NCBI GenBank assembly: GCA_963841915.1
Contig: CAWJEN010000006.1
Coordinates: 1,184,001-1,248,000, forward strand
Reading direction: 5' to 3'
DNA: 64,000 nucleotides
From: an uncultured Planctomycetota bacterium
Lineage (GTDB): Bacteria; Planctomycetota; Phycisphaerae; Tepidisphaerales; Tepidisphaeraceae
Shown here: piece after piece, positions 1 to 64,000 of the stretch
Position numbering within the stretch: the first letter of the stretch is position 1
How the letters are laid out: every line of letters begins with the position of its first letter
Notes under the pieces: generated by a model
What the model was told of the DNA's origin: nothing
The model's database searches: none
The model's input: the letters and a program-made list of their open reading frames with translations, nothing else
Made by a program: the position numbers and the translations under genes

Positions 1-601
1 GCCGATTCTTGAACCGGAAGGCGGCGTTGCGGTCCCACGGGACGCTCGACATGAGCAGGTTGCCGCTAGGCGGAGGCGGACCGGGTTTGTCCGGGTCGTA
101 CCCCTCAGGCGGCGGAAGTTTCGGCAGCGAGAAGCTGTCCTTTTGCCAGAAGAACATCGGCGTCCCGTCGCTGAGCCCGAAGAGCAGCGGGTCGGTCCCA
201 CCCGGAAACGGCAGCCGAAGCTGGCCCCAGCCCAGGTGCGGATCGGCCTCGGCATCCTCGGCGTCGCCCTTACTTAAAGGTGTCACCTCCGCACCGGCGG
301 CCTTGGCCAGGATCTGACTGCCGAGGCCGACACCCAGCGTCGGCCGATCTTCGTCCACAAACCGTTGCACGAGTTCGACTTCGCCGTCGAGCCACCCGGC
401 CTTCTCGCCATACGCGTCGCCCGTCGTCAGCCGTTGTGGGCCACCGAGGATCACGAGCAGGCGGACCTCGTCGATGTCCTGCGGCACGCCATCGTGATCG
501 ACACGGTGGACACGCGTCGGAATGCCAAAGTCGCGGAAGCTGGGCGTGATCTGCCCGGGGCCGAAGGCGTCGTCGTGCTGGAGGATCAGGCAGTAACTCA
601 T
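1..601 (-). CDS. Class I glutamine amidotransferase-like protein (runs off left edge); nucleophile Cys replaced by Gly
   Basis: Not in the ORF track because it is open at the window edge. Manual translation from ATG 601: MSYCLILQHDDAFGPG...LLVILGGP...RPTLGVGLGSQILAKAAGAEV...FFWQKDSF, a GATase1 layout with GVGLG in place of G-x-C-LG. Confidence 0.8.
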   Translation of the reverse strand, partial: MSYCLILQHDDAFGPGQITPSFRDFGIPTRVHRVDHDGVPQDIDEVRLLVILGGPQRLTTGDAYGEKAGWLDGEVELVQRFVDEDRPTLGVGLGSQILAKAAGAEVTPLSKGDAEDAEADPHLGWGQLRLPFPGGTDPLLFGLSDGTPMFFWQKDSFSLPKLPPPEGYDPDKPGPPPPSGNLLMSSVPWDRNAAFRFKNR

Positions 602-856
602 GGCGGCCCATGAACCTACGCGCGTTGTCGTCGCGGCACAACTGACGGGCTTGCTGCCCGTCAGGAATCCGGGCGAGGCGGCCACAAAATATGTTTGACA
701 GATACCAAACATCACCCTACCATGCTCGGGTGGGCAAGGCCGTTGTTCGGCCTCGTCCTGACCGTGCTGCCCCACTCGGGTGCGGCGTTTCGGACGCCAG
801 GCGTCCCCGTTTTGCTTGCCCCCGCCGACGATCGGCGGGTGCCTTGTCACGTCCTC

Positions 857-1348
857 ATGGCCACACCGATCGACCCGAACGCGTTGTCCGCCCTTGGCGC
901 CGCAGGCACTGCCACCCGCGATTTGGCGACCCGCAGAACCTGCCACGAGCAGGCACTGCTTCGCCGGGCGACGCATCTCGACGATGGCGAGCGGAGGCTC
1001 TTCGAGGCCCACATCATCCGCGGCCTGACGGTGCGGCAACTGGCGGGCCTGCTCGACATTCACGCCGGCTCCGTCGCCCGGCGGATCCGCTCGATCCAGC
1101 GGCGGTTGGTCGACCCCAACGTCGCCGCCGTCGTCGACGCCGGTGGGGCGTTGTCGCTGATTGATCGGCAGATCGCGATTGGTCACCTGCTGCGACGCCG
1201 GCCGGTGGCCAGCATTGCCGCCGACGTTCGCAAGACGCCGCCGATCGTTCGCCAGCGGCTGCAGTACATCCGCGGCTGGCTCAAGGGTCGCCGAGATGGC
1301 GCGTTCGCCATGCGGGTGGCCATGCAGCAGACCCGGGAAGCAGCGTGA
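857..1348 (+). CDS. Tandem sigma70 region-4-like helix-turn-helix protein (putative regulator)
   Basis: Two HTH-like units: LDDGERRLFEAHIIRGLTVRQLAGLLDIHAGSVARRIRSI and LSLIDRQIAIGHLLRRRPVASIAADVRKTPPIVRQRLQYI. ATG 857 chosen within ORF 695..1348. Confidence 0.65.
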   Translation: MATPIDPNALSALGAAGTATRDLATRRTCHEQALLRRATHLDDGERRLFEAHIIRGLTVRQLAGLLDIHAGSVARRIRSIQRRLVDPNVAAVVDAGGALSLIDRQIAIGHLLRRRPVASIAADVRKTPPIVRQRLQYIRGWLKGRRDGAFAMRVAMQQTREAA

Positions 1349-1415
1349 AGCGTCGCCCTTGTGTGCCTGGTCCCGAACCTTTGATCTTTCCCCTGTTTTC
1401 GCTCACCTGACGCCG

Positions 1416-2072
1416 ATGAACCTGTTCCCAACTCCGCTGATGCGACTGGCGGCCGACGTGTTCGGCGTCGACCCTGACGCGCCCGACGTGCTGCGCCCGC
1501 CGGACGTCGAACCGCCCGTCGCCGAGGCGGGCAAGATCGTGTTGTTCAACGGCCCGAGCGGTGGTGGCAAAACGACCGCCCTTCGTCGTCACGCCGACGC
1601 CGCTCGCGAGGCCGGTTGGCACGTCGTCGATGTCGGCCGACTGCGCCTTAAGCCGGTCGCCTGCGTCGAGCAGTTCGGCAAGAGCGGCGACGACGAACGC
1701 GACTTTGCCTTTGCCGCCAGCCGACTCAATCAAGTCGGCCTCGGTGAAGTTCGGGTCATGCTCCGCCCGCCCAGCCGGCTCAGCGACGGGCAGCGCTGGC
1801 GACTTCGCGTGGCTGTGGCCGTGTTTGGTGTCCTGCGTCGGCACGCCCTGGCCAAGAAGGCCAAGCGGCCAGGTGTGCCGGAACTGCTGGTGATCGACGA
1901 ATTCTGTGCCGTCCTCGATCGCGTAGCAGGCCCGGTGGTCGCACGGTCACTTCGCCAGACGATCGATCGCGTCAGCCGCGTCGGCGCGCCGCTTGCCGCC
2001 GCGGTGGCCACGAGTCACGACGACCTCCGCCCGGCCCTGCGACCGGATCACATCGTCTGGTGCGAAAGCTGA
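1416..2072 (+). CDS. Stand-alone ABC-family ATPase of the acetyltransferase-associated (COG2401-like) type
   Basis: Walker A GPSGGGKTT, signature LSDGQRWRL, Walker B/D-loop LLVIDEFCAVLDR, H-loop VATSHDDL. No permease nearby. Confidence 0.8.
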   Translation: MNLFPTPLMRLAADVFGVDPDAPDVLRPPDVEPPVAEAGKIVLFNGPSGGGKTTALRRHADAAREAGWHVVDVGRLRLKPVACVEQFGKSGDDERDFAFAASRLNQVGLGEVRVMLRPPSRLSDGQRWRLRVAVAVFGVLRRHALAKKAKRPGVPELLVIDEFCAVLDRVAGPVVARSLRQTIDRVSRVGAPLAAAVATSHDDLRPALRPDHIVWCES

Positions 2073-2077
2073 ACGCC

Positions 2078-2449
2078 TCAGCAGGCGACTTGCCGCAGGA
2101 GCACGAACAGCACCATGCCGACCATCACTGCCGAGAGGATGATCGCCCGCCGCTTGTCTTCCTTTTCGAAGTGCCGCGTGCTGACCTTGCGGTTGACGCG
2201 GGCCTTGGGATCACGTTCGTGGTCGACGAAGCACTTCTGGCAAATCGACGTCGGGCCCCAGGGTTTGAGGTTTTCCGGGACCGTCGGCTTGCCGCACTCG
2301 GCACAGGGGACGCGACGTTTCTTGTCGAGCCGGTGGCAGTCTTTGCACAAGTAACCGTCGCCGTCGCGATAGCGGCGGTGGCCGTCGAGGCTCGTGCCGC
2401 ACTGCTTGCAGACTTTGGGCTTCTGGGCCGTCGTGGTCGGGGTGCTCAT
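2078..2449 (-). CDS. Zinc-finger protein (4 x CxxC) with C-terminal transmembrane helix
   Basis: CKQC...CKDC...CAEC...CQKC followed by hydrophobic AIILSAVMVGMVLFVLL. Confidence 0.7.
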   Translation of the reverse strand: MSTPTTTAQKPKVCKQCGTSLDGHRRYRDGDGYLCKDCHRLDKKRRVPCAECGKPTVPENLKPWGPTSICQKCFVDHERDPKARVNRKVSTRHFEKEDKRRAIILSAVMVGMVLFVLLRQVAC

Positions 2450-2480
2450 CTGAAGAACGGGAACAGCAGGACTTTATGCC

Positions 2481-3026
2481 ATGTCGAGCACCTTGAATCA
2501 ACCCGCAGTCACTCGTTCGCCCTGGCGTGGCCCCGCGTGGATCGGCGGCCGCTGGCGGCTCACGACCGGCACACCCGCCGATTACAAGCTCCTGGCAAAG
2601 TGGCACTACCGCGCGGGCCAGCCTGCAACGTGGTGCCGCGTGGTCGTCGTTCGCCACGAACGCCCGGGCGTGCCGGCCCCGGTGGGTGACGTCGTCGCGG
2701 CCGTCGGTGTGCTGAGCTGGCCCACCATCTGCAGCCGCGGGCGGTTCGAAACCTTCGATCTCGACCGCCGCGACTACCGCCACCTCGCCCGCTGGGCCAA
2801 CGCCAACATCCGCACGATCAGCCGCGTCATCGTGCGGCCCAGCTACCGCGGCGCGGGTCTGGCCAAAGCCGTTATCAGCGAGCTCATCCACCGATGCCCG
2901 ACGCCCTACGTCGAAGCAACTGCCGCCATGGGAGCGTTTCACCCGATGTTCGAGCGCTGCGGCATGAAGCGTCTCGACCCCGCAGGTGGCAAACCCTACT
3001 TCTGGCGCGCGGTGCCGTCACCTTGA
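2481..3026 (+). CDS. GNAT acetyltransferase, Mom/COG2401-like
   Basis: LAKWHYR motif, ISRVIVRPSYRGAGLAK acetyl-CoA-binding motif, AMGAFHPMFERCGM C-terminus. Confidence 0.8.
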   Translation: MSSTLNQPAVTRSPWRGPAWIGGRWRLTTGTPADYKLLAKWHYRAGQPATWCRVVVVRHERPGVPAPVGDVVAAVGVLSWPTICSRGRFETFDLDRRDYRHLARWANANIRTISRVIVRPSYRGAGLAKAVISELIHRCPTPYVEATAAMGAFHPMFERCGMKRLDPAGGKPYFWRAVPSP

Positions 3027-3180
3027 CCGCCGCGGAGCGAGTTGAAGAGAACTCACCTAAAATCGTGCAGATTCGCCCGAGGCCCTTCGGCTGCGCCCTG
3101 AAGGACGAACGGCGAACACGCTTACTCGCGGGTCAAAATCATATTGGCGGCCGCCGGGGCGCAGCGCGGCCAGAGCGTGC

Positions 3181-3699
3181 ATGTCCAAGACCATCACCGC
3201 CTCCCGGGCCGCCGAGCGGTTGCGCAACTTCGAAGCCACACGCAAAGTGCTGACGAGCCAGGAACGCAAACGGCAGTTCCCAAGCGCACAGCTATCCAAG
3301 AAGCACCGTGACGTGCTGGCGGCGGTCGCTGAGGGATCGTCGCTCGAAGAAGCTCGTCGTCGGCACAAGGTGGCCGATCGGACGCTGTTGAAGTGGATGA
3401 AACTACCAGAATTTGCCAAGCGTTTGCGGGAAAAGCAGGAAGTCGCCTCGCTGTGCAAAGGCGACGTCGGCCGTCTGCGGGTGATCCTGCTCGACGCCGC
3501 CACCGACGCCGCCCATGTGCTGGCCGCCAGCGTCCGTGGCGAAATCGAGCTCGACGCCAGCCGGGCCAAGTCGTGCCTCGAGGTGCTCAAACTCGTCCCA
3601 CTCGAAGCCGCGTCGGCAGACAACGAACCCTCACCTCTCGCCGCCAGCGTTACTGCGGCAGAAGCCAGCGACCTCGTCGACGCCCTGAAGAACCGGTAG
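3181..3699 (+). CDS. HTH protein, putative terminase small subunit
   Basis: LSKKHRDVLAAVAEGSSLEEARRRHKVADRTLLKWMKLPEF HTH followed by helical segments; directly upstream of a large terminase. Confidence 0.6.
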   Translation: MSKTITASRAAERLRNFEATRKVLTSQERKRQFPSAQLSKKHRDVLAAVAEGSSLEEARRRHKVADRTLLKWMKLPEFAKRLREKQEVASLCKGDVGRLRVILLDAATDAAHVLAASVRGEIELDASRAKSCLEVLKLVPLEAASADNEPSPLAASVTAAEASDLVDALKNR

Positions 3700-3742
3700 G
3701 CCCCACGACCTCGCTCCCGCTTCCTCCGTCGTCCCAAGCGCA

Positions 3743-5173
3743 GTGGATCGACCCCATCTTCAGAAAACTTTCGCAAAAATGCCCTTCAAGCCCTGCCGCA
3801 CGCCTGATCAACTCCACGCTTGGGTCCGCCTGTTCGTCGGCCTCGACGTGCCGCGCGTCGCACTGTGCGACGGGCACGATGCGCCGTTCGACTACCTCGT
3901 CAAAAGCTACTTCGAGCCGACGAACGACCTGGTCGTCTGGGCACCACGAGGCGGCGGCAAGACGCGGCTGGCGGCGGTCGCGACACTGCTCGATTTGCTG
4001 CACAAACCCGGCACGGCCGTCCGCGTCCTGGGCGGTTCGCTCGAACAATCGCTCAAACTCTGGGATTATCTGCTGCCCGACCTGTCGCGGATCGGCCGCC
4101 GGTTGTTCAAGGGCGGCAAGGCACCGCGGGAGACCAGCCGACGCGTGCGCCTGACCAACGGCAGCGACGGGGCCGTCCTGACGCAAAGCCAGAAGGCGGT
4201 GCGCGGCCTGCGCGTGCAGAAGCTGCGGTGCGACGAGGTCGAAGTCTTCGACGCCGACGTGTGGGAAGCGGCCCAGCTGGCGACGCGCAGCGGCCCGGTC
4301 GCCGCCGCCGCGGTCGAGGCCGCCAGCACGCACCACAAACCCGGCGGCCTGATGGGTCGCATCATCGACTCGGCCATACGTCGCAAGGTGCCGGTGTTGC
4401 GCTGGTGCCTGCTCGACGTGCTGGCCCGGTGCGAGCCCGAGCGGTCATGCGACGGCTGCACATTGTGGGACGAATGCGGCGGCAGAGCCAAGACGAAGTC
4501 GAGCGGCTTCATCAGCGTCGCCGACGCCATCGCCATGAAAGGCCGGGTGTCCAAAGAAACGTGGGAAGCCGAGATGTTGTGCCAACGGCCCAGCACGCGC
4601 GGGTGCGTGTTTCCGACGTTCGACGAGGCGGTTCATGTCAAACCGTTCGGCGGCAAGACGGGCGACTGGGCGATCGGCGTCGACTTCGGCTACGCGGCGC
4701 CGTTCGTCGCGCTCTGGATCGCGATCAACGGCGAGCAGGTTCACGTGGTCGACGAATACCTGCAACGCGGCCGCACCGTTCCCGAGCATGCGGCCGAGAT
4801 GAAGCGTCGCCAATGGCCGGCGCGGAAGGTGCTGTGCGACCCGGCCGGCGCGGCCATCGTCGGCCAGACCGGCGACAGCGACGTCGGCGTCCTGCGGGCA
4901 AGCGGCTTTGCGGTTCGGTTCCGCTCGAGCCGCATCACCGAGGGCCTGGAGCTCATCCGCCGCCGCCTCTGCCCCGCCGACGGCAGCGGCCCGACGCTCT
5001 TCATCGACCCGCGTTGCCGACAGCTCATCGTCGCCATGCGGTCTTACGCCTACGGCGAGAGAGTCGGCGAAAACCCGCACAAAGACGGCACCTACGACCA
5101 CCCGATCGACGCCCTGCGCTACGCGCTGGTCAACCTCGCCCGGGCTGAAAGAGTTCGATCGTCGACAGTGTGA
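3743..5173 (+). CDS. Phage-type terminase large subunit (ATPase plus RNase H-like nuclease)
   Basis: Walker A APRGGGKT, VRG..Walker B LRCDEVE, motif III AST, nuclease acidic motifs GVDFG, CDPA and DHPIDALRY. True start may be ATG 3779. Confidence 0.88.
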   Translation: MDRPHLQKTFAKMPFKPCRTPDQLHAWVRLFVGLDVPRVALCDGHDAPFDYLVKSYFEPTNDLVVWAPRGGGKTRLAAVATLLDLLHKPGTAVRVLGGSLEQSLKLWDYLLPDLSRIGRRLFKGGKAPRETSRRVRLTNGSDGAVLTQSQKAVRGLRVQKLRCDEVEVFDADVWEAAQLATRSGPVAAAAVEAASTHHKPGGLMGRIIDSAIRRKVPVLRWCLLDVLARCEPERSCDGCTLWDECGGRAKTKSSGFISVADAIAMKGRVSKETWEAEMLCQRPSTRGCVFPTFDEAVHVKPFGGKTGDWAIGVDFGYAAPFVALWIAINGEQVHVVDEYLQRGRTVPEHAAEMKRRQWPARKVLCDPAGAAIVGQTGDSDVGVLRASGFAVRFRSSRITEGLELIRRRLCPADGSGPTLFIDPRCRQLIVAMRSYAYGERVGENPHKDGTYDHPIDALRYALVNLARAERVRSSTV

Positions 5174-5290
5174 TCAAGTTGAGGGTCTGACGAAGTGGAC
5201 GCGACACGATGAGTATCGCGGTCGAACCGCGAGCGACAGTCGCCACGCGGACGCCGCATGATGAGGACTAGACTTGCAGCCCCACCGTCC

Positions 5291-5377
5291 GGAAGCGTGG
5301 CAGAGTGGTTGAATGTACCGGTCTTGAAAACCGGCAGGCACGCAAGTGTCTCGTGGGTTCGAATCCCACCGCTTCCG
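5291..5377 (+). tRNA. tRNA-Ser(UGA)
   Basis: GGAAGCG/CGCTTCC acceptor stem, anticodon arm CCGGT-CT-TGA-AA-ACCGG, long variable arm, GGTTCGAATCC T-arm. CCA not encoded. Confidence 0.97.
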
Positions 5378-5399
5378 CTACTTTAAGTCGAATGGTGAG

Positions 5400-5630
5400 A
5401 ACCGCCGCCTCCACCTCGTCAGGCGGCCGACGTCGTCGTAGGCGTAGCGGTGGACGAGCGTGTTCGTGGCGTCGCTGATGCGTTCTTCGATCAGGCGGCC
5501 CAGCGGGGCGGCCGGGGCGTCCCAATTCGGTTCGTCGCCCCAACCGTCGGCGGCGAGGGTCTAGTCGTCGTAGACCATCCCCGTGATGACGCCGGTCCGC
5601 CGCCTACGTCGACGGGTCGTTCGGCCTGCG
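5400..5630 (-). pseudogene. Degenerate RHS/YD-repeat fragment
   Basis: Reads GVITGMVYDD*TLAADGWGDEPNWDAPAAPLGRLIEERISDATNTLVHRYAYDDVGRLTRW. This aligns with GVVTEHVYDDETYVADVHDTDLDWPASPTLGRMVEERV...LVHRYAYDALGRRTAW in the RHS gene at ~9560-9750. In-frame TAG, no start. Confidence 0.8.
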
Positions 5631-5867
5631 GATGTGGATCAGAAGAACGTCGGGACGCCGTATGTGGCCTCCGATCGCCAATACAAGCCGCTACCGACCG
5701 CTGCACGCTGCGACACGGCCACCGCCGCCGCGCAGGAGTGGGACGGCGGCTCCGGCTCACTCATCCTGTTGATCGGCCGCGGTAGCGAGAGAAGCGTTGG
5801 AAAAGGCTCGCGACCCCTTTTTCTCCCCGTCTAAATCTTCTCTGCAAAATAGGCTGCGGACTACAGG

Positions 5868-6419
5868 TTAAGTGTGTGACTCTGCGTCTTGGACGTCTTC
5901 CGGTAGGAGCTCGTCATTTGCCAGCGCGACTCTAGCTACAGCTTCCCCAACGGCAACGGGCTGAGGTGGCACATGTTCAATTCTGCTGTGATGCATCACA
6001 ACCACTCCACCTCTCGCAGGATGTGTCTGCTTTACGATAATCTCATTCTTTCGCTTCTGCACGATGATGTACTTCCAGACTGAACTAACAACGTCTTCTT
6101 CGTTAGAACCAAGTATTTGCCGGTGTTCTGCTTCAACTCGTTTACGAGTTTCGGCATCGGCAAAATGCGTTGAACTGCTTAGAGCCTTTAGTACGGAAGC
6201 ACCGATGCCTGCCGCATCACTGAGGCCCTGAAAATCCCATGAGGGCTCCCCGGAGCCCGTCCACATCCTACCCGCAAAGTGAACCGAGAGCACCTTCACC
6301 TCTGCTCGTGGACATCGCTTGACGTATACGGAGCATTCGTGAATGCCTGTGGTATCATAAGCCCAGTAATCTTCTTGCTCGGGCATGAGCTTCTGGAGAA
6401 TGTTGGTAAAATATCTCAC
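5868..6419 (-). CDS. Orphan toxin immunity protein (CdiI-like)
   Basis: Lower GC than flanks; GTGA overlap with an upstream toxin-like tail; GIGASVLKALSSS and VGEAVARV segments resemble CdiI-type immunity proteins. Confidence 0.6.
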   Translation of the reverse strand: MRYFTNILQKLMPEQEDYWAYDTTGIHECSVYVKRCPRAEVKVLSVHFAGRMWTGSGEPSWDFQGLSDAAGIGASVLKALSSSTHFADAETRKRVEAEHRQILGSNEEDVVSSVWKYIIVQKRKNEIIVKQTHPARGGVVVMHHSRIEHVPPQPVAVGEAVARVALANDELLPEDVQDAESHT

Positions 6420-6512
6420 GAGATAAATTGGACAACGACCTTAACATTCGGAAATTGCGAAGATGCGTTCTTGACCCATTGAGCAAGAGCTCCAGCTTGT
6501 GCCGCGGGAGGT
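6416..6512 (-). pseudogene. C-terminal remnant of a polymorphic toxin
   Basis: ...ALAQWVKNASSQFPNVKVVVQFIS* (helix-strand ending typical of nuclease toxin tips), stop overlaps the immunity start, 5' end cut at the repeat copy 6513-6532. Confidence 0.5.
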
Positions 6513-6739
6513 AAAGGGGTCGCGAGCCTTTTCGACACTGTGAGCACAGCATGATGTTCGCAGCCGTCGCACCCGCATGTTGTACCGCATCGGCCGAGGC
6601 GGCGACAAGGGTAGACCGGGCAATGAACCATCCGGAGGCAGAAAAGGCTCGCGACCCCGTTTTCTGCCCTCGCGACCCCTTTGTCTCCCCGGCAACAAAG
6701 GCTCGCGACCTTTATCTGCCGCCGTCACTGATGAAGCCA

Positions 6740-7549
6740 TCAGCGAGTTTCCACATGCTCGGCAGGAAAGCGGACGATGTGGTCCTTCAGCTTCTCAGGC
6801 ACCTCGATCTCGACGTCCGTGTACTCGGCGTAGTGCACGAGGAACGTCGCGTCCATTGCCACTTTCAACGTCACGTCCATCTTCGGGAACTCGGCCGTCT
6901 TGTAGTAGGTGGCGTAGTCGGCCAGCGAGCCCGACGCCTCCTCCTCGGCCCCCTCCAGAATATGTTCGAGGGTCCACAAGAGCAGCCGCTCGCGGCGACG
7001 CCGGCCTTCGAGGATCGTCGCGACATGTTCCTGAAGTTGCTCGCGGGGCCGGCCGCGGAGAACGCCGGCCAGGACCAGCAGCCAGGCCCTGTTCTCCTTC
7101 TTCTGGTCGATGTCGAGTTGGACGTCGTCCCGGGGGTACTCGGCGAAGCGGAGCAGGCGGTCCCACTCGCCGAGGGATGAGCACCAGACCAGGGCGTCTT
7201 GCCACGCCGAACTCCACGAGCATGTTCGATCCTGCCAAGCCCGGTCAGGTGGCTGATCGCCATAGTTCCCGGAAGGCTCCTCGTCCCGCCACGAGCCGAA
7301 GAAATACTCCTCCGTGGAGTTCAAGCAACGACGAGCCCATTCGGCGGAAATCCGATGCTCGTCCGCGAGATACGCCGTCAAGGCGATGAAGCCAAAACTG
7401 CTTTCGTCCGAAGAAAGCAACCCACCAAGCCCAACATTAGCAACCGCTGTAGCTTGCGGTACCTCCCTTCTGATCTCTTCATAGTCGTTTATTCTCTCTT
7501 GAAAAGCGTAATCATCTTTAGTTAGAGCCAATCGTGCTCGCAGGGTCAT
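6740..7549 (-). CDS. Cognate immunity protein of the RHS toxin (alpha-helical, Imm49-like)
   Basis: Starts 2 nt after the toxin stop; acidic, Trp-rich helical 269-aa protein. The family assignment is tentative. Confidence 0.7.
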   Translation of the reverse strand: MTLRARLALTKDDYAFQERINDYEEIRREVPQATAVANVGLGGLLSSDESSFGFIALTAYLADEHRISAEWARRCLNSTEEYFFGSWRDEEPSGNYGDQPPDRAWQDRTCSWSSAWQDALVWCSSLGEWDRLLRFAEYPRDDVQLDIDQKKENRAWLLVLAGVLRGRPREQLQEHVATILEGRRRRERLLLWTLEHILEGAEEEASGSLADYATYYKTAEFPKMDVTLKVAMDATFLVHYAEYTDVEIEVPEKLKDHIVRFPAEHVETR

Positions 7550-7551
7550 AT

Positions 7552-10500
7552 TTAGAAGTTGGATTGACCGATCTGGCCAATCGTCTTACGGGTAAAAGAA
7601 GGGTCGGCGACGACTCCTGTTGCTTTATCAATAGGCGTCTTGACAAGCAGCACGTCGAGCTTGCCAGACGTACGAGCTTTCTCTAGTTTCTTAGCCCATT
7701 GAAACGACTTCTTATCACGAAGGGTTTTAATCTGCTGCTCGATCCACTGCTTACTCAACTGCTGGTGCCCCGCCGCAAGCCGCGCCAGGTTCCCGGCACC
7801 GCCCTTGGCCTCGACAATCACCAGTCGGCCCGCCGCGTCCTCGAAGACGCCGTCGATGCCGTGGTACCGTGTCGGGAAGTCGTCGACCGACTTGAGTCCC
7901 AGCTTCCGGGCCGTTGTGATCGCCCCAAGTTCCCCGATCGTCGTCACCGCCCGGCGGCTCGCCGCCGCGCCGGAGTTCCGCAAGCCCTGGAAGGCGTCGC
8001 TGAGCACGCCGCCGGCCCCGTCGAGCTTGTTGCCCAACACCCGAGCTTTAGAGAAGAGCTCGCCGAACGGGATGACGTTGCTCAGCAGGCCGGCCAACAA
8101 CGCGGGACTGACGGTTCCGGTCGTGGCGAGTTGGCCCACGATCGTCACCGCATCCCGAATCGTCTCGGCCGCGTCGTAAGCCTTCAACGCCGCACCCACT
8201 TTCGGGCTGCGCATTGCCAGGCTGATCGACGTGCTTGCGCGACGAGTTCCGAATGTAAAGAACATCCCTGTCGGATCGTTCTTGTTGATCGCGTCGCCGC
8301 CGACGAAGCTGTAGAGGTTGGCGTCCCACAGCTCGCCCGGCCCCGGCAGGTAGCTGTCCTGGCTCAGCCAACGCCCGTCTAGGCCACGCAGGCGGCTGCG
8401 TTGGTCGTACGACTCGCTGATCGCGTCGTACCGCTCACCGTGGTGCAGGTGCATTGCCAGCGCGTCGCCGGGATCAAGAACCCCCAGCAGGTTGCCGTCG
8501 GCGTCGTAGGCGTAGACCTGGCCCGTGCCGAGCAGTGCCCGCGTGCCGCTGTGGCCGTCGGTCACGACGTGGCGCAGCACGTCCTGCGTCGCCTCGAATA
8601 GCACCCGGTCGGCGAAGACGCTGTGCCGCTCGAACGTGCCGTCCGCACCGGCGTCCTCGGCCAGCACCTGGCTGTAGCCGGTGAGGCTTTGGCCGTCGAC
8701 GATGTAGGCGGTTTCAGCGCCGGTCTCGGTCGTCGCCAGCACGCGGCGGCCGAGGCTGTTGTAGGCGAAGGTGTGCCCTCGGGGGTGCCGTCGTCGCCGC
8801 GGTCGATGCTCTGGGCTGGCCCAGCACGTTCCAAGCGTAAGCCACGTCGGCGTCGTCGGCCGTCAGGTCGTCCCTCAGCAGTGTGCTGCCGTTGTCGTCG
8901 TAGCTGTAGCTGGCGGTTTGGGTGCCGTCGGCCCATTCCTCGACCAGCCTGTCGTTGTCGTCCACCACGTAGGTCGTGGTGACGCCGTCCTTCAGCTGCT
9001 CGATGCGGTTGCTGGCGAGGTCGTAGCCCCACTCGCTGACCGTGCCGGCGATGTCCTCGCGGATCAGGCGGCCGATGGCGTCGTAGGTCCACGTCGTCGT
9101 GCCGTTCGTCGAGCCGGTGCCGCTTTCGCTGACGCTCCTACGCTGGCCGTTGCCGAAGTAGGCATAAGTCTGCCGCAGCGTGCCCGCTTCCTGCTCGAGC
9201 AGCCGGCCGGCCGTGTCGTAGGTGCGGGTGTAGTCCACATCATTTGGATGCTCCTCAAGCACACGGCGGCCCAGGGCGTCGTAGTGGTACCAACTGGTCC
9301 CCGCCGTCGTATCGATTCTCCTCAGGCGGCCGTGGTCGTCGTACGTGTAGCCGACATCGGCCTCTGTGCCCGGGGCGTCGAGCGACGTCAGGCGGCCGGT
9401 TGCCGGGTCGTAGCCGTAGGTGACGAGACCTTCGGGCTGGAGGTGCGAGGCGACGTTGCCGGTGACGGCGTCGTGCGTCCACGTCTCCAAACGATCAGGG
9501 ACTAGCTGCAGGTTGATTGGCGAACCGGCCGCGTCGTCAGTCTGCCAGCGACCCCAGGCCGTGCGGCGGCCCAGCGCGTCGTAGGCGTAACGGTGCACCA
9601 GCGAGGGTGACGATGCCGTGTCACTTTCGAAGACACGTTCCTCCACCATCCGGCCCAGCGTCGGCGAGGCAGGCCAGTCGAGGTCGGTGTCGTGCACGTC
9701 GGCGACGTATGTCTCGTCGTCATACACGTGCTCCGTCACAACGCCGTCGAAGGCGACCGTCGTCGCCACCCGGCCGCGGGCGTCGTAGGTAATCGAGTCC
9801 TGCTGACCCAGCGGCAGCGTCCGGCCGGACGGGCGGCCTTCGTCGTCGACGGCGAACAGTGTCTCGCGGTTCTGCGGGTCTTTCTGGCTCAGACGGTTGC
9901 CTGCCGCGTCGTAGACGTATTGGAACTTCGCACGGCCGAGCTGCGAGCCGGTCGAAGCGTCGGTGACCTCGGGTCGCCACGCCGCCACCAGACGGCCGGC
10001 GGCGTCATAAACCTCGTGCGTCACGCGGGCCGGCTCGGTGTCCGGGTTCCGCCGCTCGACACTCACCGAGTGCCGGCTCCCGGGGTTGACACTCATCGTG
10101 GCCCCAAGATCGGCAGGCGTGTTGAGGTTCAGCCCTGAGGTTGCTTGCGCCTGGTTTCCGGAGACGCCGCCGATGGCCAATGTCTCCGTGCCGTCGGGGT
10201 GCAGCGTTCGCACGGAGCCGGGCACCTCGTCGCGGATCGTCAGCGTCGGCCGGCCGAGTGCGTCTGTCCACAGCGTGCTGCGTCGGAACGCGCTGTCGTG
10301 AGACGTGGAGACACCGGTGAAGTTGCCGTTGGCGTCGAACTCGTTCTCGATGATCTCGCCGGTAGTGCCGATGATGCGAAGCGCCGGCCGATCTTGCTCG
10401 GCGGCACGCACCGTGCCGTTCTCGATGCCTCGACCGGTTAGGACGTAGCTGAGGGCACTTGGAGCCGCGGTGTCGATGGGCACGAGGCGAAGGACGGCCG

Positions 10501-13500
10501 AGTTGGGCTCGCGGATGGCCCGCACGTTGAACTTCGTCGCGGGCGTGATGCTGTTGATCCCGTCGGCGAGTTGCTGTGCCGCCGCCCGTTGCGTTTGAGC
10601 GTTGCCCGAGGTGAGCACGTTGGAGAGATCGACGGTGACGGTTTCGGAAGTCGTCGGATCGATCGGGTCCGTCAGCGTGAGCGTGAAGGAGTCGTCGAGA
10701 TCAAGCTGGCCGGTCACTTCCACGCGATTGGCGTTCCACCGGTCGGCGAGTGTGCCGGCCACGTCTCCTCGCCCGTCACCGGCGGAGGAGGTGTGCGACT
10801 CGCGGGCGTCGCGGAAGTGCAAGGCGGCGGCAGCGTTCACAGCCGCTGGGTCGACGTACGGGTCGTCGTACGCCGCTGCTACGTGCCAATCTGCCGGCGC
10901 GTCGGCCTTCAGCGGCCCGCTGAATCGGACGCTGCCGTCGAACCAATAGACCGTGCCGACGCGTAAACCATCGGCGTTGACTTGCTCGACCGCACGGCCG
11001 CGGCCGTCATAGACGGTGCGCGTCGTAGCGACCCGATCCGATGCGGAAACGACGGCCGGCAACGTGCGGTAGAGGCCGCCGACTTCTTCCAGCGGGATGC
11101 GTGCGTCGGCGTACTGCTCCGTACCGGCCGCACGACCCAGCGCGTCGTAGATCGTGCGGGTCACGACGTAGCGCGAGGCGTTGTCGAGGTTGCTCCACGA
11201 GATCTGCGGGTTCTGCTCGCTGTAGTTGAAGCTGGCTTGCGTCGTGCTGGCGAACTGCTCGGCCTGCCACTCGGCTCGACCGAGCGCGTCGTAGGCGGTC
11301 CGTGTTTCGGTGCCGTCGGGACGCTGGGTCGCGATGACACGACCTGCGGCGTCGTACAGCGTCAGCGTCGTCGGATCGGTCGCGTCAAGGTTCGGGCCAT
11401 ACTGCTCGACATTGGCGACGACGAGTCCACCGTCACCGTGGTAGGTGTGGGACACGGTGCCGACGGGATTGGCAAGCGTGATGTTGTCGATCGAGCGGAC
11501 GGCCCGGCCGGCGGCGTCGTATTCGGTGAGGCCGTTGGAGATGCTGACGAGCGTGCCGTTGTTGTCCCACTCGCGGAAGGTCTGCGCAACGGAGCCGTCA
11601 GGCTGATAGGTGTAACGCGTGACCAGGCCGGCCGCGTCAGTCGACGTGTCGAGGCGGCCGAGGTGCGTCCCACTGGTGACGTAGGTGTTGCTCGACAGCT
11701 CGGCCAGTTCGACACCGTTGGCATCAACCGTGAACGTTCGCAACAGCAGTCCCTTGTCCAGGTCGCCGATGCCGTCGGTGTACTCGTAGCGGGTCTCTTC
11801 ACCGAGATGGTTCCGACTCCACAGGAGGTTGCCCGCGTCGTCATATTCGTTGCGGGTGACTTGCCCGTAAGGATCGACGACACGCTGCACACCGCCGAGT
11901 TCGTGGTAGGCATGATCGGCTCCGTCCGCCGGATCGGCCTCGTACCAAGTGGTCAGCCACGAGACGCCGTCGGGCGCGAGGACGCGCTCGTAGACGGGCT
12001 TCCAAAGGTCTGTGTCGGAGCTGGCGGGCAGTGCGTCCGTGTAGTTCTTGAAGCTGACCTCTCGGACCTGGCGTGTCGGCGCGAGGTAGAGCCGCTTGCC
12101 ACTCAGGTCAGGGGCCGGCACGGAAAACGGCTCGAATTCTCGCAGCGTGTGGGGCCGATTCCATCCGATCTCGTCGCCGCCTTCTCGGGTGTTGATGATG
12201 GCGGCGTCGTTGTACTCGTACTCGCGGACGGTCACGAGGTAGCGGGTGACGAGCCCGGTGTTGGTGTCACGCTCGGCCCGAATCTCGCGGACGACTTGGC
12301 CGAGCCGGTCATAGACGAACTCGGTATCATTGCCCTCGGCATCCGTTGAGGCGGTGAGGCCGGTGGTCCCGGTGAAGAAGCCACTGTCTAGCAGCGACGC
12401 GTTACCGTCGGCATCGGAGACGGAGGCAAGTCGGCCGGCGGCGTCATAGTCCGCCGCCAGCACGTCGACGTCGCGGGCGTCCGTAATTGTCTCAAGGCGG
12501 TGGCCTGGGCCATATGCGAACGTGGTCACATCCTCCGCGACATCCTTGACAGAGACCAACTCGCCCTCTGACGGCGTCCCGGCGTCGCCGTAGGTGTAGA
12601 TGACACGGCGAAGAACGCCACCACCGGCATCGATAACTTGCGCCTCGCTGACTTGTGAGCCGTTGCGGAGCACGCGCAACGTCAGGCCGCCTGCCGAGGC
12701 GACATCGCCACCGCTGTTGTCAATGAAGGTTGTGGGGTTCCCGTTCGCGTCTGTGCGCGAGCGCACCCTACCGGAGTCGGCTTCGATTTCATACCGGGTT
12801 CCATCTGTAGTTGTGACGTAGTAGCGATTACCGAATTGTGCGTTGGCGGGATTGTATCCGTTGGCACCAACTTTAAAGAACGAGCCGTCGCGGATCAGGG
12901 TGTAGGAATTGACGTCGTCCCACGCTGGGTAATCCGAGTGATCTGGACCGACTAATTCACTTTGGCCGCCAGCTCTGGAGCATGACTTGCAGCGTGGCAC
13001 CGCTGCCGTCAGCTGCGACGAACTGCGGACGCCATGCGAAGCCCAGGCCACTGAAGGGGCTTTGAAAATTCCCCGTCGACCGGTCGGAAGACGAAGGTGC
13101 GTCTCCCGATGCCGGGTAGGTCGATGTAGCACCGGGTCGTTCTCGCGAAGGGCCGGCGGCTCGCTGCCGACGAGCGTGTCGCCGCGGGCATCCGTCTCGA
13201 CCTCCGCCTCGTCAAGCTCGAGACGCCAGCCGTACCCGAAAGCGAGCCGCTCGTGAGCACGGGACGAGTCGTACACGCGTCGGACCTCGATCGGCGCTTG
13301 GCCGGGTACGTCGAGCGTCAGGTCAACGAACGGCAGGACAAGGTTGCCGAGCTTGACGTCCGTCTTGATCTCGACCGATACGCGATCGACGGCATTGGGC
13401 GTGGCGGACTGACCGTCGTCTACGTGGAGAACGAGGTCGTAAACACCATTGGGCAACGACGCCGCGTGCAGCGTTGCCAGAATGCCGCCGTCGGCGGGAA

Positions 13501-16500
13501 TCGAGCCGACGCGGCCGACCGCGTCGTCGACGAGCACGATCGGCTCGCCACCGTCGCGTGGCTCGAGGCGCAACGAATGGGTGAGCGTGTCGTTGGCGTT
13601 GAGGTCCTGAACGACGCCGAATACATCAAAATCTCGAGAGATAATGAACGGCTCACCCGTCGATGGCGGCGAGAGAAGGCGGCCGATCGGAGCGACCTGA
13701 TCAATGACCTGCAGCGAGAATTGGACCTGCCCTGCGCCGACGACTTGGCCATCAGATGCACGAGTCGCCGTCACGCCAATGAAGTAGCCGCCTCGGTTCG
13801 CTGCAGTAAATGTTGCTACGGAGTCGTCAACCGCGTCGACCACCAGGCTGGCGGTGCTGAAGGTGTTGTCCCACGTGAACGAGCCGTCGAAATCAGTGAT
13901 CGGACCGCCATACTGGTCGAGCACCACCGCCCGCAGATCAATGGGATCATTCGGTGATGTGGCTGCTGGATAAGGAACGGATTCGACGCGTAACGACGTC
14001 GGCACCTGGACACTGTCGAACGTGACGGCGTAGGGATCCGAGAACAATGCCCCGTCGGACGCGACCACCGTGAACCCGTAGATGCCGGGGCCCGGAAGGT
14101 CGAGAACAACATTGCGGGCTTCGACCGACCCGTTCCAACTGGGCAGGTCGACATCGCTAATCGACAAGCCAGTGGGGACGGACGTGACGGCCCACGTGTA
14201 AGTCAGGAGGTTATTGTCACCATCGGAATCAGTGCCGGTGGCCGAGAGGGCCAGTCGATTGTCGTGCAACTGGCTGAGGACGCTGACGACTTCAGGAGCT
14301 TGATTAGTCTGATCGGACACTTCAACGACCAGCTCTCCTACCTGATTCCCCTGCTCAACACGTACCGTGTATGTCCCGGGTGTCGTTCCGGTGTTCAGCC
14401 ATGCCTGTCGACCAGCGATGGTCGGGGTCAAGCTCGCGTCAGTGTTGGCCGGATCGAGCGGCTGCCACTCGGCATCAGAGGGAACGAATGGATGGTTGAA
14501 CTGGTCAAAGTAGCTGGCATGAATCGCAAGCAGCCCGTTCTTTGGGCTGGTTACCGAAGGCACCGGGCTACCCGGCAGCGGTGGGAGCGAAATTGCTGTT
14601 GTCGCCGAAGGCGATCCGACTGGTGTCGTGAGCTACATCGAATGTCACGTTTACGTAGCGGCTTTCGATGTCCACATCAGGATGGTCGACCCGAACCTGA
14701 AATGCGTAAATGCCAGCAGCGTTGTACAAGAGCGACGTTGAAGCTTCGGTAGCCGGCTCCAGCCATGTCGGCGACGCGAGCGACGGCTTTTTCACCAAGG
14801 TCCAGCTGTACGACAGATCAGAAGCGTCACCATCGACGTGAGCGTCGATGCTCAGCTCCACGACCTGCGGGTTCATCGGGTCGGCGCTGTTTGCCGTGCT
14901 GCTCTCTACGGTTATGTACGTCGACGGATCAGGATCGACGATGACTTCGAAACTTGCCTCGCTAATTAGGCCCTCTTCATCCGTCACGCTGAATGAGACT
15001 GCATGTCGACCACCGCTGTAGAACTTGGTGTCCCAAGAAAGCATGCCCGGGATCTCGCTACTAAAGACAGGCTTACGCGACCCGAGAGGTCTGAGAACTT
15101 CAAATAGGAGCTTGCTCGAGTCGCCGTCGGGGTCGATTGCTTCGACATCTACGATGATGGTGTTGCCCCCGTAAATGTCGGCTACCGCGTATTGCGGCTC
15201 GATCGGCGTGATGCGGGGCGGCAGATTGATTGCCATGCCGACGGCAATGTTCGACCAGGCCGAGACGCCGAAGTCGCCCTCTGCCCGCACGCGGTAGTGG
15301 TAGCGGAAGTTCCAGTCTTCCGGCACATCTGCAAAGATTGCCGCGTCGCCGTCCGCCTGCCCGGCGAACTCGAACTGGTTGCCGTCGAGCGACCGCTCGA
15401 TCCGGAAGGAGGTCACCAGACCGGCTGAGCGTGTCGCCCAGGATAATTCGATGATCTTGCCGTCGCCCTGCGTCGCGACGAGCGTCGTCGGGCTGGCCGG
15501 AACGCCGCGGAAGACGTCTACGGCAAGCGTGCGATACCGCTCGTTCGTCGCACCCGGTTCGCCGGCAACAAGGTTGTCAGGGTAGTAATCGTCCCGATAC
15601 TCCAGTGCGATAAGCTGATCGGAATCGCCATGGTGCGTGAAGCTGATGCCGTAGGAGTGGTCAAGGTCGGTGCTGGGTGCTCCCCAATACGGGAACTTGT
15701 TCGACACGGAACCCGTGAAGACTGCCGGAGTGTTGACGTCCTCTGCAAGTCCGACGGCGATGCCGTAATCGAGGAAGGCACCCCGCCAGGAGCTTCCTTG
15801 CTGCCGTTCACCAGGGGCCCAGGGCCACTGGCCGTACTCAGCGTCGGCGTCAAAAGGCACGTCATCAGCACTGTCACCCAGACGGAACGAGCCGTCGACC
15901 AAACCATTGGCCGAACCATCTTCCGAAATTTCGTCGCGGAACGAAACGATACTGTCCTCGACATTGAAACCGACCCGGTTGCCGAAGGCGTCGAAGCCGA
16001 GGCTGTGGACGAGTTCCAGCGGCGAACCGTCACGCCCTCGATAGATGTCGAAGCCTTCGTAAGCGTGAAGGTTGCCGTATGCATCCCGCGGCTCGTTCCA
16101 CGTCAGTCGGATGCTGTCTGAAGATTGCGCCCGAGGGCCAACTCAGTCGGCCCTTCGGGTGGCTTCGGAAGATCACTGCCGAACCGTCCGCGAACGATAG
16201 CAAAGATCAAGGATAGAGACGACTCCGTCCCCGTTTGCATCGCCCGTTTCGAAAGTTCCCGCCTGGCCATGGTTCGCTCGCAGGATCGCCCAGTCTAGGA
16301 TGTTGACCTCTCGGTTGCGGTCAAAGTCTCCAGTGTAGAAGAAGTAGGCATCTTCATCGTTGAACCGCCGCTTCTCGGTGCCGATCGGCGTTGTCTCACC
16401 CGACCTGAAAATGCCGTCTTCGTGGACGGTCAGCTCGTAGTTGCCGTCCGGCGGGTAGGCAGTCTGCACATGATTAGGCGGAAGCGTTGCCGTCAGGCCG

Positions 16501-16853
16501 ATTCGTGTTGTGTCTCCGTCCGTGCGCAGCAAAACCCGACGATAATCATCGGCAGCAGCGAAATCGTCTCGCGCAGTCCAGCCGTCCGTGAGGTTCTCCA
16601 GCATGACGTCACGGATGTCGATGCTGTCAAACACATCAGCGTCAAAGTCCACGTAAAAGGCGACGCCGCCGAACCCGCCTTGCCCTACGTAATCGAGATC
16701 GATCCCAGCTTGATAGAAACCGCCTCCGCCAGACAAAAGCCGGCGGACCTCAAGCTTCTCGGCAACTGCGTTGACGGCGTGGCAAATTGCACGATCCCGT
16801 GCAGCGTCGTGGAATCTGGACGACTCGAGAGAGCGAGCGTGAACGATCAGCAT
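7552..16853 (-). CDS. Giant RHS/YD-repeat polymorphic toxin (~3,100 aa): LEPRxLL leader, dockerin-like pair, FN3/Ig/PKD-like domains, RHS cage, PD-(D/E)xK nuclease tip; interrupted by several small indels
   Basis: ORFs 16173-16853, 14568-15902, 8714-14563 and 7552-8742 join after indels at ~16205, 16133, 14570, 13130, 13065, 12975, 8817 and 8778. Motifs: AEKLEVRRLLS, GDANGDGVVSILD, many YDAAGR repeats, core end AINKNDPTG, tip HGIDGVF...VIVEAKGG...QQLSKQW. Confidence 0.85.
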
Positions 16854-17249
16854 CGTGCGGACACAGTTGTGCTGCTCTTTTATCAGACGTCACGTAGACT
16901 GCAAGCAAGACTCACCCGAATAAAAGTTCATAGTCAATCGGTCGGAGTTGGCACGTGATCGCCACGGACGAACTCCTTGTTCTAAAGACCTTTAGGAGCT
17001 ACACCTCCGAGAGGACATAGCACTTTGATGCGAGGAATGGGCGCCATTGCGCCGAGCCGTTCGCCTGCTCTCGGTCATCATCTGAGGGCTCGCATGAGTT
17101 GAAGCATTGAGCAGGGACTTGGAGTCCAGAGCTTGGTTGCTCATGTTGGCGACTCACCCTTAAAAGCGGTAGGTTTTGAACGCCTGACGAGTTCAAGTGC
17201 CACCGCTGCCGCAGCGCTTCGCGGCATCCTTGTTTCGCATGCACTTAGA

Positions 17250-17277
17250 TAAAGCAACGCGCTCCATCGGCCGATGC
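17250..17277 (+). promoter_or_regulatory. Putative sigma28 (FliA) promoter
   Basis: TAAA-N16-GCCGATGC about 50 nt upstream of the flagellin-like gene. Confidence 0.55.
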
Positions 17278-17328
17278 TGGGCATGTTCCGCTGACGGGGG
17301 CGTCCGCCGAGCCTGAGGGGAGGTCCAT

Positions 17329-18819
17329 ATCCGCATCGTTTCAAATATCCCCTCTCTCGTCGCATCGCGGGCCATCCGTACGCAGCAAACGGCTGCTGCC
17401 CGCACGCTGCGGCACCTGGCGACCGGGCAACGCATCAACAGCGGACGGGACGGGCCGGCCAAGCTCATTGCCGGTGAATCGTTCCGCCAGACGGTGACGA
17501 AGACCGCGACAGTGGTGAAGAACGCCGACCGGGCTTCTGCTCTGGTCGGAACGGCCGAGGGCGGACTCGTCGAAATCTCGGCGTCTTTGCTGGAGTTGAA
17601 GAGCCTCGTCGTGCGGGCGGCCAACGTCGGCGCGCAGGCCGAGGCAGAACGCGAGGCCGATCAGTTGCAGATCGATCGCGTCGTCGGCTCGATCAACCGC
17701 CTCTCTGCCGCCACGACGTTCAACGGCAAGCGCCTCCTCGACGGCAGCTTTGCCACCACCAAGTCTGCCGTCCGCGACATGACCAACACCAACCCAGCGA
17801 TGTTTGCCGGCATTGATCTCGGAGCCAGCGTCGCCGGCTCGCTGCAGATCGACGTGACGAGCGAGGCGACGAACTCCACGGGCGAACTCGATTTTTCCCG
17901 CAGCGTGTTGCCGCAGCGTGTGCGGTTCTGGTACCCGTCGGAGGGCGCTGCGACGGAGGTCACGAGCGATCTGACGTGGGGCCCGCTGGACGGACCGATC
18001 GAGACGACGGTGATGCCGCAGCTTCAGGCGGCACTGACGCCTTTGGATATCACAATCGAACAAGTGTCTGCGACGCGTTTGCGATTTGTAGCCAACGACC
18101 GAAGCCGCGGCGCGTTCGGTGCCGAGGTGCGGCCCGGAATCTCCTGGAACCCGCTCGCGCCGAACCCGGCCACAACCGTCGTTTATGGCGCACCGTCGAG
18201 TGCGGCCTCGGGAAGTGCCCCGCTGCCGGGACAGGCAACGGTCGAGGACAACAGCGGCAACGTCACCACCGTGTCGACCGAGACATTGACGATCAGCGTC
18301 CCCGTCGGCGGAGACACGGTGAATCTCGTGCTGAGCGACGCAGGCAAGGCGGCCGGCACGAGCGGCCTTGTCGCGTGGAAGCAGAACGAAGTGCTCGAAG
18401 GCGACCCGCTGTCGTTCGCACTCGATGCGGACGTGGCTAAGCGGACGACGCTTTCCATCGACCGCATCGATGCGACAACGCTCGGCACTCTCGGTGGCAG
18501 GAAGCTCAACGACCTGGGCGACCTGCTGAGCGACAGCGACTACGACACCGCCGCGGCGACGGTCGATGCGGCCATTAGAGACGTAGCCAAGCTGCGCGGA
18601 CAGCTCGGCGCCACGCTCCGCTACACGGTCGGCGCGGCCAGACGATCCAACGTGACGGCCAACGAGCAAGCGACGGCGACGCTGTCCTCCATCGTCGACC
18701 TCGACTACAGCCAGGCCGCCAACGACCGTGCACGCGAGACCATTCTGGCGGCGGCGGCGCAGCGCGTGATGCAGGTCACGCTCGATCGCCCGCGGCAGGC
18801 GCTGTCGTTGTTGGCGTGA
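17329..18819 (+). CDS. Flagellin-family protein (divergent)
   Basis: The frame extends 5' of the listed ORF: IRIVSNIPSL...LATGQRINSGRDGPA...TAEGGLVEIS...TFNGKRLLDG. C-terminus VDAAIRDVAKLRGQLGA...SSIVDLDY...QALSLL. SD GGAGGT at 17319 but no ATG (ccatatc). Confidence 0.85.
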   Translation: MRIVSNIPSLVASRAIRTQQTAAARTLRHLATGQRINSGRDGPAKLIAGESFRQTVTKTATVVKNADRASALVGTAEGGLVEISASLLELKSLVVRAANVGAQAEAEREADQLQIDRVVGSINRLSAATTFNGKRLLDGSFATTKSAVRDMTNTNPAMFAGIDLGASVAGSLQIDVTSEATNSTGELDFSRSVLPQRVRFWYPSEGAATEVTSDLTWGPLDGPIETTVMPQLQAALTPLDITIEQVSATRLRFVANDRSRGAFGAEVRPGISWNPLAPNPATTVVYGAPSSAASGSAPLPGQATVEDNSGNVTTVSTETLTISVPVGGDTVNLVLSDAGKAAGTSGLVAWKQNEVLEGDPLSFALDADVAKRTTLSIDRIDATTLGTLGGRKLNDLGDLLSDSDYDTAAATVDAAIRDVAKLRGQLGATLRYTVGAARRSNVTANEQATATLSSIVDLDYSQAANDRARETILAAAAQRVMQVTLDRPRQALSLLA

Positions 18820-19948
18820 GGGCCTGACGGGCGGCACGTCTATACGCGAGCGACAGGCGAAGCAGCACGAGTCCGATGACGAGCATCACGCCCCCGGTAA
18901 GGACAAGAAGCGCTAATCGGTTGGCGGGACTACGCGGCACGTGGTCTTCAATAGCAAATCCGAGCTCCATCTCGGCTAGGCCTTGCTGCTCGTAGAACGC
19001 GTCATAGAAGCCGGCTTCTGTCGGATTGCCGCCTTGGCGAATGAGGTCATCTTCGTAAGACCGAAACGCCGTAACCCACGCATCGGCCTGCTGTCGTTCC
19101 TTTGCAAGGTCGGCGGCTACGTCGGCTTCGCTCGGCTCGCCGTGAATCTGCTCCAATAGCGCGTCGATGTCGCCAGCCTCGGCTTGGCCAAGCTCGCGTG
19201 CCCGCAGGTACGAGCGAACGGCAAGATGTTTATCTCCTCGGGCGGCCAGTAGATCGCCGAGTGCTTCGAACAGGTGCGGCGACGTGCCGGTGCCGAATCG
19301 GATCATGCCGACAATGCCCGCAACGGCTTGATCGATTTCGTCGCCGCTGACATTCCGGCCGCGAAGCACGCCTTCCATCACGCGAGCCAACTCTTCCGGC
19401 TCATTGAGGAGTTCGTCGTAACGCGGCCCCAGCAACATCGGCATGACAAAGCTGCCGGGCTTGCCGTCGCGGATGTGCTCGGCGAGCGCGAGCTGATACT
19501 TCTCGCGACCGAAGTGGGCGTCGGGGTTCACCTCGATCGCGCGTTCGATGAACGTGATGCCAATGTTCAAGTCGGCCGAACTGCCGTGCTTCAGGTAACG
19601 GTGCAGGTGAAACGTGCCGAGGTTCGCCAACGCGGTGTATCGCTCAGGATTGGCCTCGACGATCGGCGTCAGCAGGTCGATTGCGCGGTCGAAGTCGCCG
19701 AGCTTTTCGTGGGCGACGGCAAGGTTGTCAATCGCATCAAGATCGTCCGGCTGCTCGGCCAAATGCTCGCGCATCCGCTCGATACGTTGCTCGTAGAAGA
19801 AGTCGCTGTGCCGCTCGACCTTGCCGACCAGCACCGCCGCCACATCCGGCAGGCCACGCTGCTCGTCGCGAAGCGTGTCGTAGTCCCAGATGCACGCGGC
19901 AGCCGGTGCGGCCAGGAGCAGGAGCATTGCGATCAGTCGGACGCGCAT
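18776..19948 (-). CDS. Secreted/membrane-anchored TPR protein
   Basis: Signal peptide then ACIWDYDTL, TPR-like helices, NPDAHFGREKYQ, C-terminal TM helix. Confidence 0.75.
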   Translation of the reverse strand: MRVRLIAMLLLLAAPAAACIWDYDTLRDEQRGLPDVAAVLVGKVERHSDFFYEQRIERMREHLAEQPDDLDAIDNLAVAHEKLGDFDRAIDLLTPIVEANPERYTALANLGTFHLHRYLKHGSSADLNIGITFIERAIEVNPDAHFGREKYQLALAEHIRDGKPGSFVMPMLLGPRYDELLNEPEELARVMEGVLRGRNVSGDEIDQAVAGIVGMIRFGTGTSPHLFEALGDLLAARGDKHLAVRSYLRARELGQAEAGDIDALLEQIHGEPSEADVAADLAKERQQADAWVTAFRSYEDDLIRQGGNPTEAGFYDAFYEQQGLAEMELGFAIEDHVPRSPANRLALLVLTGGVMLVIGLVLLRLSLAYRRAARQALTPTTTAPAAGDRA

Positions 19949-20039
19949 GGGGTCATGGTACAAGAACTCCACGCGTTTTCTGTCTCGTTGTTGGCGTCGC
20001 CTTGATGCATTGCAGTTTGCATCAGCCATCTAGACTTTG

Positions 20040-20309
20040 ATGGCGAAACCAGTTTGGATCATCGTTGCTCTGCTCATCTGCATGACCGGCGGATATGTCG
20101 CCTATGTGAAACTATTTCCGCAGAACCACCTTGACCCGTTGTCCCCTGAGCAAGTGGCGGCGATGAGGGTCGGTCGCGATACCGAACGCAGCCCGCCCCC
20201 GCCGCCCAAGCCATGGATGACGTGGGCGGAAGCGGCCGATGAGTCGACTGACACGACGCTATCAGAAGCAGCAGCGGCGGCACGAGGTTCGCCGACAGGA
20301 CAATCGTGA
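20040..20309 (+). CDS. Small hypothetical membrane-anchored protein
   Basis: N-terminal TM helix and Pro-rich linker; fills the intergenic gap. Confidence 0.55.
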   Translation: MAKPVWIIVALLICMTGGYVAYVKLFPQNHLDPLSPEQVAAMRVGRDTERSPPPPPKPWMTWAEAADESTDTTLSEAAAAARGSPTGQS

Positions 20310-20441
20310 AAAAGCTCGCGACTCTGCATTCTCCCTAATGCGGATTGCAGGTTATCCGAGGTGTTCGGACACACCCGCAAAAGAGTGCCGATAAGCCGAT
20401 CCGGCCTTCAGGCTGCAGCGCCATTGCCTGATCTTCTTCAA

Positions 20442-22135
20442 ATGAAGCCTCTCCACATCGTGTGGCTCCTCGTTTTCTGCAGCATCGGCTGCGCGTCGGG
20501 AGGCGCGACGATGCCTGGCTACGAAAAGCCGTACCTCTATGGCACGGTCAGCACCATGCCCGGACCGGGACAGCAGGCGACGCGTAACTCGTCGGAGGGC
20601 AGACTCTGGTACTTCTACAACCAGTCCAACCCCAAAGACCGCGGCAAAGGGCCGAAACTGCGGGGCTTTGCGGACAAGGAGACCAAGCGGCCTCTGACCG
20701 ATGTCCGCTACACCGAGCTTTACCTGATTCGTGGTGACCTGGCCATTGGAAAGGACGTCGAGTCGGGCAACTTCGAACGCATTTCACTCCCGAGCGGCCG
20801 ACGCAAGGTGCTGCCGGGCTCAAAGGTCTTTCTGGTGCGATCCGGTATGACCCAGAGCACCGGCATCAATTTCCCGGTGATGGCCGACAAGCAGGACGAT
20901 GGCCGGTGGAGCGTGACGCTTTTGAGCCCGGAGCTGGAGCCGACGACGGTCGTGCGTGACGTCATCGGCCGCTCGTTTGTCGAAGGTCGTCCGCCCGTGC
21001 AATACCTTCCAGCCGGGGGATTCGCTGTGAGCTTCGCCCCGGATGAAGGCGATCCGTACGACGTTATTTTCGACCAGGCCGGCGTGCCGATCAGTCCGCC
21101 GCTTAACGGACTTGTTCGCCACCTTGGCCTCAAGAGTGACTATGGCGGCGCGGTGCAGCTGGCGGTGGAGGTCGATGCGGAGCGTGAGCTTTCGTGGCCG
21201 CTACGCGACGACGGCAAGATCGTGCCGATGCCCGAAGATTGCCTCGGCATTCGGCCGCTGAAGCACGACTGGCGCAACTCCCTCGTCGCCGGTTACGCCG
21301 TTGGTTGGCGTACCGAAGCGGGCGAGCGCTGGGCGGTGTATCCCAAGGCGCGGGTCGATCTGCAGGAGCTGCTGGCGACGCGTGACGCGACGATGTTCGA
21401 GAGCGTCTCCATGGTTTCGGGTAGTCGACAGGTCAGCAATCACACGGTCGTGGAGGCCATCGTCATGGCCAGGCTCCCGGCCGACTCGGACACCGGCGGA
21501 TGGAGTGCGTGGACGCTTGTTGATGGTCAGAACCTGCTGGACGCCCCGCCACTTTTCGCAGGGCCGTTCGCGAGCGAGCAGTTGTTGAAGAATCACATCC
21601 GGGGATGGAGCCGGCAGAGCGAGCAGCAGGCGGCGGCGGTTCGTCAGGAAGAGCACGAGAAAGCCAAGGCTGCTTACGAGAAGCACCTGGCGCTCAAGGC
21701 GGCTCGCGAGGAGGCCAAGCGGGCCGCACACGCGGCGGCGTTGGCGAAGGTGCGTGATCTCATTCGCCAGGGCAAGTACGAAGAGGCTGATCGGGTGGCC
21801 AGCGAGGCTTACCACGCGGAGGCCATGTGCGAACTGGCGGTGGCTCGCGGAACGCGGGCCGCGTGAGCGAGCTGAGCGCACAGACGCTTTACACCGCGGC
21901 CCGCTGGTCGAAGACCGGCGGCGACTACTTCGAAGCAGAGGCAGACCGACGCCATCGCGCCCTCGCCCAAACCCACAGCGGCGGAGGTGGCGGACAGTGG
22001 TCATCGATGCCAATCCGCCAGGCCTCGCCCGTCGCCCCCAAGGCCTACGTGCCGCCGCGGAACTTCATTGCGGAGATGAAGTGGGAATCGAAGATCAATT
22101 ACCTGTCCGGCAAGCAGAACTGGTATTTCGACTAA
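20442..22135 (+). CDS. Hypothetical lipoprotein, frameshifted near 21850
   Basis: MKPLHIVWLLVFCSIGC lipobox-like start; ORF 21827-22135 continues the protein in another frame (...KINYLSGKQNWYFD). Confidence 0.65.
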
Positions 22136-22304
22136 GCACTGCTGCGGCTCGGATCCGTTCGACGTTGGCCCGAGCCACGCGGGGAACGCCTCCTTGTCCA
22201 CCTCGCCGGCGGCCCGGAACAACGTGTGGTGCGGCAACGTGAGCCGTTGAACGAACAAGCTTCGCAAGACGAGCCTTCTGCGGTAGACATACCGTGCCAC
22301 CAGC

Positions 22305-23495
22305 ATGAAGGCCCACGAATACCAAGGACGCAAGATTCTCGCCGACTACGGCCTGCCCGTGCCGGACGGCGAGGTCGTGCGCAGTGCCGACGAAGCCGTT
22401 AAGGCTTACGAGAAGTTTGACGGCGAAGGCAAGGGCGACCTCGTCGTCGTCAAGGCGCAGGTGTACGCCGGCGGCCGGGGCAAGGCCGGCTTCGTCAAGC
22501 TCTGCAAGAGCGCCGACGAGGTCCGTGAGGCGGCAGAGTTCATGCTGAGCAACCGCATGACGAACAACCAGACCGGGCCCGAGGGCGTGCCGGTCAGCGT
22601 GCTACTCGTGGCGCCGGGCGTCGACATCGCCAAGGAGTACTACGTCGGCGTGACCGTCGACCGCGGCCGCGGGACGCCGGTGCTGATCGCCTCGGCCGAG
22701 GGTGGCGTGGAGATCGAAGAAGTCGCCGCCAAGAACCCGGACGCGATCATCAAGGAGCCCCTGCACCCGCTGATGGGTCTGCAGCCGTTCCAGGCCCGCG
22801 AAGTCGCTTTCAAGCTCGGCTTCGAAGGCAAGATGGTCAACCAGGCGGCCAAGCTGATGGTCCAGCTCAGCAAGGCCTTTCTCGAAACCGACGCGGAGCT
22901 GGCCGAGATCAACCCGCTCGTCATCACCAAGGAGGGCGAGCTGCTGGCCATCGACGCCAAGTTCACCTTCGACGGCAACGCCGGCTTCCGACAGAAGAAG
23001 ATCGTCGAGATGCAGGACGACTCGCAGGAGAAGGAGCTCGACGTCCGTGCCGCCAAGGCCGACCTGAACTACATCCAGCTCGACGGCAACATCGGCTGCC
23101 TCGTCAACGGTGCAGGCCTGGCTATGGCGACGATGGACGTCATCAAGCTCCACGGCGGCGAGCCGGCCAACTTCCTCGACGTTGGCGGCAGCGTCACCAG
23201 CGAAGGGGCGATCGAGGCGTTCAAGATCATCCTCGCCGACGACTCCGTGAAGGGCATCATGGTCAACATCTTCGGCGGCATCGCCCGGTGCGACCTCATC
23301 GCCGACGCCCTCGTCGAGGCTGGCAAGCAGATCGGCTTCCAGGTGCCGGTGGTTGTGCGGCTTGAGGGCACGAACGTCGACAAGGCCCGCGAAATTCTCG
23401 CCGGCGCGTCGGGCGATCTGCCGACGCTGCAGACCGCTACCGACCTGACCGACGCAGCCGAGAAGGTGACGAGCGCGGTGAAGAAGGCGGCCTAG
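22305..23495 (+). CDS. sucC: Succinate--CoA ligase beta subunit
   Basis: [61 protein letters not shown]. Confidence 0.97.
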
Positions 23496-23539
23496 GTGGT
23501 GGATTCGCAAACTCCGTCGGCTCGCACCGCGGCCCACCC

Positions 23540-23791
23540 CTAGGCGATGATGCTCGAGACACCGAAGCGGATGCGGGCCCAAGCTCGTTCGTGGAAGTAG
23601 TACAACAGCAATTTGCTCGGCACTTCGAACGCCCCGATGACGCCGCTGGCCTTGGCGATTTCGGCGGTGCCTTCGGGGCGCAGCGTCAGCATCACGCCGA
23701 AGCCGATGATGGCCGTCGTGATGGAGGCGATCGTCCGCCACGACACCGTCTTGGCAAGTGAACGCTTGGCAGACTCTTTAACAACGGTCAT
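23540..23791 (-). CDS. DUF2061-family small membrane protein
   Basis: RSLAKTVSWR...LYYFHERAW..I.FG. Confidence 0.85.
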   Translation of the reverse strand: MTVVKESAKRSLAKTVSWRTIASITTAIIGFGVMLTLRPEGTAEIAKASGVIGAFEVPSKLLLYYFHERAWARIRFGVSSIIA

Positions 23792-23797
23792 GGAAGC

Positions 23798-24631
23798 TCA
23801 GGCGAGTGGGTTGGGCGGGTTCAGCACCGCCGAATCGTGCAACTTGATCAAGTCCGCAGCGTCGCCGACGGCAACGGGGCCGTGGGATTCGACCAATTCG
23901 CACACTGCTTTATCACGAGAGGCGACGTCGTATCGCTCGAGCCACGCTGCAACTTCGGGAGCGTCCGGCCGCGAAGGGTCACGCAACTGCTTGGGCGGCG
24001 GCTTGAGCTTCAGTCGCCACGGCTTGGGCGTCAGACGGGCGCGGTAGCACTGCTGGTACGTGCACAGTCGCCGGTAGAGCACGTCGCTCTCCAGATCCGT
24101 CAGCAGCTTCGCCGCCTCATCGGACGTCGGCGACATGGGAACATCGGTGACAAACACGCGATATCCGGCCAACGTTCGATAGATCCGCGTCGAACGCCCT
24201 TCGGTGACGTGGCGAATGCGGTCGAGCGTCACCTGCCAGACATCAGTCGGTCGCAGCAAGCGGCGGATCGCTTGGCCGATGTGCAAAAGGCTCCACGGCC
24301 GCTGCCGATCAACGACATCGACGTCGGCGATGAACAGCTCGGCCGCATTGAGCACGACCGCCCCGTAGCCGTTGCGGGTCAACGCTGCGATGCGTCGCCC
24401 GCTCCGCTCGATGTCCTGAAGGATGGGCTCCCGGATCGGCCGATCGGCGTACCCGTACCACCGCTCCAACTCGTGCCCACCGCTGCGACGCAGATACTCG
24501 ACGATGCGTCCTGCGCGAACACGTGCCTGATCGGCTGCGTCGGCGGCTGACACATCCGACCAGCCGAGCGCCGTGCCGTCGTGGCCATCCCCCAGTTCAG
24601 CCCGCTGCCAGTATCGGTGGACACGCATCAT
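23798..24631 (-). CDS. Conserved hypothetical protein coupled to cysNC
   Basis: ATGA overlap with the cysNC stop; motifs TRNGYGAVVLN, FIADVD, RIYRTLAGYR, LYRRLCTYQQCYRARLTPKPWR. Confidence 0.75.
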   Translation of the reverse strand: MMRVHRYWQRAELGDGHDGTALGWSDVSAADAADQARVRAGRIVEYLRRSGGHELERWYGYADRPIREPILQDIERSGRRIAALTRNGYGAVVLNAAELFIADVDVVDRQRPWSLLHIGQAIRRLLRPTDVWQVTLDRIRHVTEGRSTRIYRTLAGYRVFVTDVPMSPTSDEAAKLLTDLESDVLYRRLCTYQQCYRARLTPKPWRLKLKPPPKQLRDPSRPDAPEVAAWLERYDVASRDKAVCELVESHGPVAVGDAADLIKLHDSAVLNPPNPLA

Positions 24632-26598
24632 GCCCCTCCTGAGACCAGGCCTCGCTCTCGGAGCAACTCGATGATCTGCCGCACACACGCCTCGGCGGCA
24701 ACTTCATCCGTGCGCAGGTGCACATCGGGAGACTCAGGCCGTTCGTAGGGCGCGTCGACGCCGGTGAACGACTCAAATTCGCCGCCGTCGGCCTGCTCGT
24801 AGGTGCCGCCGGCTCGGCGGCGGCAGACTTCGATGGGCGCGTCGAGGAAGACCTCAATGACGCCGTCATCGCCGACCGCGTCGGCGAGTTGTCTGCGGGC
24901 GTTCTTGCGGTCATCGGCAAACGGGGCGATGAGGCTGACGACGCTGAACAAGCCCGCGTCGGCGAGCATGACAGCGGTCGCTGCCGCCCGGCGGCTGTGC
25001 TCACGTCGGTCGCGGCCGGCGTAGCCGAGGTCGCTGCCGAGTGTGCCCCGCAGGTTTCCGCCGTCGAGCACGGTACCGAACAGGCCCAGGTCGAAGAGTT
25101 CGCGCTCGAGCTGGTAGGCGACCGTGGTCTTGCCACTGCCTTTGAGGCCGGTGAGCCAGACGCAAAACGGCTTGTGCTGCAGCCGCGTGGCACGTTCTTG
25201 GGCCGTGATCAGGCTGCGATGGCGGTGGGTCGTCGCCTGCGGCGTTGCTGCCTTGTCGCTGGGCCTGCCGCCTTGCGATTCGATCGTCTCGCGGTCGAGG
25301 ATCATGCCCGCCGCGACGGTGCCGTGTGTCTGGCGGTCGATGACGACGAAGCCGCCGGTGCTCCTGTTCTTGGCGTAGGCGTCGTACGCGACAGGCCGGG
25401 CCAGCTCGACCTCGACGCGGCCGACCTCGTTGAGTTCAAGCTTGTCGGCCGGGTGCTGGCGGAGCGTGTTGACGTCGGTGCGGTAGCGCAGTGTCTTGAA
25501 CCGGGCCGGCACGTCGCGAGCAGTGTGCTTGATGATGTACTGCCCGCCCGGCTGCATGGGCTTGGCGTCCATCCAGACGAGCATCGCGTCGAACCGATTA
25601 CCGACCCTCGGCACGTTGTTGACCGGCGCGATCACATCGCCGCGAGAGGCGTCGACCTCTTGGGTCGTCGTGATGCAGACGGCCTGGCCCGCCGACGCTT
25701 CGGCGACTTCTTCGGCACCCGGGCCGAGCACGGTCTTGACGGTGGTTCGTGTGCCGGCCGGCAGGACGACAATCTCCTCGCCCGGCCGAATGACGCCGCC
25801 AGCCACGGTGCCCATGTACCCGCGGAACGTGCGGTCGGGCCGACTGACATATTGCACCGGCAGCCGCATATCGACGAGGTTTCGATCGCCGGCGACGTGC
25901 ACATTCTCCAGGTGACTCAGCAAAGGCAGGCCGCCGTACCACGGCATGTGCTTCGACGGCTCGACCACGTTGTCGCCCGCCAATGCGCTCATCGGGATGA
26001 ACGCCACATCCGAAAAGCCCAGCCGGGCCGAGAAGTCGGTAAAGTCACGGCGGACGCTACGAAAGGCCGCCTCGTCCCAGCCAGCCAGATCCATCTTGTT
26101 GACGGCAACGACAATGTGCTTGATGCCCAGGAGCGACGCGATGAACGCGTGTCTGCGGGTCTGGACGATCACGCCTTTCGTCGCATCGACAAGCAAGATG
26201 GCCAGGTTGGCCGTGCTCGCGCCGGTGGCCATGTTCCGCGTGTACTGCTCGTGACCGGGGCAGTCGGCGATGATGAACTTGCGCCTCGGCGTGCTGAAGT
26301 AGCGGTAGGCGACGTCGATCGTAATGCCCTGCTCGCGTTCTGCCTTGAGTCCGTCGGTCACGAGCGCCAGGTCGATGTCACCGCCGGTCGTGCCGACGGT
26401 TTTGCTGGCCTTCTCGACGGCGGCGAGCTGGTCTTCGTAGATGCCCTTGCTTTCGTAGAGCAGCCGGCCGATGAGCGTCGACTTGCCGTCGTCGACGCTG
26501 CCGCACGTGACGAACCGGAGCAGGTCCTTGCGCTCGGTCTCGTCGAGCAACTGCTGTGCGTAGCCGGCATCGGCTTCGGGGTAGGTAGTTTCAGACAT
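24628..26598 (-). CDS. cysN: Sulfate adenylyltransferase subunit 1 fused to APS-kinase-like domain (CysN/C)
   Basis: CGSVDDGKSTLIGRLL, EREQGITIDVAYRYF, DCPGHEQYTRNMATGAS, NKMD; C-terminal WLTGLKGSGKTT domain. Confidence 0.96.
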   Translation of the reverse strand: MSETTYPEADAGYAQQLLDETERKDLLRFVTCGSVDDGKSTLIGRLLYESKGIYEDQLAAVEKASKTVGTTGGDIDLALVTDGLKAEREQGITIDVAYRYFSTPRRKFIIADCPGHEQYTRNMATGASTANLAILLVDATKGVIVQTRRHAFIASLLGIKHIVVAVNKMDLAGWDEAAFRSVRRDFTDFSARLGFSDVAFIPMSALAGDNVVEPSKHMPWYGGLPLLSHLENVHVAGDRNLVDMRLPVQYVSRPDRTFRGYMGTVAGGVIRPGEEIVVLPAGTRTTVKTVLGPGAEEVAEASAGQAVCITTTQEVDASRGDVIAPVNNVPRVGNRFDAMLVWMDAKPMQPGGQYIIKHTARDVPARFKTLRYRTDVNTLRQHPADKLELNEVGRVEVELARPVAYDAYAKNRSTGGFVVIDRQTHGTVAAGMILDRETIESQGGRPSDKAATPQATTHRHRSLITAQERATRLQHKPFCVWLTGLKGSGKTTVAYQLERELFDLGLFGTVLDGGNLRGTLGSDLGYAGRDRREHSRRAAATAVMLADAGLFSVVSLIAPFADDRKNARRQLADAVGDDGVIEVFLDAPIEVCRRRAGGTYEQADGGEFESFTGVDAPYERPESPDVHLRTDEVAAEACVRQIIELLRERGLVSGGA

Positions 26599-26606
26599 CG
26601 CGTGGT

Positions 26607-27023
26607 TTATCCGTCGTAGAGCATCACCTGGGCTTCACCGGCGGCGCGGCGAAGAGACTTGTCGAGCGTGGCAAGCGGCAATGCGTGCCTCAGCGAGAGC
26701 TCGAGGTAGCAGGCATCATGAAACTTCAGCTTGTGATCCCTTGCGAGAGACATGGTCGACTCGACCCGAACCTCATCGAATTCGATGTCGAAACGGTCTA
26801 GGCGATTCAGAGCGTCATCGACTGCAGCGGGTGCGATCTGCTTATTGACCTCCGCCTTTCGCAGAGCATTGCGGAGTTCGTACCAGCACAAGGCCGGGGC
26901 AGCAGAGACGTGCGACGACAACTTGATCGCCACTGCATCAGCAATCAGCGTCGGGTCGTCACGCAAGACAATTGACGCCAAGAGCGAAGCATCGACGACG
27001 CAGAGAGTTGCCGTTCCAATCAC
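26607..27023 (-). CDS. vapC: VapC-family PIN-domain toxin
   Basis: VVDAS...APALCWYELRNAL...FHDACYLEL...LATLDKSL. Confidence 0.9.
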   Translation of the reverse strand: MIGTATLCVVDASLLASIVLRDDPTLIADAVAIKLSSHVSAAPALCWYELRNALRKAEVNKQIAPAAVDDALNRLDRFDIEFDEVRVESTMSLARDHKLKFHDACYLELSLRHALPLATLDKSLRRAAGEAQVMLYDG

Positions 27024-27322
27024 TCGTCCCGCTCCTCTCGAACGAGTGCCAGAACATCCTCCTCAGTCATCGAAGGTACCCCGTTCTGCGATCTCCACGC
27101 TCGGAGACCGCTGCGGTGGGCGTCGAGCCACTGCTTGAAACCGGCAGCGCGCTCGGCTTGATCATCGGCCGGCGAAATTGGTTCGCCATCCGCGGTCTCG
27201 TATCGATGCAAAATGGTGCCGTTGCGTGTGACCTGCATTGGCAGCCCACGCTCGAGACGGTCGGCCGCCTCTGCTGGGAGATCTTCCACGGCGACGGTGA
27301 GGATGTCGAGGGGAGCAGCCAT
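27020..27322 (-). CDS. Putative antitoxin partner of VapC
   Basis: 100 aa, 4-nt overlap with vapC; MQVTRNG Phd-like strand, C-terminal EDVLALVREERD. Confidence 0.7.
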   Translation of the reverse strand: MAAPLDILTVAVEDLPAEAADRLERGLPMQVTRNGTILHRYETADGEPISPADDQAERAAGFKQWLDAHRSGLRAWRSQNGVPSMTEEDVLALVREERDE

Positions 27323-27339
27323 ACGGCGATCCTAACAAG

Positions 27340-28293
27340 TCAGAAGTACCCGTCCTTCTTCTTCTCTTCCATCCCGCCGTCCTTGTCTTTGTCGACGGCA
27401 CGATTCTGTCGCTCGCTGTTCCTCGCCGCCGCGACTTCGGCGACGACTTCGTCGAGCGTCGCAGCCGTGCTTTCCACTGCACCCGTGCAGATCTGGCAGC
27501 CGAGCGTTCGGAACCGCACGCACGCCGTTTCGACCTGTTCACCCGCCTGCGGCTCGATCTTGTCGCCGGCGTACACGTACATGCCGCTCCGCCGAATCAC
27601 CGGCCGCTCTGCCGCGAAGTACAACGGCACGATCTCGATCGCTTCCCGCGCGATGTACGCCCAGATGTCCAGCTCCGTCCAGTTGCTGATCGGGAAGCAC
27701 CGAAAGCTCTCACCCGGTGCGTGCCGCGTGTTGTACAGGTCCCACAGCTCCGGCCGCTGGTTCTTGGGGTCCCACTGCTGAAAGCTGTCGCGGAAGCTCA
27801 GCACGCGTTCCTTCGCCCGGCTGCGCTCTTCGTCACGCCTTGCCCCTCCGAAGGCGGCGTCGAAGCCGTGGTGCGTCAGCGCGTCGACCAACGCCTGACG
27901 CTTGAGCAGGTCGGCACACTCGCCGCACGACCAGCAGGCGGCGTCTTCGCTTTTCTGCTTCAAAGCCTCTTCGTTCCGCCAGACGATCAACTCCATTCCG
28001 GCGTCCTTGGCCATCTGGTCCCGGTAGTCGTACATCTCCGGAAACTTGAACGATGTGTCGACGTGCATCAGCGGAAAAGGCGGCCTGCCGGGTGCAAAGG
28101 CCTTCTTGGCCAGATGCAGCATCACGGCCGAGTCCTTGCCGACCGAAAACAACATGACCGGCTTCTCACAGCCGGCGACCGTCTCGCGGATGATGTGAAT
28201 GCTCTCGGACTCCAGTTGATCCAAATGTCCGCGACGGCGCACCACGCCATTAGCTGTATCTCCTACCGGCGAATCGGTAATGGCTCCGCTCAT
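27340..28293 (-). CDS. cysD: Sulfate adenylyltransferase subunit 2
   Basis: [56 protein letters not shown]. Confidence 0.97.
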
Positions 28294-28895
28294 ACTGACA
28301 GGATGCCCCTTTGCCGCAAAAAGTCCAGTACTGCCGCCACTTCTTCTGCGAGCGACATCTCATCCGTCTTCAATCGCAGCTCAGGCGACGTCGGCGGTTC
28401 GTACGGGTCGCTGATCCCGGTGAACGATGCGATCTCGCCCGCCCGCGCCTTCTGGTACAGCCCTTTCGGGTCCCGCTTCTCGGCCTCGGCCAGCGGGCAG
28501 TCGACGAACACCTCGGCAAACATCAGCCCGGCCGCTTCGTGTGTCTGACGGGCAACCTCGCGGTCGACGGCGTACGGGCTGATGAAGCAGACGAGGCAGA
28601 CCAGGCCGGCATCGGCCATGAGCTTGGCCACCTCGCCGACGCGGCGGATGTTTTCTTTTCTGTCGTCGGCGGAAAATGTCAGGCCTGCGTTGAGGCCGAG
28701 CCGAATGTTGTCGCCGTCGAGCCGATAGGTCGCCCGGCCGGCATCGAGCAGTGCCTTTTCGACGGCGACGGCCACCGTGCTCTTGCCGCTGCCGCTCAGG
28801 CCGGTCATCCACAAGGTGCATCCTGGGCCGCCGGTCGTCTTTGCGCGGTCGTCGACCGTTACCGCGCCGGCGTGGAAGGTCAGGTTCGTGCTCAC
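28290..28895 (-). CDS. cysC: Adenylyl-sulfate kinase
   Basis: [49 protein letters not shown]. Confidence 0.97.
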
Positions 28896-28930
28896 GCCGG
28901 CAGCCTAAGCCGATAGACTCCCCCTGCCGC

Positions 28931-29785
28931 ATGGATGCCGCCCTTGCCGAACCTCGCTTCCTGACCGACGTGCCACCCGACGCGTGGCACGCGCCGGCCG
29001 ACATTCTGGCGCTGCCACCCGCGAAGGTGCCGAACCACATTGCCGTCATCATGGATGGCAACGGTCGATGGGCGACCCGGCAAGGCAAGCCGCGGCACGA
29101 AGGCCACGCCGAAGGCGCCGCCGTCGTGCCCGACCTGGTCGGCGAATGCTGCCGCCTGCGTGACCGGCTCCAAGGCCCCAACTACCTGACGCTCTACAGC
29201 TTTTCCCTCGAAAACTGGAAAAGACCGCCTGAAGAAGTTGCGTTTCTGATGGAGATGTACGTCGCCTTTCTGCGGGAGCAAAGGCCGCGGATGATGCGGG
29301 AGAACGTTTGCTTCAACCAGATCGGCCGCCTTGAAAATCTGCCGCAACAAGTTCTCGACGAAGTGCACCAGACGCTCGACGAGACGGCCAGGAACGACGG
29401 GCTGACGGTGACGCTCGCCCTCAATTACGGCGGCCGGGCCGAGCTTGTCGACGCCGCCCGCCGGCTCGTCACCGACGGCATCGCAGCGGAGGATATCGAT
29501 GACGACGCCTTTGCCGCCCGCCTGACGACGGGCTTGATCGGCGGCTTTACGGGGCAAACGGTGCCGGACGTCGACCTGCTCATCCGCACCGCCGGCGAGT
29601 TCCGGATCAGCAACTACCTGTTGTGGCAGATCAGCTACGCCGAGATCTTTGTGACCGAGGCGACCTGGCCCGACTTCGGGCGCCGCGAGTTGTTCGAGGC
29701 GATGCGGTCGTACGCGGGCAGGACGCGGCGCTTCGGGGCGGTGGTGGAGGAGGCGTCAGACGAGCACTCGGTCAACCATCTTTGA
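28931..29785 (+). CDS. uppS: Isoprenyl transferase (undecaprenyl diphosphate synthase)
   Basis: HIAVIMDGNGRWA, YSFSLENWKRP, ALNYGGR, DLLIRTAGEFRISNYLLWQISYAE. Confidence 0.96.
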   Translation: MDAALAEPRFLTDVPPDAWHAPADILALPPAKVPNHIAVIMDGNGRWATRQGKPRHEGHAEGAAVVPDLVGECCRLRDRLQGPNYLTLYSFSLENWKRPPEEVAFLMEMYVAFLREQRPRMMRENVCFNQIGRLENLPQQVLDEVHQTLDETARNDGLTVTLALNYGGRAELVDAARRLVTDGIAAEDIDDDAFAARLTTGLIGGFTGQTVPDVDLLIRTAGEFRISNYLLWQISYAEIFVTEATWPDFGRRELFEAMRSYAGRTRRFGAVVEEASDEHSVNHL

Positions 29786-30127
29786 TCAGGCGGCGGCCTC
29801 GATCTCGGCACGAAGATGCTCGACAATCCAGTCGTTCATGCTTTTACCGGCCATGGTGGCCGAGTCTTCGATTTGGCGGTGAAGGACGCTGTCCATGCGG
29901 AGCAGAACGCGTCCGCTCTTAGGCTTTTGCGGCTGAATGCCATCTCGCTCGCACCAGGCGAGGTAGTCGTCGATGACAGCCGTGAACGACTCGCGGGCCT
30001 CGGCGACGGAGGTACCTTCAAAGTGCAGCACGTCCCGCATGCCCGGCACGGTGCCGCTCATGAGGTTGAGATCTTCCTCGAAGCCGTCGATGACGCCCAC
30101 ATATCCCTTGTGCTTGAAGTGGATCAT
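29786..30127 (-). CDS. hicB: HicB-family antitoxin
   Basis: HKGYVG...DVLHFEG...VIDDYLAWC...KPKSGRVLLRMDSVLH...GKSMNDWI. Confidence 0.92.
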   Translation of the reverse strand: MIHFKHKGYVGVIDGFEEDLNLMSGTVPGMRDVLHFEGTSVAEARESFTAVIDDYLAWCERDGIQPQKPKSGRVLLRMDSVLHRQIEDSATMAGKSMNDWIVEHLRAEIEAAA

Positions 30128-30378
30128 GGCTCGTGTCCTGTCTCTACGAGGAACTGTCGAATGCGCTTCACCAAGGTGCGGCCGCACTCCCGCCGCGGGT
30201 GCGGACGGTGGACAACGAGTCGCACGCCGCTCAACAGAAACCGGACGGACGACCCGCTGGCTTCATCGCTCGTCGCACCGAGAGAGGTAAGCAGGGCCTC
30301 GACCGCCGTCCAGTCGATGTTGCCGCTGACGGGTGTCGCAAAGACAGCTTGAAGCATTCGACAATGCTTGCTGTTCAT
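30124..30378 (-). CDS. hicA: HicA-family toxin
   Basis: MNSKH...VFATPVSGNIDW..VEALL..LGA...GSSVRF...HRPHP; 4-nt overlap with hicB. Confidence 0.9.
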   Translation of the reverse strand: MNSKHCRMLQAVFATPVSGNIDWTAVEALLTSLGATSDEASGSSVRFLLSGVRLVVHRPHPRRECGRTLVKRIRQFLVETGHEP

Positions 30379-30447
30379 TCGACCTTGATATCGCCCCACG
30401 ATACTAGTAATAACAACGTCCGTCCAGTCCTGCAAAAACAACTGCGC

Positions 30448-30473
30448 AAAAAACGCCCGCTTTCGCGGGCGTT
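30448..30473 (-). terminator. Rho-independent terminator after tRNA-Phe
   Basis: Minus strand AACGCCCGC-GAAA-GCGGGCGTT followed by a T-tract. Confidence 0.85.
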
Positions 30474-30482
30474 GTCAGCCAG

Positions 30483-30555
30483 TGGCCAGGGCCGGGATCG
30501 AACCGGCGACAACACGATTTTCAATCGTGCGCTCTACCAACTGAGCTACCTGGCC
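30483..30555 (-). tRNA. tRNA-Phe(GAA)
   Basis: GGCCAGG/CCTGGCC acceptor, anticodon arm CACGA-TT-GAA-AA-TCGTG, GGTTCGATCCC. Confidence 0.97.
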
Positions 30556-30622
30556 AGGTGGGCCACCACGATAGCTCACCGACCCGTCGCCGGCAAGCCG
30601 CCGTCTTGAACTGAAGCACGTC

Positions 30623-31765
30623 TCATCTCGGAACAACGCCGAACAGCACCCGGAAACGCACGAGCAACCAAATCAGCCCCAGCAACGCGACGTCCACCGC
30701 CAGCGCCGACCAGCCGCCCGCCAGCTTCGGCCAAAGTTGTCCGTCGGCGAACTGGGTCAGCTTCGTCAGCGGAACGTGAACCAAAAACACGTACAGCGAC
30801 ACCTGGCCCAGAGGGAGCAGCAACCACCCCAAGCTCCCAGAGACGACACGCCACCACCGGTCGGTGCACCAGTAGATCAGCGGGAAGAAGACGATCGCGT
30901 TGGCCACCCACGCCGCCCCCAACGTGTCGCGGTTCGTCACCCGCCACGCCAGCGACGCGCTCATCGGCACCTCGACGACGCCAGCTCGCCAGATCGCCAG
31001 CGCAATCGATGCCGCCGCCAGCAGCGTGATCGGCAGCGGCCGCGCCACACGCCGCCACACGCCGCCAAGCGACTGGCGGTGCCAGCCCAGCGTCAGCCCC
31101 ACGAAAAACGGCAACTGCCACGCCGAAATGCGAAAGCCGGTGCGGCCGTGCTCGACGAGCCAAAGTCGCGTGTCGATGCCGGGCATCAGCGTCGCGAGCC
31201 AGACGATGACGGTCAGTGCGACAACGACGGCCCACCCCACACGCATCGGCAGCAGCCACAACGCCAGCGGCGTTACCGCCAGGTATACCACGTACCGCGG
31301 CAAGACCTGGAGCAGATACGGCTGGTCGAAGCTCAACAGGCTGTACCAGTGCCAGTTGCTGAAGAACGTCACCTTGTACGTCAGCCCCAGGTGTGGCACG
31401 TCGAACCGCCTGCCGAAGTAATCCCACGCGGCAAAGGCCAGCACCAGTACGAAGTTCGCAAGCCACAATGTTCCCGCCCGCCGCCACAACGCCTTGGAGG
31501 AAGCACCAAGCCCCTGTCGAGCGACCTTCTTTCGGTAGACGACGCCCAGGACGATGCCGCTGATGAAAAAGAACCCGACCGCCGCGTCGACAAAGCCGAT
31601 CGCGTTCATGAGCGGGTGCAGCGGCGACGGCAGCGCGTGGTTCACCACGATCTTCGCCAGGCACAGCCCTCGCAGCAGATCCAGCCGCAGGTCACGACCA
31701 CGCTCGTCCAACCGCGGCAATGGCTCGGCCACTTCAGGCGCAGCGGGCTGCAGAACGTCCGTCAC
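30623..31765 (-). CDS. OpgC-domain polytopic membrane protein (acyltransferase-like)
   Basis: RDLRLDLLRG, DAAVGFFFISG, VLPRY, SAWQLPF, LGQVSLYVFLVH. Confidence 0.85.
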   Translation of the reverse strand: MTDVLQPAAPEVAEPLPRLDERGRDLRLDLLRGLCLAKIVVNHALPSPLHPLMNAIGFVDAAVGFFFISGIVLGVVYRKKVARQGLGASSKALWRRAGTLWLANFVLVLAFAAWDYFGRRFDVPHLGLTYKVTFFSNWHWYSLLSFDQPYLLQVLPRYVVYLAVTPLALWLLPMRVGWAVVVALTVIVWLATLMPGIDTRLWLVEHGRTGFRISAWQLPFFVGLTLGWHRQSLGGVWRRVARPLPITLLAAASIALAIWRAGVVEVPMSASLAWRVTNRDTLGAAWVANAIVFFPLIYWCTDRWWRVVSGSLGWLLLPLGQVSLYVFLVHVPLTKLTQFADGQLWPKLAGGWSALAVDVALLGLIWLLVRFRVLFGVVPR

Positions 31766-31799
31766 ACATTCTTTATCGGCCACCGGCGTCCAGAGCTTC

Positions 31800-33017
31800 T
31801 CAAATGCCCCTTGCCTCATGACGCTCGGCCAACAGTCGCGCCACTTCCTGGCAGTCCTTGTCCCCGCGGCCGCTGTTGCAAACGAGCACGTCGTGGCCCT
31901 CGCCCAGCTCCCTGGCCAATCGCACAGCGCCGGCGAAAGCATGGGCCGTCTCGAGGGCGCACAGGATGCCTTCGGTACGGGCCAGCAGTTGGAATGCGTC
32001 GAGGGCGGCGGTGTCGTCGACGGCTTCGTACTCGACGCGGCCGGTGTCTTTCCAGTAGGCGTGCTCCGGACCGACGCCCGGATAGTCGAGGCCTGCCGAG
32101 GCGCTGTGGACGGAGTCGGTCTGGCCGTCGGCGTTCTGCAGGACGTAGCTGAGCGAGCCGTGCAGGACGCCGGGTTGGCCGAAGGTCAGGGGTGCGGCGT
32201 GGTCACCGTGGCCGTGCCCGCGGCCGCCGGCTTCGGTGCCGATGAGCCGCACGCCCTTGTCTTCGACAAATGGGTAGAACATGCCGGCCGCGTTGCTCCC
32301 GCCGCCGACGCAGGCGACGACGGCATCGGGCAGCTTGTCTGCTTTCTCCTGGAACTGACGCCTTGACTCGTCGCCGATACACCGGTGGAAGTCACGCACC
32401 ATCGCCGGGAACGGGTGCGGGCCGACGACGCTGCCGAGGATGTAGTGCGTCTCGCCGCTCGAGCCCATCCAGTCGCGCATGGCTTCATTCGTCGCGTCTT
32501 TGAGCGTTCGGCTGCCGCTGTCGACCTCGATGACGTTGGCCCCGAGCAGCCGCATGCGAAAGACGTTGAGGTTCTGACGGCGGACGTCTTCGCTGCCCAT
32601 GTAGACGTCGCAAGGCAGCCCGAACTTCGCCGCGGCCGTCGCGGTGGCAACGCCGTGCTGACCCGCGCCGGTCTCGGCAATTACACGCTTCTTGCCCATC
32701 CGCTTGGCCAGCAACGCCTGGCCGATCGTGTTGTTGATCTTGTGCGCGCCGGTGTGCAGCAGGTCTTCACGCTTGTGCCAGATGCGTGCCCCGCCCACTT
32801 CGGCCGTCAGGCGGTCGGCCGACACGAGCAACGTCGGCCGGCCCGCAAAGTCGCGCAGGTAGCCATCGAGCTCAGCCTTGAATTGCGGATCCTTCTTCGC
32901 ATCTTCGTAAGCGGCGTCGAGTTGATCGAGCGCACTGATCAGCGTCTCAGGCACAAATGTTCCGCCGTAGTCGCCAAAGTATCCGCGGCGAGATGGTGGC
33001 GCTTCAAGAACAGGCAT
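31800..33017 (-). CDS. trpB: Tryptophan synthase beta chain
   Basis: [52 protein letters not shown]. Confidence 0.98.
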
Positions 33018-33031
33018 GAGTCACTTTACGT

Positions 33032-33149
33032 CCGGAGCAACGCAAGGGGGCGAAGAGGCGAAGGTCCGCGAAGAAGTGAAATTGCCCGGAAGCCGCGTCT
33101 GAGCCGACTTCTGTGCTTCTCGCTTCTTCGCCCCTTCGCGTTCCTCCGG
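33032..33149. repeat. Imperfect inverted-repeat element between divergent trpB and pyrF
   Basis: Arm 33039-33061 (AACGCAAGGGGGCGAAGAGGCGA) matches the reverse complement of 33120-33142 at 20/23; outer CCGGAG/CTCCGG pair; internal GCGAAG reiterations. Confidence 0.75.
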
Positions 33150-33172
33150 CCTCGACCTGCCAACGATGCACC

Positions 33173-34057
33173 ATGCCCTTTGCCAACGACCTGCTCGCGG
33201 CCGTCGCCGATAAGAAGTCGCGGGTCTGTGTCGGCATCGACCCGATGCCCGACCGCCTGCCGGACGAGCTTCGCCCCAAGGCCACCGATCCGCGGTCGAC
33301 CCTCGACAGCGTCTTTGCCTTTGTCGTCGGCGTGCTCGATGCCGTCGCCGACACGGCGGCGTGTGTGAAGTTCCAGTCGGCCTACTTCGAACGTTTCCAC
33401 GCTGACGGCGTGGCGGCCTACTTCGAGCTCGTTGCCGAAGCCAAGGCCAAAGACTTGCTCGTCATCGGCGACGCCAAACGGGGCGACATCGGCGCGACAA
33501 GCACCGCCTACGCCGCGGCCCATCTGACGCCGCACCCGGACGAAGATTCGTCGACGCCGCACGCCCTGACCGTCAATCCGATGCTCGGCCTCGACACGCT
33601 CGAGCCGTTCGTCACAACCGCCGCCGAACACGGCAAGGGCCTGTTCGTTCTCGTCCGCACGAGCAACCCCGGCAGCGTCGAGCTGCAGGACGTTGTGCTC
33701 GACGACGGCCGCACGTGGAGCGAAATGCTCGCCGACAAGCTCGCCCCGCTGGCGGCGGCCAACGCAACAGACGGCGTCAGCCTGGTCGGTGCCGTCGTCG
33801 GAGCGACGCAGCCGCACACAATGCAGTCGCTCCGCAAACGCCTGCCGACGTCGATCTTTCTCTTGCCCGGCTACGGCACCCAAGGCGGCACGGCCGAAAC
33901 CGCCAAAGCCGCCTTCGCCGACGACACCGCCGGCGCCATCGTCTCGGCCAGCCGCAGCGTGCTGTACCCCGATCGCCAAGCTGACGAATCGTGGCAAGCC
34001 GCCATCGCCCGGGCGGCCCGCGACATGCGGGACGACCTTCGAAACGTTGTCGGATAA
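33173..34057 (+). CDS. pyrF: Orotidine-5'-phosphate decarboxylase (subfamily 2)
   Basis: VCVGIDP, KFQSAYFE, DAKRGDIGAT, VLVRTSNPGS, GAVVGAT, LLPGYGTQGG, SASR. Confidence 0.96.
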   Translation: MPFANDLLAAVADKKSRVCVGIDPMPDRLPDELRPKATDPRSTLDSVFAFVVGVLDAVADTAACVKFQSAYFERFHADGVAAYFELVAEAKAKDLLVIGDAKRGDIGATSTAYAAAHLTPHPDEDSSTPHALTVNPMLGLDTLEPFVTTAAEHGKGLFVLVRTSNPGSVELQDVVLDDGRTWSEMLADKLAPLAAANATDGVSLVGAVVGATQPHTMQSLRKRLPTSIFLLPGYGTQGGTAETAKAAFADDTAGAIVSASRSVLYPDRQADESWQAAIARAARDMRDDLRNVVG

Positions 34058-34063
34058 CCCTTG

Positions 34064-34453
34064 TCAGTCGAACGCCCGCTGGAGCACCATGACGTCTTCG
34101 GTTTCGTCAACGTTCTCCAGCGTGTGGACATGCACGAAGCCGCCGCGTTGAAGCCAGGCACGGAGAATGACATCAGGTTGTCTGACAAGCACGATCAGCC
34201 GCCTGGCCGGGTCGCCGATGACTTTGCCGTGCTTGCCCATCGCTGCAACCGCCGCCACCAGCAGGTCGCTGCCGTGGCCGCTGCGTCGGTGTTTTTGGGC
34301 GACTTCTGCGAAGAGCAGTTGATACACGCCACGCTGGCCGCCGAGCTTCGCCCAGACGACGCTGCCATAGGGCCCGCTGATCTCCTGCGAAAACGCCGGC
34401 GGCATGAGCTTCTTCGACGTCGGCATAGGCGGGTTGGCTTCAAGCGTGCTCAC
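34064..34453 (-). CDS. Small GNAT-family N-acetyltransferase
   Basis: EVAQKHRRSGHGSDLL motif A, AWLQRGGF. Confidence 0.7.
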   Translation of the reverse strand: MSTLEANPPMPTSKKLMPPAFSQEISGPYGSVVWAKLGGQRGVYQLLFAEVAQKHRRSGHGSDLLVAAVAAMGKHGKVIGDPARRLIVLVRQPDVILRAWLQRGGFVHVHTLENVDETEDVMVLQRAFD

Positions 34454-34490
34454 GCCCCTGTTCTACGGCACCTTCTAAAGAACCCCCAGT

Positions 34491-34660
34491 TGCCCCCGAG
34501 CCGCGGTCCCACGGATTGCCGGTCCGACGATGCAACAAGCACAGGGCAAACGTTTTCCCGGAAGCCACCTCCCGCATCGCAAGCCGGCTTCCGGGACGAC
34601 ACGTGCCCCGCGCGATGGTCGTCGTCAGACCAGCGGTCCGTGGAAGAGCGGCTCACGGCA
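34491..34660. ncRNA. Candidate structured ncRNA (6S RNA-like rod with central bubble)
   Basis: Nested pairings GAGCCGC/GCGGCTC, CCACGGA/TCCGTGG, GGTC.GACGA/TCGTC.GACC, a ~13-nt bubble, GGGCA/TGCCC and TCCCGGAAGCC/GGCTTCCGGGA over 170 nt of intergenic DNA. Confidence 0.5.
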
Positions 34661-34720
34661 CGTCCTCCTGCACGAATCTGGCCCTTCTTCGAGCGTTGAC
34701 CAGGCGGTACGTTCGTCCCC

Positions 34721-35497
34721 ATGACCGATTCGGCTTGGGCCACACGCAACCTCTTCGGCCACCTCTGGTCCCGGACCAAAGACGCCTGGCACGCCACGCC
34801 CGGTGGCACGCTGCCACGCCTGCTAGGCGGCCTCGTCGTCGCGTGGCTTGTCGCAGGCGTCTTGTGCTTCGTGCTGACCACTGTCGCCAAATCGAGGGCC
34901 GACGACGGCCTTCAAGATTGGGATAGAGCCCAACTGCTCCACGTCGCCGAGTCGACCGGCTGGGCGAGTTGGCCGCCGCTGAAGTTCACCGACGGCATCA
35001 TCCTCGAGTCGCCGGGCAACCTGTTCATTCTCATTCCGGTCACACTCTTTGTCGCCGGCTTTGCACTCTGGCACCGCCGCCTCGTGCTGGCGATCGGCGT
35101 CGTGCTGTGCTACGTCATGGCCCGGTTCCTCATCTGGATCGGCTGGTCGACATGGGACCGCCAACGCCCCGACCTCGTCGCCGACGGCGCAGCCGCGTTG
35201 AGCGCCCACTCGTTTCCCAGCGGCCACGTGATCCTGACGCTCACGACGTACGGCCTGCTCGCATGGCTCTGGATGCGGGCCAGCCGCAGCGTGATCGAGA
35301 AAGTTGTCGCGACTTTCCTGCTGCTCCTACTCGGCTTCGCCGTCGCGATCGCCCGCTTGCGACTCGGCGCGCACTGGCCCAGCGACGTCATCGCCGGCGG
35401 CATTGTCGGCCTCGCCTGGCTTATCGGATGCGCGGCTTCCATCACCTTTGCCGAACGGCACGCTTTCGGCAGGCATCTCCCTGACACCACGGGTTAA
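34721..35497 (+). CDS. PAP2-family membrane phosphatase
   Basis: RQRP, SFPSGH, ARLRLGAHWPSDV. Confidence 0.92.
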   Translation: MTDSAWATRNLFGHLWSRTKDAWHATPGGTLPRLLGGLVVAWLVAGVLCFVLTTVAKSRADDGLQDWDRAQLLHVAESTGWASWPPLKFTDGIILESPGNLFILIPVTLFVAGFALWHRRLVLAIGVVLCYVMARFLIWIGWSTWDRQRPDLVADGAAALSAHSFPSGHVILTLTTYGLLAWLWMRASRSVIEKVVATFLLLLLGFAVAIARLRLGAHWPSDVIAGGIVGLAWLIGCAASITFAERHAFGRHLPDTTG

Positions 35498-35553
35498 GCC
35501 GCTTTCGGGCGAAGCCCATAGCACCTGTCCGCATCATCCCCGACCTCCGGCCG

Positions 35554-35683
35554 GGTGCCACTGATTGGCCACCTTCTGAGGTGGACAACCAGTGTCGGGC
35601 AGAATGAACGTCAACGTGATTGCCACGAGCATCGCTCGCAGACACTGGTTGCCCGCATCAGAATGCGGTCAATCAGTGGCACC
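35554..35683. repeat. REP-like hairpin doublet in inverted orientation (REPIN-like)
   Basis: 43-bp units 35554-35596(+) and 35641-35683(-) share 37/43 nt; each is itself a CACTG...CAGTG hairpin. Confidence 0.85.
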
Positions 35684-35965
35684 GGAGGCAGCGGGAAGGG
35701 GTGACGCGATAGCTGAAAGAGGGCTGATCTAGCGTACTCCTGCGCATGCGCCCGACCTCCGACTCGTTGAGCCGCGGCTCAACGAGTCGGAGGTCGGGCG
35801 CAGGTTGTGACGTGTCCCGCGACAGGTGCTGCGCGATGCCATCCATCAGGCGGATTCGCTCTGACTTGCCCGATCGAGCTCGACGCATGGTAAACCCGCA
35901 ACGAAGACAGCCAGACTCTATCTCGATAGAATTGCACCTTCACGCGTCGGCTTTAGACTTCGGCG

Positions 35966-36664
35966 ATGCGGCTCGCTTCTCGTCGTCGGTGGTTTTGTAG
36001 TTCCTGCATCGGGCTGACTCTGCTGCTCGCCGACAATGCGTTCGGGCAAGACCTGTACATCGGGCCGCTGCCGGAGCAGCCTGCGGCGACAACGACGCCA
36101 GCCAACAGCGGCCATGCCTTCGACGATCCGCGGAACTTCAACGGAAGCCTCGGCTTCGCGATCGGCTACGTCCCGTACATCGAGGACACGACCACCTTCG
36201 ACTATCGCGATGGCTACGCGCTTATCGCCCAATTCGGGTTCGAGCAGGACGACGAGGATCGGCGAAGACGGTCCTACGGCGAGTTTCGTTACGTGCAGGC
36301 AGAAGGTGAGATAACGCCCTCAGCCGTACAAGGCGAGTACCGCCTGCAGTCTATAAGCGGCACGCTCAACGAGATGTTTATGCCGCCCCATGAAGAAGCT
36401 GGCTTCTTCTACGGCGGCGGCTTCGGCTTCGCTCAGATGACGAAAACGCTCGAAGCCGAAGACGGGAGAGACATCAGCGAAGGCTCCTTCGCGTGGCTTG
36501 TGAGGCTCAACGTTGGCGCGGAGCTTCTGTCTTCCGAAAAGTCGTCCCTCAACATCGGCTTCGATCTGGAGGCCGCACTTCCCTACTTCGACGACGATGG
36601 CGAGTCGGGGGCGAGTCTGTTCCTGACGCCGACCGTATATCTGCTCTTCGAGTCGAGGTTCTGA
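35966..36664 (+). CDS. Outer-membrane beta-barrel-like protein
   Basis: Signal peptide, alternating amphipathic strands (FFYGGGFGFA), terminal Phe (LLFESRF). Confidence 0.7.
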   Translation: MRLASRRRWFCSSCIGLTLLLADNAFGQDLYIGPLPEQPAATTTPANSGHAFDDPRNFNGSLGFAIGYVPYIEDTTTFDYRDGYALIAQFGFEQDDEDRRRRSYGEFRYVQAEGEITPSAVQGEYRLQSISGTLNEMFMPPHEEAGFFYGGGFGFAQMTKTLEAEDGRDISEGSFAWLVRLNVGAELLSSEKSSLNIGFDLEAALPYFDDDGESGASLFLTPTVYLLFESRF

Positions 36665-36676
36665 TCTGGCCCGCTG

Positions 36677-37231
36677 GTGACCTGCCGACAGTTCGTTACG
36701 TTGGCATCCGTGACCGCCGCTCTGCGATTTGTCGGGCTGACCCTGCACTACGGGCTCAAGCCGATCTTCCGTGACTTCGAGCTTGAGGTGCGGAACGAAC
36801 AGGTGACGGCCGTCATGGCCGCCAACGGCGTGGGCAAGTCGACGCTCCTCGCCGCCGCGGCCGGGATGGTGCCGCCGTGGCGAGGCTTTGTCGAAGTCGC
36901 CGGCCACCGTCGGCGGGATACGGAAGCGAGCGAGCTGGCGGCACGGCAGGCGAGCGTCTACCTGGCTGCCGACCCGTGGCTGCCTGAGGTGCTGACCGCC
37001 CGCGAATGGGTCGTGACGTGCGGCCGCATCTGGAGTGTCGACGACCGCCGACTGCTCGACCACGCCGGCCGACTCCTGGACCTGTTCGACCTCGGCGAGG
37101 GCGACACGCCGATCAAAGACCTGTCGACGGGCCAGAAGCAGAAGGTCGCGTTGGCCGGTGCGCTGGATTCCGACCGCGGCTGCGACCCCTTTCGCGCTGT
37201 TCGGCAGCTTTCTGCTCGCTCAGCAGGGTGA
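36677..37231 (+). pseudogene. Truncated ABC-transporter ATP-binding protein
   Basis: Walker A AANGVGKST and signature LSTGQKQKVAL present, but homology stops at ~37167 before Walker B and H-loop. Confidence 0.7.
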
Positions 37232-38021
37232 GAAACACGTTTTACCGGTTGTTCTCACCGTGTTGGTGGTCGCTGCGGGCCTGACCTTCGGCACGTTGGC
37301 GCCAGGGGGCGATTGGCGCGGCGAGGTCGCGTCGTGGACGGCCGCTGTCGTTTCGCTTGGCGTGGCAGCGTGGGTTCTGAAGCTGATCCGGAAACTTTTA
37401 GTCGACCTGGCTGCGGGTCGGATTCGGCAGCGGGAGAGCGCCTGGCAGCTCTGGCTCGATCCGAGTCGGTCGGGTCAGTTTGCGGAGCGGTCGCGAATGG
37501 TCGCGCCGGCGACGTGGCCGGAGACGGAGTGCGGGTGGAACCGCGCTTTGCCAATCATGGCTGCCGTGCTAGCAACGTGGTCTCTTGCCTCAATCGGGAC
37601 AGCTCAAATTGCAGAACTTGACGACGTGACGCCTTTGCTCGGCCTGACGGCACTGGTCACATTGATCGGCTTTTCCTGTGAAATTGCCCTGTATGGCGTC
37701 GGTAAGGTGTCGCTCGCCCTGGTGTCGATGCCGACGCGGGGCAGGCCGCGGCTGAGGCATCTTGTGCTCCGCTGGCTGCTCGCCGGGACAGCGTGCGGCG
37801 GGATCATCTGGCTGTTGTTCGGCCTCGGCTGGCCGATGGAGGTTTACCTCCCGCTCGCCGTCGAGGCGGCGATGAGCATCGTGCTGTTCGTCGGCCCGAC
37901 ACGACGCCGCTGGCGACTGACGGCGATGACGTTCGGATCGACTCAGCCGCAGAAGCAGCAAGTCGATGCAAAGCTGCCGCCGCTGGCTCGCGGGGAGAAG
38001 GTGCCGTACAGAGTCGGGTAG
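37161..38021 (+). pseudogene. C-terminal fragment of a polytopic membrane protein (probable ABC permease)
   Basis: Multiple hydrophobic helices from ~37165 with no credible start codon; begins exactly where the ATPase homology ends. Confidence 0.55.
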
Positions 38022-38180
38022 TGCGTGGCGAGGTTGCGCAACGGCGGCCGCGGCGGCGGGTGTTGGCGGCGGACGCACTGAACGTCGCCAGGTACCACCC
38101 TTGTCGCACCAGCGCCGGGATGGGCCGATGACCCCATACCGCACGGCGGACGACCCGCCGACGGACTGGCGGACACACAA

Positions 38181-38196
38181 TGTTTCACGTGGAACA
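38181..38196. promoter_or_regulatory. parS: parS centromere-like site
   Basis: TGTTTCACGTGGAACA matches the consensus TGTTNCACGTGRAACA. Confidence 0.9.
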
Positions 38197-38246
38197 TCGG
38201 CCGAGACCTCGAAACCCGGCTGCCGACCCGTGGCGAGGGTTGGCAA

Positions 38247-38262
38247 TGTTCCACGTGGAACA
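38247..38262. promoter_or_regulatory. parS: parS centromere-like site
   Basis: TGTTCCACGTGGAACA perfect palindrome (20-bp with flanks AA/TT). Confidence 0.92.
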
Positions 38263-38357
38263 TTCCAGCTCCGCCGCCGCCCGCCCCGACCCACTTGGCC
38301 GCCGCCGCGCAGCGCCGAGCTCGGCCTTCGCTTCAAGAACCGACCCTGAGCCACGAC

Positions 38358-40256
38358 TCAAGCCGTCGGCTGCGGCTCGAAGTTCTTCGCCGGCTCGTAC
38401 GTCGCGGGAGCAGACTTTTCGGTCACGTGAGCAGTGGCTTGGTTGCCGCGCAAAGCCGTCAGAATTCCCGCATGACCGATGCGGCGGTGGTAGGCGCCGA
38501 GGTCTTCGCCGCCTTGTCCGTTGACCTTCCAAGCGTCGAATAGTGCAGCCGTCACGAGGGGCACGTCGTCGCGTTTGACCTGCCGGAGGAACAACTTGCC
38601 GTCTTCGACGAGGGGCGTGCCCTGGTGCCTGCCGCCTTCGTCGCCGCCGACTTTGAGCATGTACATATCCGGTCCCTGCCCGACCCAGCCGATGCTCTTG
38701 GTGCCGGGCCTGAAGCACTGCCGTTCGCAGCCGGTGATGCCGATGGATTCGCTGATGTCGCCGTAGCCCATGGCTTCGAGCTTTGTCAGCAGTTCCGGCT
38801 CGAATTGCTCAGAATCCGTGTAGCTCAGTCGGCAGGTCGGCAGGCCGACGCACGCGCCGCTCTTCATGCGAAGCGTGCTGGCCTTGCGGGTGCCGACGCC
38901 GAACTCGGTGACGGTCGCGTCGAAGTCGGCCTTGGCCGCCGGGTCGATGTTGGTCAGCAAGAGGTCCTGGTTGGCCGTCACCATGACCTCTGCGTCGAAC
39001 TTCTCGACGAGCGCCGAGACGAGCGACTGGAGCTTCTCGCCGCGACCTGACGCGCTGCCCATGCCGTCGGCTTTGGCTCCGTCGTCTTCGCCGCGGTCGA
39101 TGAGGCGGCCGTTCTCGACCCAGAGGCCGAAGGCTGCTTTTCCGTTGCTTTCCTGAGTTTGCCATCCGTGATGAAGGCGACGCGGGCCGACGTCGTAGTC
39201 CTCGATGGCGTCGCTGAAGCTGGCCCCGGCCGCCTTGACCTGCTCGCGGTACCAGCCGATGCCCTGGCTATGCACGACGTACTTGAGCCGTGCCCAGTGG
39301 CGGTTCTTGCGGTCGCCCCAATCCTGGTGAACCTTCACGACGGCGTCCATACCCGCGTGCAGCTCATCGGGCGTAAAGACGCCCAGCGGCTCGCCGAGGG
39401 TCGAAAAGCTTGATTTTCCGTTCTTTTCCCCTTGCCCGCCACCGACGTAGAGCTGGTAGGCGGCGAGTTTGCCGTCTTCGATGATGGGGGCGATGCCGAG
39501 ATCGTTCGTGCGAAGCTCGACGCAGTTGTCCATCTCGACGTCGCCCGTCTCGGCGTTGCGGTGGGCGCTGCCGAAGGCGACCTTGAACTTGCGGTTGAGC
39601 AGCGTCGGCGAGTACTCGAATCGGCCGGGGCTGCCGACGCGTTGCTCGGCAGCGACGCGGTCATAGGCGGTGTCGACGCCGAAGATCTGAATGTGCGGCC
39701 CCTCTGGAAGCTGGAAGTACGTGCCGTACCGATGAGCAAGCTCGTGGACGTTGACGAGCGTGGAGAACTTGCTCAGCGGGCAGCCCATGACGTTGCGAAC
39801 GTTGTCGCCGCACCCGTTGAGGGCAAAGAAGCCACTCTTGGCGATGTCACGGACGACGGCTGCAAGGTCGGCCTTCCTGATCCAGTGGAACTGAATGTTC
39901 TGCCGAGTCGTCAGGCGGATGCTCTGGCGACCCTCCGGCGAGGTCGTGTACCGACGGCTGATGTCGTCGATGACCTTCCACTGGTGCGGCAGGAACGCCC
40001 CGCCGCCCGGCACGCTGATGCGGACCATGTACATCCAGTCCTTTTCCTTACCCGTTTTGGCCCGGTTGTACTCGAGGTAGATGCCGTGGCTCTTGGCGAT
40101 GGCCTCGGCCTCGGCAGAGAGCGACTGCTCGACATTGTCGTTGACTGCCTGGGGAAGACCATCCAGCAGGCCGCCAGCGAGCTTGATGCGTTCGTTGCCG
40201 TTCCACTCGGCTTCGGGCGTATGGAGGTAGGGCTCGGGGGCGAGGTGGCGACTCAT
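38358..40256 (-). CDS. Assimilatory sulfite reductase hemoprotein (CysI/Sir family)
   Basis: RLTTRQNIQFH, GDNVRNV, RKFKVA, RHWARLKY, siroheme/4Fe-4S motifs ACVGLPTC and GITGCERQC. Confidence 0.92.
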   Translation of the reverse strand: MSRHLAPEPYLHTPEAEWNGNERIKLAGGLLDGLPQAVNDNVEQSLSAEAEAIAKSHGIYLEYNRAKTGKEKDWMYMVRISVPGGGAFLPHQWKVIDDISRRYTTSPEGRQSIRLTTRQNIQFHWIRKADLAAVVRDIAKSGFFALNGCGDNVRNVMGCPLSKFSTLVNVHELAHRYGTYFQLPEGPHIQIFGVDTAYDRVAAEQRVGSPGRFEYSPTLLNRKFKVAFGSAHRNAETGDVEMDNCVELRTNDLGIAPIIEDGKLAAYQLYVGGGQGEKNGKSSFSTLGEPLGVFTPDELHAGMDAVVKVHQDWGDRKNRHWARLKYVVHSQGIGWYREQVKAAGASFSDAIEDYDVGPRRLHHGWQTQESNGKAAFGLWVENGRLIDRGEDDGAKADGMGSASGRGEKLQSLVSALVEKFDAEVMVTANQDLLLTNIDPAAKADFDATVTEFGVGTRKASTLRMKSGACVGLPTCRLSYTDSEQFEPELLTKLEAMGYGDISESIGITGCERQCFRPGTKSIGWVGQGPDMYMLKVGGDEGGRHQGTPLVEDGKLFLRQVKRDDVPLVTAALFDAWKVNGQGGEDLGAYHRRIGHAGILTALRGNQATAHVTEKSAPATYEPAKNFEPQPTA

Positions 40257-40329
40257 GCTGCCGAAAACCTAGTCGGCCATGGCCAATAGTCAAGATTGAG
40301 CTTGACGCGGTCGATCCACCGGCGAACGG

Positions 40330-41064
40330 TTGGCGGTGAGCTCGCTTCAGGTTCTTCCCGCCGACTTGCCGTTGTGGCACGAAGGCACACCCGACGACAC
40401 CGCGTCGCCCGACAACGTCATCGAGTGGGTCAGCCGCACGTTTCCTGACGATCGCGTTGCAGCGACGACCGGGTTCGGCATGGAAGGTTGCGTGTTGATT
40501 GACCTCATCGATAAGGCCGGCCTGTCGATTCCGGTCATTTGGCTCGATACCGGATTCCTGTTCGACGAAACGCACGACTTACGCCGTCGGCTCGAAGCGA
40601 GATATCCTCGGCTGTCGTTCGTTCGCCACGCAATTGACCTCTCGCCCGAAGAGCAGGACCTGGCCATGGGGCCACGCCTGTGGCAGCGGGATCCTGACCG
40701 GTGCTGTGGGCTCCGCAAGGTCGTGCCGATGCGGCGGGCAATGGCGGATGTCGATGTCTGGCTTGCGGCAGTGCGGCGTGGACAATCACCCGAGCGGGCC
40801 ACTTTGCCGGTGGTCGGGCGCGATGCCAAGCACGATGTGTGGAAGGTGTGCCCGCTGCTGACGTGGAGTCGGCCGCAGGTTTGGCAGTACGTCATCGACC
40901 ACGATCTGCCGTTCAACGTGTTGCACGAGCGGGAGTATCCGACGGTCGGCTGCACGCACTGCACGCGGCCGGTTCCCGGCAGTCGACCGGGCGACTACAG
41001 CCGCGAAGGCCGCTGGACCGGCACGACCAAGAGCGAGTGCGGCCTGCACGGCGCGGGCATTTGA
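40330..41064 (+). CDS. cysH: APS/PAPS reductase (Fe-S motif type)
   Basis: LDTGFLFDET, DRCCGLRKV, YPTVGCTHCT, REGRW, ECGLH. Confidence 0.94.
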   Translation: MAVSSLQVLPADLPLWHEGTPDDTASPDNVIEWVSRTFPDDRVAATTGFGMEGCVLIDLIDKAGLSIPVIWLDTGFLFDETHDLRRRLEARYPRLSFVRHAIDLSPEEQDLAMGPRLWQRDPDRCCGLRKVVPMRRAMADVDVWLAAVRRGQSPERATLPVVGRDAKHDVWKVCPLLTWSRPQVWQYVIDHDLPFNVLHEREYPTVGCTHCTRPVPGSRPGDYSREGRWTGTTKSECGLHGAGI

Positions 41065-41093
41065 GAGCTGCGCACAAGCCAACTCATCCGGAG

Positions 41094-41612
41094 CTAAGCC
41101 ACCTCGAGCGCCGGCGTGTCGACCTCTGACGCCGCTGGCATGGTGTCGACGGGCTCGACGTCTTCAACGACCGGTGGCGGCTTAGGCGCGGTCATGTGGT
41201 CTTTACCGATGCAGAAATAACCGTCGAGGCTCGCTCCTTCGCTGACGGTCATGGAGCGGGCGTCGACGTTACCTGCCAACGTCGATTTGGGACCGGCCAA
41301 AATGGTGCCGCGGACGGTGGTCTTGCCGCCCGTGTTGGAGCGGACTTCGCCGCGGGCGACCAGGCCGCCGCATTCGACGGTCTTGGCCACGACGCGGCCC
41401 TTCTTCTCGACCACGAGCATGCCGACGGTCCTGATCTCACGCCTGGCGTCGTACCGCTTGACCTGCACATCGCTGACCTGCAGCGGCTTGTTGCAGTGCT
41501 TGCAGGTGACGGTCTGGGCACGCCTGCCGACTTCCTGCTCACGCCCGCAGTGGTAGCAGACGATCGTCAGCTGACCGGCGGGCGGGGCGAATCTGGACAA
41601 AAGGTTCGACAC
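41094..41612 (-). CDS. Bactofilin-domain protein with N-terminal zinc ribbon
   Basis: CYHC...CKHC then beta-helical GEV...AGNVDARSMTVSEGASLDG. Confidence 0.8.
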   Translation of the reverse strand: MSNLLSRFAPPAGQLTIVCYHCGREQEVGRRAQTVTCKHCNKPLQVSDVQVKRYDARREIRTVGMLVVEKKGRVVAKTVECGGLVARGEVRSNTGGKTTVRGTILAGPKSTLAGNVDARSMTVSEGASLDGYFCIGKDHMTAPKPPPVVEDVEPVDTMPAASEVDTPALEVA

Positions 41613-41649
41613 GATGCGGGTGGGCTTGGACCGTCAGCCGTCGGCGCTG

Positions 41650-42060
41650 CTAGTTGTTCACGTGCAGGCCGTTACGCAGCGGCATCTCCTGCGAGCCGCC
41701 CTCGGCTTGCGGCTCGCCTTTGCCCTTGGTCGCATTCGGGCCGACAGAAACGTGGCCTTTGAAGACCGCGCCTTCTTCGACGACAAGCTTCGAGGCAGAC
41801 AGGTCGCCTTCGAGGTCGGCCGTCTGGCACAGCTCGACGCGACCTGCGGCGTGCAGGTTGCCGCGGACGTTGCCGTCGACCTTGACATTGCCGGCTTTGA
41901 CCTCACCGGTCAGCGAGGCTTCTCGATCGACGTGCAAAACGCCGGGCGTGCGGATTTCGCCCTCGAACTTGCCTTGCAGACGCAAAGCCTTTTCGAAGGT
42001 GAGCTCGCCCTTGAACGAAACGTCGGGGCCCAGAACGGTTGGATAATCTTGATCGGCCAC
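41650..42060 (-). CDS. Bactofilin (polymer-forming cytoskeletal protein)
   Basis: TVLGPDVSFKGEL...LQGKFEGEI...VDGNVRGN...LVVEEGAVFKG. Confidence 0.92.
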   Translation of the reverse strand: MADQDYPTVLGPDVSFKGELTFEKALRLQGKFEGEIRTPGVLHVDREASLTGEVKAGNVKVDGNVRGNLHAAGRVELCQTADLEGDLSASKLVVEEGAVFKGHVSVGPNATKGKGEPQAEGGSQEMPLRNGLHVNN

Positions 42061-42238
42061 GATGCCACTCCTTGGCGGTCGGGTGAGGTGAAGGTGCGGT
42101 GGATCGTGCATCCAGCACGCCGCGAGCCCGCAGCGTACCAACGACGGCGGCGTTGGCAAGGTTCAAGCTCGGGTTCCTTCTCGAGCCTCACCAACCCCAC
42201 AGGGTTCCGCACACGTCCTGCCGGTCCTACCAATAGAC

Positions 42239-42862
42239 GTGGCAGCGACCCTTCTCATCCTCGGAGCCGGCGGGCACGGCAAGGTCGTCGCAGACGTCGC
42301 CCAGGCGTGCGGCTACGTCGTCGCCGGGTTCGTCGACAACGACCCGTCGCTCACCGGCAAAGCGGTAGCCGGTATCGACGTGCTTGGCCCGATTTCGCGA
42401 CTCGAACGCATCGCTGCCGACGTTGGTGCCCGGCAGGTCGCCGTCGCGTTCGGCGACAACCGCGTTCGGCTGGAACACGCTCGTGAAGCCAGGCGGGCGG
42501 GACTGGCACTTGCGACACTCGTCCATCCCACCGCCAGCGTCGCCGCATCGGCCAAGCTGGGCGACGGAACCGTCGTCTGCCGCGGCGCGAGCGTGTGCGT
42601 CGAGTCGACGGCGGGCGTTGCCTGCCTCATCAACACGAATGCAGTTGTCGATCACGAGTGCGTGCTGGGCGATGCGGTACACGTCTGCCCCGCCGCCTCA
42701 CTCGCGGGGCGCGTCGAGGTGGGCGAGGGTGCGATGGTCGGCATCGGCTCGACGATCATCCAGTGCCTGACGGTCGGGCCGTGGGCGACGGTCGGAGCAG
42801 GCGCGGTTGTGACACGAGACGTGGCAGCCGACGCCACCGTAGTCGGCGTACCGGCCAGGTGA
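42239..42862 (+). CDS. Sugar O/N-acetyltransferase, NeuD/PglD family
   Basis: ILGAGGHGKVVAD, VHPTA, INTNAVVDHEC, VGAGAVVTRDV...VGVPAR. Confidence 0.92.
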   Translation: MAATLLILGAGGHGKVVADVAQACGYVVAGFVDNDPSLTGKAVAGIDVLGPISRLERIAADVGARQVAVAFGDNRVRLEHAREARRAGLALATLVHPTASVAASAKLGDGTVVCRGASVCVESTAGVACLINTNAVVDHECVLGDAVHVCPAASLAGRVEVGEGAMVGIGSTIIQCLTVGPWATVGAGAVVTRDVAADATVVGVPAR

Positions 42863-42870
42863 CGCTCGAG

Positions 42871-43800
42871 CTAAGACGGTGCTTTTCCGAGCTTGTTGAG
42901 CAGGAACGGCAACCACCATTCCTTACGCAGCCGCACCTTGGCGTCGAGCCGGGCGGCGGCGTGCTGTGCCTTGAGACTCGTCTCCAAATCGCCCCGCTTG
43001 CGGGCGGCGTGACTGAGCATCATGAGGTTGTGCAGGAAGTAGGCCCTGGCCCCACGTCGACGCGCCTGACGAATTTGAGGCGTTGGGGCCGGGTGCTTGG
43101 CGACGACGAGTTCGTGCCCTTCGAGGTGGCGCAGCACGCTGCCGCTGGAGTTGCCGGCGTGGACGCGATAATGCAGCGCGATCCGCCCGTCGTAGATGAA
43201 CGTCCCGAGCCCACTCAGGCGGATGTACAGATCCCAGTCGTCGCTGCCCCAGATGTTCGTGTCGTACCCGCCGATGCGGTCGAGGGCGTCTCGGCGGATA
43301 AGCGTCTGACCGGGCGTGGCGATCCAGCAACCGGCCAGGAATTCGTCGTGGCACAAGCCGCTGGGCCTGCGGTAGCCATCGCGCGGCGTCGGTGGCAACG
43401 GCTTGCCGTCACCGTCAATGCGATCATCTTCGCCGTAGACGAGGACGGCGTCGAGATCAGATTCGAGCGCATCGATCTGCCAGGCGAACTTGTCGGGTGG
43501 CAGCACATCGTCATCGTCGAGCAGCGCGACGTACTTGCCTCGGGCGAGCTTGATACCGGCGTTGCGAGCCGACGCCTGACCGCCATTGTCCTTGCGGTGG
43601 TACGTCACGCCTCGGTCGAGATACGGCTTGACGACTTCGCCCGTGTCATCCGGTGAGCCGTCGTCGATGACGAGAATCTCGGTCGGCCCATCGAATGTCT
43701 GGGCCAGCACACTGTCGAGCGTGTGCGGCAAGACTGTGGCGTGGTTGTACGCCGGGATGACGACGCTGACGACGGGCGTGGTGTCGCTGGAATCGCTCAT
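42871..43800 (-). CDS. Glycosyltransferase family 2
   Basis: VSVVIPAYN, VIDDGSPD, NGGQASARNAG, LLDDDD, SDDWDL; ATGA overlap with the upstream gene. Confidence 0.93.
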   Translation of the reverse strand: MSDSSDTTPVVSVVIPAYNHATVLPHTLDSVLAQTFDGPTEILVIDDGSPDDTGEVVKPYLDRGVTYHRKDNGGQASARNAGIKLARGKYVALLDDDDVLPPDKFAWQIDALESDLDAVLVYGEDDRIDGDGKPLPPTPRDGYRRPSGLCHDEFLAGCWIATPGQTLIRRDALDRIGGYDTNIWGSDDWDLYIRLSGLGTFIYDGRIALHYRVHAGNSSGSVLRHLEGHELVVAKHPAPTPQIRQARRRGARAYFLHNLMMLSHAARKRGDLETSLKAQHAAARLDAKVRLRKEWWLPFLLNKLGKAPS

Positions 43801-46800
43801 GCGGCCTTGGCGTCGGAGGTGGCAACGGGCACTGCTGCAGGCAAGGCCGGGGCGTTGGCGGGCGTGACCTGACCGGCAGGCGTGTCGAGAAAGTCGGCCG
43901 GAATCGCCGGAGCAAGCGGAATCGGGTGTGTCAGCAAGGCCACGAGCTGGTTTCGCGTCACAAGGTAGCCGCGGTTTGCAAAGTCGTCGCCCCACGCCCG
44001 GATGGACTCGGCCTCGGTCACCGGACCAGCGGCCGACACGACTTCGGCCCCTGGCCCACGCAGGTAGGCCGACACCAGCGTCGCCAGATGATTGGGCGTT
44101 CGCGTCGAGCGGGATTCGCTGCTCCAGATCACGAACAACCTCGCGTCGGTCGAGGCCAGCACGGTCGCCCACGTTGCGTCGACGCAGGCCGTGTCGCCTA
44201 CGGCAGCTTTGGCTTCGATGACGATCGTGGTGGCGTCGGCAGCATCATCGGGTATCGCCTGCAGATCGTCCGTGACGACGAGCCGATCGAGAAGCGGATA
44301 CCGCTGCCGAGTCACGACCTGCAGCGTCTCCGGCAGCTCGCGTTGCCCACGCGACCCGCGTAGGCCGAGCAGCGACAGGTGCTTGGCGACGACAACGGCA
44401 ACCTTGGGCACCGCCAGGCCACGCTCGTGCAGCTGGTTGAAGCTGAGCCGCTCGACGTCCCGCACGACCGGCCAGAACGTTTTGCCGTCCAGCACGACAG
44501 GCTCGGCATCGGCCGTGCGATCCAGTACGCCGGCAACGTGACGGGCGACCCGCTCGCTGGTGATGCTCGCCAGAGACAGGTTCCAGTCGCACACGTCCTT
44601 GTTGTGCGGCGTACCGGGCACTTCCTGGCGGACAACGACGGCCGGGCTGGTGCCGAGCGGGTACGGGCCCCAGCGTTTGTCATTCTCCGGCCCGACGACG
44701 GCGACGACGGGAACGCCGCGGGCGCGGGCGACGTGCATGACTCCCGTGTCGTTGCAGACAAGGCACTTGCAACCGTCGTAGAAGCCGGTCAAGCCGAGCA
44801 GGCCGCCGGCTTCAAATGCGGTGATGGCTCTGCCGCGGACGGCCTCCGGAATGCGGGCGATGATTGCATCGATGAGTGCCTTCTCGCCGTCACCGGCACC
44901 AGTGAAGACGACTTTGAGCGTCGGCCGCTCCTTCAGCAGCGTCGTCGCGAGTTCCGCAAAGCGGTTGCCCGGCCAGCGTCGGCTCGGCCGTTTGCTGCCC
45001 GGGTGCATGGCCACGACCTCGTCGCCGATGCTTACGCCGATGGCTTCGCGGAACTTGCTTGCGGCTTCGCTGACGGCGTCATCGTTGAGCTGCAGGAACG
45101 GCACCCGCGCCGCCGGCTCGATCGTGCCGAAGACACTCTCGACCAGTCGCAGGTTGAGCTCTGCTTCGTGCAGGTTCGGGTCGATCGGCACAACGTGGTC
45201 GGCATAGCGCTGCAGCGGGTGGCCGTCGTACAGGCCCAGGCGTTGGGGGGCTCCGGAGAAGACGGCCTCCGGCAGGTTGAAGTACCAGACACCGGCGACG
45301 ACAAGGTCGAACCCGCGGCCCAGCAGTCGCATGGCACCGAGCCATCGTGCTGTCCGGCCCTTATTGAAGAAGCGCAGCTCGACGGTCTCGTCGACATACG
45401 GAGATTGCTTGAGCAGCGATCCACCGGAACTGCCGGCGCAAGGGCCACGACCACCTTGGCCGTCGGAAACTTTTCGCGAAGTGCGCGAAGGGTCGGGAAG
45501 AACACGACGGTGTCGCCGAGGTGGCCGTTGCGGACGACGAGAATGCGAGCGACGCGTCGCGTGTCACCTTTGGCCAGTCGAAACAGGCGACGCGTCAGGT
45601 GGTAGCCGTGCCCGAGAACTCGCGTGGCGGCGTAGACGATCTTTTGCTGACCCGACAAGGCCATCGACTCGTAGTTGCCGCTGATGACGCGGACGCTGTG
45701 GTCTTTGCCGTCGAGTCGCGGCTCGACACTGACAGCTTGCCTGCCGGGTCGATCGATCCGCGGCTGAGGTTGACCTTGCTGGTGGCGTGCTTCGGCGGCG
45801 TGCTGCTGGGCCTCGATCAGTCGCTTTTCGAGGTCGTCGGCACGCTTCTGCCAACTGGCCGCCCGGGCGGCGTGCTGGCGTGCCTCGCGCCCTGCCGCCG
45901 GATCGGCCAAGGCCGCGTCGACAGCTTCGGCAAACGCTTCATGCGTCAAGCATACAGCCGCGACGTCGCGTACCGAGTTCAACCCCTCCAACGCCGTCGC
46001 CACCGTCGGCAGGTCGGCGGCGAGATACTCGTACGCCTTGAGCGGATTGCACGCCCGCGTCAGCTCGCTCTGCACGTAAGGCACGAGCCCGATCGTGAAC
46101 CCTTTGTAGACGCCGGCCAGGTCTTCGTACGCAACGCGGCCGGTGAAGTAGACGTTGGGCAATGCCTCCAGCGCGGTAACGTCCACGCCGTCCTTCACGG
46201 GTCCGGCGAGCACGAACGCAACGTCATGGCGACGCCTGGCGAGCGTTGCCACGAGCCATTGGTCCATCCGCTCGTCGACCTGCCCGACAAAGCCGGCCAC
46301 GCCCGCGCGACGTGGCAAGTCGGCGTCGATCCGGTCGAAGATCGCGTGTCGGGGTGATGACGCCAAGGCCGCAGGGGAGAAGTCGTCGACCTCGACACCG
46401 TTCTCCTGCAGGTAGGTGTGCGGCTGGATCTGCTTGAACTGTTCGACGAGCTCCGGCGAAACGGCCAGGGCCACGTGCGACTGCTCCAGGGCGAGCTTCT
46501 GCTCGCGTCGCTGGTGTTCGACAAACGAGGCCGGCATGTTGCCGAAGGCGCTGTTGTCGTCGAAGGCGAGCACCACGCGAGCCGAGGCATCGATGCGGTC
46601 GGCGAGCCAACGCGATGCGGGCCAGCTCGTGATGACCACCGGCGCCCAACAGCCGACGCGTTCGGTCACGCCCCGCACCACACGCGGCGGCAGCCTTGTG
46701 GCGATAGCACGCGGCAGCTTCGGTGCCGGCAGGGTCAGGACGTGCAGGCCGGGCCCGACTTGGCGAAGCCCGTTGCCGCTGGAGGGTGGCCAGACATCAC

Positions 46801-46963
46801 CGACAAAGCGAGTGGGCGTGCTCAGCGACGCGCCACCGGCATCTGGGGCGATGGGGTCGACGTACAACACGCGATGCCCCCGCCGGGCCAGGCGGGTGAG
46901 CAGGTGTTGCTTGGCCGTTCGTGTGACGTGCCAGCCTTGTTGTCCGAGGCAAACAATGTTCAT
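43797..46963 (-). CDS. Multidomain glycosyltransferase (GT4-like + GT9-like + degenerate GT2-like), one frameshift at ~45440
   Basis: GT4: RGHRVLYVD...NPLKAYEYLAADLP. GT9: RILVVRNGHLGD...MHPGSKRPSRRWP...CNDTGVMHVA. C-terminal VPKVAVVV...LPETLQVVTRQRYP...VVTDD. Confidence 0.8.
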
Positions 46964-47054
46964 CGGCTAGGCCGCTGGCGGGCAGACGTCGCCCCTGCGG
47001 CGACGCTACGCCGTTGATCGGTTCATCGCCGTCCCCGGCCTAAGCGGGCGCGGC

Positions 47055-47321
47055 TTAGAAGATGATCTGGAAAATGCTGGCGATGATCGACAGCACACCC
47101 AGCACGATGGCGATGATGCTTGTCACGCCGCCGCGAATGCTCGGGGACAGGGCCATGATCGCCCCGACGACGCCGCTTCCGATCGCGATAATCGACAGGA
47201 GCACGTCGAAGTACTCCGTGAAGTAGACCAACAGCACGCACACGACGGCGACAATGCTGGGAATGCTGAACGACGGCCTCGCAGGGCGACGGCTGGGCGG
47301 GTTGTAGTCGAGGGTGGCCAT
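47055..47321 (-). CDS. Small membrane protein (3 TM)
   Basis: 88 aa, strongly hydrophobic. Confidence 0.7.
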   Translation of the reverse strand: MATLDYNPPSRRPARPSFSIPSIVAVVCVLLVYFTEYFDVLLSIIAIGSGVVGAIMALSPSIRGGVTSIIAIVLGVLSIIASIFQIIF

Positions 47322-47329
47322 GCCCGAAG

Positions 47330-48583
47330 CTATGCAAACGGGCGGCCAAAGCCTACGTGACCGCCGACGAGCGTGGCCACGGGTGCCGCGTCAAGGTGCA
47401 TCAGCGTTGTCAGCGGATCGTCGCCTCCGGGGTCGGCAAAAGCGACCATATCTGCCGAGGCACCAGGCGAGACCTCACCCACGCGACCGTCCAGCCCCAA
47501 TGCCGCGGCACCGCAGGTCGTGATCATCGGCCACAAGGTCTCAGCTGCAACGTTCGGCCTCTCACGAGCGACGTGGCGCAGTTCCGCCAGCACATCAAGG
47601 TCGGGAGTGCTCGCCCGACTGTCTGTGGCAAGGCACACGTTGATGCCGCGGGCGAGCATCTCCTCGAAGGGATGCGGCGGATGGCCGAAGTGAGCGTGCG
47701 TCCGCGGGCAATAGGCCACGGATGCTCGGCCACGGGCGAGGCGATCGAGGTCGCCTGCTTCGAGGTAATTGACGTGGGCCAGCACGATCGGCACCGCCGC
47801 GTCGAGCAGGCCCACGTGGTCGGCAAAGGCGACGGGCGAGCCGTCGAAGGTCGGCACGTCGCCCGTCCAGTCGCCGATCGCCTCCCACAATCGGCGAAAC
47901 GGGCCAGTGCCTTGCCGCAGGAACTCGCCCTCACCCGTCGCCTCTGCCAGATGCGTACACAACGGCCGACGGTGTGCGGTCGCCCAGTCGAGACACCTCG
48001 CGTAGGCGTCAGGCTCGGCCGTGTACGGAGCGTGCGGCGAAACGGCAGTCGTCAGCCGATCGGTCTCTGACGCCAAGTCGGTCGCAGCGGCCACACGCTT
48101 ATCGAGCAAGCTTCTTCGCCCCGCCATCGCCTGCACCTCACCGAAGCTGACGACGCGGATGGGGCCGTCGCGTAAGGCCTTGCGCGTGGCGGCAGGGAAT
48201 CTGCTGATGTCGCCGACGGTCGTGACCCCAAACGCCAGCGACTGGGCCGCCCCCTGCCGGGCCGAGTCGGCGGCGACGGCTTTGACATCAACGCCCTCGG
48301 CCACGCGACGTGTCACGATGCCGATGAGCCAGTCCGCCAGATGCGGCGGCGGCTCGCCCGGTCGGACGTGCGTCAGTTCCAGGTGCGTGTGCGCATTCAC
48401 AAAGCCTGGCAGCAGCAGCACGTCGCCGAGATCGACCGTTTCGCCGTCGAAGGGTGGCAGATCGTCCACCTCGCCACTGGCAACGACGCGGCCTTTGTCG
48501 ACCAGCACGGCCGCCTGCGACACCACGTCAAGTGGCCTGTTGTGCCGTATCAGCGCCATCCGGCCCGCTTTGATCAGCCGCAT
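47330..48583 (-). CDS. Metal-dependent amidohydrolase (deaminase-like)
   Basis: PGFVNAHTHLEL, SPHAPY, THLAE, AHVNY, LATDS. Confidence 0.9.
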   Translation of the reverse strand: MRLIKAGRMALIRHNRPLDVVSQAAVLVDKGRVVASGEVDDLPPFDGETVDLGDVLLLPGFVNAHTHLELTHVRPGEPPPHLADWLIGIVTRRVAEGVDVKAVAADSARQGAAQSLAFGVTTVGDISRFPAATRKALRDGPIRVVSFGEVQAMAGRRSLLDKRVAAATDLASETDRLTTAVSPHAPYTAEPDAYARCLDWATAHRRPLCTHLAEATGEGEFLRQGTGPFRRLWEAIGDWTGDVPTFDGSPVAFADHVGLLDAAVPIVLAHVNYLEAGDLDRLARGRASVAYCPRTHAHFGHPPHPFEEMLARGINVCLATDSRASTPDLDVLAELRHVARERPNVAAETLWPMITTCGAAALGLDGRVGEVSPGASADMVAFADPGGDDPLTTLMHLDAAPVATLVGGHVGFGRPFA

Positions 48584-48674
48584 CGTCGCAGACGATAGCT
48601 ATATTTCAGGTTTGTGCGTCCGGTATCTCTTGTCAGTTTCGCGTTGGCCCCCGGTTCGTTAGAGTCTTTGGCAG

Positions 48675-49241
48675 ATGCCCGTTGATCCCGCCGACGCCAT
48701 GCTCGCAGCCACGACCGGTGGCCAACTCTCACCCGAAGCGATGGCCGATTTGCGCGAAGCGCAGGCGACGATGCGACGCTTCGTGGCGGTCGTCGAGGCG
48801 GACGGTCGGTTCCCGCTCGAGGCCTTTCGATTTTTGCAAGAAGGTCTCGACCACGCCGTCAAGCGAACGCATGGCCCTAACGCAGGCCTGACCCGCAGCC
48901 CCGACGGCAGCGGCAAGCGTGTCGAGCCAGGCACAGATTTGGACGAGCACCCGCACCACATCTCGGCGCGTGAGCTTTGCGAGGGACTTCTCGATCTAGC
49001 CCTGCTCCGCTGGGGCCGCCTGGCCAAAGCCGTACTCAATGGATGGGGTATCGAGCGGACCGACGACTTCGGCACAATGGTCTTTTTGCTCGTCGACAAC
49101 GATCTGCTCCGCAAGACCGAAGGCGATCGGCTCGAAGACTTCAGCGGCATCTTTACGATGAGCGAGATCGAGCGGCAATACGCCATCGATATCGACGGTG
49201 GCATCGAGGCCGACGAGGTGCATGTCGCGGGGGCGGCGTGA
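48675..49241 (+). CDS. Minf_1886-family PVC-superphylum protein
   Basis: RFPLEAFRFLQEGL...HISARELC...WGRLAKAVLNGWGIERTDDFGTMVF...DRLEDF. Confidence 0.85.
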   Translation: MPVDPADAMLAATTGGQLSPEAMADLREAQATMRRFVAVVEADGRFPLEAFRFLQEGLDHAVKRTHGPNAGLTRSPDGSGKRVEPGTDLDEHPHHISARELCEGLLDLALLRWGRLAKAVLNGWGIERTDDFGTMVFLLVDNDLLRKTEGDRLEDFSGIFTMSEIERQYAIDIDGGIEADEVHVAGAA

Positions 49242-49384
49242 GCGAGTCGGCACCGACGCAACCCGAGACGCGACTCAGGGCGGAGCCGTGGCCGTTCAAG
49301 CCGCGGCGCAAGATGTTCTTCGTCCTGCTGGGGCTGTTCGTGATCTGGTTGACGACGCTGTTTGTGCTCAATGTAACGACGTAG
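49238..49384 (+). CDS. Small membrane peptide
   Basis: GTGA overlap with the upstream gene; KPRRKMFFVLLGLFVIWL TM helix. Confidence 0.55.
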   Translation: MSESAPTQPETRLRAEPWPFKPRRKMFFVLLGLFVIWLTTLFVLNVTT

Positions 49385-49539
49385 GGCCGTCGAACAGTTG
49401 CCGGTCTAAGGGCAAATGCTGTTGATGTAGCCGCAACATTATGGGACGGTGCAATCGCCCTGCTGTCGGCTCGGGCGCCGACGGCGGCACGTACTACGTC
49501 CCAATACGGTTTGCCGTATCTGCCTGAGGAGTCCAGAAC

Positions 49540-52500
49540 ATGTTTGATGCTTTACGTTCCGTCTCGGCCAAAGCCGCCGCAGGCAAAGCCGTCCTTCGCC
49601 GTGCGGCCATGATCGAGTCGCTCGAAACCCGCCGCCTTCTGTCGACGATCAACTGGGTCAACCGCAACGTCTTCACCGGTGGCAACGACAACCGCTTCGA
49701 CGACGTCTTTGGCTCGGCGGCCACGACGGCCATCAACGTCGTCGACCAGGCCATCACCGCATGGGAAGAAGTCATCGGTGACTTCAACTACTCCAACGGA
49801 TCCAACACGTACAACCTGACGCTGAGCATGGACGCCACCGGCACCGGCTTCGGAGCGTCGGCCGGTCCGAACGGCACCATCGGTGGAAAGCCCAGCCAAG
49901 GCTCGGCCCGCTTCAGCCGTGGTAACGACACCAACGGCGACGGCAACGGTGACGGACAGGGCTGGTTCCTGGACCCGACGCCCGACGACAACTCCGAGTT
50001 CCGCGGCAACCTCATCAACCCCTACACCCGCAACACCTCAGGCGGCCCGGCCGCCGGTCAGGGGGACTTCCTCACCGTCGTCACCCACGAAATCGGGCAC
50101 ACGCTCGGCTTCGTCAACAGCTCGCAGATCCGCGCCCTGTCGACCGACACCGGCGTCAGCGACGCCCAAAACGGCAACGTCGGTAACTACTGGCGGTTTG
50201 TCGGACCAAACGTCTCGACGCTCATGACCAGCAACAACGGCGGCTCGGGCGGCAGCGACTTCGGCGGACCCGTACACGCCGCCACAGGCGGTGCCAGCGT
50301 CTTTACCGGCGGCCAGACGTACGTCGGTGACTTTGACCTGATGACGCCGATTTACAGCTTCAGTCAGCGGAAACTCATCGACTACGGCGCAGCCTACATC
50401 CTGGGCGACTCGTACAACTACACCATTAACGCGCCAGCGCAGTTCGGCAACTTCTACGCCGTCATGAACGAAGCGACGAACGAGCTTCTCATCGAAGGTG
50501 CAGCCGGTAACAGCAACGATGTGGTCACGATCACCTCGTCAGGGTCGCAGACGACCGTCAGCGTCGACATCGGCAATGACGTCGCCGGTGCCGGTCGTTT
50601 TGCCGGTGCCGGGAACCTCCCGGCCTTCGTGCGCACGTTCTCCAACACCGACTTCGACACGATCCGCATCGACACGTTCAGCGGTGACGACGTCATCAAC
50701 GTCTTCGGCACCGGTGGCGCAGCGGTCGACGTCGACGCAGGCAGTGGCAGCGACGTCATCAACTTCGCCAACGACGATCTTGATCAGGTCGCAGGCACCA
50801 GCACGATCTCCGGCGGCAGCGGAATTGATGTCGTCAACTTCCGCGACCAGGGAGACGGCGGAGCAGACAACTATCTGCTCGAATCGAGCAGGTTGTCCAA
50901 AACCAGCGGCGGCGGCGTCTTCACATCCGTTAACTTCAGCAGTTTCGAGACCGTCACCCTGCTCGCCAACGAACAGGCCAACAGCATCGACGTGCAAGAT
51001 ACTGGCGGCTCTACCGAATATCGCATCTTCTCCAATGGCGGCGATGACATTGTGCGACTCGGGTCGGGTGACACGGACACCAACCTTACCGGCCGCGTTG
51101 AAGTCAACACCGGCGACGGTGTCGACCGCATCGTCTTCAACGACATCAGCGACACCGGTGACGACTTCTACAACTTCGACAGCGTCGGTGGCAGCTTCTA
51201 CCCGTACGAGTACGTCAAAAGCTTCGGCGGTGTCGTCGCCTTCGGCAATACAACCGAGATCGTGGAGCTTCAGGCGAACGAGGGCAACAACGACATCAAC
51301 TTCGACGCACCCGGTGCATTTGCCGCAGGCCTGACTTTCCAGGTCTTCGGCAACGGTGGTGATGACGAGGTGCTTGTCGGTGACGGCACCACCGGCATCG
51401 CCAACAACGACGCCACCATCAACTTCACAGGCGGCGCGGGCATTGACGCCCTTGTTTACAACGCCCAGAACGTCGGGGCCATCGCCACACGCTTCTTCGA
51501 CGGAACGACCCTCACCGGTGGCACGGGTGGCTCGTTTGCCGCGCTGGCCACAACGGAGGCGTTCGACCTCAACACCGGTAGCGGTCCAGATGTCATCGAC
51601 ATCAACGCCGTCGTTGCAAGCCTGATCCTCAACGTCAACAGTGGCTTGGGCAACGATACCGTGACGCTGGGTGGCGGCGACTTCGACACCAACATCAGCG
51701 GCACTGTTCGGATCGATCTGGGGTCAGGCTCCTCGGATTCGATCATCATCGATGACCTTGTCGACACCTTCGACGATCCGTACAACCTCACCAGCCCGAC
51801 ACCCTCGATCTTCGTTCCGGCCGGCTTTGTCACCTTCACAAAGGGCTTCGGCGGGTCTGCGGTCCTGACGAGCGCCACCATCGACACGCTGCGCATTCGC
51901 GGCAACAACGGCAACAACGCCTTCAACCTGCTCGGAGGGGGCGGCCTGCCAGCGTCGCTCGACCTCGTGATCGACGGTAACGACGGTGACGACACCCTCA
52001 ACATCGGCGACGGCTCCTTCGGCATTGCCCTGTGGGATCAGTCGACGACCTTCAACGGTGGCGCGGGGAGCAATACCGTCAACTTCAACGGGCAGAACCT
52101 GCCGGGCACAACGTACAACGTCCAAAGCGGAAGTCTCACCAACACGTTGAGCGGTGACGTGCTCTACAGCAACGTGAGCCTCTTCAACTTGAACACGGGC
52201 AACGGCGTCGACACGCTGCTCGTTGACAGCCTCGGCACGACGACCACATTCAACGCCAACCTCAACGGCGGCGGTGATGAAGTGGTTCTCGGCGACGCGA
52301 CGGACAACGTCGAAAACATTGACGGCCCCGTCAACATTTTTGCTGGCCCCGGTAATGACACGCTCGACTACCGCGACGCGGCCAACACCTTCGACGACGA
52401 CTACAGCTTTACCAACACCGGTGGCAACGGCCTGATCACCCGCTCGTTCGCCGGTAACGTTACGTTTGATGCGTCGCTCGAAACGGCTCAGCTGTTCGCC

Positions 52501-53235
52501 GGCTCGGGTGCCAACGTCATCAACGTCTCGGTTCCTACTCCAATAGACCTGGTCGTCGATGCCGGTCCGGGGACTGACGAGATTGTTATCGATGACACCG
52601 CCGATCGCGTTCGCGTCGATGCCGGTCCCGGCAACGACATCGTAACGCTCGGCACGAGCGGCGCGTTCACCGCTGCCGCCTTCATCAACGATCAGACGCT
52701 CAGCCAGCTCAACCTCTTCCAGCAGGCGATCAACCTGCAGCTGGGCGGTTTCCTCGACGTCACGTCGCTCAACTTCGACGGTGGCGTGATCGACGTGCTC
52801 GACTACGCCGGGGCGTTCCAGAACGTGTCGGGCAATTCGCCGCTCTTTGCCGGAACCGGCAATTCACCGGTGCGGATCGATCGACTGATCTCCGCCGGTT
52901 ACAACGGTGGCACGTGGACGCCCGGGCCCAATGGTGGCATCATCTCGTCGCTCGCCGACGCGACCAACTTTGCCGTCGGTCACGCACCTGGCAGCGTCGC
53001 CGCCCCGGGCGGTACGTTCCTCGGCAAGCCCGTCACCATCCTCGACACCCTTGTCCGCTTCACCCGCTACGGCGATGCCAACCTCGACGGCACGGTGAGC
53101 ATCCTCGACTTTGCCCGCCTCCGCGGCGGGTTCGGTAGCGGATCTGCCTGGTGGCAGGGTGACTTCAATTACGACGACAGCGTCAGCATTCTCGACTTTG
53201 CCGTGCTACGCGGCAATTTCGGGCTGAGCGTCTGA
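49540..53235 (+). CDS. Secreted zinc-metalloprotease-like protein with LEPRxLL leader, Gly/Asp-rich Ca-binding repeats and C-terminal dockerin-like domain
   Basis: IESLETRRLLS; HEIGHTLGF; GxGxD repeats; GDANLDGTVSILDF...WWQGDFNYDDSVSILDF. Confidence 0.85.
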   Translation: MFDALRSVSAKAAAGKAVLRRAAMIESLETRRLLSTINWVNRNVFTGGNDNRFDDVFGSAATTAINVVDQAITAWEEVIGDFNYSNGSNTYNLTLSMDATGTGFGASAGPNGTIGGKPSQGSARFSRGNDTNGDGNGDGQGWFLDPTPDDNSEFRGNLINPYTRNTSGGPAAGQGDFLTVVTHEIGHTLGFVNSSQIRALSTDTGVSDAQNGNVGNYWRFVGPNVSTLMTSNNGGSGGSDFGGPVHAATGGASVFTGGQTYVGDFDLMTPIYSFSQRKLIDYGAAYILGDSYNYTINAPAQFGNFYAVMNEATNELLIEGAAGNSNDVVTITSSGSQTTVSVDIGNDVAGAGRFAGAGNLPAFVRTFSNTDFDTIRIDTFSGDDVINVFGTGGAAVDVDAGSGSDVINFANDDLDQVAGTSTISGGSGIDVVNFRDQGDGGADNYLLESSRLSKTSGGGVFTSVNFSSFETVTLLANEQANSIDVQDTGGSTEYRIFSNGGDDIVRLGSGDTDTNLTGRVEVNTGDGVDRIVFNDISDTGDDFYNFDSVGGSFYPYEYVKSFGGVVAFGNTTEIVELQANEGNNDINFDAPGAFAAGLTFQVFGNGGDDEVLVGDGTTGIANNDATINFTGGAGIDALVYNAQNVGAIATRFFDGTTLTGGTGGSFAALATTEAFDLNTGSGPDVIDINAVVASLILNVNSGLGNDTVTLGGGDFDTNISGTVRIDLGSGSSDSIIIDDLVDTFDDPYNLTSPTPSIFVPAGFVTFTKGFGGSAVLTSATIDTLRIRGNNGNNAFNLLGGGGLPASLDLVIDGNDGDDTLNIGDGSFGIALWDQSTTFNGGAGSNTVNFNGQNLPGTTYNVQSGSLTNTLSGDVLYSNVSLFNLNTGNGVDTLLVDSLGTTTTFNANLNGGGDEVVLGDATDNVENIDGPVNIFAGPGNDTLDYRDAANTFDDDYSFTNTGGNGLITRSFAGNVTFDASLETAQLFAGSGANVINVSVPTPIDLVVDAGPGTDEIVIDDTADRVRVDAGPGNDIVTLGTSGAFTAAAFINDQTLSQLNLFQQAINLQLGGFLDVTSLNFDGGVIDVLDYAGAFQNVSGNSPLFAGTGNSPVRIDRLISAGYNGGTWTPGPNGGIISSLADATNFAVGHAPGSVAAPGGTFLGKPVTILDTLVRFTRYGDANLDGTVSILDFARLRGGFGSGSAWWQGDFNYDDSVSILDFAVLRGNFGLSV

Positions 53236-53255
53236 CCAGACGTAGCGTTGCGACG

Positions 53256-53885
53256 ATGTCGCTGCGCCACGCTGCTGTTCAATATTGCCTGATCCTCGTC
53301 ACCGCGAGCAGCCTTGCATCCCTCGGCTGCTCGCGGTCTACGTTGCGCAAGAGCGAAAGGCCGACCAGCCGGCCCGTCGGTGACCTCGGCACTGGCTTCT
53401 TCGAGCCGCGCGTCGAGGCCTTTGTCATTCCACCGACCGGCTGGGAGCTTGACACACCAAAGATCGATGACGATCGTGCGCATCTGACGTGGCTCAGCCC
53501 GTCACGCGACACGGCGTACGGCATCGTCTACTTCCCGATCCCCGCGGGCGTGGCTTGGTTGCCCAAGGGCGAATTCTTCCACGGTCAGGCGGCCGATCGG
53601 TACATTGAAGAGTTCAAGAAGGACACGGGCGACGCGATCGAGCTGTCCCGCGAGTGGGACAACGACCTGGACGGCATGCGCATCGTCGCCGAAGGCGGGC
53701 CGTACAAGGCGAGGTCGATTCTGCGGGTGCGTGGCAAAAGCGGCTGGAGCGTGTACAGCGGCACGCTCCGCGATCAGGAGGTTAATGAGAAAGAACTCGC
53801 CCTGTCGGAGAAGGCGCGTGAGGCGACGCAGATCGGTCGCGATGCCGAGGGTGGTGCCGACGCAGCCGAGGCGATGCTGGAATAG
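53256..53885 (+). CDS. Hypothetical lipoprotein
   Basis: Signal peptide with ASLGC lipobox. Confidence 0.7.
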   Translation: MSLRHAAVQYCLILVTASSLASLGCSRSTLRKSERPTSRPVGDLGTGFFEPRVEAFVIPPTGWELDTPKIDDDRAHLTWLSPSRDTAYGIVYFPIPAGVAWLPKGEFFHGQAADRYIEEFKKDTGDAIELSREWDNDLDGMRIVAEGGPYKARSILRVRGKSGWSVYSGTLRDQEVNEKELALSEKAREATQIGRDAEGGADAAEAMLE

Positions 53886-53997
53886 CGGATCGTCACAAAG
53901 TGGTCGCTCGAGCGAACCCATTGGCCATTCACGGGTCATACTGGTTGGTAGCCGAACCCGGTTGCCGACTCTCCAGATGTAGCCAAGGAGCTTCACT

Positions 53998-54678
53998 ATG
54001 ACGAACTTCACGACCATTGCCGCCCTTGCCCTTGCTGCCACGTGCGGCCTGGCCGGCCCGGCATCGGCAGATCGCGACAGCCGCTTCATCGACCGCGACG
54101 CCACCTCCGCCCGCGACCGCTTCGTGCAACGACAGAGCTCCGGCTTCGACCGGTACGACTCGGCTCAACTACGCGATGTCGAGGTCCGCGAGCAACGCCG
54201 GGCCGAAGATCGTCGCGAGCTGCTGCGTCGCGACGACTTCCTGCGGAGTGACCGGCACGCCGCCTCCACCGCTCGCGAACGGTATCTGGCTCAGCGCGAC
54301 AACCGCTTTGTTCCACAGCCGTCGGTCCACATTGTGCCCGTCCGGCAGTATCGCCCGGAGGTGATTCACCAGCCGACCGTGACGTACCGCCCGGCCGTCG
54401 TTTATCCCCTGACGAGGACGTATCAGCACGTCGAGCGTCGGCCTTCGCTCCGACTGGACTACAGCAGCGGTCACCGCTACAACCGCAGCTACCAGCAGTC
54501 GTACCACTACGGCAGCGGGCATCACTACACGCGGCCGACGTACTACCACCGCTCACGGTTCAACGGCCCGAGCTACTACCGCTACGAGCGCGGCCACTAC
54601 CGGCCTTACTCGAAGCCGGTGATCCGCAGCAGCTACCGCGACAGCCGCCCCAACATCGGCTTCTCGATCCGGTTCTGA
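53998..54678 (+). CDS. Secreted Arg/Tyr/His-rich low-complexity protein
   Basis: SD AAGGAG, signal peptide ending ASA, Tyr-rich tail, terminal NIGFSIRF. Confidence 0.75.
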   Translation: MTNFTTIAALALAATCGLAGPASADRDSRFIDRDATSARDRFVQRQSSGFDRYDSAQLRDVEVREQRRAEDRRELLRRDDFLRSDRHAASTARERYLAQRDNRFVPQPSVHIVPVRQYRPEVIHQPTVTYRPAVVYPLTRTYQHVERRPSLRLDYSSGHRYNRSYQQSYHYGSGHHYTRPTYYHRSRFNGPSYYRYERGHYRPYSKPVIRSSYRDSRPNIGFSIRF

Positions 54679-54709
54679 CCTGCGACAAATCTAAGCCTTT
54701 GCGGCCAGT

Positions 54710-55168
54710 TCAAGCCCTTGCGGCCAGCACTTCGCGAATGCGGGTGTTGGCCGCTTTTGCATCGACGCCGCCACCGCATTGCTTCATGAAGCCGCCGGTC
54801 GCCTTGCCGATGTCGCGTGGGCTGAACTCCGGGTGCTCGTCGAGAAACTTGTCCACCTTGGCAATGGTTTCCCCCGCGTCGGCCTGGGCCGGCAGGTAAG
54901 CGGCGACCACCTTCATCTCGTCGTCGAGCTTCGCCAACTGGTCATTGTCGCCGATCTTGACGTACTCGTCACGGCTCTTGGCAAGCCGCTTGTGATACGC
55001 CTGCACCATCTTGAGTGGCGTCGAGGGCGGGTTCTGCATGTCGGCCGAACGGGCCTCGGCCAGCAGCATGCGGATGACGCTCAGCTTCTCCTTTTCGCCG
55101 GCCTTCAGGGCCGTCTTCATGTCACTGGTGAGTTGGGCGGTCAAGTCGGTTTGGGTGTCGTCGGGCAT
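54710..55168 (-). CDS. GatB/YqeY domain protein
   Basis: LTSDMKTALKAGEKEKLSVIRML...YLPAQ...DIGKATG. Confidence 0.9.
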   Translation of the reverse strand: MPDDTQTDLTAQLTSDMKTALKAGEKEKLSVIRMLLAEARSADMQNPPSTPLKMVQAYHKRLAKSRDEYVKIGDNDQLAKLDDEMKVVAAYLPAQADAGETIAKVDKFLDEHPEFSPRDIGKATGGFMKQCGGGVDAKAANTRIREVLAARA

Positions 55169-55310
55169 GGTTGATCGGGCAATGGTCGGATTTGCCGCCT
55201 ATGGTAGTGCCACGACGCCGACCGCAAGGAGTGGCCGCCGTTGACCCCAAAGTCGACCCGACGCGCTGTAGCAAGCCCGGCGACTCGGCTGTTACCCCCG
55301 ACAACGAAAC

Positions 55311-56468
55311 ATGAGTGATACGGGCGACCAGACCCTGAGCGGGGTGCTGCACATCCCCGGTGACCGCGCCGACGGCACCCTTCGTGATCCAGAGGCGATG
55401 CTGCGCCCCCTGTTCGGCCCCAACGGCCGAGCGCCGGCGGTGCCGCGGAAGTACATCGACCAATGGAACCTGCGACCAGGCAACCTCGTCACGATCTCTC
55501 TTCGTCCTAACGGTAAGGTCAAGGACATCGTCCAGGTCGAGGACATGAAGCCCGAGCTGTGGGCCCAGGTGCCGGCCATCTACGACACAGTCGCCCTCGA
55601 TCCGGGCCCGCAGATCTACACCGAGCACGACCCGAAGGAGCCGTCGACACGCATCGTCGATCTCATTGCCCCGATCGGCTTCGGCCAACGTGGCCTGATC
55701 GTCGCCCCGCCGCGGGTCGGCAAGACGGTGCTCCTGCAGAACCTGGCCAAAGGCATCCACGCCAATCATCCCGAGGCAGAGTTGTACCTGCTGCTCGTCG
55801 ACGAGCGCCCGGAGGAAGTCACCGACATGCGGCGGAACGTGCCTGGCACGGTCATCGCCAGCAGCAACGACAACGACACACGCCAGCACATCGACCTGTG
55901 CACGCTGGCCGGTGAGCGATTCAAACGCCTCGCAGAAACCGGGCGCGACGTCATCGTGCTGATGGACTCGCTGACCCGCCTCGGCCGTGCCTTCAACCGC
56001 GGCTCCAACAGCGGCAAACTCATGAGCGGCGGCATCGACTCGCGGGCGCTGGAAGTGCCCAAGCGCATCTTCGGTGCCGCCCGCAAAATCGAGGGCGGCG
56101 GCAGCCTGACCATCGTCGCGACCTGCCTCGTCCAAACCAACAGCCGCATGGACGATGTCATCTTCGAGGAATTCAAGGGCACCGGGAACATGGAGCTGAC
56201 GCTCGACCGCAAGGCTGCCAACGATCGCATCTACCCGGCGTTCTGGCTCGCCAACTGCGGCACGCGCAAAGAAGAAAACCTGCTCGGCGACGAGGCCATG
56301 CCGGCCATCAACAACATCCGCAAACACCTTGCCGCTATGCCACCGGTGCCCGCCTTGCGGACGCTTATCGAGGCCGTCAGCCGCCACCCGAGCAATGCGA
56401 GCTTCATCAAAGCGATGACGCCCGAGAAGCCTCAGGAACGCGTCAAACGCCGCGCCGTCGGCCGGTAG
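55311..56468 (+). CDS. rho: Transcription termination factor Rho (short form)
   Basis: PIGFGQRGLIVAPPRVGKT, LLVDERPEEVTDM, DSLTRL, GGSLTIVAT, EEFKGTGNMEL. Confidence 0.95.
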   Translation: MSDTGDQTLSGVLHIPGDRADGTLRDPEAMLRPLFGPNGRAPAVPRKYIDQWNLRPGNLVTISLRPNGKVKDIVQVEDMKPELWAQVPAIYDTVALDPGPQIYTEHDPKEPSTRIVDLIAPIGFGQRGLIVAPPRVGKTVLLQNLAKGIHANHPEAELYLLLVDERPEEVTDMRRNVPGTVIASSNDNDTRQHIDLCTLAGERFKRLAETGRDVIVLMDSLTRLGRAFNRGSNSGKLMSGGIDSRALEVPKRIFGAARKIEGGGSLTIVATCLVQTNSRMDDVIFEEFKGTGNMELTLDRKAANDRIYPAFWLANCGTRKEENLLGDEAMPAINNIRKHLAAMPPVPALRTLIEAVSRHPSNASFIKAMTPEKPQERVKRRAVGR

Positions 56469-56469
56469 T

Positions 56470-59064
56470 TCAAAGTACCCCGAGCCGCTCACGCAAACGA
56501 CGAATCAGTTCATGCGCCTCCCGCGGCGACAATGCCTCGGGGTCGCACGCCGTCAGTTCATCGACCGCCCCTTGCACCTCCGGCGACACGCCCCCGAACA
56601 GGAACATCTGAGCCGCGTCACCCATGGGCACGCTGCGCACCTCGTCCTCGCCGTGCGAAACTTTAAGCCGCTGCAACAGCTCGCCCGCCCGGTCCGTCAC
56701 CGCCGTCGGCACACCCGCGAGCTTGGCAACCTGGATGCCGTAGCTCTGGCTCGCCGCCCCGTCGACGACGCGGTGGGTGAAGACGATGCCGCCCTCCCAC
56801 TCGCGGACGCTTGCACTGAGGTTGCCTACGCCCGGCAGCTCGTCGGCGAGTTTCGTCAGCTCGTGGTAGTGGGTGGCGAACAATGAGCGACTCCCGACGA
56901 CCTTCGCCAAATGCTCGGCTATCGCCCACGCCAGCGAAAGGCCATCGAGCGTGCTCGTCCCGCGGCCGACTTCGTCGAGGATGACGAGGCTGCGGTCGGT
57001 GGCGTTGTTGAGCAGGTTGGCCGATTCGGTCATCTCGACCATAAACGTCGAGTGACCCGCGTGAATCTCGTCGCTGGCCCCGACGCGGACGAAGAGCCGG
57101 TCGCAGACACCAATCGTCGCCGACGCGGCCGGAACATCGCTGCCGCACTGGGCCAGGAGCACGATCAGTGCGATCTGCCGAATAAACGTGCTCTTGCCCG
57201 CCATGTTCGGACCTGTGATGAGCCGCAGCGTGTCGGTCTCGCTCAGTCGCATCGGGTTGGCGACGAACTCGCTGCCGAGCTTTTGCTCGAGCGTCGGATG
57301 ACGGCCGTCTTCGATCTGCAGCACACGGCTGTGCTTTATCGTCGGTCGGCAATAACGCCTTTCTGCCGACAATGCAGCAAATCCGGCCAGCACGTCCGCC
57401 CGCGCCAGCCCTGCAGCCAACGCCTGCAACGGCTCGATCTTCGGGAGCAACTCATTCCGCACGCGCTCGAAGAGGGCCTGCTCAAGCTCCTGGGCCTTGC
57501 CCTCGGCACCCAGTGCTTTCTCCTCGTGTGCGTTGAGCACCTCCGTCGTGAACCGCTCTGCGTTCTTCGTGCTCTGTCGCCTGGCCCACTCGGGCGGAGC
57601 TTTGTCGGCGTGGAGTTTCGTCACCTCGACGTAGTACCCAAAGACGCGATTAAACCCGATCTTCAGCGACGGAATCTTCGTCTCCTCCGACAGTTGAAGC
57701 TGATACGCCGCCAGCCACTGCCGCCCGTCGCGGCCGATGCTGCGCAGCTCGTCGAGCGCCTGATCAAAACCCTTTGCAATGACGTTGCCGTCACGAAGAT
57801 TCACGGGCGGCTCGGCAGCGATCGACGCCTTCAACATCGCACCGATTCCTGCCGCAAATTCGGCGAATGTCGGCAGTTCCCCTGCCGCCGTGGGTACATC
57901 GCGCAAAGCCTCCAGCGTCGCCGGGAATCCCAACAGGCATGAGCGCAACGCCGCCAGATCCCGTGGTCCTGCACGATTCACCGCAAGCCGCCCGACGATC
58001 CGCTCGACGTCGCACGCTTCGCCCAGTCGCTCGCGGATCTGCGACAACCGCGACGCAGACGCCCTGAGCTCTGCGACCGCGTCTTGCCGCTCAGCAATGG
58101 ACTCAACCTTCGTCAGCGGCGACCGCAGCCACTCGCGCAGCATCCGTCCGCCCATCGGCGTCTTCGTACGATCAACCGCCGCCACCAGGGATCCGTCCGT
58201 CGATCCGCCGCGCATGGTGCGGGCGATCTCCAGGTTCCGCCACGACGCCGGGTCGACACGCAGGTAGTCGCCCGTCTCGTGCCGCGTGGGCGGCCTGACG
58301 TGATCCGCCTTTGCGCGCTGCGTTTCTTCCAGATAGCTCAGCACCGCCCCTGTCGCCGCGACGGCCGGGTCGTCGTCTTTGAAGCCGTAGCCCGAGGCGG
58401 TCGAGACGCCCCAGTGCCGCTGCAGTTCCTCGAGTCCGTGGCGATCGGTGAATTGCCAGCCGGGCCGACTGACGGTGCCCGTCACGCCGCGCCCGCGCAT
58501 GAGTCGCGCGACCGGATGCTCTTCACCACCTGCTGTCTCGGGCACGAGCAGCTCGGCCGGGCCGAGGCGCGCCATCTCGTCGAGCATCTCTGTCTCTGGT
58601 CCACTCGCCGCCGACAACTTGCCCGTCGAAAGATCGACCCATGCCACACCGCACCCGGCCTTACCAAATGCAACCGCCGCCAGATACGCCGCCGCTTTGC
58701 TCTCGAGCATCGGCTCGTCGGTCAGCGTGCCCGGCGTCACCAACCGCGTCACGTCGCGCTTCACCACGCCCTTGGCGTGCTTGGCATCCTCGACCTGCTC
58801 GCAAATCGCCACCCGATGCCCCGCCACGATCATCCGCTTGAGGTAGTTGTCGAGCTGGTGGTACGGCACGCCCGCCATCGGCACCTTGTCCCCGCGAGCA
58901 GTCAACGTGATGCCCAGCGTGCGGCTGCATAGCTTCGCGTCGTCGTGGAAGACCTCGTAAAAGTCGCCCATGCGGAAGAACAGGACGTAGCCGGGGTGCT
59001 TGTCCTTGAAATCCTGATACTGCCGCATCGCGGGGCTGAGCTTCTTCTCCTTCACGGCAGACAT
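56470..59064 (-). CDS. mutS: DNA mismatch repair protein MutS
   Basis: FRMGDFYE, ITGPNMAGKSTFIRQ, STFMVEM, DEVGRGTST, FATHYHEL, SYGIQVAKLAG. Confidence 0.98.
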   Translation of the reverse strand: MSAVKEKKLSPAMRQYQDFKDKHPGYVLFFRMGDFYEVFHDDAKLCSRTLGITLTARGDKVPMAGVPYHQLDNYLKRMIVAGHRVAICEQVEDAKHAKGVVKRDVTRLVTPGTLTDEPMLESKAAAYLAAVAFGKAGCGVAWVDLSTGKLSAASGPETEMLDEMARLGPAELLVPETAGGEEHPVARLMRGRGVTGTVSRPGWQFTDRHGLEELQRHWGVSTASGYGFKDDDPAVAATGAVLSYLEETQRAKADHVRPPTRHETGDYLRVDPASWRNLEIARTMRGGSTDGSLVAAVDRTKTPMGGRMLREWLRSPLTKVESIAERQDAVAELRASASRLSQIRERLGEACDVERIVGRLAVNRAGPRDLAALRSCLLGFPATLEALRDVPTAAGELPTFAEFAAGIGAMLKASIAAEPPVNLRDGNVIAKGFDQALDELRSIGRDGRQWLAAYQLQLSEETKIPSLKIGFNRVFGYYVEVTKLHADKAPPEWARRQSTKNAERFTTEVLNAHEEKALGAEGKAQELEQALFERVRNELLPKIEPLQALAAGLARADVLAGFAALSAERRYCRPTIKHSRVLQIEDGRHPTLEQKLGSEFVANPMRLSETDTLRLITGPNMAGKSTFIRQIALIVLLAQCGSDVPAASATIGVCDRLFVRVGASDEIHAGHSTFMVEMTESANLLNNATDRSLVILDEVGRGTSTLDGLSLAWAIAEHLAKVVGSRSLFATHYHELTKLADELPGVGNLSASVREWEGGIVFTHRVVDGAASQSYGIQVAKLAGVPTAVTDRAGELLQRLKVSHGEDEVRSVPMGDAAQMFLFGGVSPEVQGAVDELTACDPEALSPREAHELIRRLRERLGVL

Positions 59065-59202
59065 CGCTCAAAGCGTACGGTGCTTGTCCGGCAGGACGAG
59101 GCGAAGCCCGACGGCGCGCCAGCCCACTCGACGACGATCCGGCGGCGGTGAAAAATCGGCGTCAGGCCGCGCCTCCGCGTCAGCCTCCGGTACGAGACGA
59201 AA

Positions 59203-59475
59203 TTGCCCCACAACCTCCCTTTGCCCGCGCTCGTCGAGCCGCTCGGATCCCGCCGCCTGCTCACGAACCTGAGCAGCTACGAACTCCTCTCTCAAGCACC
59301 CGGCCGCACCAACGGCGTCCCGAGGAAGGAGGCCACCACCGTCGACTTCTTCTACCTCGCCGGCGACCGCAACCGCGACCGTCGGGTCACCATCCTCGAC
59401 TTCGCCATCTTGCGCGCCGACTTCGGAGCGTCCGTCGCCGCGCCCGCTGCGTCGTTGTTCGCCGACGACGAGTAG
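59203..59475 (+). pseudogene. Mini LEPRxLL-dockerin ORF (probable internally deleted secreted-protein gene)
   Basis: LVEPLGSRRLLT followed within ~25 aa by DFFYLAGDRNRDRRVTILDFAILRADFG...SLFADDE. Confidence 0.6.
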
Positions 59476-59494
59476 GCCGTGGTAGGCTCAATCC

Positions 59495-61192
59495 ATGGCC
59501 GCCGGCTGGTACCTACTGACCGACGTTCTCATCCTGCTCGCTGCTGCACTGTTGTTCGGCACGATTGCCGAGCAGCTCAAACAGAGCGCGATCGTCGGCT
59601 ACCTCATCGCTGGCACCATCGTCGGGCCCGGCGTCCTTGGGCTCGTCGGCGGACAGGGTGACGAAGCCGCCGGCGAGGGTGTCAACGTCATTGCCGAGCT
59701 TGGCGTGTCGCTTTTGCTCTTCACCATCGGTCTCGAGTTCAGCTTCAACCGCCTGCGTCGCCTCGGTGTTGCGGCTCTTGGCGGCGGGTCGTTGCAGCTG
59801 GCGATCACGACGCTCGTCGTCTGGCCCATCGTCATGCTGGCGGGCCTCGATGCCGTCGCCGCGGCGGCGGTGGCGCTGATGGTCGGGCTCTCCAGCACGG
59901 CCTGCGTGTTGCGGCTGCTACAGGACTCCGCTGCGAGTGAGTCGCCGCACGGCCGCACCGCCACAGGCGTCCTCCTGCTTCAGGACGTCGGGGTCCTGCC
60001 GATCACGCTGCTCGTCACCGCCCTGGCCGGCGGCGGCAGCGCGACAGGCGTCCTGCTCAATCTCGGCCGGGCATTGCTCTTTGCCGCCGGGCTCGTGATC
60101 GTCTTCCTCGTCCTGTTCAACGTCTTGGCCCCGCGGCTGCTCAACCTCAAGCGGTGGGCCCGCAACCGCGAGTTCCCGATCCTGCTGGCCATCATCATGG
60201 CACTTGGCAGCGCGGGTGCCGCTCACGAGGTCGGCATCAGCCCGGCCATCGGCGCGTTCCTCGCCGGCGTTCTGCTCGCCGAAAGTCCATTCGACGTGCA
60301 GGTTCGCAGCGATGTCGCCTCGCTCCGCACCGCCCTTGTCACGCTCTTCTTCGCCTCGATCGGCATGCTCGCCGACCCGGCTTGGGCACTGGCGAATTGG
60401 TACCTCGTGCTCGGCGTGACGGTAGCCGTCGTCGTCGGCAAGGCGGCCATCATCGTCGGCGTCCTGTCGCTGCCGATCCGCGGCCTGTGGCAGCCGGCGG
60501 GCGTCGCACTGGCGGCCGGGCTCTGCCTCGCCCAGGTCGGCGAGTTCAGCTTCGTCCTCGCCAAAATCGCCAGCGGCGAGGGGTTGATCGACACCGACAC
60601 GTTCCGCCTCATCGTCAGCGTCACGATCGCCAGCCTGCTCGTCACGCCCTACCTCGTTCAGTTCGCGCCACGCGCTGCGCGATGGGCGAACAGAGTCGCG
60701 CCCGCGACCGGCGTGTTCGAACGCAACACCGACGAGGTCGAGCCGGACGACAGAGACCGCATCGTGCTCGTCGGCTTCGGCCCGGCCGGTCAACAGGTCG
60801 CCGCCGACCTCTCGACCACGTTCCGCAACCGCGGCGACGTGGTCGACCTCAACCCGCGCATCGCCGAGCTCGCTCCCGAGTACGGCTTTGTCGGCCACGT
60901 CGGCGATGCCACGCAGGACGGCGTCCTCGAGCACGCCAATCTCGGCCGCGCCGCCGCCCTGATCGTGACGGTCCCCGACCCTTCCGCCGCCCGCCAAGTC
61001 ATCGCCCTTGCGCGGGCATCGAACCCGTCGATCCAGATCATCGCCCGCAGCCGTTATCACGTGACGCGTTGGGAACTCATGCTCGCCGGCGCCGAGACGG
61101 TGGTCGACGAAGAAGAGCACGTCGGCCGTCGTCTGGCGTTCGAGGCCCGGCAGGTGCTGGGGGCGCCGGCGGAAGATGAAGCCGCCGCCTGA
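59495..61192 (+). CDS. CPA2 cation:proton antiporter with TrkA-N/RCK domain (Kef-like)
   Basis: IVGYLIAG, AELGVSLLLFTIGLEFS, LLLQD, LAQVGEFSFVL, VLVGFGPAG, GDAT. Confidence 0.92.
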   Translation: MAAGWYLLTDVLILLAAALLFGTIAEQLKQSAIVGYLIAGTIVGPGVLGLVGGQGDEAAGEGVNVIAELGVSLLLFTIGLEFSFNRLRRLGVAALGGGSLQLAITTLVVWPIVMLAGLDAVAAAAVALMVGLSSTACVLRLLQDSAASESPHGRTATGVLLLQDVGVLPITLLVTALAGGGSATGVLLNLGRALLFAAGLVIVFLVLFNVLAPRLLNLKRWARNREFPILLAIIMALGSAGAAHEVGISPAIGAFLAGVLLAESPFDVQVRSDVASLRTALVTLFFASIGMLADPAWALANWYLVLGVTVAVVVGKAAIIVGVLSLPIRGLWQPAGVALAAGLCLAQVGEFSFVLAKIASGEGLIDTDTFRLIVSVTIASLLVTPYLVQFAPRAARWANRVAPATGVFERNTDEVEPDDRDRIVLVGFGPAGQQVAADLSTTFRNRGDVVDLNPRIAELAPEYGFVGHVGDATQDGVLEHANLGRAAALIVTVPDPSAARQVIALARASNPSIQIIARSRYHVTRWELMLAGAETVVDEEEHVGRRLAFEARQVLGAPAEDEAAA

Positions 61193-61407
61193 CCGACCTG
61201 CGCCGATCGTGCGGGCTCGAACGTGGCCAAGTCACTCCGGCTTCGTCTTCACCACGAGACGACCCTTGCGGCCGCCGCATCATTTTGCCACGATGATGCG
61301 CCGCCGGGGCACGACGGGCGGGCCGAGGGGAGGGACTTTATCACGTGGACACTGTCGTCCGCGACTTCCACGGCCGCCCCAATCTTCCCCGGCCTTGGAG
61401 AGAAGCC

Positions 61408-64000
61408 ATGCCCGCCACCCAGCCGTCCCGCCGTCGTTCCGCCACCCGCAACGCCTACGCCCACCGCGCCCTCGCCGAGGCCTGCGAACCCCGCCGCCTC
61501 CTCGCCGCCCTCACCTGGGACGGCGGCGGCGACGGCGTCACCTGGGGCGATCCGCTCAACTGGTCAAACGACCTGGTGCCGGGAGCCAACGACGACGTGA
61601 CGCTCGACGTGCCGGGCGATCTGGTCGTGGAGCTGAACGGCTTCCGCACGGTCAACTCACTGGACAACGCCGAGACGATCAACGTCTCACCGGTCAGCGG
61701 CAACACCAACCTCGACCTGGCGGGCGATTCGATCAACCGCGGGACGATCAATCTGACGTCCGCCACCGGCATCGGATTCGGCGCGACGCTGCAGGGCGCT
61801 GGCACGCTGACCAATACCGGCACGATCCGTGCCGAGCCGGGGGCGCAGAGTGCCAATGCGACCCGCTCGCTGTCGGTCAACCTGCTGAATCAGGGCGAGC
61901 TCGTCGCTGACGGCGTGACGCTGCCATTTACCGGCGGGACGTTCACGCTCAACGGCGGTTCGGTCACGGGCGACGTGCCGCTGCGCGGTGCGGCCGTGAT
62001 TGCGACCAATGGCGACGGGCCGCAGACGCTGCGGTTGCAGGGCTTTAACAACCGACTCGAAGGCGACGTCGGCGCGAACGTCACCGTGTCGATGGACGCC
62101 AGCAGCCAGGGCAACGGCTTCCTGACGGTGCCGGTGGACGTGACCAACTTCGGCACGATTCGACTCAGCAGCACCTCGACCATCGGCTTCGGTTCCAACG
62201 TGCAGGTCGACGACGGCGTGACGCTGACCAACGCCGCCGGCGGGGCGATCCGGGCCAGCTCCGGCGTACAAGCGGGCGGCAGTCGGGGGCTCTCTCTGGG
62301 AACCGGCAGCGTGTTGGACAATCAAGGGCTGTTGACGGCCGACGACGCGACGAGCTTCACCGTCAGCGGCGGCACGGTGTCGACCTTCGGCACGCTCGGG
62401 GCCGAAGTGGCCGTCGATCCGCAGGATCCGTCGGCCCAACTGCAGTTCACGTCCACGGCCTTCACGATCACCGACGGCACCGCCTCGGGCGAGGTGCGTT
62501 TGTCTGCCAGCGACATCAGCCTCCTCGGCGGGACGGCGACGCTCAGCAGCGTCGGGTCGAACAACCGCCTGCTCGCCTTCGACGCCCCCGCGGCGACGCT
62601 GGTGCACAAGGCCAGCAACGTCGGCAACGCCTTCTTGACGGTGCCGGGCGACGCGACGGTCGCCGGCGAACTCGTGCTCTCTTCGAGCAGCACGATCGGG
62701 TTCGGCTCGTCGATCGACGTGTCGACCGGCGCGACGTTGACCGTCCCGGCTGGCGGGTCGATCACGGCAGAGCCCGGCGTGCAGACTACCAATTCCCAAC
62801 GGTCCATCTCGTTGGCCGCCGATGCCGCGCTGGTCGTGGGCGGCAGCCTGACGTCCGACGGCGTCGATAACTTTATCGTCAACATGGGCGACGCCGCGAC
62901 GGTCACGTCGGACGGCGAACTTCGAGGCGTCGGTGGCGAGCTCCGCTTCTCCGGCTCGAGCGCCACGATATCGCCCTTGCTCAACATCACCGGCGGCACG
63001 CTGACGGGGCAGGTCCGCGCGGGCAACAGCCTCACGCTCGACGTCTCCGGCGTCGACGGGCCTTCAGTGCTGAGCACCGCCGGCGTTGTCAACGTCAGCG
63101 GCCTGAACGCGCCAGAGCTGACGCTGCGGGTGGTCGGCTCGCAGTTCGGCAATAGCACGCTGCGGGCTGTCGGCGACGTGACGAGCAGCGCGAGCCTGGT
63201 GCTCGGTGCCGACTCGACCATCGGCTTCGCCGCGACCATTGACGTGCCGACGGGTGCCAGCTTCACCGCCACCGGACCGGTCACGGCCGAGGTCGGCGTG
63301 CAGACCTCCGGCAGCCGCGGCTTTACCGGCGAGGGCCTGTTTACCTCGGCGGGCACATTTACCGTCGACGAGAACGTCAACATCACCGGCAACGGCAACG
63401 TCCGCAACACTGGAACGCTCGTCAAGAACGCAGCCGGCCTGACGACGTTCAGCCCGAGCTTCGACAACGACGCCACCGTCGACCTCGATGCCGGGACGCT
63501 CCGCTTCAGCGGGACCACGGATCTGGAAGATCCCAATGGCGCCTTCCTCTCCGGCGGCCGCTACCTGATCGCCGACGGGGCGAGCCTTCAGACGAACCCC
63601 TTCGACAGCAACGGCATCACGTTGCTCACCGCCGAGATCGAGCTGACGGGCACGGCCGACGCCCAGCTCGACGTGCTCCGCACCAACCGCGGTGCGATCC
63701 GCCTGCTGGACGGTGCCGACCTGACGATCGACCCCAGTGGTAGCAACGGCTTCCGAAACGAGGGCATTCTTGACCTGTCCTCCACCTCCACGCTTTCCGT
63801 CGTCGGCAATGTCACCTTCGGCGGCGTGAGTCAGCCGGTGATTCGCAGCGGAGATCGCGTCGGCGGCCGACTTTGGACGCGTCGTCGTCAACGGCAGCCT
63901 TGACCTCAACTCGCCGGATTCGACCTCGCGGTTTGATCCGGACCTCGTCGGCGGATTCGATCCGAACGTCGGCGACAGCTTTGCCGTCATCACCGCCAGC
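61408..64000 (+). CDS. Large secreted LEPRxLL beta-strand-repeat protein (adhesin-like); +1 indel at ~63850, runs off right edge
   Basis: AEACEPRRLLAALTWDGGGDG..W.DPLNWS; repeated N.GTI.L/STIGFG units; continues EIASAADFGRVVVNGSLDL...FDPNVGDSFAVIT after the shift. Confidence 0.8.

Follow-up and report, generated by a model that had tools for sequence, protein, structure and literature searches.

Why should a planctomycete chromosome carry the genes for packaging DNA into a phage head at one place and the genes for the head itself at another? The locus that raises this question lies in an uncultured Planctomycetota bacterium of the Tepidisphaeraceae (GCA_963841915.1, contig CAWJEN010000006.1, positions 1,184,001-1,248,000, forward strand), which is G000 in our genome set and belongs to family f1. 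The whole 64,000 nt stretch is called the window here, and coordinates are window positions unless a contig is given. Its plus strand holds five open reading frames free of internal stops, which are listed with the neighbouring features.

692..711, no strand assigned: palindrome TGTTTG-N8-CAAACA, candidate operator for the CI-type repressor of the element
695..723, plus strand: site resembling a sigma-70-type promoter (TTGACA-17-TACCAT), partly covered by the palindrome at 692-711
857..1348, plus strand: tandem sigma-region-4-like HTH protein, 163 aa, candidate activator
1416..2072, plus strand: soluble ABC ATPase, of the kind found in phage ABC-GNAT cassettes, 218 aa (phrog_11143, 5e-12)
2078..2449, minus strand: antisense Zn-finger and membrane-helix gene, between ABC ATPase and GNAT
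2481..3026, plus strand: GNAT-fold acyltransferase, partner of the ATPase, 181 aa (phrog_886, 4e-10; PF00583 over cut-off)
3181..3699, plus strand: terminase small subunit (TerS), HTH type, 172 aa (phrog_1482, 7e-4)
3779..5173, plus strand: terminase large subunit (TerL), 464 aa (phrog_2, 2e-18; Terminase_6C over cut-off)
5291..5378, plus strand: tRNA-Ser(TGA), a neighbour only, with no att duplication

The original prediction described five intact, co-oriented genes, and the open frames and family matches confirm this, but the antisense gene at 2078-2449 interrupts the ATPase-GNAT pair. That gene is present at 8 of 33 loci, all of them in family f1, and is probably a host insertion. The double sigma-r4-like HTH named in the prediction is recovered as a Sigma70_r4_2 match (E 2e-4) followed by another HTH match (4e-4), each of them below its Pfam cut-off; a start at 722 is possible for this gene, while 857 is favoured by homologue lengths of 130-170 aa. 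TerL has the intact ATPase and nuclease motifs that were predicted, the latter RNase H-like, and also a Cys4 insert. No bacterial TerL covering the respective column (72-74 of 74) departs from it in Walker A, Walker B, the four cysteines or the two nuclease aspartates. The closest solved structures are the D6E, SPP1 and T4 terminases, from phages which we take to be headful packagers. The TerS assignment also stands, being matched by an HMM built from the TerS of other families (2.5e-5) in addition to the phrog.

The GNAT had been labelled Mom-like, a label that proves not to be specific. The predicted structure (pLDDT 92) matches generic GNATs, and although the fold is shared with phage Mu Mom (Z 11.8 against 12.8 for the top match, rmsd 3.1, 146 aligned residues), Mom is not distinguished from other GNATs, ranking 42 in Foldseek and 45 in VIA. 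A profile search of PDB sequences with the GNAT returned no Mom match. According to the available part of PMC13219725, Mom requires an HTH-like insertion; the 181-aa protein lacks a helical insertion, which is carried by longer homologues. The GNAT lies beside the ABC ATPase and near the terminase, and in two genomes the two are fused into one protein; the ATPase family itself conserves the signature motif in 29 of 29 members and Walker A in 25 of 29. This is the arrangement of the ABC-coupled GNATs that Iyer et al. 2021 treat, in the text available to us (PMC7824862), as distinct from Mom and predict to acylate DNA bases. The Mom label should yield to that of an ABC-ATPase-coupled GNAT of phage packaging regions.

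Nor is the terminase an orphan, as had been proposed. Genes for a portal, a 77-aa scaffold and a capsid form a second locus (C5:841427-844616), and a CI-type (HTH-S24) repressor gene forms a third (C5:1299531-1300286), about 455 kb from the head genes, so that the element is spread over three loci in this genome. It is contiguous in two of the genomes examined and split in the others, the break between TerL and portal recurring across most genomes. The order reconstructed is CI (divergent), HTH, ABC, GNAT, ParB, TerS, TerL, portal, scaffold, SU10-type capsid and adaptor, followed by short tail-like genes and then holin-like genes. Family matches place TerL, TerS, portal, scaffold, capsid and tail-terminator among caudoviricete-derived protein families. 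In this genus the scaffold still retains its capsid-binding-type end, and the adaptor was not found in 4 of 4 genomes (a control genome was positive); we found no holin, lipoprotein, tail-like, tail or lysis gene in this genome, which is 93.8% complete. As a separate observation, GCGCGCA occurs upstream of the portal in 20 of 40 cases compared with 69 of 709 controls, and is noted as a lead only. An apparent linkage of the head locus to a lyase gene proved to mix two paralogous families, and is retained for family f1 only.

Of 251 genomes surveyed in the class, 155 gave a TerL match, 141 a capsid match, 137 both and 92 neither, with presence mostly following the families; the named relatives are Tepidisphaeraceae and Phycisphaerales. 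The recurrent break between TerL and portal could be taken to mean that the operon works independently of any head, cutting the chromosome after damage (as self-destruction of damaged cells) or marking DNA chemically, with the head locus separate or fading. Consistent with this, among 11 inspected of the 18 TerL genomes (of 155) that lack a capsid match, three (G030, which is one contig and 99%, G228 and G248) have an intact host-type operon whose TerL keeps all catalytic residues and no portal or capsid match; of the other inspected genomes, five carry a divergent prophage-type TerL, one is decaying and two are fragmented. However, only 4 of the 141 genomes with a capsid are without TerL (137 have it), the ATPase motifs used in packaging show no variation, and in three split genomes ABC, GNAT and HTH lie apart from TerL, and we regard such a role as decidedly improbable.

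Inheritance was assessed in 34 genomes by comparing joined TerL, portal and capsid sequences with RpoB as the single host marker. The joined tree has 26 of 31 splits in common with RpoB (shuffled maximum 3), and none of 21 strong splits conflict; TerL alone has 16 of 31 in common, with one strong conflict. By the AU test the element data are compatible with the 17 strongly supported splits of RpoB (p 0.47) and reject the exact RpoB tree (p 0.0015), and the element tree is accepted by the RpoB data (p 0.17). Median dN/dS is 0.14 for TerL, 0.15 for capsid, 0.17 for portal, 0.21 for GNAT and 0.24 for ABC, compared with 0.12 for RpoB, and within this genus is higher, at 0.17-0.31 for TerL, capsid and portal. 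The genes are intact, host-inherited and under purifying selection. The central proposal, that Phycisphaerae possess a machine of phage origin which is dispersed over the genome and passed on vertically, is therefore upheld by a class-wide rather than sporadic, prophage-bound distribution, by trees that follow the host, by low dN/dS and by portal and capsid genes elsewhere in the genome. That phage genes were domesticated is close to certain, and the operon is the control and packaging half of an old phage whose domestication goes back to an early ancestor shared by most Phycisphaerae.

A neutral relic or a still-mobile prophage family is another account, and related TerLs (34-37% identity) do lie in prophage-like regions of two genomes, with the decaying case mentioned above as a further point in its favour. 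The host-congruent tree, dN/dS far below 1 and intact frames largely refute it, and we give it almost no weight. None of the four Phage_integrase matches in the genome falls in the window, as had been predicted, and no integrase accompanies the element loci apart from a host recombinase, of which two orthologues lie beside them; a search of the locus for att repeats was negative, and in this genome the virion genes do not form one block. The tRNA-Ser flank is present as described, but adjoins TerL at only 2 of 48 TerL loci and is thus not a conserved neighbour, which together with the missing att repeat led us to reject it as an integration site. Host-like GC, which had been offered as evidence, is uninformative because a separate, real prophage in the same genome has a median GC3 of 0.82 compared with 0.81 genome-wide.

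How might the operon be controlled? The promoter-like site at 695-723 is the sole match to TTGACA-17-TACCAT within 600-5450 (shuffle mean 0.3), and its overlap with the palindrome at 692-711 is a new observation of this analysis. The pattern WGTT-N12-AACW recurs class-wide: 10 of 30 other genomes carry it ahead of the HTH gene (for a Markov control the mean is 0.6 and the maximum 4), whereas the same half-sites with spacers of 10, 11, 13 or 14 occur in 0-1 genomes, and the palindrome tops a genome-wide ranking by a matrix trained without this genome (24.4, next 18.0). These patterns make it a candidate operator of the CI-type repressor, whose catalytic Ser and Lys motifs are present in 17 of 19 homologues and cleavage-site motif in 14 of 19. 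A role as a global SOS-regulon site is unsupported, as no comparable site exists elsewhere in the genome and a separate LexA-like gene lies at C5:25071-25679. The HTH gene, within 8 kb of TerL at 27 of 33 loci, is a candidate activator.

On balance we lean, by a narrow measure, towards a role like that of a gene transfer agent, in which host DNA would be packed into virus-like shells, with a head-only reduced form in this genus. The HTH-S24 repressor would bind the palindrome, which covers the -35 box, and its retained catalytic Ser and Lys would let it cleave itself after DNA damage, allowing expression of the packaging operon; the tandem HTH protein may then switch on the head operon. TerS and TerL would fill heads headful style with host chromosomal DNA, the predicted cargo because the element, scattered as it is and lacking an integrase, would hardly be able to package itself, and the ABC-GNAT pair may acylate a base of the packaged DNA and so shield it from nucleases. 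Delivery of DNA by this genus is in doubt, and delivery and release are unexplained here because the adaptor (in four genomes) and the holin, lipoprotein and tail-like genes (in this genome) were not found. These gaps weigh against the role, as do G030, a complete genome that has the operon and no capsid, and the capture of the capsid gene by two phages. Heads might instead be filled and never delivered, serving to protect, store or release DNA as biofilm matrix or as a nutrient or repair reserve. The head-only gene set of this genus, still under purifying selection, would fit such a use, but adaptor, tail-terminator-like and lectin-bearing genes, which would suit contact with cells, persist in many families, and the chance of this being the function appears slim.

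Phages themselves bear on the question. A scan of viral contigs with a single capsid protein gave no matches, and with the capsid alignment gave 76 loci. Two phage contigs, L269 and L270, carry the element's capsid gene nested inside the host clade and placed among replication and recombination genes, away from their own head genes, and these phages have captured it. The IMG/VR contigs L225 and L311 group within the host sequences and resemble fragments of chromosome. The captured gene raises the possibility that it is when a phage infects or a prophage is induced that the domesticated head and terminase come into play, either mis-assembling or competing with invader capsids, or as tail-less heads with host DNA that borrow phage tails. 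Many lineages keep head and terminase without adjacent tail-like genes, and a damage-inducible repressor would fire alongside prophages, of which this genome has one. Against a defensive role, PADLOC gave no meaningful match, and the capsid and portal evolve slowly, unlike typical defence genes. Capsid-forming satellites do use foreign tails in this way, although according to the available text of 10.1101/2025.02.11.637232 they depend on adaptor and connector proteins to do so, and no adaptor was found in this genus. We consider this interaction unlikely on present evidence, if worth keeping in view. A broader reading that joins it to the favoured gene-transfer-like role can be put forward tentatively: a damage-inducible, independently domesticated, class-wide Planctomycetota system whose particles may pack host DNA protected by ABC-GNAT, reduced in some lineages to a bare head that borrows phage tails or hinders capsid-capturing phages.

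The element would represent a large, old and independent domestication, a phage machine retained by over half of the class genomes sampled, with a tree that tracks RNA polymerase. Its carriers form a natural series in which the gene content falls from all the particle genes to the head only, or the packaging operon only. It also provides a host-encoded copy of the uncharacterised ABC-GNAT enzyme, for which a new type of DNA base modification is predicted. The promoter, candidate operator, cleavable repressor and candidate activator offer an experimental handle by which induction could be tried directly. Titles and abstract openings of papers linking Phycisphaerae or Planctomycetes to gene transfer agents, terminases or capsids yielded no description of this system.

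Several known systems share parts of it. SSU5-like phage-plasmids (SSU5, PhiR41_1, Cyrano) have the order ParB, ABC, GNAT, small genes, TerL, and the element HMMs match their cassette (ABC about 1e-65, to SSU5 and PhiR41_1 proteins; GNAT 1e-28; ParB 4e-22; TerL 3e-35). However, these are complete viruses whose TerL identity is only about 26%, while the element has its cassette in the chromosome, where it is inherited with the host, and the family of this genome has lost ParB. Capsid-forming PICIs likewise combine head and terminase without a tail module, but as described in the available part of 10.1101/2025.02.11.637232 they are mobile islands of 10-18 kb that carry an integrase and replication genes and pack themselves into the heads, whereas the element is split, immobile, host-congruent and without integrase.

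Gene transfer agents come closest. The available text of PMC9662315, which contains no planctomycete entry, describes caudoviricete-derived proteins, encapsidation of mostly random host DNA, endogenization that is often multi-locus, a genome of their own that is not fully packageable, vertical inheritance with host co-diversification, and DNA delivery to cells; the caudoviricete-derived proteins, multi-locus endogenization and host co-diversification can be read here from the genes. The two planctomycete mentions in the available part of PMC7947584 concern an unrelated prophage. The SU10_MCP capsid and the relatives named above point to a place outside Rhodogtaviriformidae, which combine an RcGTA-like gene set with an alphaproteobacterial host. 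Like RcGTA and CcGTA, it has phage-derived head and terminase genes at several loci, inherited vertically and without an integrase. It differs in host phylum, in its SU10-type capsid and SPP1-type portal, in its ABC-GNAT(-ParB) cassette, and in having no neck or tail found in this genus. Its TerS-like protein retains an HTH, whereas that of RcGTA is reported in PMC7947584 to be without a specific DNA-binding domain. The layout, in which a dedicated HTH gene is placed under a LexA/CI-like repressor, parallels the repressor-then-activator pair of Caulobacter, RogA over gafYZ, as presented in the available text of PMC9632790, the repressor of the element keeping the catalytic residues that RogA lacks.

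The five ORFs at 857-5173 of the window are intact with uninterrupted frames, as the original prediction held, and family scans assign them to a tandem sigma-region-4-like HTH protein, an ABC ATPase, a GNAT, TerS (a weak match) and TerL (a clear one). A predicted model (pLDDT 89.5) and a profile search place TerL nearest to the D6E, T4 and SPP1 terminases, and the window's genome holds one copy, in line with the proposed single-copy check. The high-GC, host-like composition was rejected as a sign of domestication: GC3 of the operon genes is indeed ordinary for the genome, but this proves nothing because an unrelated lambda-like prophage (about 181,800-216,000 of G000:C5, contig C5 of the window's genome, G000) has equally ordinary GC3. 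That prophage, called by eye from translations plus searches of the genome (G000:C5 about 181800-216057), carries its own terminase, portal, tape measure, repressor and integrase. One further gene lies inside the operon:

Window 2078-2449, antisense: Zn-finger and membrane-helix gene, between the ATPase and GNAT genes

It occupies the same interval in many genera of f1, the family of the window's genome. Just after tRNA-Ser, on the minus strand at window 5868-14563, lies an apparent interbacterial polymorphic toxin locus. It comprises an RHS-repeat protein of 1949 aa (8714-14563), a 396-aa continuation with a nuclease-like tip at its end, and possible immunity genes of lower GC.

The terminase was described as an orphan, and no head genes stand beside TerL in the window, but they are present elsewhere in the genome. 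In a relative, G032, the operon genes run straight on into portal, scaffold and capsid, and queries derived from its element genes found the following:

G000:C5:841427-844616: SPP1-type portal, 77-residue scaffold and SU10-type capsid genes
G000:C5:1299531-1300286: HTH-S24 repressor gene

The suggested search for portal and capsid genes at other loci was thus successful. When 51 genomes and one viral contig were mapped with our own gene caller and HMMs, the order that recurred was repressor (divergent), HTH, ABC, GNAT, ParB, TerS and TerL on the packaging side, and portal, scaffold, capsid, adaptor, tail-like genes, holin-like gene and lipoprotein on the head side. Among 33 TerL loci that have 6 kb or more of DNA upstream, GNAT (29/33), ABC (28/33), HTH (27/33) and repressor (17/33) lie within 8 kb of TerL. 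The distance from TerL to capsid ranges from 3.5 kb to 982 kb in the 40 genomes with both genes on one contig. A tyrosine-recombinase HMM matched at 2 mapped loci, in each case to an orthologue of a host recombinase. The lyase gene that follows the capsid gene (G000:C5:840029-841297) is split by gene calling into three pieces in this assembly, possibly through frameshifts or sequencing errors, and is whole in most relatives.

Among 251 genomes of the class, each at least 90% complete, 155 have a TerL match and 141 a capsid match; 137 carry the two together, 18 have TerL without capsid, 4 have capsid without TerL, and 92 gave no match to either. These counts are descriptive and not tests because related genomes are not independent. 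Presence follows families: f12 has each gene in 13/13 genomes, f13 has TerL in 23/23 and capsid in 21/23, and f1 has TerL in 33/40 and capsid in 34/40, while f4 (0/10), f14 (0/17), f18 (0/11) and f21 (0/8) gave no matches. Multiple matches in one genome are mostly pieces of one frame among the matches listed, with 54 TerL matches outside that list; the unpublished genome G006 counts in the tallies solely as lacking a match or having a weak one. Across 301 genomes sampled from the phylum, matches came from at least 8 that are listed outside the class, and in 3 of these the match was strong. One locus outside the class (L262 of genome G351, 434-9521) has TerL, SPP1-type portal, scaffold, SU10 capsid and an adaptor homologue amid host genes, and is possibly a related domesticated element. 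In family f6 (loci L048 of G029 and L025 of G038) an ABC, GNAT, ParB, TerS and TerL cassette has a divergent TerL, possibly an independent capture; in G029 a different portal and capsid follow it.

Trees were built from the 34 of 47 RpoB-bearing genomes with all four genes. In the joined TerL, capsid and portal tree, 26 of 31 splits recur in the RpoB tree (against a mean of 0.2 and a maximum of 3 after shuffling), and none of its 21 strongly supported splits is contradicted by a strong RpoB split. For TerL by itself the figure is 16/31, with 1 strong conflict among 13. The expected congruence with the host holds in the strong splits, a tree constrained to the 17 strong splits of RpoB being accepted by the element data (AU test, p 0.47), but not in full, as the exact RpoB tree is rejected (p 0.0015). 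RpoB data are compatible with the element tree (p 0.17), and TerL data alone with the RpoB tree (p 0.11, from few replicates). Median pairwise dN/dS within genera, after dropping pairs at dS of 1.5 or more, is 0.12-0.24 across all seven element genes and 0.12 for RpoB, low as anticipated, with the window genome's genus at the relaxed end. We regard domestication in the host as very nearly certain.

In window 600-5450 there is only one sigma-70-like promoter, at 695-723, and it is overlapped by a palindrome:

Window 692-711: palindrome, overlapping the sigma-70-like promoter 695-723

The form WGTT-N12-AACW lies ahead of the HTH gene in 10/30 other genomes (control maximum 4), and the half-site in 21/31 (control maximum 9). 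When the window's genome is left out of training, the resulting matrix ranks the 692-711 site first genome-wide. Repressor Ser and Lys motifs are retained in 17/19 sequences, and from these sequence features we infer that repressor and palindrome form a damage-inducible switch, in which DNA damage would act through the repressor at 692-711 to induce the operon led by the HTH gene, a candidate activator. Caulobacter has a similar control layout, but its repressor is described as non-cleavable (PMC9632790), whereas the element repressor keeps the Ser/Lys motifs. A GCGCGCA / TGCGCAC-type motif enriched upstream of portal genes (20/40 against 69/709 controls; for example at loci L099, L131 and L106) is a candidate site for the HTH activator.

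SSU5-like phage-plasmids, matched by the element HMMs, carry ParB, ParB, ABC, GNAT, small genes and TerL, the same order as the ParB-ABC-GNAT-TerL cassette of the element. IMG/VR viral TerLs, at 30-41% identity, branch outside the host clade or at its weakly resolved base, except for L225, which looks chromosomal. A sister clade of TerLs (34-37% identity) is found for the most part in prophage-like regions, beside different portals and capsids, and wild relatives therefore persist. Viral contigs with a split terminase (L226-L229, L231-L238, L240-L243, L245-L247) have an ATPase-only gene of ~310 aa, upstream of which there is usually a separate ~170-aa nuclease-like gene. The description of the GNAT as Mom-like proved unspecific: a fold search did not single out Mom among its matches (Mom features from PMC13219725), and Iyer et al. 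2021 (PMC7824862) keep the ABC-coupled GNAT separate from Mom and predict for it an unknown base acylation.

Several observations weigh against a gene transfer agent. The adaptor gene was found in 0/4 genomes of the window genome's genus. In the window's genome, HMMs for holin, lipoprotein and tail-like genes gave nothing credible. In G030 (a single contig), G228 and G248 the operon is intact and portal and capsid matches are absent; in G112 TerL has a stop and the capsid is a fragment. The element's capsid gene also turns up in two genuine phage contigs, in both as an isolated passenger whose sequence falls within the host clade:

L269:6734-8183: element capsid gene and small upstream gene, among phage replication/recombination genes
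L270:5582-7124: element capsid gene and small upstream gene, among phage replication/recombination genes

This apparent capture points to interaction of the element with phages.

We found no published description of the element in the openly accessible literature searched, and the part of PMC8987985 available makes no mention of planctomycetes. On feature comparison the element was judged to be neither an RcGTA-type member, nor a prophage, nor a capsid-forming PICI. Capsid-forming PICIs are known to make tail-less heads that borrow tails (10.1101/2025.02.11.637232). Of the predicted domesticated, GTA-like packaging system, domestication is supported by the trees and dN/dS, whereas the element is only a possible gene transfer agent. 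It is similar to these agents in layout and displays three of the six features listed by Kogay et al. 2022 (PMC9662315), and we lean slightly towards a gene-transfer-agent-like function.
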